Assembly: GCA_965242965.1 (NCBI GenBank) | Contig: OZ251518.1 | Location: 2,432,001-2,496,000, forward strand | From: Candidatus Poribacteria bacterium | GTDB taxonomy: Bacteria; Poribacteria; WGA-4E; WGA-3G | DNA length: 64,000 bases | Direction: 5' to 3' | Shown: positions 1-64,000 of the stretch, in pieces | Numbering within the stretch: the first letter of the stretch is position 1 | Layout of the letters: every line of letters begins with the position of its first letter | Made by a program: the position numbers and the translations under genes | Notes under the pieces: generated by a model | The model's database searches: none | What the model was told of the DNA's origin: nothing | The model's input: only the letters and a program-made list of their open reading frames with translations

Positions 1-1
1 C

Positions 2-2551
2 ATTGAAAACGTTGACGCGATGGGGGTTCACACCGGGGATAGCATTACCGTCGCGCCCATCCAAACGCTGACGGACAGGGAATATCAGCAGATGCGGGAT
101 GCCGCCATTAAAATTATCCGAGAAATCGGGGTGGACACGGGCGGCTCGAATATCCAATTCGCTGTGGACCCGCGCACGGGAGAACAAGTGGTAATTGAGA
201 TGAACCCGCGCGTCTCGCGCAGCTCCGCGCTCGCCTCTAAAGCCACCGGGTTCCCTATTGCCAAAATCGCCGCGAAACTCGCTGTCGGTTATACACTTGA
301 CGAAATTCCAAACGACATTACTGCCGAAACACCCGCCTGCTTTGAACCTACGATTGATTACGTCGTCGTCAAAATTCCGCGATGGGCATTCGAGAAATTC
401 CAGGGCACCGACGAAACCTTGACAACACAGATGAAATCTGTCGGCGAGGCGATGTCCATCGGCGGCACTTTCAAGGAGGCACTACAAAAAGGATTGCGTT
501 CGTTAGAAAACGGCTGGCACGGGTTTGACAACCACGCGCTTGAGGAACTCCCGCTCTCCGAACTTTCCAGCAAACTCACCGTGCCGAACGTTGAACGCCT
601 CTTTTACATCAAAACTGCCTTGAAACGCGGGATGAGTCTTGAAGAAATCCACACTTACACCCAGATCGATCCGTTTTTCCTCTACAATCTCAAGGAAATT
701 GTCGATTTTGAACAGGTATTAACCGGCACAGCAGAGGTTACGAACGCGAGGGACAAGCACTCGCGCCACAGTGAATACGATGAATACGATGTCAATCTTC
801 TCCGGCGCGCCAAAAAGTTTGGATTTTCCGACCGGCAACTCGCCGACATCTACGACAGCGCAGAAAATGAAATCCGTGACATCCGCAAACGGCTAGGCGT
901 GGAGGCCACCTTCAAGACTGTGGATACTTGCGCCGCCGAGTTTGAGGCAGAAACGCCTTACTACTACTCAACCTGCGCCAGCGAAGACGAGGTGCGTCCT
1001 ACCGACACACCGAAAATCATGATTCTCGGTGGCGGCCCCAACCGCATCGGACAAGGCATTGAGTTTGACTACTGCTGCGTCCACGCCGCGATGGCACTCA
1101 AGGCGGACGGCTACGAGACTATCATGGTAAACAGCAACCCCGAAACCGTCAGCACCGATTACGATACGTCAGACCGGCTCTACTTTGAGCCCCTCACGTG
1201 TGAAGATGTGCTGAATATCTACGACAAGGAGAAACCGCGCGGTGTCATCGTTCAGTTTGGCGGACAGACACCGCTGAACCTCGCGATGGCACTGAAAACC
1301 GCCGGGGTGCCGATAATCGGGACAAGCCCAGAAGACATTGCGCGTTCGGAAGACAGGCAGCTTTTTAAAGAGGTGCTAGATACCATCGGGCTGAAACAGC
1401 CGCCGAACGGGACAGCGACATCAAGTGAGGAAGCCGCGCCCATCGCCGCCGCCCTCGGCTACCCTGTCATCGTTCGGCCTTCGTATGTGCTAGGCGGCCG
1501 CGCGATGCAGATTGTTTATGACGAAAAACTGCTTCAGGCGTATATGGACTCCGCCGTGCAAGCCTCACCGGAACATCCTGTCCTAATTGATAAGTTCTTG
1601 GAGGACGCAATCGAGGTGGATGTCGATGCCATCGCCGATGGAAACCGCACTGTCATCGGCGGCGTGATGGAGCATATTGAGGAGGCGGGTGTCCATTCCG
1701 GCGATAGTGACTGCGTGCTGCCACCCCATACTCTCGTCGATGAGCAGATTCTGCAACTCAAGGAGTATACCTACTCCCTAGCGAAGGCACTCCGCGTGTG
1801 TGGCTTGATGAACGTGCAGTATGCAATTAAGAACGATGAGATTTACGTTTTAGAGGTGAATCCTCGTGCATCACGCACCATACCGTTCGTGAGCAAGGCA
1901 ATCGGCGTGCCGTTGGCGAAACTGGCGGCGCGCGTGATGGCGGGCAAAACGTTAGACGCACTCGGCTTCACGCAAGAAATCGAACCGACTTATTTCAGCG
2001 TGAAGGCACCTGTCTTCCCCTTCAACCGCTTCCCTGGTGCGAACTCACGCCTTGGACCGGAGATGAAATCCACCGGCGAAGTGATGGGCATCGATACCGA
2101 TGTCTCGCGCGCGTTCGCGAAGGCACAAAAGGCGTGCGGCTATACGCTACCGCTCACCGGCAAGGTGTTTATCAGCGTGCGGAATAAGGACAAGCGCGCG
2201 ATTATTTTCATCGCCAAAAGGTTATATGACATGGGGTTTGAGCTCATCGCGACGCACGGCACGGCGAAGGTGCTACTCCGCAACGGCATGGCCGCCGAGC
2301 TCGTCTACAGCATCGGCAAAGGCAGGCCGACGATTCACGACTATATCAAGAACCACGCCGTCGCGCTCATCATCAACACGCCGACCGGGGATTTGCATCG
2401 GCCGAACGAACTGCTCATCCGGCAGATGGCGATAGAACACGACATCCCGATTTTTTCCACCGTCCCCGGCGCAGCGGCGGCGGTAAACGCGATTGATGCC
2501 CTGCAACGCGGCGACATCTCCGTCTCACCGCTGCAGGATTATTATACATAA
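2..2551 (+). CDS. carB: Carbamoyl-phosphate synthase large subunit (5'-partial, begins upstream of window)
   Basis: [57 protein letters not shown] and C-terminal MGS domain. Confidence 0.98.
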
Positions 2552-2614
2552 AACGGCTGTGGCATAGCGGTTGATAGAGGCAGCCGCTATGACGATTTAA
2601 CTGACGATTTAACT

Positions 2615-2942
2615 GAGGGGGTTTCATATCTCAATGTCTTCCCGGTAGGCGAGACCTCCCGGTCTCGATGCCCACCGTATCGGGACAAGGATGTCCCTCC
2701 TACCGTAAGGCATCGGGCTCACCTCTGTAGTTCGGGAGTGCCTGCTCCCGAACGGGTCAGGATCAGGCGATCCTGACCTACAGGAGTGATGCAGTCTGAT
2801 AGCAAAACGCATGGCGAGGGGAACCCGCTCGCAGGCGCGTGTGGCATGCGAGGGCCCACGCCCTACGTAAAGGGGAGGCGTTTTTTTCATCGTATCGCGG
2901 GGGCATGTCCCCGCGACGTTGAGCGATTTATGAAACACCCTC
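2615..2942. mobile_element. MITE-like element with TIRs enclosing REP hairpins
   Basis: GAGGGGGTTTCATA...TATGAAACACCCTC ends; flanked by direct repeat ATTTAACT (2607-2614 and 2943-2950). Confidence 0.75.
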
Positions 2943-3024
2943 ATTTAACTGACGATTCAAAGGTTGCGCGGACAACGCGCGCCTACCGGCAGAGGCCGCG
3001 AATCATACCGAGAGGAATACGAAC

Positions 3025-3831
3025 ATGGCAAACGATACAAGTCTCGAAAGAAATACCCGCTGGGTCCAAGCACTTGACAGGATTCTGGAAGTGCTAAACC
3101 TTGACGTTGAACACCCGATCCGATTTTTGCAGATTGAAGATGGCCGGGAGGTAGTTATCGTCCAACCGAACGCCTTCACCGTCTCGCGCGTTTACGCGAC
3201 GGGCCGTCCCGATGGCCTCTGTCCGCACGGCGAAGATTCCTACTACGACTACTTTTGCGCGAAGTTGGCGGCGCACGAAGAAGAACACGGCACCGATGAA
3301 GGGTTTGAACTAGCCGACGAAGAATGGCAGACCCTCTTCGAGGAGTCCTTCTTCCGGTATAACCGCTATCTGCTGTTCGCGGGCATTAAACGGTGGGAGG
3401 ATGTCAAGCGCGACACCGATACCAACATCGCCGCGACGATGATGGCGCGCACCTACGCGCCACCCGAAATCGCTTGGCAGAGCTATCAGTATAAAGGCTA
3501 CATGCTGATGATGAATAGCATCGCCCAGGCCGAGTTAAGTCTGCAACAGGACAACACGGCGGAGGCGTTGCGGCACATTGACCTGGGTATCCAGAAAATG
3601 GGCGAATTCTGCGGCGAATGCCTGCGCGAGGAGCACCCCGATGCCGAAAACGTCACCCGCGAACGCTACCTCAGCAACCTGCTGGAATACCGCGCTGATC
3701 TTGAGTCACTCAGCGCGGGCGAAAACCCCGAAAATCGGGAACCCGAAACCGAGGACACCGAAATCGATAGCGATAGCGATGAGGCTGACATTTTGGCGGA
3801 GTTAGAACGTCTCCTCAGCGAAGACGATTAG
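3025..3831 (+). CDS. Conserved hypothetical protein, resembling the planctomycete UvrB/UvrC-motif-associated family, with an acidic tail
   Basis: 268 aa ORF with RBS (GAGG); GRPDGxxPHG motif recalled from that family. Confidence 0.6.
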   Translation: MANDTSLERNTRWVQALDRILEVLNLDVEHPIRFLQIEDGREVVIVQPNAFTVSRVYATGRPDGLCPHGEDSYYDYFCAKLAAHEEEHGTDEGFELADEEWQTLFEESFFRYNRYLLFAGIKRWEDVKRDTDTNIAATMMARTYAPPEIAWQSYQYKGYMLMMNSIAQAELSLQQDNTAEALRHIDLGIQKMGEFCGECLREEHPDAENVTRERYLSNLLEYRADLESLSAGENPENREPETEDTEIDSDSDEADILAELERLLSEDD

Positions 3832-3841
3832 TTTCCTTCCA

Positions 3842-4260
3842 GTAGGAGAGACCTCTGGTCACGATGGCTCCGGTCTGTTTGCGATCAGGCGATCGCAAAC
3901 TACAGAGAGTAGGAGAGACCGCCCGGTCTTGATGTTTTTGGTCCGTTTGCGATCAGGCGATCGCAAACTACAGATGTTAGTTCCCCGTAGGCGAGACCTC
4001 GCGGTCTCGATGCACCCGGTAGGAGAGACCTCTGGTCACGATGGCTCCGGTCTGTTTGCGATCAGGCGATCGCAAACTACAGAGAGTAGGAGAGACCGCC
4101 CGGTCTCGATTGCCCCCAGTAGGAGAGACCTCCCGGTCTCGATGGCTCCGGTTTGCGATGGGGCGAGCGCAAACTACAGAGAGAGGAGGTCCCGATGCAG
4201 TTTGCGAGCCCCCCAGGCGCGATTATCCCATGTAAGAGAGACCTCCTGGTCTCGATTCCA
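3842..4260. repeat. Cluster of GTAG-type REP-like palindromes
   Basis: Repeated GTAGGAGAGACC..GGTCTCGAT and TTTGCGATCAGGCGATCGCAAACTAC units between convergent genes. Confidence 0.85.
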
Positions 4261-4268
4261 ATCGCGGC

Positions 4269-4937
4269 TCATAAGTTAATCGAACTGAACCAATCCTCAT
4301 CGTCTACCTGCGTTGCTCGCAAGAGGATGCCACCGAGAAAAATGAACGCGATGCCTCGGAAAATCAGGTGCAGCTGAATACCCAATCCGAGCCATACGCC
4401 GAGAGGGAAGGCAATTGCACAGAGTAGGAAAAGACACGCGGCGATGATATTCCCCCACTCGCGCAGCGCGAGCCCGTAGCAGAATGCCGTTAAAGCGCAG
4501 AGGAAGGTGCCTGTCATCAGGAGTGCCTCAGCCCATTCTTCCCAGAGGCCGCCGAGTGCCTTTCCGATGGCTTGGGTTTCCGGGTCCGCCATGAAGTCCG
4601 CTAAGGTTTGGAGGGGTGCCGTCAGCGCGCAGTGCCCGGTGAGCTCAACGACAATCCAGAGCAGCCCGAACAGCGCGCCCAAAAGACTCCGGGTCTTCGC
4701 TTCGGAACGGAGGAGCACGTAACTCGCCACCACCGCCGGCACCAGCAAAATCTGCGTTACCACACCGATGCCGTGCAGCACGCCGAGGCTGCTATCCGGC
4801 GGCTGTCCCGCCTCACCAGAGAGAAAACCGGATGTGCCGCTAAAGAGAACCCAACAACCGGAGAGCACCACGAGGATCCCACCCAAAATACTGGTAACAC
4901 TGCCGAGAGTATACAAGGGATTTCGTTTATTATCCAT
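4269..4937 (-). CDS. Integral membrane protein (DUF4386-like)
   Basis: Multiple hydrophobic helices; AGGAAGG RBS upstream. Confidence 0.65.
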   Translation of the reverse strand: MDNKRNPLYTLGSVTSILGGILVVLSGCWVLFSGTSGFLSGEAGQPPDSSLGVLHGIGVVTQILLVPAVVASYVLLRSEAKTRSLLGALFGLLWIVVELTGHCALTAPLQTLADFMADPETQAIGKALGGLWEEWAEALLMTGTFLCALTAFCYGLALREWGNIIAACLFLLCAIAFPLGVWLGLGIQLHLIFRGIAFIFLGGILLRATQVDDEDWFSSINL

Positions 4938-5199
4938 CAATTACCTTCCTTCCTTATGAACCGCGATTGTCCTAACCTGCCATTCCAAGTTCTTCGCATT
5001 GAAATTGCGGTAAGGCAAATGCAATTGCTCCTGTCCTATTTGAGCATGCCTATCAAGGCGTATAGAAAATTTGTGTGATAGTTATGCGCGATGTTCGCGC
5101 AAAACTGCTATAATACCGAAAGTTTACATCAATTCGCAATTTTAAGCAAGTTTTTTTGTAAATTTCCATTTTTAAAGGATATGAATTTCACAAGTTAAC

Positions 5200-5858
5200 C
5201 GGTAGGAGAGACCTCCTGGTCTCGATTTCTACCGCCCGGTTTTGATACGGTGCAGGCAGCAACCCGCCGCTTTCACCGTAGGGCGAGGGCCTGTCCCTCG
5301 CTATGCAACTGATGAGAGATGGCTGCTGCCTTTAGGTCTGTAGGACCTAAATGTCTATAGCTCCTCGCAACGCGAAGACTCTTAAGGTCTGTAGGACCTT
5401 AATATGCATCCGCACCGCGTGGCTAGCAGCCTATTAAGGTCCTAACGGACCTTGAAAACGGGCCGACACGTGTTGCTATAGACATGCAGGACCTAAAGGA
5501 CCTGAAGAGCCGTCTTTGCAAAATCGCTTTCGCCGCTGCGAATGAACACCGCCGTTTTACCGTAGCGCGTGGGCCCTCGGATGCCATCCGCGCATCCGAG
5601 CGGGTTTCCCCCGCGATCGGTGCATGGCGAGGGACAGGCCCTCGCCCTACGGTAAAGGGGGGCGTGCTGAGGCCATCGCGTGGCCGTTTGCGATCTGGCG
5701 ATCGCAAACTACAGACAGAAAAAGCGACCGTTCTGGATACCGTAGCGCGGGGCCCCTCGGATGCCATCCGCGCATCCGAGGGGCCCCGCGCTACGGTGAA
5801 AATCGAAACCAGGAGGGCTCTCCTACCGGGAAGCCATCGATTTATGAAACCCCCTCAC
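5200..5858. repeat. REP-like mosaic, including the GGTCCT/AGGACC palindrome family, ending in a MITE-type TIR
   Basis: GTAGGGCGAGGGCCTGTCCCTCGC and GTAGCGCGGGG units; TTATGAAACCCCCTC near 5842. Confidence 0.8.
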
Positions 5859-5941
5859 TCAACACCCAGAAAAAACTGGACATATCCCAACTGAATACGC
5901 TATAATATATCTATCATCATGAAACGAGGGCAATCAAAAAA

Positions 5942-7372
5942 ATGAACGCACAAAAAACCGTGCTGATAGTCGATGCAGACCGGCGGCAGCGCGACCGGAT
6001 TTGCCAAACGCTCAGTGGACAAGGCCTCCGCCTGATTGTCAAAGACAATATGTATCAGGCGTTTCACCAGATCGAATATCAGAAGATAGATGTCCTCATC
6101 GCCCCGCTGAAGGCAGAACGGATTGACGGCTCGGCACTCTTGGAAGCCGCGGCGCAGCAGCATCCGGATGTCGGTATCATTTTCATTACCGCGCCGAATG
6201 TGTTGGAGACTGACATCGGCATCAAGGCGATGACCGCGCATGAAGGCACCTATTTTCTCCCGAAGCCTGTCAACCCTGTCCATCTGAAGGCACTGCTACA
6301 GCGCACGCTTCAAATTCAGCAGCTGGCGTTTGAAAACCGGCAGTTGCAATCGCAAATCGACGAGAAGGAAGGCTTACGCCGCATGACAGGACAATCGCCG
6401 CAAATGACACGCGTGCGCGAGATGATTACCCAGATCGCGCCGACAAGGGCGACGGTGATGATATACGGTGCGCGCGGCACCGGCAAGGAACTCGTCGCCC
6501 GGGCGGTGCATCATCGCAGCCTGCGGCGCGGCTCCCTCATCGCCTTTAACTGCGCGACGCTCAACGAAAACCTCGCCGAATCGGAACTCTTCGGACACGA
6601 ACGCGGCTCGTTTAGCGGCGCGTATAACCAACGGAAGGGACGGTTTGAACTCGCGCACGGCGGAACGCTGTTCCTTGACGAAGTCTCGAAACTGAGTATA
6701 TCCAATCAGGCGCGCCTGCTGCGCGTCCTCGAAGAACGCGAATTTGAACGCGTCGGCGGCTCAAAGACTATCAAAGTTGACGTCCGCGTCGTTTGTGCAA
6801 CGAATAGCGACTTGGAACTCGCTTGTCAAGAGGGGTATTTCCTCCCAGACCTTTATGACAGGCTCAACGTTATCCCTATCCATTTGCCGACGCTACATGA
6901 ACGGATAGAGGATATCCCACTGTTAGTCAAAGATTTTCTTGAGGAATTTTGCCGCGAAAATAAGAAACAGCGGATAACCCTCTCACCGGCGGCAATCCGA
7001 ACTTTGATGAAATACGAGTGGCCCGGCAACGTGCGCGAGCTGAAAAATTGCATCGAGGGACTCGTCGTCATGTCCACGCATACCCGCTTGGAACAGGCTG
7101 ACCTGCCGGAACGTATCCTCAAGGCGGCTGGCGTGATGATGTCAAACATCGTTTCGGTCCCGACGCTGCGCACGGCAGCACCATCGGACACCGTCGGCCC
7201 GCCGAGTCTCAACGTAGAAATCGGCATGTCAATGGACGAGATTCATCAGGAAGTGCTGCGCGCCACGCTGGAGTATGTTGATAACAACAAAGCGAAGGCG
7301 GCGAAAATCCTCCAAATCAGCCGACGCACCATTCAACGGAAGGCGAAAGAATATGGACTCTGCAACAATTAG
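5942..7372 (+). CDS. Sigma-54-dependent transcriptional regulator (NtrC/AtoC family: receiver-AAA+-Fis HTH)
   Basis: GARGTGKE Walker [32 protein letters not shown]-terminal [15 protein letters not shown]. Confidence 0.93.
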
Positions 7373-7955
7373 CGCGAAGCGAACAAATCCCATAATTCCG
7401 GCATCCGTTTTCGGATTTCACGTGCAAGCCGGTGGCGGTGCTGCGGATTCAGCCGGCTTTCCGCTTCAACTTGCGGATATCTTCGGCCCCATTTTGGGAG
7501 TGCTGCTGCCGACGCTTATCCTCGTTACCGTTGCGATAGTCGTCTATGGCCGGATTCGGCGCAGCAACCCAAAACCGGAAACGCCGCGTCCTGCGGCGCG
7601 CGCACCTCAACCCCGGCGGGGAGATACGCCCGAGGCGCGAGCATTGGAGGCGTTGGATTTTGCCCTTTACAACCGCGCCGAGCCCACAATTCGCGAATAC
7701 TACGCCAGCATCGCGTGTCTGATCCTGCAGTATCTCAGCGATAAATACCAGATTAAGGTGCATGAAGCGACAACGACGCAGATTCTCGCCGATGTCGCCG
7801 ATGCGCTGCCGGCGAACCAGATCGACTATGTCGGCGAAATTCTCCACACGTGTGATATGGTGCAGTTTACCCCGCATCATCCGACGCGTTCGGAACAAGA
7901 CGACATTTATGAAACGGCGCGGGATTTTCTGGAGGGGCAGGCGAAGGGTTTATAG
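7353..7955 (+). CDS. Membrane-anchored hypothetical protein (BatD/DUF4381-like)
   Basis: One TM helix followed by EARALEAL..YYASI..YL..KY..EATTxQI..CDMVQF pattern; overlaps upstream stop. Confidence 0.55.
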   Translation: MDSATISAKRTNPIIPASVFGFHVQAGGGAADSAGFPLQLADIFGPILGVLLPTLILVTVAIVVYGRIRRSNPKPETPRPAARAPQPRRGDTPEARALEALDFALYNRAEPTIREYYASIACLILQYLSDKYQIKVHEATTTQILADVADALPANQIDYVGEILHTCDMVQFTPHHPTRSEQDDIYETARDFLEGQAKGL

Positions 7956-7986
7956 CCACACTTCGCGGGAAGCACGTTCAGTTAAC

Positions 7987-8016
7987 TTGACAAGCATTTT
8001 TGAAATATGTTATCAT
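7987..8016 (+). promoter_or_regulatory. Sigma70-type promoter
   Basis: TTGACA at 7987 and TG-extended TATCAT. Confidence 0.55.
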
Positions 8017-8020
8017 AATT

Positions 8021-8286
8021 GAGGAGGTTTCATAAATCGCTCAACGTCGCGGTGATATGCCCCGCGCTACGGTAAAAAAACGCCGCCCCTTCACGTAGGG
8101 CGAGGGTCTGTCCCTCGCCATGCGTTTTGGTGTCAGACCGCCTCACGCCTGTAGTTCAGGATCGCCTGATCCTGACCCGTTCGAGATCGGGCGATCTCGA
8201 ACTACAGAGGTGGGCCCGATGCCTGCCGGTATTCGCCCTCCCTCCAAGGCGGGATAACTACCGAAACGGAGTTATGAAACACCCTC
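8021..8286. mobile_element. MITE-like element with REP cargo
   Basis: GAGGAGGTTTCATAA...TTATGAAACACCCTC; imperfect flanking ATAATT duplication. Confidence 0.65.
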
Positions 8287-8389
8287 GTATAATTAGCGTA
8301 GTTTCTAACGCGTGCGGTGTCAATCCACATAATGGAATTTGAATGGGAGAAAAACAGAGCGGCAGTGTATCGAGAAGGCGGTGACATCA

Positions 8390-8611
8390 ATGCAGGATGA
8401 ACTTCGGCCTGAGTATGATTTGAAAAACATGCAGGTTAGGAAGGTAGGACCCGGGCGAAAGTATTTCGCAGGGAACCCCGTCATCTACCTAGAACCCGAT
8501 GTTGCGGCGGTATTTCCAGACGCTGCGGCTGTGAACGAGGCACTGCGGTTTCTGATGCGCGTCAGCAAGGAAAATCAGGCAGGATTGCCTCGCGTGAGTA
8601 GCGATGCCTGA
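8390..8611 (+). CDS. Small BrnA-like antitoxin family protein
   Basis: DELRPEYD...LEPDVAAVFPDAAAVNEALR pattern typical of antitoxins paired with BrnT-like toxins. Confidence 0.65.
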   Translation: MQDELRPEYDLKNMQVRKVGPGRKYFAGNPVIYLEPDVAAVFPDAAAVNEALRFLMRVSKENQAGLPRVSSDA

Positions 8612-8626
8612 ATCGTAACATTCTTC

Positions 8627-8655
8627 TTGACATTTTGATGCAAGCATGTTATCAT
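8627..8655 (+). promoter_or_regulatory. Sigma70-type promoter upstream of the GIY-YIG/DGQHR pair
   Basis: TTGACA-17bp-TATCAT with TG extension. Confidence 0.65.
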
Positions 8656-8677
8656 TAAAATGTCACTAGAGAACTCC

Positions 8678-8781
8678 GTTCACATGGAGTCAGGGTGAAA
8701 GTTTAGAGGAGCTCTCATAGTCCAAACGGATAGAGCAAATTAAGGCACGCGCGCAGAAGGCATCTGATTTGTCATAAGTGA
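8678..8781 (+). pseudogene. Relic copy of the 3' end of the PAPS-reductase (sspD-like) gene
   Basis: Near-identical to 16406-16489, joined to 16580-16598; encodes FTWSQGESLEELS* and ends ...ICHK-stop. Confidence 0.85.
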
Positions 8782-8791
8782 AGGTGTTTAC

Positions 8792-9415
8792 GTGAAAATA
8801 GCTGAGTTTCAAGGAAGCGAAATAGTGGAGGTCCCGAAACACTCCGGTATTTACGCGTGGTATTATCGCCCACAAGCATCTGGAAACAACGTCTCTGGCA
8901 TCCTAGGACAGTTGATAAAGACTCCCTTTCGCGTGAAGACCGAAATTGCTATGCGATATCGGGTAATCTGGACAGCGGAGTCCGAAGCCGAGGTTCTCCA
9001 CGGTGCCGAACTCCACCCTGCAGACCAGGTTGTGGCAAAGATAGTTACCGATGGCGGCGAACTCATCAAATCCTTGCTTCAACAGGCGATGGTGCCTTAC
9101 TTTGCAACACCTCTCTATATCGGAATTTCCCGAGACTTATCTCGGCGGGTGAAGGAACACTACGATTCCTTGACGCAGCTCTGGGAAACAGATGCACCCG
9201 TAAGCAATTATCTTGAACAGAATCCCGATGCAGCGGTCGAAGAGGTTCTGAATCAGTTTGATTTAAACCATTCATTTCCGCTCAACGCAAGAGTCAAAGG
9301 AATAGCCCCGAGCGATCTGGTAGTCTGTGTTTTTCCTGTTGAGGATCAGGAAAAACTGCGAGACTTAGAACAAATTCTTCAGATTCTCGCCGATCCAATT
9401 TGTGGTAGGAGATAA
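8792..9415 (+). CDS. GIY-YIG-like nuclease with widely spaced motifs
   Basis: PKHSGIYAWY...PLYIGISRDLSRRVKEH...DLEQIL. Confidence 0.7.
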   Translation: MKIAEFQGSEIVEVPKHSGIYAWYYRPQASGNNVSGILGQLIKTPFRVKTEIAMRYRVIWTAESEAEVLHGAELHPADQVVAKIVTDGGELIKSLLQQAMVPYFATPLYIGISRDLSRRVKEHYDSLTQLWETDAPVSNYLEQNPDAAVEEVLNQFDLNHSFPLNARVKGIAPSDLVVCVFPVEDQEKLRDLEQILQILADPICGRR

Positions 9416-9419
9416 GCCG

Positions 9420-11717
9420 ATGTCAACCATGTTCAGTGTCGCCAAAAACCCCATTTTCGGATCTTTTGGGGAATTTACAATTGGTGACAACTCAAATACC
9501 CTTCGGGCCAGATACCTTCTCACGAAAATCAGGCCGGGGAACGATGGCACTTGGGAATGCGAGTTGGCATCCCAAATGAAGCCATGGCGCGAAGTCTTCA
9601 ATCTTGAACAGTTGAGTTCCGATGAACTTTTACAACGAGAACTGGACGATTCGCGCGTAGCGCATGACCTCATCCCCTATCTGCTCGGTGAATCCGGAGA
9701 TAGAGCAAAGTTCTTTCCGCCGATTCTCGCCGTAATCGTCCCGCGTAAGCAGGGTGGCTCTGGAATTGAAGGGTTTTATCCGGCTCGGGAGGCTCAAGGC
9801 GCATCGGTTGAGCATTACGGCAATCTGTTTGATTTTGAGCGAATTGAATGGGGAGGTGAACTTACCCCACTCGCGCGTCTCAACTATAATCGGCAACGCG
9901 CCGCGTTCATTATTGTTGACGGCCAACATCGCGCTATGGCTGTGCTCGCTCTGCACAGGCAGTTGAACCAGAACTGGGGAGATAACGCCTTCGCCGCTTA
10001 CTACGAACACATCAAGGTGACACCCGAACAAGTCAAAAGCATTGAATTGCCGACGTGTATCATCTATTTCCCAGAGCTACATGATGGGAATCCGCTGCCG
10101 CGACAACAAGGTATCAATTTAAACTCCGTTTGTCGGGAGGTATTCCTAGTCGTCAACCGAAGTGCCAAACGTGTGAGCGCGGTGCGCGAGTGCTTGCTAG
10201 ACGACGAGGATATCGCCGCACGCCTGATGCGCCGAACCCTCTCAACGCTGAAAAACCGCGGCGAAGAACAGGGTGACTTAGCCCGAATTTATTCAATTTC
10301 TTATGGCGATTCAGACACCGAAACCGGAGAAAAAGAGGTAGCCTCCCGGCGACTTGAATATAGCAGTGCCATTGCGATACATAAGAGCCACAGCGCGATC
10401 GCTTTCGGTGTTAACGAAGGGTTTAAGTTAAAAAATCCTCAGGACATTTCGGAACGGTGTAAAACCAAAAACATCAATCGTCCATCCGAAATCCTACTGG
10501 GAACGAGTGTGGAAGATTACCGAATCCTCGCGCGCAATTCAGGGAAAACACTCCCAACCGCCGAAGTCGACGTAGTCGTCGAAAAACTGGGGAACTTGGC
10601 AGACGCTGCTTTGGTGCGACTTTTCGACCAATTTCGTCCGTTTCAGGTTCATAATGCCGAACTCCGAAAATTGAGACTGCGGCTTTCAGATGTTCATCCT
10701 GATGCTCAGAGCGAACAGAAGAAAGCGTATACGCTGATTTTCGAGGGAAGCGAGGAGCGGAACGTCTTTGACTCACATTTCAGGCGGCTGAGTTATGAAT
10801 GTGAGCGCGAGGGGCAAACAGTCCCACCGCACCTCCTGAATCAGATAGATTTCTGCAAGTCTGTTAAGCAGGCACTCGGCGAGCACGAACGCGAATTCCA
10901 ACGCCGCCGCGCATGCAAATTCTTCGGAATAAACCGCGCCCTATTTGATAGTGACGATCATCGGGAAGACCGCGCATTTCTGAGTAACAAGGCACGAAAA
11001 CTCTTCCTAACCGTGTCAACCCAAGCGTTTCAGTTGGGCTATGCCATGGCGATTTTCACCGTCGTTGAAGAGTTGAAACGCGGGAGACCGGATGCCTCCC
11101 CTTTGCTGTATCACGACAGGCTGAAACTTGTCGAATTCGTGACAGAGGCATATCTCGCTGCGCTCAACACTTACTTTTCCCCCAAGGACGATACGGTTCA
11201 TCAGGGGCTTGCTGGCTACATCTGCGAGCCGCGGGCATCGGTTTTTGATGCAAATTCTCCGGGGCTTCGCGGGCTCTTGGCGATGAGCGTCAATGAACTG
11301 AACGAACGCCAATGGCGATTTTTCCGCTACGCCATTTTAGAGATTGTCCACTCGCCGTTCTGCTGGCATGCTGCTCAGAAAAAAATGAAGCAGATGGACT
11401 GCGAATGGGCACTAACGTGGTATAAAGAATCCATCCCCAAATTGGTGGAGGGTATTCTGTCCGAACGTGCAAAGTATGTTGAGGATGCGCTGGAAGCGGG
11501 CATCAAAAGTCGCGATTTTGAACTGCTGAAAATGCGCACGGAATCTGAAGCGAGAGATGTCGGCAAAAGCGAAGAACGCATCCGGCAACTTGTTGAAAAA
11601 CTTCAGCATTCCCATCGGACCACAGCAAAGCAAAACGCGCTTGACCACCTCAAGGCAAGTTTAGAAACCGTTGAATCCAAATCGGAGATGATCCGACGTT
11701 TACGCGATAACTTTTAG
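9420..11717 (+). CDS. Large DGQHR-domain protein (DndB/ParB-superfamily N-terminus)
   Basis: LQRELD, FFPPILAV, IIVDGQHR, EVFLVVNRSAK motifs; long helical C-terminal region of unknown function. Confidence 0.8.
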   Translation: MSTMFSVAKNPIFGSFGEFTIGDNSNTLRARYLLTKIRPGNDGTWECELASQMKPWREVFNLEQLSSDELLQRELDDSRVAHDLIPYLLGESGDRAKFFPPILAVIVPRKQGGSGIEGFYPAREAQGASVEHYGNLFDFERIEWGGELTPLARLNYNRQRAAFIIVDGQHRAMAVLALHRQLNQNWGDNAFAAYYEHIKVTPEQVKSIELPTCIIYFPELHDGNPLPRQQGINLNSVCREVFLVVNRSAKRVSAVRECLLDDEDIAARLMRRTLSTLKNRGEEQGDLARIYSISYGDSDTETGEKEVASRRLEYSSAIAIHKSHSAIAFGVNEGFKLKNPQDISERCKTKNINRPSEILLGTSVEDYRILARNSGKTLPTAEVDVVVEKLGNLADAALVRLFDQFRPFQVHNAELRKLRLRLSDVHPDAQSEQKKAYTLIFEGSEERNVFDSHFRRLSYECEREGQTVPPHLLNQIDFCKSVKQALGEHEREFQRRRACKFFGINRALFDSDDHREDRAFLSNKARKLFLTVSTQAFQLGYAMAIFTVVEELKRGRPDASPLLYHDRLKLVEFVTEAYLAALNTYFSPKDDTVHQGLAGYICEPRASVFDANSPGLRGLLAMSVNELNERQWRFFRYAILEIVHSPFCWHAAQKKMKQMDCEWALTWYKESIPKLVEGILSERAKYVEDALEAGIKSRDFELLKMRTESEARDVGKSEERIRQLVEKLQHSHRTTAKQNALDHLKASLETVESKSEMIRRLRDNF

Positions 11718-11787
11718 ATGCCTGTCTTCGCGCAGCTCCTATAACTTGACAAGCACTTTTGAAAATGGCAATTTTACTGGAAGTATC

Positions 11788-14700
11788 ATGAACAACATAT
11801 CTTTGTCCGACATTTTTAGCGTTAACAGGCGTTTTCAGCGTTCGGTTCATCTGGAACGCGATTTCTATACCGAAAATGCCCTAGACGGTTACATCATAAC
11901 AAACACCGTTCGCGATACATTATCACGCGTCATTTACGCGCTTGAGCAGCGCGCAACATCAAAAGCGTGGTCTCTCACTGGCCCCTATGGTTCTGGGAAA
12001 TCCGCGTTCGCGCTTTTCACTACGAAGTTGCTCGGTGATTCTGCTGCACCGACAACCCAACAGGCTTCGCAACTGCTCAAACAAGCGGACGCAGCATTAT
12101 ACCAGCAATTCATTAAAGCAAAAGGAAAAGGTCGGTTGTCTCCCGGTTTCTGTCCTATCCTCATAACGGGAGAACGTGCCCCCATTACGCTTGCTCTCCT
12201 GCGCGGTTTGGAACAGGGACTTACTTCTTTCAATCGAACGCTGTTCTCCGATTTGCTTCTTCAGGATGTCAAAAACCTGCTGCAAACAGCAGACAAAGGC
12301 TCTCTTCCGCGCGCTTCTGAGATTACAGCCCTTTTTGAAACGGCGACACGGCAAATCTGTGCAGATGGAGGTTCAGGGATATTGCTGGTAATTGATGAAC
12401 TTGGGAAGTTCATTGAATATGCGGTGCAGCACCCGGATCGCGGAGACGCATTTGTCCTCCAAAGTCTCGCCGAATTTGCCTCGCGCAGCGGAAAAACCCC
12501 GCTGTTGCTATTGACAATTCTCCATCAGGCTTTTGAACAGTATGCACAGCGGGCCGCGAAATCCCAACGCGAAGAATGGGCAAAAGTGCAAGGACGGTTT
12601 GAGGATGCCATCTTTGCGGATTCCACCGAGCAGGTCCTCCGGCTCATCGGCGAAGCATTAACAACCCGTTCGGAACTCGTTCCAAAAACCAACTTCGCGA
12701 TTGCGGTTGACTTGGAACTCAAACCGCGGCAACTTGACGAGCACGAATTTATTCAACTGCTGGAAAGGTGTCTCCCCCTTCACCCGACAGTGGCACTCCT
12801 AATCGGTTCCCTTTTCCGGCGGTTTGCACAGAATGAACGTTCCTTATTCGCGTTCCTCGGTTCAAATGAACCCCACGGGCTCCAAGATTTTCTTTTGAAC
12901 CAATTTTACGATGGACGCGCGCTGCCGCTGTTTTCATTGGCGAATCTGTATGACTACATCAATACCGCGCTAGGAAATCGGCTGTATGAGTCGCGCGATA
13001 GCAAGAAATGGTCAGAAATTGAATCGGCAATTCAGCGTCTGCCAGATCCGTCTCCGATGACAGTCAGCCTGATTAAGACTATCGGTTTGCTCAATGCTGT
13101 GGGAGAGGTGAGCCGGAATCTGAAAGCCTCAGATCAGGTGCTCCGTTATGCGTTAGACGATGGCACGGCAGAATTCGCCGAGGAATTTACAGATGCGCTG
13201 GAGACGTTAGAAAAACGGTCTATTGTCACCTACCGCCGTTACAACGATGCGTATGCTCTCTGGGAAGGGAGCGACATTGACATTGAGACTAAACTCCGCG
13301 AAGCGTCAAAACATGTCAATCCGAATCTGCGAGTGGCAAAAGACCTGGAGAGACTTCTTCCCCAGCGGCCGCTTATCGCCAAACGGCACCTATTTCAGAC
13401 TGGCACCACGCGCTACTTCAACGTTCAGTATTCAGAACTTGAAACCTTTGAGGCGGATTTGCGCGCACCACTCGATGATGCAGATGGCCTTGTCCTCTAC
13501 GCATTGCCCGAAGATGAACTTGAAGTGGCGCAGCTCGTCGAAAAGGCATCCGCGGCGGAAGCCGCAAACCGAAAAGAGGTCTTGGTTGCCATTCCGCGCT
13601 CCATCGGTTTTTTGCGGGATGCTGTCCTTGAGTTGGCCCACCTGCGCTGGATCGCAGAAAACACCCCAAAGTTGAAAGGCGATGCAACCGCAAGACATGA
13701 ACTCTTATCGCGGTTAACCGTAGCGGAACATGATGTGGCTTCGCGCTTGGAGGCAATCTTTGGCGAGCACAGCGAGAAGACTTGCATCTGGTACCACAAG
13801 GGACGACCGGTGCAGATTGACTCGCAACGCGCGAGAAACGCCTATCTGTCAACTATCTGCGATGAGGTTTACGACGAAACTCCTATCCTGCAGAACGAAC
13901 TGATCAATCGGCATAAAATATCTGGTTCAGTGACAACCGCCAGACGAAAACTGATTCAGGCGATGCTTGAAAATGGAGGCGAGGAGAAACTCGGCATCAC
14001 CCGCTATCCACCAGAAATAACGATTTACGTTTCCATGTTGTCAACTACAAGTATTCACCGTCCAGTTTCGGGAGTGTGGGGATTTCACCCACCTGAACCT
14101 TCCGATAAAAACAGAATGGGCCCCACGTGGAAAGCGATTGAAACGTTCCTTGGCGAATGTGAAGTCGCGCGACAACCTGTCGTGAAACTCTACGAACGCT
14201 TGTCCGCACCACCACTAGGCGTGCGAAGCGGGCCGCTACCTATTCTGTTATGCGCCGCGATGCTCCACTACAAAACAGAAATCGCGCTCTACGAAGACGG
14301 TTCCTTTGTCGCCGACGTTTCAATGCCGGTTTTTGAACGCCTGATTAAGGCACCGGAGAAATTTGAATTAAAGCGGTTTCGGTTGGCAGGAGTCAGGACA
14401 GACGTGCTTTCGCAATTGGGGGGAGTGCTCAAACAACCAGCAGCGGCAGACACGCCAGACCTGCTAACGATAGTGACACCCCTTATGCGTTTCATTGCTG
14501 AACTCCCAAAGTATACGTTGTTAACGCAAACGTTGAGTGAGGAAGCGAAAAATCTCCGCAAAACCGTACTGGATGCACGCGAACCCGACATGCTCATCTT
14601 TGAGCAGCTCCCCGAAGCCATGGGGTGCCCTCCTTTTCGCATTGACGCAACATCCGATGCAAACGCCATTGATACCTTCTTCAAAAAGCTGCAAGACGCA

Positions 14701-15282
14701 TTGGCAGAAATAGGCGGGGCTTACGATATCCTGCTGAACTCCATTGAGCAACTCCTCGTCTCGGCGTTTGCTTTAAAACAGACGAACGAGGAACTTCGCA
14801 GGGAGTTGGCTGACAGAGCTGAATCCCTGTTGGCAGTAACGGTTGAGACGCGGCTCAAGGGATTCTTAATTCGCGCCTGCGACCTCGGTTTGGATTTCAC
14901 CGGCTGGCTTGAGGCGATCGCCACCTTCCTCGCCAACAAACCGCCGAGTTCGTGGAACGACACGGACAAGGCTCAATTTGAGGTGAACCTCTCCGAATTG
15001 GCGCGGAAGTTCCATCATTTTGAAGCGGTGTCTTACGAAAATCGCTCCCACGTCGAACAACCGTCGGCCGGTGAGTCCATTCGGATTGGCATCACCAGAG
15101 CGAATCAACGCGAGCAAGAACGGGTTGTCGCTTTGCCATCACCAACCGAGGAACAGGCTGCCAAACTTGAGCACGCGATTGAGGAGGTTTTTGAGAAATT
15201 CGGGATCGCTGAAAACACCGAACATTGCCTCGCTGTCATCGCGCGATTATCAGAAAAATTGATGCAACAACTAGAAAATTGA
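11788..15282 (+). CDS. Large P-loop ATPase, SspC-like (phosphorothioation-associated)
   Basis: RRFQRSVHLERD, AWSLTGPYGSGKS Walker A, LLVIDELGKFIE Walker B, EWAKVQGRF, YPLHP-like LPLHP, QNERSLF; next to a PAPS reductase. Confidence 0.8.
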   Translation: MNNISLSDIFSVNRRFQRSVHLERDFYTENALDGYIITNTVRDTLSRVIYALEQRATSKAWSLTGPYGSGKSAFALFTTKLLGDSAAPTTQQASQLLKQADAALYQQFIKAKGKGRLSPGFCPILITGERAPITLALLRGLEQGLTSFNRTLFSDLLLQDVKNLLQTADKGSLPRASEITALFETATRQICADGGSGILLVIDELGKFIEYAVQHPDRGDAFVLQSLAEFASRSGKTPLLLLTILHQAFEQYAQRAAKSQREEWAKVQGRFEDAIFADSTEQVLRLIGEALTTRSELVPKTNFAIAVDLELKPRQLDEHEFIQLLERCLPLHPTVALLIGSLFRRFAQNERSLFAFLGSNEPHGLQDFLLNQFYDGRALPLFSLANLYDYINTALGNRLYESRDSKKWSEIESAIQRLPDPSPMTVSLIKTIGLLNAVGEVSRNLKASDQVLRYALDDGTAEFAEEFTDALETLEKRSIVTYRRYNDAYALWEGSDIDIETKLREASKHVNPNLRVAKDLERLLPQRPLIAKRHLFQTGTTRYFNVQYSELETFEADLRAPLDDADGLVLYALPEDELEVAQLVEKASAAEAANRKEVLVAIPRSIGFLRDAVLELAHLRWIAENTPKLKGDATARHELLSRLTVAEHDVASRLEAIFGEHSEKTCIWYHKGRPVQIDSQRARNAYLSTICDEVYDETPILQNELINRHKISGSVTTARRKLIQAMLENGGEEKLGITRYPPEITIYVSMLSTTSIHRPVSGVWGFHPPEPSDKNRMGPTWKAIETFLGECEVARQPVVKLYERLSAPPLGVRSGPLPILLCAAMLHYKTEIALYEDGSFVADVSMPVFERLIKAPEKFELKRFRLAGVRTDVLSQLGGVLKQPAAADTPDLLTIVTPLMRFIAELPKYTLLTQTLSEEAKNLRKTVLDAREPDMLIFEQLPEAMGCPPFRIDATSDANAIDTFFKKLQDALAEIGGAYDILLNSIEQLLVSAFALKQTNEELRRELADRAESLLAVTVETRLKGFLIRACDLGLDFTGWLEAIATFLANKPPSSWNDTDKAQFEVNLSELARKFHHFEAVSYENRSHVEQPSAGESIRIGITRANQREQERVVALPSPTEEQAAKLEHAIEEVFEKFGIAENTEHCLAVIARLSEKLMQQLEN

Positions 15283-15464
15283 CATGACTAGATCGTAGGA
15301 AGGGAGTTCGTGTGGTTAATCTGGCAAGGGGTTTCCTTGTCGCAGATAGGAAACCTCTTCCGGTCCGTAAGTCCTAAAGAGATGTTTTCCCACAATGCGC
15401 CGTTTCCGATGCTTTCTGAAATGTTGCAAAAACCGTGGAATCTGACATCACAACAAATTTTAAT

Positions 15465-15493
15465 TTGACATTTTGCTGAAAATGTAGTATAAT
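15465..15493 (+). promoter_or_regulatory. Consensus sigma70 promoter upstream of the sspD-like/HNH/CBASS gene run
   Basis: TTGACA-17bp-TATAAT. Confidence 0.75.
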
Positions 15494-15779
15494 TAAAATA
15501 GCAATAAAATCTATAGCAAACGTTTTTTGTTTGCAAATTTTGGATTTTTATGGTATACTATACGAAACGTTGTTAATTGCGTTGGTTCGTGAACGGCTGC
15601 AGCATTGAGGCAGCACTCGGATTCATCGCAGCGAATGAAGTCGCGCGGCGGTTTTGAGAAATTACGCACAATTTTCATTCGCGTTAAAACACGTAGTTCA
15701 AAGGTGGAGGCAGTCAATTTGCAGATTCGGCACTGCAACTCCGTAAAGCCTATTTTATAGTAGCCAACAGGAGCAAAGC

Positions 15780-16598
15780 ATGGAAGAAAAAATACGCCAT
15801 CTCCTCGGCCTCTCCGGAGGCAAAGACAGTTCAGCGCTCGCCGTTTATATGCGAGACCGCGTGCCGCAGATGGAATACTTTTTCTGCGACACCGGGAAGG
15901 AACTGCCAGAGACTTACGAGTTTCTGGATCGGTTAGAGGCATTCCTCGGCAAACCGATCGCGCGCCTCAATGTAGAACGTGACTTCGATCATTGGCTCAC
16001 GCTCTACGGCGGCCTGCTGCCATCGTCGCAAGTTCGGTGGTGCACCTATAACCTCAAGATTAAGCCGTTTGAGGAATACGTAGGCGAGGACAAAGCGTAT
16101 CACTACATCGCGATTCGCGCCGACGAAGATCGCGTTGGCTATAAACCGCCGAAAACAACCGCGCTCCGAAGCATCGAACCCAAGTATCCTTTCAAGGATG
16201 ATGGCATCACCAAAGAGGATGTCTTCCGCATCTTGGAGGAAAACGGGATCGGTTTACCCGCCTATTACGATTGGCGGACGCGCTCCGGGTGCTACTTCTG
16301 CTTTTTCCAACGCAAAGCAGAATGGGTGGGGCTATTGGAAAAGCATCCTGACCTTTTTGAACTCGCCAAGGGTTATGAAAAATTCGACCCGGATACGGGC
16401 GAACGGTTCACATGGAGTCAGGGTGAAAGTTTAGAGGAACTCTCGGAACCTGAACGGATAGAGCAGATTAAGGCACGCGCGGAGAAGGCTACTGCCGCTA
16501 AGAAAACGGCGCGTCCCAATCGCCGCCTCATCGATATCCTCACCGATGTCCATGATGATGAGGATGACGATGAGCCTTGTCTGATTTGTCATAAGTGA
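15780..16598 (+). CDS. PAPS-reductase family protein, SspD-like phosphorothioation enzyme
   Basis: LSGGKDS PP-loop, DTGKELPETY, RWCT, RSGCYFCFFQ, C-terminal acidic run plus PCLICHK. Confidence 0.85.
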   Translation: MEEKIRHLLGLSGGKDSSALAVYMRDRVPQMEYFFCDTGKELPETYEFLDRLEAFLGKPIARLNVERDFDHWLTLYGGLLPSSQVRWCTYNLKIKPFEEYVGEDKAYHYIAIRADEDRVGYKPPKTTALRSIEPKYPFKDDGITKEDVFRILEENGIGLPAYYDWRTRSGCYFCFFQRKAEWVGLLEKHPDLFELAKGYEKFDPDTGERFTWSQGESLEELSEPERIEQIKARAEKATAAKKTARPNRRLIDILTDVHDDEDDDEPCLICHK

Positions 16599-16614
16599 GA
16601 CTTAGAGGTTCCTA

Positions 16615-17499
16615 ATGGATCGGGAAACACTTCTCGAAAAATTCACAAATCTCCGGCAATGGAACAGGGGTGCGGAGAGAGCACCGCATAAACCCTTGCT
16701 AATCATATACGCCATCGGCAAATTGCTGCGAGGTGAGGGCCGACTGACTCCATTTGCCGAAGCAGACGTGGACGTTGGAAAATTATTGCGGGAGTTCGGC
16801 GGGCGACAATCAAAACAGGGAACCCAGTATCCTTTTTGGCGGTTGCGCAACGATAGCATCTGGGAAGTAACCGATGCAGCCCTGATGTCCCCCAACTCCA
16901 GTGGGGACGTGAGAAAAAGCGAACTCCTCAATCTTAACGTTGCTGGTGGTTTTCACGAAGCCATTGCTGAACAACTCCAAAATGACACAAGTCTAGCTTT
17001 TGAAATAATTCATAAGCTGTTAGACATGCATTTTTGTGATGGAATGCATAGTGACATTTTGCAAGCCGCTGGCATTGAACTGCCCATCAAGGTTTTTGAA
17101 ACCAAGATGCGAACATCCAACTTCCGAGAAAAAGTCCTGAGAGCCTACGAATACAGATGTGCTGTCTGCGGTTTCGATGTGAAATTAGGAATACTTCCTC
17201 TCGCGTTGGAGGCCGCTCATATCAAATGGCAAGCGTTCGGCGGTCCTAATGAAGAGGTGAATGGACTGGCTCTTTGCGTCCTGCATCATAAGTTATTTGA
17301 CCGTGGGGCTTACACTTTGTCGCCCCAATGGGAAGTCCTGATATCAGATGATGCACACGGGTCTGTTGGTTTTGAGGAATGGCTGATGCGGTTCCACGGT
17401 AAACCAATTAACTTTCCGCAACGGCAGTCCTACTATCCGGGTGCAGATTTCATCAGTTGGCACGTCAACGAGGTGTTCCAAGGGGATTACCGGGAATAA
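16615..17499 (+). CDS. SBD-HNH phosphorothioate-dependent restriction endonuclease
   Basis: N-terminal APHKPLL and YPFWRL sulfur-binding-domain signatures; C-terminal CAVCG...AAHIK...NGLALCVLHHKLFD HNH. Confidence 0.85.
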   Translation: MDRETLLEKFTNLRQWNRGAERAPHKPLLIIYAIGKLLRGEGRLTPFAEADVDVGKLLREFGGRQSKQGTQYPFWRLRNDSIWEVTDAALMSPNSSGDVRKSELLNLNVAGGFHEAIAEQLQNDTSLAFEIIHKLLDMHFCDGMHSDILQAAGIELPIKVFETKMRTSNFREKVLRAYEYRCAVCGFDVKLGILPLALEAAHIKWQAFGGPNEEVNGLALCVLHHKLFDRGAYTLSPQWEVLISDDAHGSVGFEEWLMRFHGKPINFPQRQSYYPGADFISWHVNEVFQGDYRE

Positions 17500-17549
17500 T
17501 CCACTGAGCACACTTCATCCACAGTCAAAGTGTGTTAAGGATAAAAATC

Positions 17550-18521
17550 ATGGCAAATGTTCAGACTTACTTCAACAAGTTTCATGATACCATCAGAAGA
17601 AGCTATAACGACAATAGCATTCTGAGGGATAAGAGGGATCTGCTTTTACGGGATCTACAAGAAGGGCTGCGGAGGTACGCCTTGGCCTCTGGCATCAAAA
17701 TCCCGAGATACGAGCACTTCAATCAGGGCAGTTACGCGATGGATACCGGGATTGAACCGCTCTCCGGCGAGGATTATGATATTGATGTCGGCTTGACTTT
17801 TCATATATCAGCGTCGACCTATTCCCCCGTTGAGGTCAAGCAGTGGGTTTACGAAGCCTTGAACTCCGGGAACAGAACGGTGGAGTACAAACGTCCTTGC
17901 GTGAGGGTCCAATATCATCGGAAAGGGGAGGAAATCTACCACGTTGATTTTGCTGTCTATTCCGGAAAGGCCTATAATTGGGACAATCAGACCTATCTAG
18001 CAAAAGGCTTTTTGGGATCTGCCCCCGAAAACCAGGTCTGGGAAATTTCAGAACCGCATGGACTACTGGAAGCATTTCAGCAGAAATTTCCGAACGAAGG
18101 AGATCGAAATCAGTTTCGGCGAGTTATCCGATTCCTGAAGCGGTGGAAAGACGTGAATTTCACTGCGGAAGGAAACGCGCGTCCCACCGGGATTGCGCTG
18201 ACAGCGTGCGCCATGAATTGGTTTCAGCGTGGACTGGTTTATCGGGCTGCTGTTGGCACCAATTATGATGACTTAACAGCACTCAGGAACCTTGCTGAGT
18301 CAATCCTAAGTCAGTTTGATTTTGGGAATCGGATAAGTGTCAGACTACCTGTTCCACCACACAATGATCTGTTTGAGAAATTGAGCAACAAACAGATGGC
18401 AAACCTTGAAAGCAAACTTGCGGTACTCGTGACTTCCTTAACTCGGGCGCAAGAAGAATCTTCCTATGTTTCAGCATGCCGCATTCTACATCGCCTTTTC
18501 GGAGATGACTTTCTACCGTGA
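17550..18521 (+). CDS. CBASS CD-NTase (cGAS/DncV-like nucleotidyltransferase) 1
   Basis: NQGSYAMDTG...DYDIDVG, YHVDFAVY, RRVIRFLKRWKD. Confidence 0.9.
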   Translation: MANVQTYFNKFHDTIRRSYNDNSILRDKRDLLLRDLQEGLRRYALASGIKIPRYEHFNQGSYAMDTGIEPLSGEDYDIDVGLTFHISASTYSPVEVKQWVYEALNSGNRTVEYKRPCVRVQYHRKGEEIYHVDFAVYSGKAYNWDNQTYLAKGFLGSAPENQVWEISEPHGLLEAFQQKFPNEGDRNQFRRVIRFLKRWKDVNFTAEGNARPTGIALTACAMNWFQRGLVYRAAVGTNYDDLTALRNLAESILSQFDFGNRISVRLPVPPHNDLFEKLSNKQMANLESKLAVLVTSLTRAQEESSYVSACRILHRLFGDDFLP

Positions 18522-18605
18522 TAACCGGAACCAGCCGAATTTGGACAAGACTCGCGTAGTTTTTATAACGCTATGTTTTTCCATAACTAGAGAAGGTTAG
18601 TCAAA

Positions 18606-19553
18606 ATGGATGAGAAAATCAAAAGAATTCTGACAATTGATGGAGGAGGAATTAAAGGGGTATTCCCATCTTCCTTCCTTGCTACTGTTGAAGATTCAAT
18701 CAAAGACAACGTAGCAAACTATTTTGACTTAATCGTCGGTACCTCGACCGGTGGCATCATAGCTCTGGGCCTTGGGCTTGGATTATCAGCGCAGGAGATT
18801 TTGACGTTTTATGAAGAATCCGGACCTCGGATTTTTGGTGGGAATCGTCTTGGACGGTGGTTGAGAGGGCTTGGCATGTCAAAGTACAATAGCGACCCTC
18901 TTGAGGAAGCACTAAAGGAGTGCTTTGGGGAAAAGAAACTGGGCGATAGCAAAAAACGCCTAGTCATCCCATCAATGAACCTTGAAAATGGCGAGGTCTA
19001 CATCTACAAGACAGCCCATCATCCTCGATTGGAAAGAGATTTCAAGCAAAAGGTTGTTGATGTGGCCCTCGCAACCGCTGCCGCTCCAACTTATTTTCGC
19101 GCACATAGGTCGGATGGAGGAACCCCTCTAATTGATGGGGGTGTATGGGCGAATAACCCCGTGGGACTATCCGTAGTTGAAGCAATTGCGTTGCTTGACT
19201 GGCCAAGGGATTCTTTAAAAATCTTGAGTTTGGGTTGCACTCATGAACCATTAAACGTGAATTGGGGCAGAAAATTCTCACTAGGACGTTTATATTGGGC
19301 ACTAAAATTGTGCGACGTGTGTATGCATGCACAATCCCACGGATCCCTCGGAACAGCGCAACTTCTTGCGGGACATGATAACGTCATCAGGATTAACCCA
19401 TCCATGGCCAGCGGAAAGTTTGGTTTAGATAAAGCCAAGGAAATTTGCTCGCTCAAAGGTCTCGGAGTAGACCAAGCCCGAAAAGCGTTGCCTCAACTCC
19501 GCAAGGTTTTTATCAGCAATCCAGTAGAAGCATTTGAGGCTTTCCACAGATAA
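18606..19553 (+). CDS. CBASS patatin-like phospholipase effector (CapV-like)
   Basis: DGGGIKG, GTSTG, AAPTYF, DGGVWANNP; adjacent to CD-NTases. Confidence 0.9.
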   Translation: MDEKIKRILTIDGGGIKGVFPSSFLATVEDSIKDNVANYFDLIVGTSTGGIIALGLGLGLSAQEILTFYEESGPRIFGGNRLGRWLRGLGMSKYNSDPLEEALKECFGEKKLGDSKKRLVIPSMNLENGEVYIYKTAHHPRLERDFKQKVVDVALATAAAPTYFRAHRSDGGTPLIDGGVWANNPVGLSVVEAIALLDWPRDSLKILSLGCTHEPLNVNWGRKFSLGRLYWALKLCDVCMHAQSHGSLGTAQLLAGHDNVIRINPSMASGKFGLDKAKEICSLKGLGVDQARKALPQLRKVFISNPVEAFEAFHR

Positions 19554-19569
19554 ACGAAGGTGAAAAAAT

Positions 19570-20640
19570 ATGTTTACTTACTCAAACCAATTCAGTAGGT
19601 CTCTCGATCAGGTCATATCCCAATCGTTGGACATATCTGATGAGCACCACCAACTGGCGGTAGAACGCTATAAATCCATAGGTAACTGGCTAGAACGGAG
19701 AGGGTCTAGAGTCGCTCACTACCGTCCCGAAATCTATCCACAAGGCTCTTTTCTGCTGGGTACAGTTACGCGCCCTGTTTCCAACGCCGAAGAGTACGAT
19801 ATCGACCTCGTGAGCGAACTGAATCTTGAAAAATTCCGAATCAGCCAAGAAGGACTCAAGAACTTAGTCGGGGACGAAATCACGGCCTATGCCCGCACTC
19901 ACTATCTGGATCTGCCAAAGAATGGAAGGCGTTGCTGGACGCTGAATTATCCAGGCAATGCCCGATTCCACATGGACATCTTACCAGCGATTCCAGATGG
20001 AGAATCGTTCAAACAGACTCTCCTGTCAAACGCAGGATCGTTCCCGAATTTCTCTATTGCAATTGGCTTGTCAAGTTTTGCAATTGCAATTACTGACAGA
20101 GATCATTGCAATTACAATAGGATTGATCGGAATTGGCCTCGCAGTAATCCGAAGGGGTATGCAGCATGGTTCATGAACAGGGGACTCAACCGAGACCTGA
20201 CTGATACTCGGGCTGTTGAGGATGTCCCGGATCACAGCGTCAAAACACCCCTCCAGCGGACAGTTCAGATACTGAAGCGTCACCGCGACATCTGGTTTGA
20301 CAAGATGGTGAGGCAGCGCCGCTACAGACGAGACGATAAACCAATCTCTATCATCATTACGACGCTTGCGGCTCACGCCTACGAAGGCGAAAAAGACCTG
20401 CAAGAATCCCTCCAGAATATTGTAAGGAAGATGCCGAGCTCTATTGAGTGGCGATACGGTGGAGTCGCCTACGTACGCAATCCGGTGGATCCGTTGGAGA
20501 ACTTCGCTGACAAATGGCAGGAGCATCCTAGCCGAAAGGTTTGCTTCATGGACTGGCTTCAGCAGGTATCCGGGAAAATGAACGATTACCTGGCAAGGCG
20601 CGATATTTCGGCAATGAAGGCGTTACTACGGTTGCGCTAA
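19570..20640 (+). CDS. CBASS CD-NTase 2 (different subfamily from CD-NTase 1)
   Basis: IYPQGSFLLGT...EYDIDLV, FHMDILPA, SNPKGYAAWF, LKRHRD, ENFADKW. Confidence 0.88.
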   Translation: MFTYSNQFSRSLDQVISQSLDISDEHHQLAVERYKSIGNWLERRGSRVAHYRPEIYPQGSFLLGTVTRPVSNAEEYDIDLVSELNLEKFRISQEGLKNLVGDEITAYARTHYLDLPKNGRRCWTLNYPGNARFHMDILPAIPDGESFKQTLLSNAGSFPNFSIAIGLSSFAIAITDRDHCNYNRIDRNWPRSNPKGYAAWFMNRGLNRDLTDTRAVEDVPDHSVKTPLQRTVQILKRHRDIWFDKMVRQRRYRRDDKPISIIITTLAAHAYEGEKDLQESLQNIVRKMPSSIEWRYGGVAYVRNPVDPLENFADKWQEHPSRKVCFMDWLQQVSGKMNDYLARRDISAMKALLRLR

Positions 20641-20716
20641 GACAAAGGAGAGGTTGGAGAGGTGAGTAAGATAGAATCTCTTCGGGTCCTATGCACGTTA
20701 CCGAAGTGAAGCCCCC

Positions 20717-21502
20717 TCACTCCCCCAAAAGCCGCAACTTATTTTCATAAACCTGCCGATAATAATCCGCACGCTTCAGTTCCGATGCCGCCGCCTCGTC
20801 TAGCACGACGACGGTGCGGGGATGCATCTGCAATACGGAAGCTGGCACCTCTGCCGTAATCGGCCCCTCCACTGCCGCCGCAATCGCTGCCGCTTTCGAT
20901 GCGCCGTTCGCTAACAGCAGGCACTCCCGCGCCTCCATGATAGTGCCGACACCCATCGTAATCGCCAGCGTCGGCACTGCATCGATATCCCCCCCGAAAT
21001 GTGGCGCGTTCGCCGCTAAGGTGCTTCGCGTCAACGTCTTAATCCGAGTGCGAGAACCGAGTGAGGAACTGGGCTCGTTGAACCCAATATGTCCCTCTCT
21101 GCCGATGCCGAGGATCTGGATATCGATGCCGCCGGCGCGCGCAATCGCGGCTTCATAACGTTCACAAAACGCCCCGTGGTCTTCCGCAGTATTCTGCGGG
21201 AGATAGCGGTTCTCCTCCGGGATGTTGACATGCCGGAAAAAATGCGCCTCCATGAAGGTATGATAACTGGCCGGATGCGTCTTCGGTATGCCGACATACT
21301 CGTCGAGGTTAAAGGTTGTCACGGCAGAGAAATCGAGTCCCTCTTCGGTGTGCATTCGGACGAGTTCCTCGTAAAGTCCGATGGGCGTGCTACCGGTGGC
21401 GAGTCCCATGACGAGTTCGGGTTTTTTGAGGAGCGCGCGCTTCACGATATCGGCGGCGATGGCGACGAGGTGTGGATACGTCGGTTGAATGATAATTTCC
21501 AT
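20717..21502 (-). CDS. nagB: Glucosamine-6-phosphate deaminase
   Basis: MGLATGSTP, FNLDEYVG, GIGREGHIGFNEP, TMGVGTI, PASVLQMH. Confidence 0.95.
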   Translation of the reverse strand: MEIIIQPTYPHLVAIAADIVKRALLKKPELVMGLATGSTPIGLYEELVRMHTEEGLDFSAVTTFNLDEYVGIPKTHPASYHTFMEAHFFRHVNIPEENRYLPQNTAEDHGAFCERYEAAIARAGGIDIQILGIGREGHIGFNEPSSSLGSRTRIKTLTRSTLAANAPHFGGDIDAVPTLAITMGVGTIMEARECLLLANGASKAAAIAAAVEGPITAEVPASVLQMHPRTVVVLDEAAASELKRADYYRQVYENKLRLLGE

Positions 21503-21506
21503 GAGA

Positions 21507-22295
21507 TTACGCGGTGCCGGCGATGATGTTATCCATATCCTCGCTGATTTGATGGACGGTGCCTTCGGGGTTTTCTTTATCAACCGGAAGTTCAGCGGTG
21601 ATGTAGTCGTCGTAGCCGATGTCTGCGAGTGCAGTCATCACAGCGTTCCAATCGATGGTGCAGTCTTCGATCAGGTAGGTGAACCGGCGTTCCTCGGCGT
21701 TGAAGCCTTTCACATGCACTTTGGCGATGCGAGAACCAAGCGAACGGATCCAGTGTTGCGGGAAGCCGTAGAGGACGATGTTGCCCACATCAAAATACGC
21801 CGTGACAGCAGGGCTATCAAAGGCATCGATGTAACTGGCGAATTCAAAGGGACTGAGCAGGAATTTATTCCAGACGTTTTCAAGCGCAATGGTGAGTCCC
21901 TTCGCGGTGGCATGGGGAATCAACTTGCGGATTTCTGTATGCGAACGGTGGTATGCCAATTCATAAGGCGTGGCTTCGTTGACAACAGCCGGAACAAGTA
22001 GCACCGTGTCCGCGCCGATGGCTGTCGCCGTCTCCATGGACTCAAGCACTCCGTCGCGCGAGGCGGCGCGCACCGATTCGTCATCATCGGAGAGCGGGTG
22101 AGACCAGTGTTTGGCGTTCATGACGCTGAACAGCTCTATCCCGTGTTGCGTCGCGAGGTGTTTCGTCTGGAGCCGGTCTGCCTCATTTTCGAGGGTTCCG
22201 ATTTCCACGCCGTCAAATCCGGCGGCTTTTGCGAGTTTGAATCGGGCTTCGGTTGTGTCGCCCGGTAGTGAACCGATACAAATTCCTTTTTTCAT
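21507..22295 (-). CDS. Sugar-phosphate isomerase/epimerase (AP endonuclease 2/xylose isomerase TIM barrel)
   Basis: AGFDGVE, ALENVWNKFL, FDVGN, VHVKG, AE metal ligands. Confidence 0.85.
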   Translation of the reverse strand: MKKGICIGSLPGDTTEARFKLAKAAGFDGVEIGTLENEADRLQTKHLATQHGIELFSVMNAKHWSHPLSDDDESVRAASRDGVLESMETATAIGADTVLLVPAVVNEATPYELAYHRSHTEIRKLIPHATAKGLTIALENVWNKFLLSPFEFASYIDAFDSPAVTAYFDVGNIVLYGFPQHWIRSLGSRIAKVHVKGFNAEERRFTYLIEDCTIDWNAVMTALADIGYDDYITAELPVDKENPEGTVHQISEDMDNIIAGTA

Positions 22296-22317
22296 AGTTT
22301 TCCTCTCTTATTTTCAT

Positions 22318-22932
22318 GAGGGTGTTTCATAACTCGTTGTTGTCACAATGGTTTCGTGAGCTCCCGAACGATGCCGTTTCTCCCGTAGGAGAGACCTCCC
22401 GGTCTCGATTTCTTGCCCGTAGGCGAGCCCTCCCGGTCTTGATTTTCCCGTAGCGCGGGGGCCCTCGGAGGTTTCCATACGCGCATCCGAGCGGGTTTCC
22501 CCCGCGTTGGCCATCGTCAAGAGATGGCGTTTTAGGTCCTTTAGGTCCTACATGTCTATAGCAGCACGTGTTGTTCCATTTTCAAGGTCCTTTAGGTCCT
22601 TAATAAAGAACATGCGGCCCTGGCAAAATATTAAGGACCTAAAGGACCTTAGCGTTCTTCGCGTCTGCGCGTGCTATAGACATTCAGGACCTAAAGGACC
22701 TGAAGAGAACAAGAGACGTTTTTTCCGTAGCGCGAGCGATGGCGAGGGAAACCCGCTCGCATGCGCGTGTGGCATGCGAGGGCCCACGCCCTACGATGAA
22801 GGGGGCTTTCTGCCGTTCCCCCAGTATGCGCGCCGTCCTATTGCATCGAGACCAGGAGGTCTCTCCTACCGGCATGCGTCAAGACCGGGAGGTCTCTCCT
22901 ACCCGGAAGCCATCGAGTTATGAAACATCATC
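22318..22932. mobile_element. MITE-like element with large REP cargo
   Basis: GAGGGTGTTTCATAACTCG...CGAGTTATGAAACATCATC ends. Confidence 0.7.
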
Positions 22933-23884
22933 ATTGCAATAACTTCAGACACATCACCTCCAAAGCCAACGTCGCGTTTGTGTTGGTGTTGTCAATGAGG
23001 GATTTCGTCTGGAAAATGGTTTGGATTGCCTGCTGGAGGCGCAAGCGGGAATAGCGCGGCACTAACGCGCGCAACTCCTCTAGCGAATGGTTGTGCGTAA
23101 TCAACTCCGTAGGCGCGCCTTGGTGTAAGAAAAGCAGGTCGCGATACCACGTCACTAACTCAGCCAACCGTTCTGGTTCGTTCTTGAATTGCTCGGCGAA
23201 CCGAAAGGCTGCCAGCACCTCGGTCTCCTTCAAAATTTCCGGTATCTCCTGCGAGAGCGCGTCGCCTTTTTCCAGTTGCGTCAGTGCTTTGCCGATGGCA
23301 CCACCCGTTGAGATTGCGATAGCTGTCGCTTTCTCGGGGTCCGCCGAAAACCGATGGGTTAAAACCTCCGCCAATTCCTCGGGTTGCATCGCGTGGAATT
23401 GGAGGATTTGGCATCGGGAACGCGTCGTTGGCAGCAACGCCTCAATGTTGGAGGTGAGGAGAATGATGACAGAGGATGCCGGGGGCTCCTCCAGTGTTTT
23501 GAGGAGGCAATTCTCTGCTTCGGCGTTCATCCGTTCCGCCTCTGTTAAGATGTAGACTTTCCTGCTCGCCTCCAACGGTTCGTAGATAATCTGGCTTTGC
23601 ATTTCGCGGATTTGCCCGATTTTCAGGAGGCTGCCCTCGCGCCGGATGAACCGCAGGTCTGGATGATTGCCGGATGTTACTTTGCGGCAGGCGAGGCATT
23701 GTCCGCAGACTATCGGCGGCTGTGCTTCTTGCTGGCAGAAGATGAGCCGCGTGAAGTAGGTGGCCACCGTCTCCTTGCCGACTCCCGATGGCCCGACGAA
23801 GAGATACGCGCCGGCGATTCGTCCGGATGCGACGGTGCGTTGGAGTTGTTCAATGATGTGTTCGTGTCCGATTATGTCTTGCAT
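22931..23884 (-). CDS. holB: DNA polymerase III subunit delta'
   Basis: AYLFVGPSGVGK, C-x-CGQCLAC zinc site, NHPD, LLKTLEEP, LPTTRSRC; next to tmk. Confidence 0.95.
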   Translation of the reverse strand: MQDIIGHEHIIEQLQRTVASGRIAGAYLFVGPSGVGKETVATYFTRLIFCQQEAQPPIVCGQCLACRKVTSGNHPDLRFIRREGSLLKIGQIREMQSQIIYEPLEASRKVYILTEAERMNAEAENCLLKTLEEPPASSVIILLTSNIEALLPTTRSRCQILQFHAMQPEELAEVLTHRFSADPEKATAIAISTGGAIGKALTQLEKGDALSQEIPEILKETEVLAAFRFAEQFKNEPERLAELVTWYRDLLFLHQGAPTELITHNHSLEELRALVPRYSRLRLQQAIQTIFQTKSLIDNTNTNATLALEVMCLKLLQ

Positions 23885-23906
23885 TTTTTTGTTCTTCTGC
23901 GGTGAG

Positions 23907-24295
23907 GTAGGAGAGACCTCCCGGTCTCGATTTCTGCCTCAAACTGAAAACGTTCATTCACCGTAGCGCGGGGGCCTGTCCCCCGCGAGCGTTCGGTGGA
24001 CCGCAGCATGGCGAGGGACAGGCCCTCGCCCTACGGCAGCAAAAAACGTTCATTCACCGTAGCGCGGGGGCCTGTCCCCCGCGAGCGTTCAGTGGCCCGC
24101 AGCATGGCGAGGGACAGGCCCTCGCCCTACGGGAAGGGAGGCGTTTTTTTACCGTAGCGCGGGGGCCTGTCCCCCGCGAATCCGAGCCGCAGCGAAACCT
24201 CCATATAAACCTAGCATGGCGAGGGACAGGCCCTCGCCCTACGGTGGAGAGGACGTTTTTTTATCGTAGCGCGGGGGCCTGTCCCCCGCGATCCC
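23907..24295. repeat. Tandem BIME/REPIN-like array of paired inverted REPs
   Basis: Repeating unit GTAGCGCGGGGGCCTGTCCCCCGCGA...GGCGAGGGACAGGCCCTCGCCCTAC, about 3.5 copies. Confidence 0.85.
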
Positions 24296-24893
24296 TCTTT
24301 CGATATTCGGCCAAGAGTGCCGCGTGGACAATGTCAGGACATTGCGTTGCATCAATCAATTTCACGCGATGCGGTTCCGCCGCCGCAATGGCAAGATACC
24401 CCTCACGCACATTGCGATGCGATGCCAACGCCTCCTTGTCTAACCGATTCCGGTGCAGCTGCCGCTGCCGTTGCAATCCGATTTCTGGCGGCAGATCCAA
24501 CACAAACGTCAAATCTGGGATGATACCACACGTCGCCTCGTGATTGAGTCGGTTGATGAATGCGATGTCTATCCCGCCGCGATACCCTTGATACGCAACG
24601 GTTGCGTCAATAAACCGGTCGCAGATTACCGTCCGATTTGCTTCAAGCGCGGGACGAATAACTTCGGCGACATGTTGTGCGCGCGCCGCGGCGATGAGCA
24701 GCAACTCAGTCGTCGCCGTTATCCCATCTGCGGTGAGAAAAATCTCGCGGATGCGTTCGGAGATGGGGGTACCGCCGGGTTCGCGCGTGACGATAACGTC
24801 GGTGTCAAGTGCGTCTGCTAAACGTTGAGCCTGTGTTGTTTTGCCTGCGCCTTCCACGCCTTCAAATGTGATGAAAAATCCGTGCTGTGCCAT
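24261..24893 (-). CDS. tmk: Thymidylate kinase
   Basis: FITFEGVEGAGKTTQ, TREPGGT, VICDRF, AYQG. Confidence 0.95.
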   Translation of the reverse strand: MAQHGFFITFEGVEGAGKTTQAQRLADALDTDVIVTREPGGTPISERIREIFLTADGITATTELLLIAAARAQHVAEVIRPALEANRTVICDRFIDATVAYQGYRGGIDIAFINRLNHEATCGIIPDLTFVLDLPPEIGLQRQRQLHRNRLDKEALASHRNVREGYLAIAAAEPHRVKLIDATQCPDIVHAALLAEYRKRDRGGQAPALR

Positions 24894-24982
24894 TTATGAT
24901 ATTTTAGCATTTTGTGGTTTTGATGTCAAGATGAAAATTTTTTGTTGCCTGGAGCGGGATTTACAAAAGAGGAGCGGGTGAC

Positions 24983-25704
24983 TGTAGTTCGGGATCGCCT
25001 GATCCCGAACGGGACATGGCAGAACCCCTTCCTGGCCCGTAGCGCGGGGGCCCTCGGATGCCATCCGCGCATCCGAGCGGGTTTCCCCCGCGATCGCCCG
25101 ACTTGCGCGAAAACTGCACGCCAGCCAAAGCCGTTTCCCCAACCGAGGCACGGCGAGGGACAGGCCCCTCGCCCTACGGGCAGCGGCACGTTTTTTTTCG
25201 TAGCGCGCGGGGCTCGGAGGTTTCCATACGCGCATCCGAGCGGGTTTCCCCCGCGATCGTTGGAGTGCGCCGACGATGGCGAGGGACAGGCCCTCGCCCT
25301 ACGGTGTGGGGGGCGTTTTTTTTCGTAGCGCGGGGGACAGGCCTCCGCGAGCTCCATCGTCATGATGTGTGTTTTCCCTCTCTGTAGTTTGTGATCGCCT
25401 GATCACAAACGGGTCAGGATCAGGCGATCCTGACCTACAGGACCTGGCACGAGAACGATGGCGAGGGACAGGCCCTCGCCCTACGATGAAGGGGGGGTTT
25501 TATCGTAGCGCGGGGGCCTGTCCCCCGCGACCGTTGGATTGCGCGGACGATGACGAGGGACAGGTTTTCCCACCGCCCTACGATGAAGGGGAGCTTTCTG
25601 CCGCCCTATTGCATCGAGACCGGGAGGTCTCTCCTACCGGGGAAACGGAATCGTTCAAGGTATCACGAAACCAGTTTGACAACAACGAGTTATGAAACAC
25701 CCTC
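24983..25704. repeat. REP mosaic ending in a MITE-type TIR
   Basis: Multiple GTAG hairpin classes; TTATGAAACACCCTC at about 25690. Confidence 0.8.
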
Positions 25705-25822
25705 AATTAAAAATCGTCTTTACCGAAGAAAACTGCATACTTCTGAAAAAGAATTTGACAAATTCAATTTCTTTGTGGTAATATATTGAAAATCCGCAAT
25801 TCTGAATGGCAATAGGAGAGTT

Positions 25823-28408
25823 ATGAAACAACCCCGGGCAAGAATTTGGCAATTCAAAAATCCAGAGCTCGATGAGAGTTTCGCATTAGCGGCGGAACTC
25901 GGCGTATCGCTCCTCGTCGCGCAACTTTTAATTAACCGCGGCCTGACAACGGCAGCCGCAGCACGCACCTATCTCTATCCGAAGTTTGAGCATCTACACG
26001 ATGCTTTTGAAATGGCGGATATGGCGAAGGCTGTCGAACGGATAAACCTCGCGATGAAACGCGGCGAAAACATCTGCGTCTACGGCGATTACGACACCGA
26101 CGGCACCACGGCAACCGCGCTACTGCTCAACACGTTCCGGCATATCGATGTGCCGGTTGAATACTACATTCCGAATCGGTTTGATGACGGCTATGGGCTC
26201 AGCGAAAAGACGGTGGAAGAGGTGCGCGAGAAAGGCACCGACTTGCTCATTACCGTAGACTGCGGGATTAAGTCGGTTAGAGAGGTGGAACGTGCGAACG
26301 CACTCGGCATGGATGTGATTATCACAGACCATCACCAACCGGAGCCGGGCGCGCGCCCAGCCGCACACGCGCTTATTTCACCGAAAGTTGAGGGCAACGA
26401 GTATCCCTATCCCGAACTCGCCGGGGTTGGATTGGCGTTTAAGGTTGCGCAAGCATTGATACCCGACGATACGGCGTTTCTGGAATCCTTGCTTGATTTG
26501 GTGGCACTCGGCACTGTTGTCGATATCGCGCCGCTGACAGGAGAGAACCGGGTGTTGAGCCGACTCGGTTTGGATGAACTCAACAAACGGAAACGTCCCG
26601 GCATCCGCGCGTTATGCAACGCAGCCGGTATGGCCGAAGGAAAACCGCTTGTAGGACGTTCCCTCTCTTTTGGGCTCGGACCGCGGATTAATGCCGCCGG
26701 CAGACTGGATACCGCGACGAAGGTGGTGCAACTGCTCACCACCGAATCCGATGATGAGGCAAAACGGATTGCCACGGAACTCAACAGCAAAAATCAGGCG
26801 CGCCGTGAATTGGAAGCGGGCATTCGTGATAAGGCGGAAGAGATGATTGTGAATGAGTTGGACGATGACACGAGAGGCATCGTCGTCGCGAGCAATTGGG
26901 GAGATAAGGCGCAAGGCGTGGTGGGCATCGTTGCATCGCGCTTGATGGAAACTTATCACAGACCGGTGATTGTCCTCGCGATTAAGGGTGAAGAGGCTAC
27001 CGGGTCTGGCCGCTGTATTGATGGGATGAACCTCGCCAACAGTTTAATCGCCTGCACGCATTTGCTGATAAAACACGGTGGGCACGAAAAGGCGGCTGGG
27101 TTAACCTTGAAAACGAAAAAAATCCCTGAATTTCGGGAGGCGTTTGACGCTTATGCTCGCGACAATTTGAAAGATGAGCATCTCCAGCCGAAATTATCGA
27201 TGGATTTTGAAACCAGTCTCTCTGAATTAACGTTAGAGACGTTAGCATCCTTGGCTCAACTTGAACCGTTTGGGGAGAAAAACCCGGCACCTCGTTTCGG
27301 CGCGCGCAACGTGAAACTCGCCGGCACCCCTACCCTGATGAGTAACGGGCGGCATCTCAAGATGCATGTTACTGATGGCACAGCGAAGCGCGAGGCGATT
27401 GCGTGGCAGAGAGGCGAACATATTGTCACGTTGAAAGGGCTCACCGCGCCGTTTGGCATCGCGTTTTCGCCGGAGATTAACGAGTGGCAGGGGAACATCA
27501 GAATCCAACTTATCCTTAAGGATTGGCAAATTGGGAGAAACACGCGCGGTGGAAATCGCACGATATTCCCATCCATCACGGACGGAGAGGCAGAACCCAT
27601 CGTCAAGGTTATCAATAGCCGCGGCAGAGATAAGCAGGATTACCTCTTAAAATTGCTTGCGCGCGACGAAGCCGGTGCCATCATCTATGTCCAAAACCGG
27701 GAGATGCTGGAGCTCTTGCTCACGCGGCTTATCCCGGAGAAGGCAGACTGTATCGCGCCGCACGACGAGACTACCCCCGAAGCGGAAGAAGCGGCGTTGG
27801 TGGAAAAATTGGCGCGCGGCGACATTCGGGCCATCGCCTCCAGTGCAACTTTTTCTAAACCAGAGCGGTTTCCTTTCGTCAAACATTTTGTCTTCTGCCA
27901 CTTGTCGCCGACTGCTGATGAATTCTTTCAGCGATGCCAACCCGCTTTCGCCACCGAGGAGACTTCGGGACTGCATCTCATCTACGCCGATGCGGATGTT
28001 CAGTCGATGAACGAGTGGCTGACGCAAAAGTATCCTGCCGAGGCAGCCCTGCGGGAGTTATACGGACAATTGCGTGCCAGGATTCAGAACAACGGAACAG
28101 ATGGATATCCGGTAGTGGACTTGCTAAACGGCACACTGGGAGTGCCAGCATCTGTCCAGAATGGACTTACCATCTTTGAAGAATTGCGGCACATTGAACT
28201 GAACGGTGCGCCGGATGCAGCGCGCGTCCATCTCCTGCCATCGGAGAGGCGCGGGTTGGAGACTTCGCAAACCTATCTGAAGGGGCAGTGGATTCGAGAG
28301 ACGAACCCGGCGTTCGTCGCATTCCAATTGCAGGAAGACATCAAACCGATTTGGGAGCGGATAGCCCATGAGTGTCGAAGCGTTAATCAGCCAAATTCAG
28401 GACTATAA
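25823..28408 (+). CDS. recJ: ssDNA-specific exonuclease RecJ with long C-terminal extension
   Basis: YGDYDTDG, ITVDCG, ITDHH, GPRINAAGRL, GGHEKAAG, LEPFGEKNP. Confidence 0.95.
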   Translation: MKQPRARIWQFKNPELDESFALAAELGVSLLVAQLLINRGLTTAAAARTYLYPKFEHLHDAFEMADMAKAVERINLAMKRGENICVYGDYDTDGTTATALLLNTFRHIDVPVEYYIPNRFDDGYGLSEKTVEEVREKGTDLLITVDCGIKSVREVERANALGMDVIITDHHQPEPGARPAAHALISPKVEGNEYPYPELAGVGLAFKVAQALIPDDTAFLESLLDLVALGTVVDIAPLTGENRVLSRLGLDELNKRKRPGIRALCNAAGMAEGKPLVGRSLSFGLGPRINAAGRLDTATKVVQLLTTESDDEAKRIATELNSKNQARRELEAGIRDKAEEMIVNELDDDTRGIVVASNWGDKAQGVVGIVASRLMETYHRPVIVLAIKGEEATGSGRCIDGMNLANSLIACTHLLIKHGGHEKAAGLTLKTKKIPEFREAFDAYARDNLKDEHLQPKLSMDFETSLSELTLETLASLAQLEPFGEKNPAPRFGARNVKLAGTPTLMSNGRHLKMHVTDGTAKREAIAWQRGEHIVTLKGLTAPFGIAFSPEINEWQGNIRIQLILKDWQIGRNTRGGNRTIFPSITDGEAEPIVKVINSRGRDKQDYLLKLLARDEAGAIIYVQNREMLELLLTRLIPEKADCIAPHDETTPEAEEAALVEKLARGDIRAIASSATFSKPERFPFVKHFVFCHLSPTADEFFQRCQPAFATEETSGLHLIYADADVQSMNEWLTQKYPAEAALRELYGQLRARIQNNGTDGYPVVDLLNGTLGVPASVQNGLTIFEELRHIELNGAPDAARVHLLPSERRGLETSQTYLKGQWIRETNPAFVAFQLQEDIKPIWERIAHECRSVNQPNSGL

Positions 28409-30509
28409 CCCGGACGCGGAGGTGGGACTGCTGGAGCAGTGCTACCACTTCGCGCAAAAAGCACACGAGGGACAACTTCGGAAATCCGGTGAGCCCTACT
28501 TTACACACTGCCTGAAGACAGCGGAGGAACTTGCCGCGCTGCGGTTGGATACACACACTATCTGCGCCGGGCTCCTGCACGATGTGCTTGAAGATACCGG
28601 GGTGACGCGCGCAGAGATGGACGTGCGCTTCGGACAGAATATCACGAATCTCGTTGAGGGTGTCACCAAGATCGGGAAATACAAATTCCGCGGCGGACAT
28701 CGGCAACGGCAAGCCGAAACCTATCGGAAACTGCTGATAGCCACCGCCGAGGATATGCGCGTCATTCTGATCAAACTCGCCGACCGGGTGCATAACATGG
28801 AGACGCTCAAGTTCCTCCCAGGGCAGAAGTGTCAACGGATTGCGAAAGAGACGCTGGAGATTTACGCGCCTATCGCACACCGGCTGGGCATCTGGCGCAT
28901 TATGAGCCGCTTGGAGGACCTGGCGTTCAAACATCTCTTCCCCACCGAATACCACGAAATCGCCAACCTGCTGGACGAAAAACTAGTGGAACGCGAGGCT
29001 TATTGCGAGATGATGGTAGCGCGCATTCGCGAAGAATTGGAAAATCAGGACATCTTCGCCGATGTGCACGGCAGGACCAAGCATATCTATAGCATTTACC
29101 AGAAAATGCAACAGAAAGGGACACCCTTCAAGGACATCTGCGATCTGGTTGGGCTCCGCATCCTCGTCAAAACGGATAGAGCCTGCTACCTGGCACTCGG
29201 CGCGCTGCACCAACGATGGCACTACCTCCCAGACCGGCTCCGAGACTGGATCGGGCAGCCGAAGAAGAATGGGTATAAGTCGCTTCATACGACGATTGTG
29301 GATAACGGGAAGCCGGTGGAAATCCAGATCCGCAGTTACGAGATGCACAAAATTGCAGAGGACGGCATCGCCGCGCATTGGAGTTACAAAGAGGGCGCGC
29401 CGAACTGCAAACAGGGGCATTCTATCTTCGCCAGCTATAAGCAGATGCTGGAGGATATACAGGATCCGCAGGAAGGCGCGCACCAGTTCGTTGAATCGAT
29501 GAAACTGGAGCTCTCTGACGACGAGGTCTACGTTTTCTCCCCGAAAGGCGATCTGTTCGCGTTGCCAACCGGTTCAACCGCCATCGATTTCGCCTATAAA
29601 ATCCACACCGATATCGGGAATACCTGTTGCGGTGCGGAGATTAACGGCACGATTTCGCCAATTCGACAGGAGTTGCAAAACGGGGACAGGGTGGAGATCT
29701 GGACGCACCCGAATTGTAAGCCGAGCCGCAGTTGGCTGCGCTATGTCAAAACGTCAAACGCGCGCAGCAAAATCAAGAACTGGTTCCGTGAGAAGGACCG
29801 GGCGGACGCGCTGGAACTCGGCAAAAAATTCCTCTATTCCGAATTGCGCGTCTCCACCCTGAACGCCCGCGATTATCTGAATTCCCCCAAACTGCTGGAT
29901 GTCGCCAAACAGCTGCGTCTCAAGAATATCGCAGAACTCTTTATCCGCATCGGCAAGCGCGAGGAATCCGCCGCGCATGTCGTCACCCTCCTCGAACCAG
30001 ACGCACCGGAACCTGAAACCCCCACACCGTTGAAAGAAGCCCCGATGCCTGTCCTCGAACTTGAAAACGGCATCGACCTCGGCATGATACGAATAATGAA
30101 GTGCTGTAACCCGATTCCCGGTGACGAGGTTATCGGTTATGTCACCCGCGGGCGCGGTGTCTCCGTGCATCGGAACGGGTGCATCCGCCTTCTTGATGAA
30201 CCCGAACGCCTCCTCAACGTAAAATGGCCCGAAAAGCAGAACGGAACCCATCGGCGTGACATCTATCCGGCGCAAATTAGTGTTGAGTGCAGTGACCGGC
30301 CGGGGATGCTCGGCGAGATCACCACGGTTATCGCGCAGTGCAAAGTGAACATCCGATGCGGCACCTTCCAACCCTCCGAGGTCACGCGCGCTAACGATGC
30401 CGCACAAGATCTGCTGACGTTAGATGTGACAGGGACTACGCAACTCGCCGAGGTGATGCAGGCTCTTCGGCATTTGAAAGGTGTCCAGCGTGTGACGCGT
30501 AAGTTCTAA
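28368..30509 (+). CDS. rel: Bifunctional (p)ppGpp synthetase/hydrolase (RelA/SpoT homologue)
   Basis: RKSGEPYFTH, LLHDVLED, IKLADRVHNM, GYKSLHT, EIQIR, TGS and ACT domains. Confidence 0.95.
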   Translation: MSVEALISQIQDYNPDAEVGLLEQCYHFAQKAHEGQLRKSGEPYFTHCLKTAEELAALRLDTHTICAGLLHDVLEDTGVTRAEMDVRFGQNITNLVEGVTKIGKYKFRGGHRQRQAETYRKLLIATAEDMRVILIKLADRVHNMETLKFLPGQKCQRIAKETLEIYAPIAHRLGIWRIMSRLEDLAFKHLFPTEYHEIANLLDEKLVEREAYCEMMVARIREELENQDIFADVHGRTKHIYSIYQKMQQKGTPFKDICDLVGLRILVKTDRACYLALGALHQRWHYLPDRLRDWIGQPKKNGYKSLHTTIVDNGKPVEIQIRSYEMHKIAEDGIAAHWSYKEGAPNCKQGHSIFASYKQMLEDIQDPQEGAHQFVESMKLELSDDEVYVFSPKGDLFALPTGSTAIDFAYKIHTDIGNTCCGAEINGTISPIRQELQNGDRVEIWTHPNCKPSRSWLRYVKTSNARSKIKNWFREKDRADALELGKKFLYSELRVSTLNARDYLNSPKLLDVAKQLRLKNIAELFIRIGKREESAAHVVTLLEPDAPEPETPTPLKEAPMPVLELENGIDLGMIRIMKCCNPIPGDEVIGYVTRGRGVSVHRNGCIRLLDEPERLLNVKWPEKQNGTHRRDIYPAQISVECSDRPGMLGEITTVIAQCKVNIRCGTFQPSEVTRANDAAQDLLTLDVTGTTQLAEVMQALRHLKGVQRVTRKF

Positions 30510-30890
30510 AATCGCTCAACGTCGCGGGGACAGGCCCCCGCGCTATTGCCGGTAGGAGGAGACCTCCTGGTCTCGATATCGTCCGCGCAATCCAACGATC
30601 GCGGGGGACAGGCCCCCGCGCTACGAAAAAAATAACGCCTTCCTTTCACCGTAGGGCGAGGGCCTGTCCCTCGCCATCGTCCGCGCACTCCAATGATCGC
30701 GGGGGACAGGCCCCCGCGCTACGGGAAAAAACGCCCCCCCTCACCGTAGGGCGAGGGCCTGTCCCTCGCCATGCGTTTTGGTGTCGGACCGCATCACCCC
30801 TGTAGGTCAGGATCGCCTGATCCTGACCTGTTCGGGATCGGGCGATCCCGAACTACAGATGTGGGCCCAATGCCTTCCGGTATTCGCCAT
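30510..30890. repeat. REP cluster
   Basis: GTAG hairpin units. Confidence 0.8.
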
Positions 30891-30943
30891 CCCTCTTTCT
30901 TTCCCCAGCGCGCGGGACCGTCTGGCACCCGACAAAAAAACCG

Positions 30944-31156
30944 TCATGCAGGTGCCGGCATTCGTGAAATAACCTTCGTGACTTTCCCACTCCGCAAACA
31001 TTTAGTGCAGACTCGCACGCGTCTCGCGCCTTCTTCGGTTTGGATGCGCACCCGTTGCAGATTTGGGAGCCATCGCCGCTTCGTATGCCGCCGCGATTTA
31101 CTGATCTGGTTACCTGCCATCGGACGCTTGCCGCAGACATTACAGACTCGTGACAT
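30944..31156 (-). CDS. rpmB: 50S ribosomal protein L28 (zinc-binding type)
   Basis: MSRVCNVCGK..GN..S..HTKRRWLPNLQ...RVCTKCLR; strong GAGG RBS. Confidence 0.95.
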   Translation of the reverse strand: MSRVCNVCGKRPMAGNQISKSRRHTKRRWLPNLQRVRIQTEEGARRVRVCTKCLRSGKVTKVISRMPAPA

Positions 31157-31371
31157 GATTATGCCTCCTCTCTTTTTTTCCTTGATATTAAATCAAGCGA
31201 TAGGTTAAACTTATCTATTTGCCATACTCCCAACGCTAAAGCGATGGGATGCTGTTGGTGGTATTCTCATCCAACAGACTAACAGATAGTATACCACACA
31301 AAACAACGTTTGTCAAATTAAAATGCTAAAGCGGGTATTACCTCACCAGCCTGAAGTCTGGCATTTTATTC

Positions 31372-32395
31372 AGGGTGTTTCATAAATTCGTTGGCGCGCC
31401 CTCCCAGTCTCAATGCAAGACTCAAGCAGGATTTCCAAGATTTCCAAGATTTCGCAAGATATGAGCGGGATTTTCAAGATACGGACAAAGCGGATGCTTC
31501 GCAAGCTTCGCACCGCTTGTCCTTTTCAAGATTTTCAAGATTCTAGTTTTTGATGCACCGACACCGCGGGGCACGCTACAACAGCGTCGGTGCGTCAAAA
31601 ACCTAATCCTGGAAATCGTGTAAATCCTGTAAATCCTGCTCCGGATTTGCAAGATTTTGCAGGATTCTGTTTTTGTTCCCTTCCACCGTGCAGGCGTATC
31701 CGTTCCCCTCCCTGTAGTTCAGGATCGCCCGATCCTGAACCGTTTGTGATCAGGCGATCACAAACTACAGAGGGGGGCGCGAAGCGGGCACAAACGACAG
31801 AGAGCCCCCCTTTCACCGTAGGGCGAGGGCCTGTCCCTCGCCATGCCTCGCGCACTCCAACGATCGCGGGGGACAGCCCCCCGCGCTACGGGCGGCGAAA
31901 ATCTCCCCCTTCACCGTAGGGCGAGGAACAGGCTCTGTAGTTCAGGATCGCCAGATCCTGACCCGTTTGTGATCAGGCGATCACAAACTACAGAGGGGAA
32001 AACACATATCGTACCGATGGAGATCGCGGGGGACAGGCCCCCGCGCTACGGGCGGCGAAAATCTCCCTTTCATCGTAGGGCGAGGGCCTGTCCCTCGCCA
32101 TTGTCCGCGCAACCCAACGATCGCGGGGGACAGGCCCCCGCGCTACGGGCGGCGAAAATCCCCCCTTCATCGTAGGGCGAGGGCCTGTCCCTCGCCATTG
32201 TTCGTGCACTCCAACGCTCGCGGGGGACAGGCCCCCGCGCTACGGTTTGCCAGGCTGTCTCTCCTTCATCGTAGGGCGAGGGCCTGTCCCTCGCCATGCA
32301 ACGATCGCGGGGGAAACCCGCTCGGATGCGCGGATGGCATCCGAGGGGGCCCGCGCTACGGGAACATCAAGACTGGGAGGGCTCTCCTACGGGGA
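31372..32395. repeat. Large repeat tract: MITE TIR, 9-bp CAAGATTTC/AATCCTG-type repeats and REP array
   Basis: AGGGTGTTTCATAA at 31372; short tandem repeats at 31420-31670; many GTAG hairpins. Confidence 0.8.
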
Positions 32396-32415
32396 AAGGC
32401 AGATCCGAACTTCAG

Positions 32416-35412
32416 TTACGATGGTAACCAAATACCAGCCATCTCTAATTTTAGTTGCTGCGTGGCTAGTGCCTTTGCATCAGCTTCAGCACTGCCGCCG
32501 AGATTATACTTCTTGCGCTCGGCTTCGAGGTCGCAGGTTTCCTTCTTCGTTCCCGCGATTGTCGGCTCGGCGCACAGCATCTCACGCAGGCGTTGCATCT
32601 CACGATGTGTTGACTCATCGGTGATGCCGAGCACTTCCGCCAGCAGGCGCGCATCCAGCACATGCCGCCATGCATCATCCGCAGACCGGTGATAAGGAAG
32701 CATCCGCGCATCCTTCAACTCGGCGAATATCTCCTCCGCCTTCGCAAGCTGCTCATCGGTGAGTTGGCGCACGTCGAGGGTGACAACAGTAGCGATTGTC
32801 GCCCACGTTAATTTGCCTCGGCCTGGAGTTTGTTTCGGTGCATGCATCCAATAACACATAAAACCGAGTGTGGAATTTGTCCACAGAGTCCATGCTGCCT
32901 CATACTTGCGTTTGTGTAAGCACGCGTTCACTAACGTTGATGCACCAATCGAAGGCACTTCGGTAAAACTCGCTATCTGCGAATTCGCATTAAAACTAAG
33001 CAACCTGTGATAATGCGTGCGACTGTTACGGCTCAGAATCTTACGAGCCCTCTGCTCTTTACCAGGCTGCACCCGCGCATTGGCATTAATGGAAGTAGAC
33101 ATTGCACGTTGGGTTGTCCTATTAACCTTCCACAATGCAGGATAGAGCTCGCTTGATGTAGGCGCGCCTTCGCGCACTTGAAATGCACCATCTCCACGTG
33201 ATTCGTCTTTAATAGAACTGGCGTTGAAGCCTATCTTGCCGATATCCTCGTTTTGACAAATCGGGAGGAGTTGTGAATCCAACTGGCCGGGGAAATGCAG
33301 ACTGCCCTTGCTCAGCTGATAACCCATCTGAATTAAGGAGAATGCACGGATGTTGGCAGCTGCCCACTCATTTGCGTTGATGGGCGCATCCAGCACATGT
33401 CCCGCTAGATGTTCTCCGATACGGAGTTCATCACCTCCATGTGGCAAATCCTCCATCCGACGCGTCACACTTTTTTGTCGAATCTGATTCGCCAATGTTT
33501 GCGCGGCAAGGAGGCTATCGGGACGCTCCGTGAGACAGACAAACGTTGCCCTCCCTGTATTGGCACCAACCCCCTTCGTTGCAACTACCATGCACTCTCG
33601 CATACCTGTATCGTGGGAGAATGCGCTGTCGTAGCCGCTATTCTGTGCTATCGTCACCACGATCACATCGTGGTATTCTTCGGCGAGCATCCGACGGAGC
33701 TTCTTCGTTGCTGTTCCCATCAACGTCGTAGCTATTAGGATAAATCCCATCGTCCCACCGGTTTTCAACTTCCGGTCGCACATATCCACAAACCAAGATC
33801 CCAATCCGTTATTCCCACTCGCGATGCGGCCTGACTTTTTCTTAAGCTCTGCCTCCATGAGTTTCCTCTCTTCTTTGGAGCGATTTTTCGCCTTAAACGC
33901 CGCCTTCCCTTTACTAGTGTTGGGGTCGGCGTTTTTGGAGAATGGCGGGTTGATGATAATGATGTCCATCTCGCCATCGGGGAATTCGCGCTTGTAGTCA
34001 ACGGTTGCGATGTCGGCATCGCCGATAATCTTATCCGCCATCGTGCCGAGCGTCAGCAAATTGAGTTGTTGGGTATCCAACAATTCTAACGAACCCGTTA
34101 AGAAACCGCCCCCCTCTCGCTTGCCGTAGGGCGCGGTGATAACCCGTGTCGAGCCCAACGTCGTAGTAGGGTGCGTCGCGGCCATCGCCGTGAACGTGAG
34201 GTGCGTCGCGTGGGGATAGATGTCGGATGCAGCGAGATTGTTTTCTATCATTTCGCGGTGAATTTCCTGACTGCTCTTTCCAGTCTTCCGCTCGTAGAGC
34301 TGTTGAATGCGCTTGTAGACACCGTTCAGCAGCGCGCCAGTGCCGCAGGCGTAGTCTGCGACTTTGGGGAGGTTGTCAACATCGATGTCGGGACACACCA
34401 GAGACGATAGCAACGTCGCGCTTTCGGGACGCGTATAGTGCGCCTTCACGTTGTCTCGGTCCACCACCAAATCCTGAAAGAGTTCGCCGCCAATCTCGTG
34501 AACCTGCTGGAGATGGAAGTTACTGATATCGATGGCGGTATTCAGCAATCCCTTCAGCACGCGGCGCGCCATTGTCTCATCGTATTCTCGCAGGATTTTC
34601 ACGATGGCCACTGCGTCCTTGAAAATCGGGACATAGTTCACTTCCAAAATCCGCAGCCAATCGCGGATAATGTCATCATATCTTACCAGCTTGGTGGCAT
34701 CATCGTAATGCGCTAATCTGCGCACCTTTTTGAAACCTTCCTTGCCCGCCACTGCGTCTTGGAATATGAAGGCATCGATGACAAAGACACAAGCGGTTTT
34801 GCATGTCTCAACGTCGGCATCCTTGCCGATAATCTCCGCCAGCATATCGCCGAGTGCGGGACGTTCTTCAATTGAACGTGCGATGCGCTTTGAATAAGCG
34901 TCCATCCCCTTGCTATAAACCTTCGCGACTTCGCGGATTTTCTTCGTCGGCGATGCACCGATGTGCAAGGCGTTGGCGATGTCTCGGAGGGAGCCCTTCG
35001 CGTATCCCGACTTGGGGAAGTTCCCCTCGTCGTCCTCTGTCACCACGCAGTATTCAATTTCGTTGGTGTGCTCCAGCGCATGCTCCAACTCCGTGCTCGA
35101 GACCTTCTGCACCGATTCGGGGTATTTGATAACCATCCCCGCCACCAATGTCTCGGACACACGCTGGAAGTCGGGCTCCAACTCTAGTCCGAATCTCGCG
35201 CGGAGTTGTTCAACGCCGGCTTTGATGTCTTCGTCGTGCGATTTCGCCTCAATTGCGACTGTCTCGCGTCCTTGACGCATCGCCATGATGTCGGGTGTAA
35301 GCGTATTGCCGACGAAGGGTTTCTGCTGTCCCTCGAATGTCCAGCCGTGCGTCATCCCACTCAGAAGTTTTGTTACTTCGCGCGTTACCGTATCTTCGGT
35401 CTGTTTAATCAT
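32416..35412 (-). CDS. Single-polypeptide type IIG-like restriction-modification enzyme (PD-(D/E)xK nuclease plus N6-adenine MTase)
   Basis: PDIM..AIEAK, HYT, VADYACGTGALL, INPPF. Confidence 0.82.
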   Translation of the reverse strand: MIKQTEDTVTREVTKLLSGMTHGWTFEGQQKPFVGNTLTPDIMAMRQGRETVAIEAKSHDEDIKAGVEQLRARFGLELEPDFQRVSETLVAGMVIKYPESVQKVSSTELEHALEHTNEIEYCVVTEDDEGNFPKSGYAKGSLRDIANALHIGASPTKKIREVAKVYSKGMDAYSKRIARSIEERPALGDMLAEIIGKDADVETCKTACVFVIDAFIFQDAVAGKEGFKKVRRLAHYDDATKLVRYDDIIRDWLRILEVNYVPIFKDAVAIVKILREYDETMARRVLKGLLNTAIDISNFHLQQVHEIGGELFQDLVVDRDNVKAHYTRPESATLLSSLVCPDIDVDNLPKVADYACGTGALLNGVYKRIQQLYERKTGKSSQEIHREMIENNLAASDIYPHATHLTFTAMAATHPTTTLGSTRVITAPYGKREGGGFLTGSLELLDTQQLNLLTLGTMADKIIGDADIATVDYKREFPDGEMDIIIINPPFSKNADPNTSKGKAAFKAKNRSKEERKLMEAELKKKSGRIASGNNGLGSWFVDMCDRKLKTGGTMGFILIATTLMGTATKKLRRMLAEEYHDVIVVTIAQNSGYDSAFSHDTGMRECMVVATKGVGANTGRATFVCLTERPDSLLAAQTLANQIRQKSVTRRMEDLPHGGDELRIGEHLAGHVLDAPINANEWAAANIRAFSLIQMGYQLSKGSLHFPGQLDSQLLPICQNEDIGKIGFNASSIKDESRGDGAFQVREGAPTSSELYPALWKVNRTTQRAMSTSINANARVQPGKEQRARKILSRNSRTHYHRLLSFNANSQIASFTEVPSIGASTLVNACLHKRKYEAAWTLWTNSTLGFMCYWMHAPKQTPGRGKLTWATIATVVTLDVRQLTDEQLAKAEEIFAELKDARMLPYHRSADDAWRHVLDARLLAEVLGITDESTHREMQRLREMLCAEPTIAGTKKETCDLEAERKKYNLGGSAEADAKALATQQLKLEMAGIWLPS

Positions 35413-35462
35413 TTTTTAGTTCTCCTTTTGTGTTTTGTGACTCTGATCCTGTTTCTATCCCC

Positions 35463-35880
35463 GTAGGAGAGCCCTCCTGGTCTCGATGCCTTTCCTGCGC
35501 CAGCGTTTTGCTGCCAGATTTCCTCACCTCTGTAGGTCAGGATCGCCTGATCCTGACCTGTTTGTGATCAGGCGATCACAAACTACAGTGGTAGGGGCGC
35601 GAAGCGAGCACAAACGACAGAAAGCACGAAACCCCTCCCTTCACCGTAGGGCGAGGGCCTGTCCCTCGCCATCGTCCGCGCGCCAGGCCCTGTAGGTCAG
35701 GATCGCCTGATCCTGACCTGTTTGTGATCAGGCGATCACAAACTACAGAAGAGGAAACACACATCGGGACGATGGAGCTCGCGGGTTTCCCTCGCCATCG
35801 CTCGTGCAATCCAACGATCGCGGGGGACAGGCCCCCGCGCTACGGGAAAATCGTGACCAGGAGGTCTCTCCTACCGGGAT
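35463..35880. repeat. REP cluster
   Basis: GTAGGTCAGGATCGCCTGATCCTGACC and related hairpins. Confidence 0.8.
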
Positions 35881-35899
35881 GTTCGGTAGGGGGAGTAGG

Positions 35900-36304
35900 T
35901 TAGGCGGTGCTGGCGATGTATGCCTCCAACTCTTCGCGCAAGTGCGGCATGATTGCCTCGCCGGTGGTGAGGGCGACGGTATCCGTCACAACGCCCCAGC
36001 CGTGTTGAATGGCGATTTCCCAGGCATCATCGCCGTCCCGGTAACGATAGACGTTGTTTTCGTCGTGCTGTTCTTCCCAAGCCTTCTCGCTATCCTCGCC
36101 GTTCGTTTCGGCTTCTTGGATGACCTCCTCAAAATGCGCGTAAATCTCGCCGGAGATGTCTTTTGCGAGTTCGTTGCTCAGGTAGTCGATGTCGTCATCG
36201 CCGTAGTTGCTGATGCCGCGGGCGAAGAATTCGTCGCCGCATTTGAATTCAGTTTTGCAACTGAATAATCCGTCGTGGCCTTCCAGATTCACTACATATT
36301 TCAT
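35900..36304 (-). CDS. Small, highly acidic hypothetical protein at the CRISPR trailer end
   Basis: 134 aa from ATG, AAGGAG RBS, roughly 32 D/E versus about 9 K/R. Confidence 0.7.
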   Translation of the reverse strand: MKYVVNLEGHDGLFSCKTEFKCGDEFFARGISNYGDDDIDYLSNELAKDISGEIYAHFEEVIQEAETNGEDSEKAWEEQHDENNVYRYRDGDDAWEIAIQHGWGVVTDTVALTTGEAIMPHLREELEAYIASTA

Positions 36305-36369
36305 TGTCAATTTCTCCTTTTTTTTCAGGTTTTGCGGTTTGCGTTTTGCTGCCGTGTTGTGAGTAAGAG

Positions 36370-37847
36370 GTTTCTATTCCCTTCAAGCGGGAAGGCGTTT
36401 CTGAACTCGAGGCAGCTTGGGTGCTCGGGCAACCGAAGCAACGCGGGTTTCTATTCCCTTCAAGCGGGAAGGCGTTTCCGAACTCGGCAGGGTATGCGTG
36501 ATGAGATTCGTATGATTCACGAGTTTCTATTCCCTTCAAGCGGAAAGGCGTTTCCAAACTAGTCGAAGCCTTAAAACCTCACCGAGACTATATTGAATCG
36601 TTTCTATTCCCTTCAAGCGGGAAGGCGTTTCCGAACGGTACATGACCCAATACTTCGGTTGGGGTCCTCAGGATCCGTTTCTATTCCCTTCAAACGGGAC
36701 GGCGTTTCCAAACCCAGCGAGGTGTGGTTGAACATTCACTCAGACGAATGGTTTCTATTCCCTTCAAACGGGAAGGCGTTTCCAAACGACCGCCCGGCAC
36801 CGATTACGATGGACATCCAAGCTGTTTCTATTCCCTTCAAACGGGACGGCGTTTCCAAACTGACAGACTTGTTAGAGGTGTTCCATGAAAAACTTTTCGG
36901 GTTTCTATTCCCTTCAAGCGGGACGGCGTTTCCGAACGACAGCGGGTATACGAGATCCACAGGGACTCGGGGACACTGGTTTCTATTCCCTTCAAACGGG
37001 ACGGCGTTTCCAAACGGTAGGTACGGATTATGTTTATTCCCGCTACTTGGATGCGTTTCTATTCCCTTCAAACGGGACGGCGTTTCCAAACTCGTAAAAA
37101 AAATGATATTTCACTTGACTTTGGGGTCTGAGTTTCTATTCCCTTCAAACGGGACGGCGTTTCCAAACAATCCAGCAGTTTCTCACTGACAACATCGGTT
37201 TCGAAGGTTTCTATTCCCTTCAAACGGGACGGCGTTTCCAAACGATATTGCGAACGCAATCTGGAATGCCCTCGAAGACGAGTATGTTTCTATTCCCTTC
37301 AAACGGGACGGCGTTTCCAAACCGAGCTCGAACCGAGTGCCTACTACAGCGACTACGATGTGTTTCTATTCCCTTCAAACGGGACGGCGTTTCCAAACGA
37401 GCGTTGGATGCTGAAGCGTGCGTCTTGGGACGAGTTTCTATTCCCTTCAAACGGGACGGCGTTTCCGAACCACCATGCGTAAGGATCCCAACGTCTTCGG
37501 CACAGTCTAGTTTCTATTCCCTTCAACCGGGAAGGCGTTTCCAAACGAGACTGAGTCCCCGCTACAAGGCCGTCATCCAACTCAAGTTTCTATTCCCTTC
37601 AACCGGGACGGCGTTTCCAAACGACAGGATTGTCGAGGCATTGCAATCGGCAAAAAAGTAAAGTTTCTATTCCCTTCAACCGGGAAGGCGTTTCCTAACA
37701 CATGAACCCTTCGCAATGTGAAGTGTGTTTATGATGTTTCTATTCCCTTCAACCGGGAAGGCGTTTCCTAACTTTACACCCAGTCATGCGTCTGATTACT
37801 ATCCCGGAGAGTTTCTATTCCCTTCAACCGGGAAGGCGTTTCCAAAC
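36370..37847 (-). CRISPR. CRISPR array, 20 repeats of 37 bp and 19 spacers
   Basis: Repeat (+ strand) GTTTCTATTCCCTTCAANCGGGAMGGCGTTTCCAAAC; minus-strand reading ends ...AATAGAAAC; unique spacers of about 35-42 bp; leader on the cas side. Confidence 0.98.
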
Positions 37848-37978
37848 CGCTATGCTTTTGAACCCCTCTGTGCGTAGTTCTCAAAAGCCCAGATCCAAAC
37901 GCGATTCAAATCGGGCGTTTTTTCGGGCGCAGGTTCTGCCCAAAAATGCAAGAACCCTTGTCCTCTCTTTCGTTATTA

Positions 37979-38007
37979 ATGATACCATAAATGAACGGAA
38001 ATGTCAA
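37979..38007 (-). promoter_or_regulatory. CRISPR leader promoter
   Basis: Minus strand TTGACA-17bp-TATCAT with TG extension, pointing into the array. Confidence 0.7.
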
Positions 38008-38076
38008 GTTTTTTCAATTTTTCAGCAGCGTGAAGGAAAATTCCTCTCCCCGAAATGAACCTATCCTTTGCTGTTG

Positions 38077-38699
38077 TTAGCAGATGCGATACTGCCCGAA
38101 CCCAAATGCCGTGTGATGCCCGATGTGGAGATATTCTCCCAAGAAAATCAGCGGCAGAAACGGGGACAACTCTCCCGCAAACCGAACTTTCCCAACGAAC
38201 CCACCCATCGGGACAACACTTTTTGTCCGGAAAGACCGGCGTTCCTTCCGCACCCATTGCAAGTGCGAGGTATGCGTGACTGCCCGCGCCGCCTTCAGCA
38301 AGGCATGTGCATCCACACCCAGGTCTTCGCCACAATGGAAGTAGCTCAAGAATCGGATGCGTCGGAGGAGATTGCGGATGAGCAGTTCAAACGTCACGTC
38401 GCGCATCCAGCGTCCCTCCACTTTGAGGCTCGTCGGTGTTCGGAAATCGAGTGTAAGCGTGTCGGTGACGTGCGGCGCGCCGCGTAGCACATCGTCAAGG
38501 CGGAGAAGCCTGCCTGCTCCCATTAGCCTCTCGGTTTGGGAGGTATAAATAGTTTCGGGGGGCTCGGTGCCTCGCGCGGGGAGACTCTCGATGGTGTTGA
38601 GTTCACACTTACCGCGCTGGCCGCTGAGCCCGATGCGGCGTTTGCCGATTTCACGGTATAGGTGAAGCGGTATCGGGCAAATTGGAAGTTGTGGAGCAT
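38077..38699 (-). pseudogene. cas6: cas6 with internal deletion and frameshift
   Basis: N-terminal MLHNFQFARYRFTYTV is out of frame with EIGKRRIG...FRTPT...GEYLHIGHHTAFGFGQY (Cas6 G-loop). Confidence 0.8.
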
Positions 38700-38701
38700 G
38701 G

Positions 38702-40243
38702 CTAATCCCAACAGAGTTCGTGCAGTTCCAGCAGTACCTCGAAAGGTAAGCCGTTTTCGGAGCAATAGCTGCGTGAGAAGTTCTCGAGGAACTTCCGCGC
38801 TAACATTTGCAGTTTCTCGGCATCTTCCTTCGTTTTTTCCTGATTCATACCACTGTTAAAGTGTATGAAATCATTTCGAGGAACGATACTCCGGGTTATG
38901 TCTTTAACACACTCGTAGCCGAAGTCAGTCACTTTCCACTGTTCCTCAGCGGCCGGAATCTCGTAGAATTGGCTATTTTCTCGATAGAGTGTGCTTCCGA
39001 ACAAAAGTTTAATTAGCGGCGAGAGCCGCCATGGTTTGTCAGGGCATATAGATTCGCATGCCCTTGAACCGTGGCGTAAATGTCCATCTTCCGCGATTTG
39101 ATAAATTCTGTAGTTACAGAGGATTTCAACAACCTGCGTGAAGCGAACAATGGCGTCATCAAGTTTGCCGCTCTGTTTCCGCCTGATGGCATTCTGGTAG
39201 CGATCTACGGCATAGTGGATAACGCGCGTGTCATCCTCAAAAAGCGTGTGCTTATCGCAGACCTTGCTCAAAATGTCAAGGACATCAATTGAGCGATAGA
39301 CATGCTTTTCGTCGTATCCCCATGTCCCTTTGAAATCCCCCGATGCTTCGTAGTCAAAGGCATCCCAAAGGCGGTAGCAGTTTGCCATTTCAAGACTCTC
39401 TTGAACTGCTTCCAGCTCTGCGTCTAAGCCGTATCGCTTTGCATGGGCATCAAGCTTCTTCTTGACATATCCCCACAATTCCGCTGCCACTTCATAATTG
39501 TGTTCGTCAAAAAAAGCCTCAGCCTTATGGCGAGTTTGCCAGTTGTAGATGTCGAAAGGGTTTTCAAGTTGACTCAAGAATTCGGTCCCGGGCTCCGGGG
39601 CATGGCGACGGGAATCGTATGTTTCGGCATCAACGTAAAACATGTCGCACGCTGAGGACGTAAGGTTTGCGCCGACTAAAATTGTGCATGCAGTGAACCC
39701 GCCGCTAATCATTGTTTTCTTTCCGCCGGTGAGGTCTAGCGCGATGCGTTTGTCCAAATCCACGCGACCAACAATTTCCTTAATCCGTTTGAAGGTTTCA
39801 ACCGGATCGGACGAATCCGCTAATTCCACTGCAAAATCCGATTGAAATTTCGGCTTCTCGCCAATTGCATTTTTGACGCGAGTCCTCAAATCGGATTCTG
39901 GTAGCATGACTGCGATTCTATCCGCTATCTCGCCGAGCATCGGGAGGGTGTCGCGTGAATAGAGGAAGTAAATCTGCACGCGCGGCTGAATTTCCGCGAG
40001 GCTGAGAACAATGGGGATGCTCCTGAACCCCACGAGAAAAATGCCGACATCGTAGCAAAAGTCTGAGGGAAGCAGTCCCTGTCCTCGCCGTTCTTCGTTA
40101 CGAGCGTGGAAAACGTCCCAATAGGATGGCAGGATAGGATACAGCAACTTTTCCTCAAGTTGCTGTGGTGCTTCACCGGATGAGCGTCGCCTTTCATAGT
40201 CGCGCATTTTCTTTTTAATCTCGTTCTGATTAATGTCTACCAT
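38702..40243 (-). CDS. CARF-HEPN cOA-activated ribonuclease (Csm6/Csx1-like)
   Basis: IFLVGF..P, DLTGGKKTM CARF motifs; RNDFIH HEPN R-x4-H. Confidence 0.82.
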   Translation of the reverse strand: MVDINQNEIKKKMRDYERRRSSGEAPQQLEEKLLYPILPSYWDVFHARNEERRGQGLLPSDFCYDVGIFLVGFRSIPIVLSLAEIQPRVQIYFLYSRDTLPMLGEIADRIAVMLPESDLRTRVKNAIGEKPKFQSDFAVELADSSDPVETFKRIKEIVGRVDLDKRIALDLTGGKKTMISGGFTACTILVGANLTSSACDMFYVDAETYDSRRHAPEPGTEFLSQLENPFDIYNWQTRHKAEAFFDEHNYEVAAELWGYVKKKLDAHAKRYGLDAELEAVQESLEMANCYRLWDAFDYEASGDFKGTWGYDEKHVYRSIDVLDILSKVCDKHTLFEDDTRVIHYAVDRYQNAIRRKQSGKLDDAIVRFTQVVEILCNYRIYQIAEDGHLRHGSRACESICPDKPWRLSPLIKLLFGSTLYRENSQFYEIPAAEEQWKVTDFGYECVKDITRSIVPRNDFIHFNSGMNQEKTKEDAEKLQMLARKFLENFSRSYCSENGLPFEVLLELHELCWD

Positions 40244-40244
40244 G

Positions 40245-41675
40245 CTAGCCTCCGTGTGTGTGAAAAAGTTCGATCCAGCCCAACGGATAGGCGGGTTGTC
40301 CTGCCTCTAAAACGAACCGGCGGGATTTCGGTGCAGGTTTCGGACGCTTGTGCAGTCCTCTGGAAACGACTTCATTCCGCAAGTCAACTCGCGTTTGTTC
40401 ATCCAGCAAGAGCGCGACGGTGGTGCCGAGCATCCCGGTTCCCCATCCGACGCGGAGTGTTGCGCGTTTCTTCTGCGCATCGTCAGCGTAAAGTGCCTTG
40501 ACTCTGTCAAGGGTAAGGCTTCCGCTGCTTGCGTAGGTTGCGAGGAACTGCCGTTCGGCTTCCCACTGTGCTTGTGCGAAATTCTGACAGAGTTCCATCA
40601 AAGACCCGAGGTCTGAAAACGGCAGCTTCGCCCCTGCTCTGTTGAAACTCTCCAAGATACCGCGGTCAATGGAGATTTCGATAGCCGTTTCGCCGCGAAA
40701 GCATTCAAACCGTGTCTTGTCCCCTACGTTTTTCTTAACAACCTGATTGCCGGACAGCGTCGTGAAGAGAACGTCCTCAAAGCCTATTCTAGAGAAAAGC
40801 GGCGGTTCATCAACCTTCGTATAGGTTGCCAAAACCTGCGCGTCATCCCGCTCCTCAAATGTATGCATCTCCAGCCACTCCCCTTTTTTAAGGTTTGTCA
40901 CAATCTTGTCAAGCGGAAGGTGAATTTCACGTCCATCTGGGGTTTGCAGTGTTGCCCCGCGCGAACTCGGGGATGTGACGGTTTCCGCAAATCGGGTGGC
41001 ATCAAGTGAGCTCTCTTCGACGATGGCATCTTTGACTTTGACGGACTTGAAAATATCTGTGAAGGGGCCTCTGGGTTCTTGCTTCCGCTGCGTATTTCGG
41101 GCCTCTCCTCGCGGATGGACGGATTGGAATGCATCCCCCAGAAGTTGACGAGCGAAGCGTTCACTGAAGTGCCTTTTTCCACGTGTATCGCGCTTTTGAT
41201 ATGCCGCCATTTGCTTCGCGACATAAGCGTCCAAATCAAGGGTTCCTGCCGCAATCCGCTGCGTGAGGATATGGTAAAACACAGCGGTTTTGATTGCCCC
41301 CTTAATGCTGCTCCCAGGGACAAAATGCTGGTTGAGCCCGGATTGCATAAACCTATTGCCCGCCGGCAGCCGGACAATGCCTTTGGAAATCTTCGCTATG
41401 TTGGATTTGTAGTCGTAGCCGATTTGCTTGAGAACCTGGTCGATCCGAGTCTTTGCGTTCGGGTTGCTAAATGTTTTCGTATAGATTTCAACAGCCTTAA
41501 GCCCTTTCCACGCAAAAATCTCGGCTTGGAGTTTGGGCGTATCAACAATATGTAAGAAATTGTCTGTCGGCTCTAGGCGTATAAAGCCTTGGCCGTAAAC
41601 CTCGGGGGTACCGGCTTGAATGTGAATTGGCGAGAGCGTTGAGAGGCGGTAAACGCCCGTTTCAAGATATGTCAT
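40245..41675 (-). CDS. csm5: Type III-A RAMP Csm5
   Basis: TLSPIHI, VPGSSIKGAIKTA, LRVGWGTG, PLGWIEL. Confidence 0.88.
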   Translation of the reverse strand: MTYLETGVYRLSTLSPIHIQAGTPEVYGQGFIRLEPTDNFLHIVDTPKLQAEIFAWKGLKAVEIYTKTFSNPNAKTRIDQVLKQIGYDYKSNIAKISKGIVRLPAGNRFMQSGLNQHFVPGSSIKGAIKTAVFYHILTQRIAAGTLDLDAYVAKQMAAYQKRDTRGKRHFSERFARQLLGDAFQSVHPRGEARNTQRKQEPRGPFTDIFKSVKVKDAIVEESSLDATRFAETVTSPSSRGATLQTPDGREIHLPLDKIVTNLKKGEWLEMHTFEERDDAQVLATYTKVDEPPLFSRIGFEDVLFTTLSGNQVVKKNVGDKTRFECFRGETAIEISIDRGILESFNRAGAKLPFSDLGSLMELCQNFAQAQWEAERQFLATYASSGSLTLDRVKALYADDAQKKRATLRVGWGTGMLGTTVALLLDEQTRVDLRNEVVSRGLHKRPKPAPKSRRFVLEAGQPAYPLGWIELFHTHGG

Positions 41676-42711
41676 CTTCCTCCTCCAAGATGTGAATCGG
41701 CAGCGAAAGCGGGATTCCATACCGATAAAGTGGATGCGCTAATTCGTGCGGTTCATCGGGTGTTACCTCGGCAAGCTGCCCGCGAGGCTCGTTGTGAAAC
41801 ACAGACCCTTCGCCAAACATCGTGACGGCTTTCCGTTTCAACTGCGTCGGGGTGGTTGCGGAATAACACCATCCGCGCCGAGGCACTAACTGGTATGCAA
41901 CCGGGTTGAGGCCGTCAAAAGTGTCAGGGAGGTAAAGCGACAGATTCACAAACCCGTTGAACCCGTTCCGCTCATGCAAGTCGAATAGTTCCTGCCATTC
42001 TGGGTCCAGGACGCTAATCGTATCGCAGTTCACTCTGAATACACCATTTCCGTGGCTGCGGCGGCCGCCCAATCCATTCCTGCCGGCTTGGCAGAGGATT
42101 GCCTGAAACGCATCCCAGTCCAAAAGGGTGGTATCGTTCAGTTCAACGATGAAATATAACCCAGAGCCGCCATGGAAGTGAACTAAGCCGGTGTGGTAGA
42201 TTGAGGCGGCATCTGTCAACCGGTCTCGGGCATGCTGCGGGCGAATCTCCCGATAGCAAATACGCCCGATATCCTGAGTCTCTAGCTTATCCAAATCAAC
42301 TTCTTCTCCGCTCAACCAGGCGTGGAAGATATCCATTTGCACGAGTTGAGCACTTCGGACAGCCTTACCATATTCCTTTTTCGTTTCCTGCCCGTGCACG
42401 TCATCATAAAACTGGGGCGGGTCGATCCGGGGCTTAGGGAGATAATAGGTAACGTCAAATTGCGAGTGCATTTCAAACGGAAATGCCGACGAAATCCGAA
42501 ACGGTGGTTCGCCTTCACGGAAGGGCACCAGCAACTTATCAACAGCACGTGGATTTCCATTGTGGAGTTCGGCGTAGTTATTGATGAGGCAGCTGAACAA
42601 GGTGTCGGAATGAGCGAGGCACAGGCTCTCCTCAAGCCCGATTCCAGCAACATCCGCCCCCAAATGGAGCGTGGACCTGAAATGGAGTTTGACGATTTTT
42701 AGCTCGCCCAT
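41662..42711 (-). CDS. csm4: Type III-A RAMP Csm4
   Basis: HSDTLFS, ISSAFP, YYLPKP, GLGGRRSHGNGVF, MFGEGSVF, HPLYRYG. Confidence 0.92.
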   Translation of the reverse strand: MGELKIVKLHFRSTLHLGADVAGIGLEESLCLAHSDTLFSCLINNYAELHNGNPRAVDKLLVPFREGEPPFRISSAFPFEMHSQFDVTYYLPKPRIDPPQFYDDVHGQETKKEYGKAVRSAQLVQMDIFHAWLSGEEVDLDKLETQDIGRICYREIRPQHARDRLTDAASIYHTGLVHFHGGSGLYFIVELNDTTLLDWDAFQAILCQAGRNGLGGRRSHGNGVFRVNCDTISVLDPEWQELFDLHERNGFNGFVNLSLYLPDTFDGLNPVAYQLVPRRGWCYSATTPTQLKRKAVTMFGEGSVFHNEPRGQLAEVTPDEPHELAHPLYRYGIPLSLPIHILEEEDDIS

Positions 42712-42713
42712 TA

Positions 42714-43568
42714 TTAATGCCCCTTCAAAAAATCAATCTCTTTGAGTTGACTTTTGCAGAAATTCAACGATTTGCTATCTGCACCCTTGAACCCACCCTT
42801 TGGGTGGTTCGCGGTATTGTAGCCTTGGAACTCCTGAACCTTGAATTCAACGCGGCCATAGCCTCGGGAGATATTGCCGCCGAGCCCGTCTTTTTCAAGA
42901 ATATCCATCGCATTGAGGAGATTAGTGATGTCCATCTTGGCTCGTTCTGCGTCCACAGGCATATTTCCGTTCGTTGGTTCACCGGTATGGTTGAACGATT
43001 CTACACGGTAAACCAACTCAAACGCAAATTCCGCGCCCGCTGGCACGCGCTCAAAGGTTCGGGGATGCGCTGCGGAGGTTAACCTATCAATAGCGTTCTC
43101 CATCTTCGTTTCGGTGATGATGAATCCGTCTTGTAAGAGTGCTTCTCTATTGGAAAGCGTGCCATCTCTTACGAGAAGCGCGCCTGGATAATTGTCCTGG
43201 CGTGCTGTCCTTCCTGTCGAACCGAAGATGCGACAGAGTTGACATGTATTCGCAGCGTTGAAATCGTCACATTCGTGCCGCCAGACTTTCTTTTGCCCAT
43301 CTCCGCCAGAACGGTTAGCGCGTAGTGGGCCGTCATTTGCGGTGCTGACAATTTTCTCGGTGATACTCCTCAATTTCCCTTTCAGGGAACTGCCGGGGAT
43401 ATACGGTTCCCCTGTCAATGGGTTCCGGATAACGTTCCTATCAATTCCGCCAATCTGCAGTGTGTCTTCGGCACCCCCGATTAACATGCCGGAACGGCAC
43501 TTAATGATGCCTGAAATCACAATATGCCCGTGGAGAAATCGTGACATATTTCCGTTTTGTAAACTCAT
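42714..43568 (-). CDS. csm3: Type III-A RAMP Csm3
   Basis: IGGID (catalytic D), PYIPGSSLKGKLRS, CRIFG, ENAIDR, ERVPAG, LGGNISRGYG. Confidence 0.95.
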   Translation of the reverse strand: MSLQNGNMSRFLHGHIVISGIIKCRSGMLIGGAEDTLQIGGIDRNVIRNPLTGEPYIPGSSLKGKLRSITEKIVSTANDGPLRANRSGGDGQKKVWRHECDDFNAANTCQLCRIFGSTGRTARQDNYPGALLVRDGTLSNREALLQDGFIITETKMENAIDRLTSAAHPRTFERVPAGAEFAFELVYRVESFNHTGEPTNGNMPVDAERAKMDITNLLNAMDILEKDGLGGNISRGYGRVEFKVQEFQGYNTANHPKGGFKGADSKSLNFCKSQLKEIDFLKGH

Positions 43569-43592
43569 CAGGAAGTCCTCCTCCTAGTGAGA

Positions 43593-43991
43593 CTACCCCG
43601 CGTAGGCGACGATAGCCTCGAAAAACTTGACGAATCGGGTTAAATCCGCTTTGTGCTGGATGACGTTTGGAGCCAAGCAGATGTCCAATGCTTCGCGAAG
43701 CCCTCGGATAGAGCGTTCCTTCCGTTCGGCATTGGCAAGATGCGGCCTCAAAAAAAGTAACTGTGCAACGAGCTCTTGCGACAACGCATCGCCGGGCTCC
43801 TGCCCCAGCGTCCGACGCTCAATCTGCTTGACAGCATCGTAAAACTTGCGCAGCTGATGGTTTTTGAGTCCTTTATCAGAAAGTGCTTTCCCGATTTCTT
43901 CGGCGGCACCCACCAGCGGCTGCGGGGCTACCTCTCCGAAAGAGGTCCCATCTGCTAGCAGTGGCTTAATTTCCTGTTCAAAGATACCCAT
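43593..43991 (-). CDS. csm2: Type III-A small subunit Csm2
   Basis: QLRKFYD, P.LA, FVKFFEAIVAY. Confidence 0.93.
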   Translation of the reverse strand: MGIFEQEIKPLLADGTSFGEVAPQPLVGAAEEIGKALSDKGLKNHQLRKFYDAVKQIERRTLGQEPGDALSQELVAQLLFLRPHLANAERKERSIRGLREALDICLAPNVIQHKADLTRFVKFFEAIVAYAG

Positions 43992-46270
43992 TAATTCTCT
44001 CCTTCTACGCGGCGGGTTAGATATTCTACCCAGTGCAGGGCGATATGCAACTTTGATACCTGGTCGTGTCGAAAAAGGAGCGTTTTTAAGTCCGCCAACG
44101 CCGGCGTTTGCGGCTGTATCCGTTCAAACTGACGTTGAGTATGAAACATCATTGGCAGATACAGCACTCCATCTTCTTGCCAGATGTTGAGCATTTCAAA
44201 GAGTTTGCGAGTGAACCCGTGCGGTAGTTCTTGGTACACCGCGTGCAACTGCTTTGTCAATTGAATGACATCGTGGTATTCGTCCCACTGCGCAGCGACT
44301 GCAATGCGATTGGGGGCTTGTTGCTGCCACGCATACTCTTGATATGCTTTGTCAATCCGTTCTTTCAGCGAGCTGTTCCGTCTTTTCAGCATTTCGCTGT
44401 AGAATAGCGCGAGGCTGTTTTTATTCTCCTCCGTTTCGTGATGCTTATTTGCCTTCGCCGCCTTTTCCGCTTGTTCTGCCGTGCGCGCCATCTGATAAAG
44501 CGGGAACTTTGGTTTGTGAAGCGTCACGCCACCGGAGAGATGGACCTCGGGATTCTCACAAGAGAATGCCTGGAAACACGTGTTAATGTCAAATGCCAGT
44601 TCCGCGACATCGTCCCACGCCCCGACGATGAAAAGGTCATCGCCGCCAGCATAGACGATAGAGACATTCCGTCCGTTCGTTTTTTCTGATTTCGCTCCGG
44701 TGATGTCAACAGGAAACCCATCTTTCCCGAAATCCCCCAACTTCATACTGCAGATTTCGTTGAGGTATCCTTTGAAAAAAAGATTCATGCTGCGGGACAG
44801 GTTTGAGAGGGCGGCGATGCCCAGATGGGATGCCTCATGAAAAAGTTTGCCCGAGTCGTCAACATCCATCCGCAGACACCCGATAAGTTCCGAACCCTGC
44901 GCCGCTTTCGCCAATCCGGAGAAGGATGCGGTGAAGCCTTCAGACCGGTCCATCTCCCGCCCATAGTCTCTCTGATACTCTTCCTTTTCGTGGGCCTGCG
45001 CTGGGGTTGGTAAATCTGCGACAGCACGAACGTAATCGGCGTAGAGGAACGGGAAAGTCTTTTCATCGTAGTCCTCAAGGTTCCAGCTGTTCACGAGCCA
45101 CCGCGCGTCGTAGTCGCTTACTTCGGCACGCTGTGTGACTTGGTATGCCGCGTATTGTCCGCGATGCGTTGGAAATCGAAGGGTGCCATCTGAGAAATCC
45201 CGCGATGTTGAAGAGGTTCGCACGATGCAGGTGAACTCTGTCAACAGGTCTCCTAATTTCAACAGATGATAGGCGAGTTTGCTGACGCGTCCAACTTCAG
45301 GCACCTCGGTCATGTCTTCCTCAGGTAGATCATCCCGGTGTGTGATTTGACATGCCTCTTGGTTTGCCAATTGCTTCGGCATTTGGGGACGGAAGAGATC
45401 CTGAAAGGAAGCATCGTCCCAGAATTTGCGCCACTTCTGTTTGCGCAATTTTTCGGCAATCCAGTCCCACTTTTCTGCAAATTGAGAGCTTGCAATGTCG
45501 CTAGCACACAAAGACTCGCAATCCATCGCGAGGAACAACTGAAAGCCGAACTGTGCCATTATCCACGCGTTGAGCTCCTGCGCAAAATCGTGAATTGCGC
45601 GTTGGTTTTCCGGGGTATTTGGCACCAGAAGACTGAAGCCGCCACCACCGGAAAAGATGCAACTATATCGGCTAGCCCCGGTGGCTTGTTGCACCTCATA
45701 AACAATATGTTCGGTTAACAGTTCTAAGAGGAACGAGCGGCCGCGGAGCGTTTTGAGGGCACCGCGTGACGAAATCGTGTAGATTGCCTCCTGTATACCG
45801 GAGAAATCCCCCGATACAAGTAGAAACGGTGCATCGGGCTGTCCGTGTTCCAAACAGTCATGAATTGCCGCAGCAGATTTTACCGCGTCATAGAAAGAGA
45901 CGTAGGGGACATCAGGTGAGATGGACAGGAACGTTCCGTTCTTTTCAAGGCATGCAAGCGCAAGTGTGTCATTTGCGGTGAACCGCTCCCAGCCGCCCGG
46001 CGGCTCGGGAATTTCCGATTGGCAATCCGCTTGTGCTGTCGGATAAGCAATTTGGTGAGCATCCAACGGCTGCCAGCGTATCTCTTTTTCAACGATGGCT
46101 GTGTATTCACCAATCATCGAGAAAATTGATTCTAATGGCTGCCCTTTTATTTGAACCCGCTCGGAATCAATACCGATGAGTTTCAATGCGTCGCGCACCG
46201 ATGCATTCGCCGATGTTTCTTCAGTGTTCTGTAAAATGTGTAACGCCCATGCGAGGATAGGATTCATCAT
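43991..46270 (-). CDS. cas10: Cas10/Csm1 with intact Palm cyclase and degenerate HD domain
   Basis: GDFSGIQ, LRGRSF, SGGGGF, RMDVD, VYAGGDDLF; N-terminus LAWALHIL in place of HD. Confidence 0.93.
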   Translation of the reverse strand: MMNPILAWALHILQNTEETSANASVRDALKLIGIDSERVQIKGQPLESIFSMIGEYTAIVEKEIRWQPLDAHQIAYPTAQADCQSEIPEPPGGWERFTANDTLALACLEKNGTFLSISPDVPYVSFYDAVKSAAAIHDCLEHGQPDAPFLLVSGDFSGIQEAIYTISSRGALKTLRGRSFLLELLTEHIVYEVQQATGASRYSCIFSGGGGFSLLVPNTPENQRAIHDFAQELNAWIMAQFGFQLFLAMDCESLCASDIASSQFAEKWDWIAEKLRKQKWRKFWDDASFQDLFRPQMPKQLANQEACQITHRDDLPEEDMTEVPEVGRVSKLAYHLLKLGDLLTEFTCIVRTSSTSRDFSDGTLRFPTHRGQYAAYQVTQRAEVSDYDARWLVNSWNLEDYDEKTFPFLYADYVRAVADLPTPAQAHEKEEYQRDYGREMDRSEGFTASFSGLAKAAQGSELIGCLRMDVDDSGKLFHEASHLGIAALSNLSRSMNLFFKGYLNEICSMKLGDFGKDGFPVDITGAKSEKTNGRNVSIVYAGGDDLFIVGAWDDVAELAFDINTCFQAFSCENPEVHLSGGVTLHKPKFPLYQMARTAEQAEKAAKANKHHETEENKNSLALFYSEMLKRRNSSLKERIDKAYQEYAWQQQAPNRIAVAAQWDEYHDVIQLTKQLHAVYQELPHGFTRKLFEMLNIWQEDGVLYLPMMFHTQRQFERIQPQTPALADLKTLLFRHDQVSKLHIALHWVEYLTRRVEGEN

Positions 46271-46368
46271 CGCGTTTTGTCCACCTGTTAGTTTCCTGAA
46301 TTTTGCCCCTTCATTGACAAACTCACGGTTTTGAGAAATGGTTCTCCGCTTCCATCCACTTGCCTGAT

Positions 46369-46545
46369 TAAAGTTTAACATCATTTCACATTTTTGTCAA
46401 ACTTGTTTTAGTCAGTTTAGCAGCACCGACGTTTTTTGTCAAGTTACCTCGCGCGCGTGAAATATAAGCGGCGCGACACGCGCGGATACCTGCATCTCCT
46501 GTTGATGCATAAAGTTTAACATCATCTCGCATTTTTGTCAAACTT
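46369..46545 (-). promoter_or_regulatory. Duplicated promoter upstream of cas10
   Basis: Two ~35-bp near-identical copies (46369-46404, 46510-46545), minus strand TTGACA...TG-TAAACT. Confidence 0.6.
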
Positions 46546-46556
46546 TTTTTCAGGTT

Positions 46557-46850
46557 GTATCAAGCCAGTATGCCTCCCCTTGCACAAACGGGTTGTTATG
46601 CTCGGCTGGCGGCAGGCGATCGACCAGGGCGAAACGGCGGACATCGCGCCCCAACTTGCGCGCCTATTCGGCGAAAACTGCAAGAATCCAGCGGATTTCA
46701 TCGTCGGGACTGCCGATAGAAATCTCAACCCTTTCCGGGGTAACTCCAAGAACCTTGTGTATCCCCTCCTGAAAGATTGGCCATGTGTCTTGCTGAGCCT
46801 TTTCCGTAACCACGGTGAGCCTATCCGAGAGGGCAGGCGCGCCTTCTCTT
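46557..46850 (-). pseudogene. Possible remnant of a Csx1/TM1812-type CARF gene
   Basis: VTEKAQQDTW...VEISIGSPDDEIRWILAVF* resembles the TM1812 CARF core; internal stop; 5' part replaced by REPs. Confidence 0.4.
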
Positions 46851-46879
46851 GACCTATTCGGGTGCAGGCGCACCCGAAC

Positions 46880-47085
46880 TATAGGGCTAGCGTGCGCCCC
46901 GCCTGTAGGACAGGGGTGTATGCTCCTGACCTGGTTGTAATCAGAGGCGCATCGAGACCGGGAGGTCTCTCCTACGGGGACATCGCTTGCATCGAGACCG
47001 GGAGGGCTCTCCCACCTACGTGAACGCAGCCGCACCTCTGTAGTTCGGGCTCGCCTGAGCCCGAACGGAGGGCTCTCCTATCTAT
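46880..47085. repeat. REP cluster
   Basis: CATCGAGACCGGGAGG..CTCTCCTAC and GTAGTTCGGG hairpins. Confidence 0.7.
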
Positions 47086-47169
47086 GTGAACGCAGCCGGT
47101 TTTGATTGACAACGAAACCGAAATTCTGCATAATAGAGAAAAATAGACACTCTTCCGGAGGCGGTAGAT

Positions 47170-48774
47170 ATGGAGATGATAACTTTTCCTTGGCAAATGG
47201 TGATTTTGTGCGGTTTATCCCTCTGTGTGGGATGGGGCATCCGTGGCAATTTTGGGCATGAATACGGCGCGGCACTGCCGGGTGCTCTCGCCGCAATGGC
47301 AATTGTCTTGCTCTCTGGCCGTGAGGATTGGTGGCGGTATGTCCACTATTTTGCGATGTTCGGCGCGATTGGCTGGTCCTTCGGCGGCAGCATGTCCTAC
47401 ATGCAGGTAGTCGGCTATACGCATTCGCCTCACTCACTGACGGTGCTTTACGGGTTTGCGAACCTTTTCGTCATCGGTTTCTTATGGGCAACCCTCGGCG
47501 GTGCGGGGACCGCTTTGCCCGCGTTCCTCACGAGTGAGCAGTTAGCACTCTTCTTCGTGCCGATGTGCGCGGTTTTTATCGCCTGGTCTGCCCAGGCGGT
47601 CGTCATTGACTTAGTTTTCGCGCCAAAACGGATGCAACGGCACGAAAGCCCACTCTATTGGTATGATACCGATTGGGTGGCAGCCCTCGGTGCGATAGTC
47701 GCCGCACTTATCGTTGCCCTTTTCCGGGGCGGTTTTGATATGGCCACCTCACTTGTTCTCTACATGGGCATCGGCTGGTTCGCGGCGTTCCTGCTGCTCG
47801 TCCCCGTTTTCCGCTTACGCATGACACCGCCGCGCGGGGATAATTGGGCAGGTTGCGTCGGGCTCGTCATCGGCGTATTGGCGTATTGCTGGCAGTATCA
47901 ACTCGGCGGCGTTGCTTTCGCCACCTTGATGACAGGTTTCGCGGGTGGGATTGCGTTTTCATTTGGACAACTGCTGAAACTGCTCTGTATCCGAACAGGC
48001 CGCCAAACGAATTGGCACAGCGTCATGGAGCAAACGCAAGGCATGCTTTTCGGGCTCGGCATCGCAGTGACATTTTGCTTGCTGCGCAATCGCGCGCCGG
48101 AACTCGCGGCGGCCCCGGGTGTGCCACAGTGGACAGAAATCTGCGCTGTCTTTTTCGTCCTCATCGCCTTGACGTATCTGAATTACCGCAAGGCAACGGC
48201 GACATGGGTTGAGCAAGTCGCGCCGTTACCGGAACGGTTTTTTGGTTTGCCTGTGGCGGGTTGGTTTCGGCACTCACGCGGTTGGATAGGCTGGTTTGAA
48301 CTTTTTTATATCGGGCTCGGCATTGCTTGTGTTTGGATATTGAGTGCGCATTTCCGAGAGCCGCTCGCCTTCATCCCGACAAGTTGGCTCGGCAAAGGGC
48401 AGCTCCTCTACTTTATCTTTTTGTGGTGGATTGTGATTTTCAACTTTGAGCGCGCCCTCGTCGGATTTAGTCCGCATCGGTTGGTAACGGAAGGCACGAT
48501 TACCCTCAACGCGATTATCTGCACCGCGCTGATGGCACTCGGCGCGCAGGCAATTCCGAAACAAATCGGGAGTCTCTTTTCATTTACCGACTGGCTCTGG
48601 AAAACGTCGCTGTGGGGAATCGCGGTGATGATAGTGAGTTCGTTGGCGTTTTGGGGTATCAAGCATGTGCTTTTCGGAAAGGAGCATGCCCCCGGTGCAG
48701 CATTACATATCCGTTTCGGCGAGGATTCTAACGCGCCGAAGGATAAGCCGAAGTCTGGACAGCCGCATCCTTAA
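47170..48774 (+). CDS. Conserved polytopic membrane protein
   Basis: 534 aa, many TM helices, GWGIRGNFGHEYGA motif. Confidence 0.75.
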   Translation: MEMITFPWQMVILCGLSLCVGWGIRGNFGHEYGAALPGALAAMAIVLLSGREDWWRYVHYFAMFGAIGWSFGGSMSYMQVVGYTHSPHSLTVLYGFANLFVIGFLWATLGGAGTALPAFLTSEQLALFFVPMCAVFIAWSAQAVVIDLVFAPKRMQRHESPLYWYDTDWVAALGAIVAALIVALFRGGFDMATSLVLYMGIGWFAAFLLLVPVFRLRMTPPRGDNWAGCVGLVIGVLAYCWQYQLGGVAFATLMTGFAGGIAFSFGQLLKLLCIRTGRQTNWHSVMEQTQGMLFGLGIAVTFCLLRNRAPELAAAPGVPQWTEICAVFFVLIALTYLNYRKATATWVEQVAPLPERFFGLPVAGWFRHSRGWIGWFELFYIGLGIACVWILSAHFREPLAFIPTSWLGKGQLLYFIFLWWIVIFNFERALVGFSPHRLVTEGTITLNAIICTALMALGAQAIPKQIGSLFSFTDWLWKTSLWGIAVMIVSSLAFWGIKHVLFGKEHAPGAALHIRFGEDSNAPKDKPKSGQPHP

Positions 48775-48859
48775 GGCAACTTTTTTTGAAAAAAGGGTTG
48801 ACATCCGTTTAAAAGTGTGGTATCCTATTTCTATCTAATACTAGAAAGGAGGGTAACTC

Positions 48860-49192
48860 ATGACAAACGAGGAACTCATACTCAAAAAACTTGACGAACT
48901 CACGGCGGAGATTAAGGAGGTCCGCTCCGAATCCGCTACCGAGTTCAAGAAGGTCCGCGAAGACGCTGCTGACACGAAGGTGCATCAAGCCAGATTGGAA
49001 GGCGAACTACGCGCATTGGAATCCAAAATGGGCGGCAAATTGGATACGTTGGCGACGAAACTTGAAGCCCATATCGCTGATACGCGCGAGCGAAAAGGCG
49101 ATAGGAATGAACGATGGAAAATCGCGGGCATCATCGCCTCGGGCTGCCTCGCCATCGTCTCTCTGTTCGTCTCGTTCTTTAAAAATAATTAG
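48860..49192 (+). CDS. Coiled-coil protein with C-terminal TM helix
   Basis: Strong AGGAGG RBS and TTGACA..TATCCT promoter; heptad pattern followed by a hydrophobic C-terminus. Confidence 0.7.
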   Translation: MTNEELILKKLDELTAEIKEVRSESATEFKKVREDAADTKVHQARLEGELRALESKMGGKLDTLATKLEAHIADTRERKGDRNERWKIAGIIASGCLAIVSLFVSFFKNN

Positions 49193-49198
49193 CTGCGC

Positions 49199-49226
49199 CA
49201 GCCGCGAGGTTTTAACCTCGCGGCTG
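49199..49226. terminator. Perfect hairpin between convergent genes
   Basis: CAGCCGCGAGGTT-TT-AACCTCGCGGCTG. Confidence 0.6.
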
Positions 49227-49242
49227 CTGCATTGTTTCCATT

Positions 49243-50397
49243 TTAATCGCCTACTCGCCGCTGTCGATAGACTCTGCCGCTTTTGACAACAACGATAGGC
49301 TCCAGTTTCTGTTTGCTGACGCGGACCTGGCCGCGGGCATCCACTAGTTCAAACGCGCCTTCGCGCAGTTCAAAAACTACCGCATCTCCCCACGCATCAA
49401 CTGCCAGCGTGCCGACTTGCCCCGGCATCAATATCGTGTCCGCAGGCACACTCGTCACTTTCGCCAACGCATCGTCAAGAGACATGCCGAGATACAGGAA
49501 TTTGTTGACGACGTTCACTAAATCGTAGACAGGGCCGTCCACGTTGTAGACATGCAAATCGGAGGAGATAGTCGTTGGTTCAACACCTTGCGCCATCGCC
49601 TTGTCAACGACATCCCAACTAAAAGAGCCCGCGCCGTGTCCAACATCGAAAATAACGCCGCGCTCAAGGGCGGCATGCACGGAGTCGCGGATTGTGCCGT
49701 TTTCATCCAAGATGCCACACGGCATATCGTGGAAGCAGTGCGTTAAAATATCACGCTTGCCCATCACTGCTAAGATGTCGTCAATGGATTGACACCACGC
49801 GTCTTGTGGATGAACCATCAGAGGGAGCCCCGCGGCATCGGCAGCCTCACGCGCCCGGTGCAAGGGTAACATTCCTGCCCGCGTGCCGACAATACTCTCC
49901 CGCGTCAAACGCACCTTGACACCCAAGATAATATCGCGATGCGCTTCTATCATCCTGCACGCCTTGCCGACATCGGCGTAATCTGGATTTTCTAATTCGC
50001 CAATCTCCTGCGTCAGCATGCCTTGCGAGGAGATGTTCAATTGCGCGAGGATCCGCGTGCCGCTCACATCAATGACGTATTTACGGAAGCCGGGGAAGGT
50101 ATCCGCACCTGCTGAACCGGCATCGACTACTGTCGTCGCGCCACGCGCCAAACAACTCGGGTCTGGTTCAATCCCAAAGTGGCTGACTCCGTAAAAGACA
50201 TGCACGTGCAAATCGATGAGCCCCGGCGTGACGAAGCATCCGTTTGCGTCAAGCACCTCACGCGCTTCAGAGGCAGGGATGTCATCGCCAACCGCGGCGA
50301 CGTGGCCATTCGCGAACCCTATGTCCCGGCGCGCGTGGATGCCTTGCGCGGCATCGATGAGCGTTCCGTTTTTGATCAGCAGTTCATAATTGCGCAT
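49243..50397 (-). CDS. Amidohydrolase/deacetylase (dihydroorotase-like family)
   Basis: PGLIDLHVH, VVDAGSAG, GVKVR, MVH, THCFH, DVGHG, SSDLH. Confidence 0.88.
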   Translation of the reverse strand: MRNYELLIKNGTLIDAAQGIHARRDIGFANGHVAAVGDDIPASEAREVLDANGCFVTPGLIDLHVHVFYGVSHFGIEPDPSCLARGATTVVDAGSAGADTFPGFRKYVIDVSGTRILAQLNISSQGMLTQEIGELENPDYADVGKACRMIEAHRDIILGVKVRLTRESIVGTRAGMLPLHRAREAADAAGLPLMVHPQDAWCQSIDDILAVMGKRDILTHCFHDMPCGILDENGTIRDSVHAALERGVIFDVGHGAGSFSWDVVDKAMAQGVEPTTISSDLHVYNVDGPVYDLVNVVNKFLYLGMSLDDALAKVTSVPADTILMPGQVGTLAVDAWGDAVVFELREGAFELVDARGQVRVSKQKLEPIVVVKSGRVYRQRRVGD

Positions 50398-50415
50398 CTT
50401 GTCCTCACCTTAACC

Positions 50416-51921
50416 TTAATGTGTGCTTTCGCGATGCGTCATCGGACACCACCGAGACATGAGGAGATAATCAAACAGTGCCGATTCCGCTGCCGGCGTG
50501 CCGATGCGTTTCAATGCGAGGACAGAGTTGTCCCGGACATACCGATTCCCGTCGCGCAAGGCATCTGCCAATACAGGGATTGCGTCGCTTGAAGCGGGTC
50601 CAATCTGTGCCAACGCCAACGCCGCGTCAAACCGCACCTGCTCATCGGAATCAGATGCCAGCATGTTACTCAACACGGGCACTGCCTTGGATGCCGCGGG
50701 CCCGATGCTTCCCAGCGCGTCCACACTGTAGCGACGCACCTCGACGACGCTGTCTTCCGCACGCGCCATCAGCGCGGGCACTGCGGTGTGCGCCGGGCTT
50801 CCTATCTGTGCGAGCGCATAGGCACTCTCAACGCGCGCCGCGTCTTCTCCTTCGTCCAATGCCTCGCTTAACGCCGGCACCGCGGCTTCGCCCACCGCGC
50901 CCAATGCATACGCCGCCATCCGTCGCGTCTGCTCGTTTTCAGCACCGAGTGTTTCTATCAGTTTCGGCACAGCAGGTTCGCCGATGGCACCTAACGCGTA
51001 AGCGGCGTTTAAACGCACCGGTTCATAAGTCTCGTGCAATGCGGTGATGAGCATCGGCACTGCCTCTGCAGCCGATTCGCCTAGCAATCCCAGTTCGTCC
51101 GCTGCGCGCGAACGCACTGCTGGATTCTCATCGCGCAATGATGCGAGGTGAGATGCAAGGTTTCCGTTGGCAGTTGCAGCAGATTGCCCATTTTTCTCGC
51201 CTGTCATCCAATTCCAAACGTGCCGCCACGTTCCCTCGTGCGTCACCGCCGCGGCCCCACCGTTCTCCGGAGGTTTCCCCGTATCCCAATTCGGATGCAC
51301 TACGTTCCACTCAGGACTTGTAGGTTCGTCCATTCGGATGAATTGGAACTTCATCATATACCGCGTTTTGTCGGTGCGGTTCGCCATGGCCCGATGCCAC
51401 AAATCGAAGTGGATGAGCGTTACCGTGCCTGCCTCGCCACTCATCGGCAATTCACCCTCACTGTTTTCTGTGATGCGGGTGCTGTAATACTGCGTCCCCG
51501 GTAGGATTGACGAGGGCCCGAGCTCAAGCGGCGCATCCTGCGGATAATAAAACGCCATCGCCCAACGGGGCCGGTGGTGCCGCACTTTGTTGTAGCCCCA
51601 ATAACTATCCTTGTGAAACCCCTGTCCATCGCTATGTGGACGGTTCTGATGCGGATGCCGATGCGAATGCATGACATAATTCTCGCCGAGGATGCTCGTC
51701 AACGCGCCGCGCACAGCAGGCTCCTCGAAAACCGCTTGCAATTCAGGGACGCGCGGCAAGATGTTATTGCCCAAATTCCCCTCTTTGGCAGTCAGTTCCT
51801 GCGTTTTGCGATAGATAGTCTCATGAAAACTGCGCGGTAACGCTGCTTTCACCGTGACATATCCGTTGACGATGAAATCGCGCATCTGTGTATCTGTGAA
51901 AAGATGTGAATTGGCTTGCAT
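50416..51921 (-). CDS. Phytanoyl-CoA dioxygenase domain fused to HEAT/PBS-lyase repeats
   Basis: FHKD and LWHRA Fe ligands; repeated VRxxAAxALGxIG. Confidence 0.85.
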   Translation of the reverse strand: MQANSHLFTDTQMRDFIVNGYVTVKAALPRSFHETIYRKTQELTAKEGNLGNNILPRVPELQAVFEEPAVRGALTSILGENYVMHSHRHPHQNRPHSDGQGFHKDSYWGYNKVRHHRPRWAMAFYYPQDAPLELGPSSILPGTQYYSTRITENSEGELPMSGEAGTVTLIHFDLWHRAMANRTDKTRYMMKFQFIRMDEPTSPEWNVVHPNWDTGKPPENGGAAAVTHEGTWRHVWNWMTGEKNGQSAATANGNLASHLASLRDENPAVRSRAADELGLLGESAAEAVPMLITALHETYEPVRLNAAYALGAIGEPAVPKLIETLGAENEQTRRMAAYALGAVGEAAVPALSEALDEGEDAARVESAYALAQIGSPAHTAVPALMARAEDSVVEVRRYSVDALGSIGPAASKAVPVLSNMLASDSDEQVRFDAALALAQIGPASSDAIPVLADALRDGNRYVRDNSVLALKRIGTPAAESALFDYLLMSRWCPMTHRESTH

Positions 51922-51969
51922 GATGAATCTCCTTTTTGGAACGCCGCTCCTATCTGTAATCAAAAATGG

Positions 51970-52135
51970 GCATCGAGACAGGGATGTCTCTCCTACCATG
52001 CACCGATCGCGGGGGACAGGCCCCCGCGCTACGGGGGGCATCGAAACCGGGATGTCTCTCCTACTATGCACCGATCGCGGGGGACAGGCCCCCGCGCTAC
52101 GGGGGACATCAAAACCGGGATGTCTCTCCTACCCT
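51970..52135. repeat. Tandem REP units
   Basis: Repeated CATCGAxACxGGGATGTCTCTCCTAC..GATCGCGGGGGACAGGCCCCCGCGCTAC. Confidence 0.8.
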
Positions 52136-52276
52136 ATTCGTAATCAAAAATGGACGGCATTCAGCCGTTCTGTAACTATTCACTATTTTACTTGACTTTA
52201 ACTTAAATGTCATGTATTTTTTTAATATCAGATTTTTCTCTTTTTTGAAGGTGCCTTACGAGGAGGATACGTCAAA

Positions 52277-53086
52277 ATGGAAATTCTAACGCAATTGCAG
52301 AAACAGCAGTGGCACGAGCAGGGATACCTCGTCTTGAAAAATGTCCTCTCCGTTGAGGAGGTCCAACGGCTGACCGCGGTGGTAGATGCGATGGACGCTG
52401 AATTCCGCCTCGGCGAGAATATCAACGCCGATGCGGTTTTTGACAAACGCAACGTTATGGAAGATAACGATATCTTCGTTTCGCTGATGGCTCATCGCGT
52501 TACCTTCCCGATAGTGCTCGAGTTGCTGGGGCCTTACATCCAACTGAGCATGTCCGAAGTCATCGTGCGGCCGCCGAATCCGAAGGATAAAGGGTATCTT
52601 CACACCGATGGCGGCCAAGCGATGCGCGGCATCCGGGTTAGCGAGACGAGTTGGCCGCTTCAGGTTAAGATTCACTATTTCCTGACAGACTTGGATAATC
52701 CCGACAGCGGAAATTTCACCGTTGTGCCCGGGAGTCACAATCGTCCATTTCCAGAGGAAGGCGTTCCGGATGGCCCCTATATCCCCGAAGCGGTGCAATT
52801 GCGCGTCAAAGCCGGTGATGCCGCAGTCTTCCCACACGCGTTATGGCACGGTGTCGTTGGAAATAAATCGGCGCAGCCGCGCAAGACGCTTATCTACTGC
52901 TATAGCCACCACTGCTTCCGGCCGTTTGATTACGAGAAGGCATCGCCGGAACTTTTGGCACGTTGCACGCCGCGCCAACGCCGATTAATCGGAGACATCG
53001 GCGATTGGAAACCGGGAGCATATTTCTATTCACCGGCAGACCAGGGGGAGTTAATTCTCGGACAGGAAAAGGATAACTTACCTTGA
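52277..53086 (+). CDS. Phytanoyl-CoA dioxygenase family protein
   Basis: LHTD, VVPGSH, AGDA..F..LWHG, R motifs. Confidence 0.88.
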   Translation: MEILTQLQKQQWHEQGYLVLKNVLSVEEVQRLTAVVDAMDAEFRLGENINADAVFDKRNVMEDNDIFVSLMAHRVTFPIVLELLGPYIQLSMSEVIVRPPNPKDKGYLHTDGGQAMRGIRVSETSWPLQVKIHYFLTDLDNPDSGNFTVVPGSHNRPFPEEGVPDGPYIPEAVQLRVKAGDAAVFPHALWHGVVGNKSAQPRKTLIYCYSHHCFRPFDYEKASPELLARCTPRQRRLIGDIGDWKPGAYFYSPADQGELILGQEKDNLP

Positions 53087-54999
53087 TGCAACAACGCACC
53101 CACTCCAGCCTTTCCGCGCGAGCCGTGATTATCGGGCTCGTCTGCGCTACTACCGAATGCCTGCTCGCGCCCTATAACGATTACGTTATCCGCAACATCT
53201 TCCTCGCAGGCGGACACTTTCCGGTCGCGCCCTTCTTTGTGCTGACTGTTTTCGTGCTCGGCATCAACGTCCTGTTAAAACAGTTCCGCCCATCTGCCGC
53301 GCTTTCCACCGGCGAACTTGTCACGATTTGGTGCATCATGCTCGCCCCGGCAGGCATCCCGTCTTCCGGGATGATGCGCTATGCTCTCAGCCCGATGGTG
53401 GCTTACCAATATCTCGCCACACCGGAAAATGACTGGGAGGCACTCTTTTCTCACTATATCCCGCAGTGGCGTATCGTGCGCGACCCGACGGCTGCAAGTG
53501 CCTTTTATGAAGGCTTGTTCGCAGGCGAATCCGTGCCATGGGGCCCGTGGATAACCCCCATCCTCGTTTGGAGTGCCTACGTCCTCGTTATCTATTTCGT
53601 GATGATCTGCCTTTCAGTGCTTCTGCGCAAGCAGTGGGTGGAATATGAACGCTGCGCCTTTCCACTCGTGAAACTCCCCGTAGAAATGGCGGCGCAAGGC
53701 ACTGGACGGCTCGGACCGGTTTTTAAGAACAGCGCGCTCTGGTTCGGATTCGCGTTCCCGGTATTCCTGCATACCATGAATGGACTCCACACGTTCTTCC
53801 CTTCAATGCCGCATGTGCCGCGCGACTTTTGGCTGAACCCCTATCTCACGGAAAGACCATGGAACTCGCTCCGGCCGTTCCAAATCGTTATCTTCTGGTC
53901 GATGGTAGGATTCAGTTATCTGCTCACCTTGGAGGTATCGTTCAGCATCTGGTTCTTCTTCGTGTTTTACAAACTGCAATGCCTCATCGGCGCGATACTC
54001 GGTTTCCAACTCAGTTCGGGTCCGGGGGTTCAGTGGACAGGCAAGTCGTTTAGCGCGGCACAAGAAGCAGGCGCGTGCCTGGCGTTTGTCGCCATCGCGC
54101 TGTGGAAAACGCGGCATCACATAAAAAACATGCTCCAATTTCGGAAATCAGATGAGGCACTGCCCCACAGCGTCACTATCATCGGCCTCCTCGGTGGTAT
54201 CTGCGTCCTCGCTTTTTTCAACCATCTGATGGGCATGTCGCTCTTCTTCGCGTTCGGGTTTGTGCTGTTCCTGCTGGCGATGTATGTCGTGCTGACATGG
54301 CAGGTGATTAACGGCGGTATCCCGTTTATCAATCCCTCGTTTTCGCCGCAGAGTTTTTTCCTTACCACACTCGGCACCTCACGCATCCATCCTTCAACGG
54401 TAACCTCGCTGATGATGCACCCGGTCTGCCTGACACTCGATCTTCGTGAATTCATGATGCCGAACATCATGAACGGGCTGAAAGCGGCTGACGATGCGCG
54501 CCTCAAACGGCGACAACTGCTCATCGCCATGGCGGTTGCGATGGTAATCGGGCTCGCTGTCTCCTATTACTCGGCGATAAGAATCAGTTATGCCCACGGT
54601 GCGCCCTATACCGGCGGCAGTTGGTTCATGCGGCAACTTGAAGGCCTCCTTACCAGCCCGAAAACAAGCACGAATTGGACGAACACCGGGTTCATCTTTG
54701 TAGGGAGCGGCGTTACGCTGTGGTTGATGTGGATGCGTCAAACGTTCGTGTGGTGGCCCCTCCACCCGCTCGGCTATACGATGCTGAGCTCGTGGGCAAC
54801 GTTTAAGTTGTGGTTTTCAATCTTTTTAGGGTGGGGATTGAAGTTTACTATCGTCAAATACGGTGGATTGAAGGCGTACCGGCAAGCGCGCCCTGTCTTC
54901 CTCGGCTTAGTCATCGGAGAGATGACGTGCGCCGGACTCTGGGCAATCCTTGGAATGATTACGGGGATTAGCACGGGGTATCGGATTTTGCCGGATTAA
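53086..54999 (+). CDS. Polytopic membrane protein (DUF6785/DUF6784-like putative transporter)
   Basis: RKQWVEYERCAFPL, WWPLHPLGY, YGGLKAYRQARPVFLGLVIGE. Confidence 0.75.
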   Translation: MQQRTHSSLSARAVIIGLVCATTECLLAPYNDYVIRNIFLAGGHFPVAPFFVLTVFVLGINVLLKQFRPSAALSTGELVTIWCIMLAPAGIPSSGMMRYALSPMVAYQYLATPENDWEALFSHYIPQWRIVRDPTAASAFYEGLFAGESVPWGPWITPILVWSAYVLVIYFVMICLSVLLRKQWVEYERCAFPLVKLPVEMAAQGTGRLGPVFKNSALWFGFAFPVFLHTMNGLHTFFPSMPHVPRDFWLNPYLTERPWNSLRPFQIVIFWSMVGFSYLLTLEVSFSIWFFFVFYKLQCLIGAILGFQLSSGPGVQWTGKSFSAAQEAGACLAFVAIALWKTRHHIKNMLQFRKSDEALPHSVTIIGLLGGICVLAFFNHLMGMSLFFAFGFVLFLLAMYVVLTWQVINGGIPFINPSFSPQSFFLTTLGTSRIHPSTVTSLMMHPVCLTLDLREFMMPNIMNGLKAADDARLKRRQLLIAMAVAMVIGLAVSYYSAIRISYAHGAPYTGGSWFMRQLEGLLTSPKTSTNWTNTGFIFVGSGVTLWLMWMRQTFVWWPLHPLGYTMLSSWATFKLWFSIFLGWGLKFTIVKYGGLKAYRQARPVFLGLVIGEMTCAGLWAILGMITGISTGYRILPD

Positions 55000-55032
55000 T
55001 ACAAAAAACGGACGGATAGAAAAATTTGCACA

Positions 55033-55842
55033 TTACGCGGACAAGATGCGCTCCATTCTCGCTTGCACCTGCGCTTTCATCTCAGGGTGTGTGAAAATGT
55101 AGAAATCGCCGTTCTGGATGGCGCGATAGACATGTTCCGCTACTTCTGCAGGCGATATCCCCGCCTCCATCTCGGCGCGGGCATTCCGGGAGCTGCCTAT
55201 TTGCGTCGCGTCCGATGACTGCGGCCGGTTCCGTTCTGAATCCAGAATGCCGGTGCGCACCCAGCCCGGACACAGCACATGCACCTGAATCTTCGCGCCT
55301 TTTTGCGCCAATTCAGCGGCGAGGGTTTCGGAAAGCGCGACTACGCCGTGTTTGCTTACCTTATAGATGCCTTCGCCCGCGCCGCCGACTAATCCCAAAA
55401 TCGAGGCGGTGTTAACGATATGACATTCAGTCTCTTGCGCGAGCATGCGCGGCACAAACGCACGGATGCCGTGAATGACACCCCACAGGTTCACGCCGAG
55501 CACCCATTCCCAATCGGCGAGGGAATGCTCCCACACGGGGCGACTGCAAACGACACCAGCGTTGTTGCACAAAATATGCACCGCGCCGAAAGTCTCCAAC
55601 GTCTGTTTTGCTAGGTTTTTGACATCAGCGGCGTTGGAGACATCGGTTTTGACAGCGATAACTGTTGCGCCAGCGGCGGTAAGAGAAGCCGTAACTTCTG
55701 CTAATGGCTGCTCTTCCACATCGGCGAGGACAACCTTCATGCCTTCGGCGGCGAATCGTTCCGCCATCGCCCGGCCGATGCCGCTCGCGGCACCGGTGAC
55801 GACAGCAACTTTCTCTTTTTGAGGAGAAGTTGTATGATTCAT
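55033..55842 (-). CDS. Short-chain dehydrogenase/reductase
   Basis: TGAASGIG, NNAG, YKVSK. Confidence 0.92.
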   Translation of the reverse strand: MNHTTSPQKEKVAVVTGAASGIGRAMAERFAAEGMKVVLADVEEQPLAEVTASLTAAGATVIAVKTDVSNAADVKNLAKQTLETFGAVHILCNNAGVVCSRPVWEHSLADWEWVLGVNLWGVIHGIRAFVPRMLAQETECHIVNTASILGLVGGAGEGIYKVSKHGVVALSETLAAELAQKGAKIQVHVLCPGWVRTGILDSERNRPQSSDATQIGSSRNARAEMEAGISPAEVAEHVYRAIQNGDFYIFTHPEMKAQVQARMERILSA

Positions 55843-56409
55843 TTATTCAAAAAATTTCGCCACCTCACAGGAAAAGCCTTCAACGACATCTTCACCGGTG
55901 AGGGTATCTCCGTCCATGAGGAGTTTGTAAGTGCCGGGTTGATATACAGCCACCGTATTCAACACCGGGTCGAGCACCCAAACCATTGAGGTGCCGGCAT
56001 CTAGGTAGGCTTGCACCTTCTCCGAAACGCCCGATTGCGTATCTGTGGGCGAAACTACCTCAATCGCCAGGTCTGGCGGCACAGGGGAGGCTTTTTTTCT
56101 ATTTTTAGGCAGGCGCGCTGTCGAAACAAACGCGACATCTGGCATCAACACGCGTTCCCCGACTTGGAAACCGGTATCTGACGTATAGACGCGTCCCAAT
56201 TGATTCTCGCGGATGTGCGACAGCAGATGCCAAAACATATTCGCTCCAATGTCCCCGTGTTCTAACGACGTAGGCGACATAGGGATTAATTCTCCTTTGA
56301 TGTATTCGTATCCCTCTAAGTCGCTGGCAAGAAATTCCTCTAACGTCATCGTGATAGGTGCCGGCGGCGGCATTTCTTGCGCGAAGGGATGCAGTTCAGG
56401 TGAAGTCAT
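55843..56409 (-). CDS. Uma2/DUF820 family endonuclease
   Basis: YEYIKGEL, PDVAFV, PDLAIEVVSP, KVQAY, VWVLDP. Confidence 0.9.
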   Translation of the reverse strand: MTSPELHPFAQEMPPPAPITMTLEEFLASDLEGYEYIKGELIPMSPTSLEHGDIGANMFWHLLSHIRENQLGRVYTSDTGFQVGERVLMPDVAFVSTARLPKNRKKASPVPPDLAIEVVSPTDTQSGVSEKVQAYLDAGTSMVWVLDPVLNTVAVYQPGTYKLLMDGDTLTGEDVVEGFSCEVAKFFE

Positions 56410-56439
56410 GAGTTTGTCCTTCCTTATCATTTAAGCCGA

Positions 56440-57006
56440 CTATTCAAAAAATTTCGCCACCTCACAGGAGAAGCCTTCAATGACATCTTCGCCTGTAAGC
56501 GTGTCGCTGCCAGAGAGATGTTTGACTGCCTGAACTGGGCGGTAAACCGTTACCGTCTGCATCACAGATTCAACAATCCATACCATCTGTGTTCCGGCAT
56601 CCATATATGCTTGGACTTTTTCCAAAACCTTCCACAGAGTATCCGTTGGAGAAATCACTTCAACCGCCAACTCTGGTGGCGCGGGCGAAGGATGCCTGCC
56701 TTCCTCTGGCAGCTGGGCAGTGGAGAGAAACGCGACATCGGGTTTCAGGACGCGTTCGCCGACCCGGAATCCGCCTTCCGAGACGACGCTTCCCAACCGA
56801 TTCTCACGGACATGCCGCTGCAAATACCAAGAAACGTTGCTACTTATCTTCGCATGCTCCCACGATGGAGAGGACATAGGGACTAATTCTCCTTTGACGT
56901 ATTCGTATCCCTCTAAGTCGCTGGCAAGAAATTCCTCTAACGTCATCGTGATGGGTGCCGGCGGCGGCATTTCTTGCGCGAAGGGATGCAGTTCGGGTGA
57001 AGTCAT
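56440..57006 (-). CDS. Uma2/DUF820 family endonuclease (tandem paralogue)
   Basis: Same motifs; near-identical N-terminus to its neighbour. Confidence 0.9.
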   Translation of the reverse strand: MTSPELHPFAQEMPPPAPITMTLEEFLASDLEGYEYVKGELVPMSSPSWEHAKISSNVSWYLQRHVRENRLGSVVSEGGFRVGERVLKPDVAFLSTAQLPEEGRHPSPAPPELAVEVISPTDTLWKVLEKVQAYMDAGTQMVWIVESVMQTVTVYRPVQAVKHLSGSDTLTGEDVIEGFSCEVAKFFE

Positions 57007-57099
57007 GCTTTTGTCCTTCCTTACGCATTGTTTTTTTACAATTATTATACACGAAATTGCAACGCGTGTCAATGTAAAAAAGTGCATCCATCGCTCAGG

Positions 57100-57785
57100 T
57101 CCTACGGACCTAGAAGAGGTGTTTGATAGACCGAAGCATGGCGAGGGACAGGCCCTCGCCCTACGGGGAGGGGGCCGTTTTTCAGTCAAGAAGATGTCCC
57201 GTTACCGTAGCGCGGGGGCCTGTCCCCCGCGATCGTTCGATAGCCCGCAGCATGGCGAGGGACAGGCCATCGCCCTACGGTGATAGGGGCCGTTCTGTCA
57301 AGAAGATGTCCGGTTACCGTAGCGCGGGGGCCTGTCCCCCGCGATGCCTCTAGGTGTCTGAATCAGGATTCACAAGATTCTAGGATTTGCAGGATTATCT
57401 CCCGCGCGGCGGCGAAATCGCTTTTGAAAAAAACGTCTCTTCAGGTCCTTTAGGTCCTGCATGTCTATAGAAAAACGTGTCGGCCCGTTTTCAAGGTCCT
57501 TTAGGTCCTTAATAACACGCGAGCCAGGCGTTGCGGCTGCACATTAAGGTCCTACAGACCTTAAGAGCCTTCGCGGCGCGAGGAGCTATAGACATTTAGG
57601 TCCTACGGACCTAAAAGAGCGATTTGATAGATCGCAGCACGGCGAGGGACAGGCCCTCGCCCTACGATAAAGGGGGCCGTTTTTCGGCCAAGAACCCCTC
57701 CGGTTACCGTAGCGCGGGGGCCTGTCCCCCGCGATCGTTCGATAGACCGGAGCATGGCGAGGGACAGGCCCTCGCCCTACGGTGA
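57100..57785. repeat. REP mosaic
   Basis: GTAG hairpins; 57440-57615 is an inverted copy of about 5330-5510. Confidence 0.8.
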
Positions 57786-57803
57786 GGGGGGGGCGGTTTT
57801 TCC

Positions 57804-60800
57804 CTACGCGGAAAGGGAAGGCAACTCCCCAACCAACCGCACCGTCTCTTCACTAACACGCATCACTTGCCCGACCAACCGAACGATATATTGCCCATCT
57901 TCACCATTCGGATCGGAGACAAGACCACTCCCATTTGGATCGGGTTTGACGCGATAGCGATCGATGAGCCATTCTAATGCCGAACGAGTGCCCAAACGAT
58001 AATCAAATACCTCTGGCGGAATATCCACTACCGTCAGAGATTCATTGTAGCGGAGTTGCGTCTTGTCTTTGGATAATTCCATCTTCTCGACGCGCCAATT
58101 GAGCGGCGGGGTTTCGATGAGGTTAGGCATCACGTCAAGGGTTTCATAGTTGACGTGCAAGTCTGCCAAAGCACGCCCGATGTTCACGAATCCCCAGAAA
58201 TCCGGCGCGAAAGGCAGATGCGGCAAGTCGTGCTTGAGGTTGACCTGATATGTCTCGCGATAATCAGGATGATGCAAAAGCGCGTAATTGTAGTGGAAAA
58301 TGTCCCATTTGGTGATGGTTTCGTCGCCGTAGTGCGTTCGGAAATGGGACAATGCCCAATCGGTGATGTTTTCTCGGCGGTTGGTGCCATCCTCGTCGTA
58401 GATATAGAAGGGAAAGCACTGGTCTGCATCAAGCGTAATCAATGCAGTATTCGGGATGACATTTGTCATACAACACCAAAACGGCGCACGGCCCCCAGGA
58501 CCAGGGACACAAATCACGCGATTCTCCTCTTCGGTTTGAGGTGTTGGAAAAATAGAGGGCATCCCGTAAACCCTTTGGATCATCAACCTGTCAAAATAGA
58601 GATGCATTTTTGTGAATGGACGATACAGGGACATGCGAATCTTTTCGGGCGAAAACTCGACCCGCGTTCCTTTTTCCAATGCTGCTTTCAGCCGGTCTGT
58701 CCACTTAATTTGGGCGCGGTCAGCGTTCACAAAATCGTTGACAGAGAGCTGCCTGTCGGTGCGGCGTTCCCACCGAGACGTTTCGGCGTTGTAGAACTCT
58801 ATCATCCGCTGCATGTTTTCTACCAACTGTTCCTTCCTGAAATGATACACCCATGCATCGCGGCTCGTGGAAACACCGAGGCTGTAAGTTTTAAAAATCG
58901 TGCCTTCTGTCTCGCCTTTCGCCGCCTTTGCCGCTTTGGTGCCCATCGGGAGGAACGTGTTAAAGTCGGTTGCAAGTCCCTCGGTGAGCCATATCTGACG
59001 CGCGCTCGGCTGAATCTCGCGCCACTTGACATTGCCGAGGTGTGCGTTTTCTGTGAGAAATTGGAACGTGCGCTCTTTCGGGAGTGCCGCCGCCTCATCG
59101 CTATAGCGGATACGCGCGCTGCCCTCGCGCGGCTGCCCCGTTTTCACGAAGAAGTTAATGCTCACCCCAACGGTAATGCCGAACACATTCGCAGTGCCGG
59201 GTTGGCCCTTGCGAATGTTGCCACCGAGGTCCAGCATGTAAAGCCAGTCAAATTCCTCGGCGAGGCATTGCCGCAAGCCATCAAACTGCTTCGCGTCAAT
59301 GAAACTATTATTCGTTATCACCGCAATGATGCCGGCTTCGCGGATTTTATCCGATGCCCAGCGGAGGGATTTGACATAAGGATCGTAGAGCTTGTTGTTC
59401 AACTGTGCGGTGGAGGCGGCGACGTAGGTGGCGCGCACACGGTTATCCACTGCCTCGTGTTGCCGGTTCTGATTGTTATCGTTTTCGTTCTGCTGTCCGG
59501 CGTTGTAGGGCGGATTCCCGATGACAACGAACATCGGTGTCTCCTTTTGCTCTCGAACGCGCATCGTATTCTCTGGCGTAAAATAGGCGAATTCGCCGGT
59601 CTGATTCGGCGCATCCATGAGCCCGAAAGTATCAAACGTATCCACGAAGCAGATGTGCTTGAAGGGTTCGTATCGCCCCATTTTTTCATAATAGGCGTGC
59701 TCAATGTTCATCGTGGCGATGTAGTAAGGCAACAACATTACCTCGTTGCAGTGGAGTTCGCCTTTATACTTCTTGTCCAGCGCGATGCCGGGGATGTCTT
59801 GCATCAGGCGGACGATGAAGTTGCCGGTGCCCACAAACGGGTCGATGATATGAACCCCTGTATCGGCCAGCGATTTGCCGAAATGGGTTTTCAGGAGATG
59901 CTGAACGCTGTTCACCATGAAATCGACGATGGGCTGCGGCGTGTAGACAACGCCGTGTCTATCGGCATCCTTGACAGAGAAATCTTGGAAGAAGCGTTGG
60001 TAGAGCGTGTTGAGAAAATCTTGCTTCTGAGAATAATCGGTGAGCGTCCGCGCCGTATTTTCAATCGCGTCGTAAAAAGGGTTGAGTTCTCTGAAGAACT
60101 GGTCTCTGTCAAAGGCGTATCGCGTGAGGACATCGATGACGCTCTCAATCTCGCGGGCGATGATATTGCGTCGGGTGAAGTCGCGGTTGCTGAAAATCGT
60201 GGCGAAGATACGTTCCGTCATGAGGTGTTGCGTGAGCATCCGTTCGACTTCTGCCTCGGCGAGATTCGGGTTGATTGCGTCTCGGCACTGCTGATGGAAG
60301 TTCGCGAACGCGTCTCGGAATTCGGGGGTATTCTGGCGTTCGGTTTGGATGAGTGCTTCAAGTTTCGCGCCGAGCTGAGGAATGGTATCTTGGAAGGTAT
60401 TGACAGCGGCATCCCACTCGGCGAGATTCTCCGCCGTGTAGGCGAAGAAGGTTTCAAGGAGTTGGATGAGATCGCGCGGCTCGGTGATGTCTACATCCAA
60501 GATAAGCGCGCCGTTTTGATAGAGGATTGCGCGGTTCGGGGTTTGGAAGATGATGTTTTTGGCGGGATAGCCCGTGGCAAATTTCTGTTGTGCTTCAGCG
60601 GGTAGATCATCGAGGAGATCTTTCGCCTCCCAGTGGCCGAAGATGAGTCCGAAGTCGGTGACGATTTCGCCATCGATGCGGATGTGGTTTCCGTTGGGGG
60701 TGGTGCGCGTCTTTTCGCATATCAGCGTGAGGTTGCGTTGTCCGCAGTAGTATTGCAGGAGCGTTTGGAAGGCGACGCGGACGGCACCTTCATGTTGCGC

Positions 60801-60875
60801 GCCGAGTTTCGCATAACGTTCAAGCTCAGCGTAATAGTTTTTTATGGGTTTGTGTGTCGGTTTGATGTTCAGCAT
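57804..60875 (-). CDS. Restriction-modification enzyme with type ISP-like MTase/TRD and N-terminal nuclease, no helicase
   Basis: IDG..WEAKD, GVVYTP, IIDPFVGTGNF, IGNPPY, LYRPF and TKWDIFHY C-terminal signatures. Confidence 0.85.
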   Translation of the reverse strand: MLNIKPTHKPIKNYYAELERYAKLGAQHEGAVRVAFQTLLQYYCGQRNLTLICEKTRTTPNGNHIRIDGEIVTDFGLIFGHWEAKDLLDDLPAEAQQKFATGYPAKNIIFQTPNRAILYQNGALILDVDITEPRDLIQLLETFFAYTAENLAEWDAAVNTFQDTIPQLGAKLEALIQTERQNTPEFRDAFANFHQQCRDAINPNLAEAEVERMLTQHLMTERIFATIFSNRDFTRRNIIAREIESVIDVLTRYAFDRDQFFRELNPFYDAIENTARTLTDYSQKQDFLNTLYQRFFQDFSVKDADRHGVVYTPQPIVDFMVNSVQHLLKTHFGKSLADTGVHIIDPFVGTGNFIVRLMQDIPGIALDKKYKGELHCNEVMLLPYYIATMNIEHAYYEKMGRYEPFKHICFVDTFDTFGLMDAPNQTGEFAYFTPENTMRVREQKETPMFVVIGNPPYNAGQQNENDNNQNRQHEAVDNRVRATYVAASTAQLNNKLYDPYVKSLRWASDKIREAGIIAVITNNSFIDAKQFDGLRQCLAEEFDWLYMLDLGGNIRKGQPGTANVFGITVGVSINFFVKTGQPREGSARIRYSDEAAALPKERTFQFLTENAHLGNVKWREIQPSARQIWLTEGLATDFNTFLPMGTKAAKAAKGETEGTIFKTYSLGVSTSRDAWVYHFRKEQLVENMQRMIEFYNAETSRWERRTDRQLSVNDFVNADRAQIKWTDRLKAALEKGTRVEFSPEKIRMSLYRPFTKMHLYFDRLMIQRVYGMPSIFPTPQTEEENRVICVPGPGGRAPFWCCMTNVIPNTALITLDADQCFPFYIYDEDGTNRRENITDWALSHFRTHYGDETITKWDIFHYNYALLHHPDYRETYQVNLKHDLPHLPFAPDFWGFVNIGRALADLHVNYETLDVMPNLIETPPLNWRVEKMELSKDKTQLRYNESLTVVDIPPEVFDYRLGTRSALEWLIDRYRVKPDPNGSGLVSDPNGEDGQYIVRLVGQVMRVSEETVRLVGELPSLSA

Positions 60876-60954
60876 TGTTTTTCCTCCGTGTTTTGGGGTT
60901 ATGAGCATTTTAACGTAAATCAAGATAAATTGCAAGGGAAAAAACGGGGCATGA

Positions 60955-61279
60955 AACGATCGCGGGGGAAACCCTCTCGGATGCGCGTATGGCATCCGAG
61001 GGCCCCCGCGCTACGGTATCCGGAAACGGCTCCCTTTACCGTAGGGCGAGGGCCTGTCCCTCGCCATGCAACGATCGCGGGGGACAGGCCCCCGCGCTAC
61101 GGGCCCGGATGGGGTTCTCCTCTCCATGCGCCGTTCGGGATTAGGCGATCCCGAACTACGGTTACTAGGGCACGCCGACGATCGCGGGGGACAGGCCCCC
61201 GCGCTACGGGACTCTGTAGTTTGCGATCGCCTGATCGCAAATGGCCCCGCGATGTTGAGCAAATTATGAAACCCCCTCA
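60955..61279. repeat. REP cluster ending in a MITE-type TIR
   Basis: GTAG hairpins; TTATGAAACCCCCTC at about 61264. Confidence 0.75.
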
Positions 61280-61280
61280 T

Positions 61281-62630
61281 CTAACCCGCCAACCGCCGCA
61301 ACACATTATGCGTTATCCTTTCAACAACCACATCACCACCTGCTAAACCGTGGGACCAGTCTGTCGTCGCCGCTGTGAAGACAGTGCCGCCTTTTGTATA
61401 GATACCCATCGTCGCCGCACCCGTGCGGCCCTTTTCCCACCGCTCATACCACTCACAATCATCGGGATGCCAGCGGACCGGGGCAGTCGCGAGGACAGTA
61501 AACCCCGCCGGGGTCCCGTCGCGATGCGTCGGGACAGGGAGGCCATTCTCATAAATTAACTCGCAGCCATCGCATTCATAACCGACAATCGTGTCTTTTC
61601 CGCCGAAGGTGTCGTTCCGCGAAAGGTTCGTGCCTTCAAATACCCAATGTTCAGGACGATGCACCGTGTATTCCGCCGGGCCATCCATGAATTGTCCATG
61701 GCTCCGATGATAGCCGCCATACAAGAACCCAACCCCTGTCAACGCATTTTCCGGTCTGCCAACGAGATGGTGACTCCACAAGGTGCTCAGTGTGCTATAA
61801 TCCCCGGTTTTGTAAACCGGATCTTGGTGAAAATTCTGTTTCCAGCAGACGAGCGCGCGACCTGCATCTTCGGAACGCACCTGCCAACAGACTGAATTGC
61901 CGCTAAAAAACGCTGCGTTTCCGCCGTTGGAAATGAACGTTTCAAGAGAATCTCGCATTGCGGAAGACCAGTACTCATCGTGTCCGATGCTCAACACCAA
62001 CCGATAGTTCTCCAAAAGTTCTGGACAGAATTCCAAATCAGAATTCGCGGCGTAATCCAGCGCGTAACCGTTCTGCTCTGCCCAAATAATAAAAGGCAAT
62101 TCCCACTGCTTGAAGATGCCGACGGCAGGCCTGTCAAAAGAGACGCGATTGCCCTGCAACTGGCTTCGTCCGTGATACCCATACAGACTGAAGCCTCCCC
62201 AATTGTTATAGGCGTTATAGGTATTGGTAGAGAGTTGGAGCAAAATAGGGGTATCCGCCGCTGGCTTCGCCGGGCGCACGATGAAAAAGAGTTTGCTTTC
62301 GGCGGTGCGGCGGTTTCTATAAACGTAAGTGCCGCCGCTATCTGTCGCGCGGAGTGTGCCTTCATAATAGCCGCTCTGCCACGTTTCTGGCACGGCAAGC
62401 GTGAAAGATGTCGGCCAGCCGCATCCGTGCGATGAGGCATCTTCGGGGATAGGATGCGCCGCACCGGGGAGTTCGGATTGGTTAAAGACAACTTCGCGCG
62501 TCGCGCCGAGGCGCGCAATCTCAAGCGAATAGTGCGCCGCACTCGTTGAAACGCGGAATTCAACCTCTTCGCCGGGCGCGTAACTCAGCTGGTGTGTGTA
62601 TCCGTCAATATAGAGCGTGCTGGTTTCCAT
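61281..62630 (-). CDS. N,N-dimethylformamidase beta-subunit-like domain protein
   Basis: TYNAYNNWGG, VSFDRP, GHDEYWS, FFSGN, GYECD. Confidence 0.8.
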   Translation of the reverse strand: METSTLYIDGYTHQLSYAPGEEVEFRVSTSAAHYSLEIARLGATREVVFNQSELPGAAHPIPEDASSHGCGWPTSFTLAVPETWQSGYYEGTLRATDSGGTYVYRNRRTAESKLFFIVRPAKPAADTPILLQLSTNTYNAYNNWGGFSLYGYHGRSQLQGNRVSFDRPAVGIFKQWELPFIIWAEQNGYALDYAANSDLEFCPELLENYRLVLSIGHDEYWSSAMRDSLETFISNGGNAAFFSGNSVCWQVRSEDAGRALVCWKQNFHQDPVYKTGDYSTLSTLWSHHLVGRPENALTGVGFLYGGYHRSHGQFMDGPAEYTVHRPEHWVFEGTNLSRNDTFGGKDTIVGYECDGCELIYENGLPVPTHRDGTPAGFTVLATAPVRWHPDDCEWYERWEKGRTGAATMGIYTKGGTVFTAATTDWSHGLAGGDVVVERITHNVLRRLAG

Positions 62631-62656
62631 GGAGATCCTCCTTTGTCATTTAGCAT

Positions 62657-63024
62657 GAGGGTGTGTCATAAATCGATGCCCGCGGGGTAGGAGAGACCTC
62701 CTGGTCTCGATGCGGTAGGTCGGCGAGCCTACCAGGGCAGCGGCGGCAGAAAGCCACCCTTCATCGTAGGGCGAGGGCCTGTCCGTCGCCATCGTTCGCG
62801 CTACGGAAAAAACGTCTCTGGTTCTCTTCAGGTCCTAAAGGACCTAAAACGCCATCTCTTGACGATGGCCAACGCGGGGGAAACCCGCTCGCCTGCGCGT
62901 ATGGCATCCGAGGGCCCCACGCTACGGGATAATCGAGACCGGGAGGTTTCTCCTACCAAGAGGGCATCGCTTGCAGCGAGACCGGGAGGTCTCTCCTACC
63001 GAAACGGAGTTATGAAACACCGTC
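62657..63024. mobile_element. MITE-like element with REP cargo
   Basis: GAGGGTGTGTCATAA...TTATGAAACACCGTC; perfect 9-bp flanking duplication ATTTAGCAT (62648-62656 and 63025-63033). Confidence 0.8.
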
Positions 63025-63133
63025 ATTTAGCATATCATTTTATCGGCGGAATGTCAAGTGCAAGAAATTTCTTGCATTTTTCTGTGAAATTCGGCATAAT
63101 AAGAGATGCAAACTTACAGATGGGGATAATTAG

Positions 63134-64000
63134 ATGACACGTGTGCCTTTCCAGACGTTGCGGGAACAATTTTATCGCGTCCTCGCCAGCGTCGGATTTA
63201 CCGGTGAGCGTGCGCGATTGTGCGCACGGCTGTTCGCCGAAAACCAACGCGACGGCGTTTATTCGCACGGACTGAACAGATTTCCTGGCTTCGTTGAGGG
63301 CCTCCGTAACAGAGCCATCAATTTTCGCGCCGTGCCGGTGAGAACCGAGAGTTTCGGTGCGCTGGAACGGTGGAACGGCAATATGGGAGTCGGGCTCGTC
63401 AACGCGCATTTCTGCATGCAACGCGCTATGGAAATCGCTGAAGCTAACGGTATCGGCTGCGTTGGGCTCTCAAATACGAACCACTGGATGCGCGGGGGTG
63501 CTTACGCGTTAATGGCAGCCGATACCGGTTACATCGGCATTTGTTGGACGAATACCACGAAACTGATGCCGCCGTGGGGCGCAACGGAAAAAAAGGTGGG
63601 GAATAACCCCATGGCAATCGCTATTCCTCGCGCAAAAGGGCACATTCTGCTGGATATGGCGATGAGCCAATATTCAAACGGGAAGTTGGAGGTGTTGAAG
63701 CTGCAAGGCAAGCAACTGCCGCTACCCGGTGGATACGATAGTGGTGGAAACCTTACAGTGGAACCGGGCGAGATTCTTGATTCCGGAAGGCCACTGCCTA
63801 TCGGCTATTGGAAAGGTTCCGGGCTCGCGTTGGTGCTGGATGCAATGGCGGCCGGCATTTCGGGTGGACAGGCAACGCATACCATCGCGCAGCAAGGTTC
63901 AGAATACGCTGTCTCCCAAGTCTACATTGCCATTAATGCCGCGCGCTTGATGGGACAAGCGGCGTTAGATGAAATGGTGGAAGCCATCATCGCCGATTTC
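63134..64000 (+). CDS. yiaK: 3-dehydro-L-gulonate 2-dehydrogenase (Ldh_2 family), 3'-partial
   Basis: Manual translation MTRVPF...DGVYSHGLNRF...NTNHWMRGG...CWTNT...GNNP...DMAMSQYS...IGYWKGSGL; absent from the ORF track because it runs off the window. Confidence 0.88.
   Translation, partial: MTRVPFQTLREQFYRVLASVGFTGERARLCARLFAENQRDGVYSHGLNRFPGFVEGLRNRAINFRAVPVRTESFGALERWNGNMGVGLVNAHFCMQRAMEIAEANGIGCVGLSNTNHWMRGGAYALMAADTGYIGICWTNTTKLMPPWGATEKKVGNNPMAIAIPRAKGHILLDMAMSQYSNGKLEVLKLQGKQLPLPGGYDSGGNLTVEPGEILDSGRPLPIGYWKGSGLALVLDAMAAGISGGQATHTIAQQGSEYAVSQVYIAINAARLMGQAALDEMVEAIIADF

What the first reader, a model, noticed from the sequence alone, without database searches (positions are those of the whole stretch)
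8792..16598. Non-canonical Ssp-type phosphorothioation system with a GIY-YIG plus DGQHR effector pair
Seen: a tightly spaced GIY-YIG-like gene, a 766-aa DGQHR protein and a large ATPase, followed about 500 bp later by a PAPS reductase. Known: SspC and SspD (with SspA/IscS and SspB DUF4007) write single-strand PT marks, and SspE reads them through a DGQHR NTPase domain coupled to an HNH-type nickase. Here no DUF4007 or cysteine desulfurase is in the window, and the DGQHR protein shows no recognisable HNH tail. Inference: a split sensor (DGQHR) and nuclease (GIY-YIG) form an alternative PT-dependent antiphage module. This is the best candidate for an undescribed system in the window.
Basis: partly seen in the sequence, partly recalled or inferred. 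Interest (0 to 1): 0.82.

Follow-up and report, generated by a model that had tools for sequence, protein, structure and literature searches.

The report
Undescribed nuclease–sensor pair beside Ssp genes
A small GIY-YIG nuclease and a large DndB-like protein form a conserved gene pair that in many bacteria sits beside the genes that put sulfur marks on the DNA backbone, so it is probably a new defence partner of that marking system; the copy here has lost one marking gene.

Summary
Window 8792-16598 encodes four proteins:
- a 207-aa protein;
- a 771-aa DGQHR protein whose frame overlaps the first by 14 bp;
- SspC (PADLOC 1112 bits);
- SspD (386 bits), after a 497-bp gap.

The 207-aa protein has a GIY-YIG nuclease fold. 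In the fold search, five of the six best matches are entries named as GIY-YIG or 5hmC-specific nucleases (Z 8.4-5.3), and the next row has Z 3.5. The N-terminal domain of the DGQHR protein is DndB-like (hhalign 98.4%). The protein is not SspE.

The pair is conserved across 74 unique loci from other genomes and metagenomes:
- the GIY gene lies directly upstream of the DGQHR gene in 67 of the 70 loci with enough upstream sequence;
- 60 of 74 loci also hold sspB, sspC or sspD;
- 19 of the 23 loci with at least 6 kb on both sides hold all three.

A complex prediction supports binding (score 0.62, best control 0.01). I found no model in Pfam, NCBIfam or PADLOC and no paper that names the pair.

The missing SspB is a local loss, not a feature of the system.

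The parts
8627..8655 (+). sigma-70-like promoter match upstream of the GIY gene (TTGACA, 17 nt, TATCAT; 11 of 12)
   Evidence: The number of such sites in the region (7) is no more than the shuffles give (8.5), so this is only a candidate.
8792..9415 (+). 207-aa GIY-YIG-fold nuclease with about 85 residues inserted between the GIY and YIG strands
   Evidence: Model pLDDT 91.7. VIA-align Z 8.4-7.8 to UvrC, I-TevI, R.Eco29kI and T4 EndoII, with the next unrelated row at Z 3.5. Foldseek's best hits are R.Eco29kI and UvrC, at a weak E of 0.02-0.05. Y21, Y109, G111, R119, H123 and E193 are conserved. Pfam GIY-YIG matches at E <= 1 in 24 of 41 homologues; the window's copy scores 14.5 bits against a cut-off of 22.6.
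9402..11717 (+). 771-aa DGQHR protein (likely start at ATG 9420). It has an N-terminal DndB/ParB-like domain (about residues 16-300) and a helical C-terminal region (about 320-771) with no recognised family.
   Evidence: Pfam DndB 24.2 bits (cut-off 29.1) and TIGR03187 32 bits (cut-off 58.85). hhalign to DndB-like 420-aa proteins gives 98.4%, E 7e-15, over residues 37-303. 103 of the 120 listed homologues carry PF14072. Positions at least 95% identical in 67 full-length members are concentrated in residues 20-284, including Q78, R79 and D173-R177. AF2 mean pLDDT is 80.
11746..15282 (+). SspC (BrxC-like ATPase). The start is probably the ATG at 11788.
   Evidence: PADLOC SspC PDLC02779 1112.5 bits, residues 26-1094 on model positions 1-1053 of 1054.
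15465..15493 (+). perfect TTGACA-17-TATAAT promoter match in the sspC-sspD gap
   Evidence: 12 of 12. It is a consensus match only.
15780..16598 (+). SspD (PAPS-reductase-like ATP pyrophosphatase)
   Evidence: PADLOC SspD 385.7 bits, full length. Pfam PAPS_reduct 38.5 bits.
16615..17499 (+). 294-aa HNH enzyme of the family named 'phosphorothioated DNA-binding restriction endonuclease'.
   Evidence: NCBIfam NF045808 315.1 bits (cut-off 180). Pfam HNH_2 39.4 bits. It lies next to the pair in only 1 of 74 other loci, the same-genus genome.

Best explanation
The 207-aa GIY-YIG nuclease and the 771-aa DndB-like DGQHR protein form a two-protein effector module that works with the Ssp phosphorothioation system. 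It would be a third kind of Ssp partner beside SspE and SspFGH.

Shown here:
- The two genes are inherited together, end to start.
- They sit in or beside sspBCD operons in many lineages.
- The small protein has a nuclease fold with its catalytic residues conserved.
- The large protein has a conserved ParB/DndB-type domain.
- A model places the nuclease on the middle region of the large protein.

Inferred: the DGQHR protein reads the PT state of DNA, probably coupled to nucleotide hydrolysis as in other ParB-superfamily defence proteins. It then licenses the bound GIY-YIG nuclease to nick or cut invading DNA.

I favour an SspE-like logic, in which the module is harmless without PT, over a module that attacks all unmarked DNA. 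The reason is that the pair stays intact in two genomes that cannot write PT.

In this window the writer set is incomplete: sspC and sspD are present but sspB is absent. The local system is therefore probably not writing PT.
For: 1. Linkage. Among 74 unique loci, the GIY gene is adjacent and co-directional in 67 of the 70 with at least 600 bp upstream. The GIY stop lies mostly -16 to +5 bp from the DGQHR start. 60 of 74 loci hold SspB/C/D. 19 of the 23 loci with at least 6 kb on both sides hold all three. Of the 14 loci without any, 13 have under 6 kb on at least one side of the pair.
2. Gene order varies: Ssp upstream on the same strand in 37 loci, convergent in 14, on both sides in 4, downstream on the same strand in 4. 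The association survives rearrangement.
3. Identity to the window's proteins co-varies between GIY and DGQHR (Spearman 0.77, n = 70). Kin are not independent, so this is descriptive only.
4. GIY-YIG fold and residues.
5. DndB-like N-terminal domain with an invariant QR...DGQHR motif.
6. Complex prediction gives a median score of 0.62 against a best control of 0.01. That mark was reached by 116 of 157 solved complexes and 2 of 215 mismatched pairs. Two of the three runs passed and one scored 0.00. The runs agree in at least 0% of contacts, and the partner's pLDDT is at least 69. My own alignments were used, so the calibration counts hold only roughly. The interface is DGQHR residues 338-383 and 556-567.
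7. In 5 loci a separate 420-aa DndB-like protein is also present, so the regulator role is already filled there.
8. One locus has a true SspE (859 bits) beside the pair. This recalls the reported coexistence of SspE and SspFGH (PMC8092258, passages read).
9. In 3 loci the GIY gene is replaced by an MntA/HepT pair.
10. The same-genus genome G066 keeps GIY-DGQHR intact without sspB, sspC or sspD. dN/dS between the two genomes is 0.21 for both genes.
Against: - No functional data exist. PT sensing, NTPase activity and nuclease activity are all inferred.
- The window's DGQHR protein scores below the curated cut-offs of every DndB/DGQHR model.
- Its C-terminal 450 residues matched no known fold, and I could not fold that part alone.
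- One of the three complex runs scored 0.00.
- The canonical Asn of GIY-YIG enzymes is not conserved in the window's clade.
- The 5 genome-contig loci and the 66 metagenome loci were found by searching with the DGQHR protein or its profile. The tallies therefore say how often Ssp accompanies the pair, not how often the pair accompanies Ssp.
- G066 shows the pair can persist without any Ssp writer, which also fits a PT-independent role.
- Here SspB is missing, so PT-dependent action in this organism is doubtful.
- No fused GIY-DGQHR protein appears among the best 150 of 1013 GIY relatives.
Confidence: 0.6

Rival explanations
1. The pair belongs to the modification side. The DGQHR protein would be an enlarged DndB-type regulator or ATPase helper of PT writing, and the GIY-YIG enzyme would supply or control the nick into which sulfur is inserted. 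In this window it might even stand in for the missing SspB.
For: - The N-terminal domain is homologous to DndB. DndB is described as a negative regulator of PT (PMC4507180, search listing only; PMC10853773, passages).
- The pair lies directly after sspD on the same strand in 35 of 74 loci.
- This genome has sspC and sspD but no sspB.
Against: - In 39 of 74 loci SspB is present together with the pair, so the GIY enzyme is not a general replacement.
- IscS-SspBCD alone was used to give PT-based protection with SspE or SspFGH in E. coli (PMC8092258, passages), so no extra writer component is required.
- A separate DndB-like protein coexists with the pair in 5 loci.
- G066 keeps the pair under purifying selection with no writer genes.
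- The GIY gene is swapped for an MntA/HepT pair in 3 loci.
Confidence: 0.2
2. The pair is a stand-alone, PT-independent defence or type IV-like nuclease. It merely tends to lie in the same defence islands as Ssp.
For: - G066 has the pair with an HNH enzyme of the PT-binding family and no Ssp writer.
- The window's island also carries CBASS-like genes.
- ParB-like domains joined to nucleases act alone in GmrSD-type enzymes (PMC4619093, search listing only; otherwise recalled).
Against: - 60 of 74 loci hold Ssp genes. These usually abut the pair in one operon, rather than lying scattered in an island.
- 19 of the 23 loci with long flanks hold all of sspBCD.
- No other defence system recurs at a similar rate. 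The next most frequent neighbour is the PT-associated TIGR04096 protein, in 14 loci.
Confidence: 0.12
3. In this particular genome the whole cluster is a decaying remnant with no present function.
For: - SspB is absent from the genome.
- The sister genome has lost sspC and sspD too.
- The island is variable between the two genomes.
Against: - All four genes are full length with no stops. They match their models or homologues end to end.
- dN/dS for the pair is 0.21.
Confidence: 0.08

Closest known systems
SspE (PT-sensing partner of SspABCD)
   Same: It is encoded next to sspBCD. It has a ParB-superfamily nucleotide-binding domain with a DGQxR-type motif coupled to a DNA nickase, and is of similar overall size (about 760-770 aa). 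It is harmless without PT, according to PMC8092258 (passages).
   Different: The window protein has no PADLOC SspE match at E <= 0.01, whereas a true SspE in L102 scores 859 bits. hhalign against that SspE gives a probability of 0.5%. There is no DUF1524/HNH domain; the nuclease is a separate GIY-YIG protein. That SspE's own motif reads DGQQR is recalled, not checked here.
DndB (PF14072, TIGR03233)
   Same: The N-terminal domain is homologous (hhalign 98.4%) and has the same QR and DGQHR motifs. NCBI annotation names relatives 'DNA sulfur modification protein DndB'.
   Different: It is twice as long, with an unrelated helical region of about 450 aa. It scores 13.3 bits against the TIGR03233 cut-off of 328. 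It is linked to ssp genes rather than dnd genes, always has a nuclease partner, and coexists with ordinary DndB-like proteins in 5 loci.
SspFGH
   Same: It is an accessory module beside sspBCD and can coexist with SspE.
   Different: SspFGH has three genes, with a Walker A motif in SspF and an FtsK-like C-terminus in SspH, and it is toxic without PT (PMC8092258, passages). Here there are two genes, with no such features in Pfam, and the pair is retained in genomes without writers. No SspFGH sequences were compared.
GIY-YIG restriction and repair nucleases (R.Eco29kI, UvrC N-domain, I-TevI, T4 EndoII)
   Same: The fold and core residues are shared.
   Different: There is an insertion of about 85 residues between the GIY and YIG elements. 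It scores below Pfam's cut-off. It works, by inference, as a subunit of a larger sensor rather than alone.
GmrSD / DUF262-DUF1524 type IV enzymes
   Same: A ParB-like NTPase is joined to a nuclease for modification-dependent restriction. This is recalled; for PMC4619093 I saw the search listing only.
   Different: The nuclease family is different, the module is split into two genes, and it is linked to a PT writer.

Membership tests
Ssp modification module (SspABCD) | SspC ATPase | tested here: met
   PADLOC SspC 1112.5 bits, full length.
Ssp modification module (SspABCD) | SspD PAPS-reductase-like protein | tested here: met
   PADLOC SspD 385.7 bits; Pfam PF01507 38.5 bits.
Ssp modification module (SspABCD) | SspB (DUF4007) | tested here: not met
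   No PF13182 match in the whole genome. No hit with my own SspB profile on six-frame ORFs. Only chance tblastn hits in the window. The same Pfam search rings in 4 of 5 related genomes.
Ssp modification module (SspABCD) | Cysteine desulfurase (SspA or IscS) | tested here: met
   It is not beside the cluster. Eight Aminotran_5 matches lie elsewhere in the genome. The best SspA-like match is at C1:4049724-4050899, E 3e-89.
Ssp modification module (SspABCD) | Single-strand PT in the DNA | not testable with these tools
   Needs LC-MS/MS or iodine cleavage.
SspE | Match to SspE models (DUF262 N-domain) | tested here: not met
   No SspE hit at E <= 0.01. hhalign probability 0.5% against a true SspE.
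SspE | C-terminal DUF1524/HNH nuclease | tested here: not met
   No Pfam hit beyond DndB. R642 and H650 are not conserved in the distant clade.
DndB (PF14072 / TIGR03233) | Score above the curated cut-off | tested here: not met
   PF14072 24.2 bits against 29.1. TIGR03233 13.3 bits against 328. TIGR03187 32 bits against 58.85.
DndB (PF14072 / TIGR03233) | Homologous ParB-like domain with QR and DGQHR motifs | tested here: met
   hhalign 98.4% over residues 37-303. Motifs are at least 95% conserved in 67 members. 103 of 120 listed homologues carry PF14072.
GIY-YIG nuclease superfamily | Fold | tested here: met
   VIA-align Z 8.4, 8.2, 8.0 and 7.8 to UvrC, I-TevI, R.Eco29kI and EndoII. The next unrelated row has Z 3.5. 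The tool warns that Z under 8 can be a common arrangement; the gap to the rows below and the consistency of the hits are what I rely on.
GIY-YIG nuclease superfamily | Catalytic Tyr, Tyr, Arg, His, Glu (and Asn) | tested here: met
   Y109, G111, R119, H123 and E193 are invariant, and Y21 is at least 90% conserved, in 41 sequences. The Asn is present in many members but not in the window's clade. The assignment of roles follows I-TevI and UvrC and is recalled.
GIY-YIG nuclease superfamily | Pfam PF01541 above the gathering score | tested here: not met
   14.5 bits against 22.6. There are weak hits in 24 of 41 homologues, best E 0.00055.
SspFGH | Walker A protein SspF and FtsK-like SspH | tested here: inconclusive
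   No such domains in Pfam for the two proteins. No SspFGH sequence or model was compared. The features are taken from passages of PMC8092258.
PT-DNA-binding restriction endonuclease (NF045808), for 16615-17499 | Score above the curated cut-off, plus an HNH motif | tested here: met
   315.1 bits against 180. Pfam HNH_2 39.4 bits.

The most novel reading that the evidence does not exclude
GIY-YIG plus long-DndB is a third, widespread class of effector coupled to Ssp phosphorothioation. It would account for part of the large share of sspBCD operons with no known restriction partner. About 85% of 2,678 sspBCD operons had neither SspE nor SspFGH in PMC8092258 (passages). In this reading a ParB-type nucleotide switch reads backbone sulfur and gates a GIY-YIG nuclease held in trans. 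It could even act without a resident writer, as a reader of PT on foreign DNA, as the sister genome's pair-plus-HNH arrangement hints.
Probability: 0.5. Interest if true: 0.75.

Novelty: new variant of a known kind. Interest (0 to 1): 0.62.

Why it matters
Most sspBCD operons have no known restriction partner, so how PT marks are turned into defence is open for most of them. This pair is a concrete candidate that is conserved and widely spread. The GIY family alone has 597 clusters at 50% identity with E <= 1e-10. It occurs in culturable strains, so it can be tested directly: Trichormus variabilis ATCC 29413 plasmid A and Asticcacaulis excentricus CB 48 pASTEX02. It would also show a DndB-type domain, so far discussed mainly as a regulator, working as the sensor of a nuclease.

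Tried and rejected
- Whole-model fold searches of the DGQHR protein gave nothing. Foldseek on pdb gave no E <= 0.001; SspE chains appear at ranks 7 and 16 with probability 0.05-0.06. VIA-align wide gave only helical-hairpin matches with Z <= 6.8. The fold of residues 320-771 is therefore untested, not new.
- A HEPN-like or His-Me-like site at R642/E647/H650 is rejected. R642 and H650 are not conserved in the distant clade.
- PDB sequence search with the DGQHR profile gave only a chance hit. With the GIY profile it gave sub-threshold hits to T4 EndoII and UvrC.
- The protein atlas on residues 320-771 gave scores of 0.85 or less, which are leads only.
- SspB remnants in the window: none. The sspC-sspD gap has no blastn match in any locus.
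- The GHKL-type 817-aa partner, found after the DGQHR gene in 8 of 74 loci, is absent from this genome. It is unrelated to the 14-locus neighbour family, which is TIGR04096.
- Expression: no RNA holder is listed.
- Contigs of 4 public runs were laid on 8700-17600. None of the 30 rows shown bridges 11735-11851, and 216 rows were not shown. The DGQHR-sspC junction is therefore neither confirmed nor contradicted. One weak joint in one run (11724 to 17203, side 29) resembles the sister genome's form.
- The search of earlier findings was not open.
- Literature: no description of the pair was found with searches on 'DGQHR'/'SspC', 'SspFGH', 'sspBCD'+'GIY-YIG', 'DGQHR', 'SspABCD' (2022 on), 'phosphorothioat'+'GIY-YIG'+'DndB', and 'sspBCD' (2021 on). 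Subscription papers (for example the 2020 SspE paper) and supplementary tables were not seen and may bear on this.

Full report
**What is in the window.**
Between 8792 and 17499, all on the + strand, lie five genes.
- A 207-aa ORF (8792-9415).
- A 771-aa ORF (9402-11717). It overlaps the first by 14 bp if it starts at the GTG. The consensus start of its homologues corresponds to the ATG at 9420.
- A 1178-aa ORF (11746-15282).
- After a 497-bp gap, a 272-aa ORF (15780-16598).
- Sixteen bases further on, a 294-aa ORF (16615-17499).

PADLOC calls the third SspC (1112.5 bits, end to end) and the fourth SspD (385.7 bits). Pfam finds PAPS_reduct in the fourth. NCBIfam calls the fifth a 'phosphorothioated DNA-binding restriction endonuclease' (NF045808, 315 bits, cut-off 180), and Pfam sees an HNH_2 domain in it. 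The first protein has no match at E <= 0.01 in Pfam or PADLOC, and in NCBIfam only a chance-level one (E 0.097). The second has only sub-threshold DndB/DGQHR matches. Downstream follow a cyclase, a patatin-like phospholipase and a second cyclase of CBASS type (17532-20640). It stopped one gene short of an HNH enzyme.

**The small protein is a GIY-YIG nuclease.**
An alignment of 41 homologues shows G-x-Y-A-W-Y-Y near the N-terminus. About 85 residues later comes P-x-Y-I-G followed by R119 and H123, and near the C-terminus an invariant E193. The AlphaFold2 model is confident (mean pLDDT 91.7).

VIA-align against 48,161 chains gives these top rows:
- UvrC's GIY-YIG domain (Z 8.4, rmsd 2.6, 85 aligned);
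- I-TevI (Z 8.2);
- a plant glutaredoxin N-domain (Z 8.0);
- R.Eco29kI (Z 8.0);
- T4 EndoII (Z 7.8);
- PD-T4-3 (Z 5.3).

The list then drops to Z 3.5. Foldseek's best rows are the same enzymes at weak E-values. Pfam's GIY-YIG model gives weak hits in 24 of 41 members, and the window's copy scores 14.5 bits against a cut-off of 22.6. The long insertion between the two motif strands explains why sequence models miss it.

**The large protein is a long relative of DndB.**
Residues 37-303 align to ordinary 420-aa DndB-like proteins with hhalign probability 98.4%. 103 of the 120 listed homologues carry PF14072. In 67 full-length members the positions that are at least 95% identical are concentrated in residues 20-284. 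They include Q78, R79, D83, R85 and D173-G-Q-H-R177. Residues 320-771 are helical in the model (mean pLDDT 80 overall) and matched nothing convincing. I could not fold that part alone.

The protein is not SspE. It has no SspE hit in PADLOC, whereas a genuine SspE found in locus L102 scores 859 bits. hhalign to that SspE gives a probability of 0.5%. A candidate R-x7-H site in the C-terminal region is not conserved in the distant clade and was dropped.

**The pair is conserved and tied to Ssp.**
A search with the DGQHR protein and its profile gave 5 loci from genomes, 66 from metagenomes and 9 more from genomes of the window's own phylum. After merging near-identical copies there are 74 unique loci. 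I scored them with profiles built here.
- The GIY gene lies directly upstream on the same strand in 67 of the 70 loci that have at least 600 bp upstream. Its stop is mostly -16 to +5 bp from the first start codon of the DGQHR frame.
- 60 of 74 loci hold at least one of SspB, SspC or SspD (SspD 60, SspC 50, SspB 39, SspA 19).
- Of the 23 loci with at least 6 kb on both sides, 19 hold all three.
- Of the 14 loci with none, 13 have under 6 kb on at least one side of the pair.
- Gene order varies: Ssp upstream on the same strand in 37 loci, convergent in 14, on both sides in 4, downstream on the same strand in 4, upstream on the opposite strand in 1. SspD directly precedes the GIY gene in 35 loci.

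These loci were found through the DGQHR protein. The counts therefore say how often Ssp accompanies the pair, not the reverse.

The three loci without a GIY gene carry an MntA/HepT nucleotidyltransferase-RNase pair in its place. The GIY family is large. It has 1013 clusters at 50% identity with E <= 0.001, 597 with E <= 1e-10 and 180 with E <= 1e-30. The best 150 are all stand-alone proteins of 158-334 aa, so no fusion was seen among them.

Named hosts include cyanobacteria, Poribacteria, Gemmatimonadetes, Gammaproteobacteria and Desulforhabdus. Plasmids of Trichormus variabilis ATCC 29413 and Asticcacaulis excentricus CB 48 also carry it. There the large protein is annotated 'DNA sulfur modification protein DndB'. 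The small one is annotated as hypothetical in the Trichormus record and is not listed in the Asticcacaulis table.

**Do the two proteins bind?**
Complex prediction supports it but does not show it. The median score was 0.62 against a best control of 0.01. That mark was reached by 116 of 157 solved complexes and 2 of 215 mismatched pairs. Two of three runs passed and one scored 0.00. The runs agree in at least 0% of contacts, and the partner's pLDDT is at least 69. My own alignments were used, so the calibration holds only roughly. The predicted interface uses DGQHR residues 338-383 and 556-567, outside the DndB-like domain. On the GIY side it uses residues 5-13, 26-33, 97-99, 128-133 and 172-175.

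**The local state: an incomplete writer.**
SspB (DUF4007) is absent from this 5.70-Mb genome, which is 94.7% complete in 2 contigs. The same search finds it in 4 of 5 related genomes. The fifth, the same-genus genome G066, also lacks SspC and SspD. Even so, G066 keeps GIY-DGQHR followed directly by an HNH enzyme of the same family as the window's.

DNA comparison shows that the window's 11725-16659 (sspC, sspD) and its CBASS genes have no counterpart in G066. Between the two genomes the pair has dN/dS 0.21. A flanking sigma-54 activator has 0.07. The HNH gene is only 60% identical in protein. SspC and SspD here are full length.

'No DUF4007' is therefore a loss within this genus, not a trait of the system. 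In other loci of the same general order, sspB sits between the DGQHR gene and sspC (for example L058).

**Mechanism.**
I take the pair to be an effector module of Ssp. A ParB/DndB-type domain would read the PT state of DNA, coupled to nucleotide hydrolysis. A helical scaffold would hold the nuclease, and the GIY-YIG enzyme would nick or cut. All activities are inferred.

The pair is intact and under purifying selection in two genomes that cannot write PT. A module that attacks every unmarked DNA, as reported for SspFGH (PMC8092258, passages), seems less likely than one that is inert without PT, as reported there for SspE. The timing of the gene losses is unknown, so this argument is weak.

The rival that the pair regulates or assists PT writing is kept at 0.2, for three reasons. 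SspB coexists with the pair in 39 loci. Separate DndB-like proteins coexist with it in 5. And IscS-SspBCD suffices for PT-based defence in E. coli (PMC8092258, passages).

**Comparison with what is known, and novelty.**
The pair works like SspE in outline but fails SspE's membership tests. Its N-domain is DndB-like, but the protein fails the DndB equivalog by a wide margin. By published description it differs from SspFGH, though no SspFGH sequences were compared.

From the papers (passages read in each case):
- A broad reappraisal of Dnd neighbourhoods mentions URI/GIY-YIG nucleases at the edges of Dnd systems and calls sspE the equivalent of DndB. It does not describe this pair (PMC10853773).
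- The 2013 survey of defence systems mentions DGQHR/DUF262 and DndB in general terms (PMC3632139).
- The BREX type 4 paper surveys sspD neighbourhoods without naming the pair (PMC12914056).

Seven literature searches found no description. Subscription journals and supplements were not seen. I rate it a new variant of a known kind: a known modification system with an undescribed effector module.

Noticed in passing
window 17532-20640: CBASS-like trio on the + strand: a CD-NTase-type cyclase (PADLOC 357 bits), a patatin-like phospholipase effector (349 bits) and a second, different cyclase (386 bits). Two cyclases around one effector is an unusual layout.
   Followed up: no
window 8018-20711 versus L095 (G066): The stretch between a sigma-54 activator and 226-aa gene on one side and a 6-phosphogluconolactonase-like gene on the other is a variable defence island. 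The same-genus genome lacks sspC, sspD and the CBASS genes and carries a TIR-domain protein instead.
   Followed up: partly
loci L019, L022, L023, L026, L027, L029, L034, L039, L046, L049, L056, L058, L063, L076: A protein of about 670 aa matching TIGR04096, 'DNA phosphorothioation-associated putative methyltransferase' (500-732 bits in the two scanned), flanks the Ssp-plus-pair cluster in 14 loci. It is often on the opposite strand. It is absent from the window.
   Followed up: partly
L013, L014, L015, L019, L027, L037, L040, L049, L056, L101; L108 (Trichormus variabilis plasmid A): A PbeA-like helicase (with a PLD domain in the one scanned, L013) occurs in 10 loci and a GHKL ATPase (MzaB-like) in 8. 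In 6 of these loci a protein of about 310 aa also recurs beside the pair; it is annotated as a phospholipase D family protein in T. variabilis. This may be a second restriction module of these Ssp loci.
   Followed up: partly
L009-L012, L096-L099: An 817-aa protein with a weak HATPase_c_3 match follows the DGQHR gene directly in 8 of 74 loci, mostly the window's closest relatives. It is absent from the window's genome.
   Followed up: partly
L020, L021, L025: The GIY gene is replaced by an MntA-like nucleotidyltransferase and a HepT-like RNase. In L021 and L025 a BrxL-like protein (414 bits in L025) follows the DGQHR gene.
   Followed up: partly
L102 (G079): One locus holds sspB-sspC-sspD, a true SspE (859 bits), a 420-aa DndB-like protein and the GIY-DGQHR pair together.
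   Followed up: no
window 15465-15493: A perfect TTGACA-17-TATAAT match lies in the sspC-sspD gap, so sspD and the HNH gene may have their own promoter. The gap has no blastn match in other loci.
   Followed up: no
window 11700-16600 in public runs X1, X2, X6, X10: Summed contig depth over sspC-sspD is about 2-3 times that over GIY-DGQHR in two runs, and contigs break at 11735-11851 in all four. This suggests several co-occurring strains with related sspCD and different junctions.
   Followed up: partly
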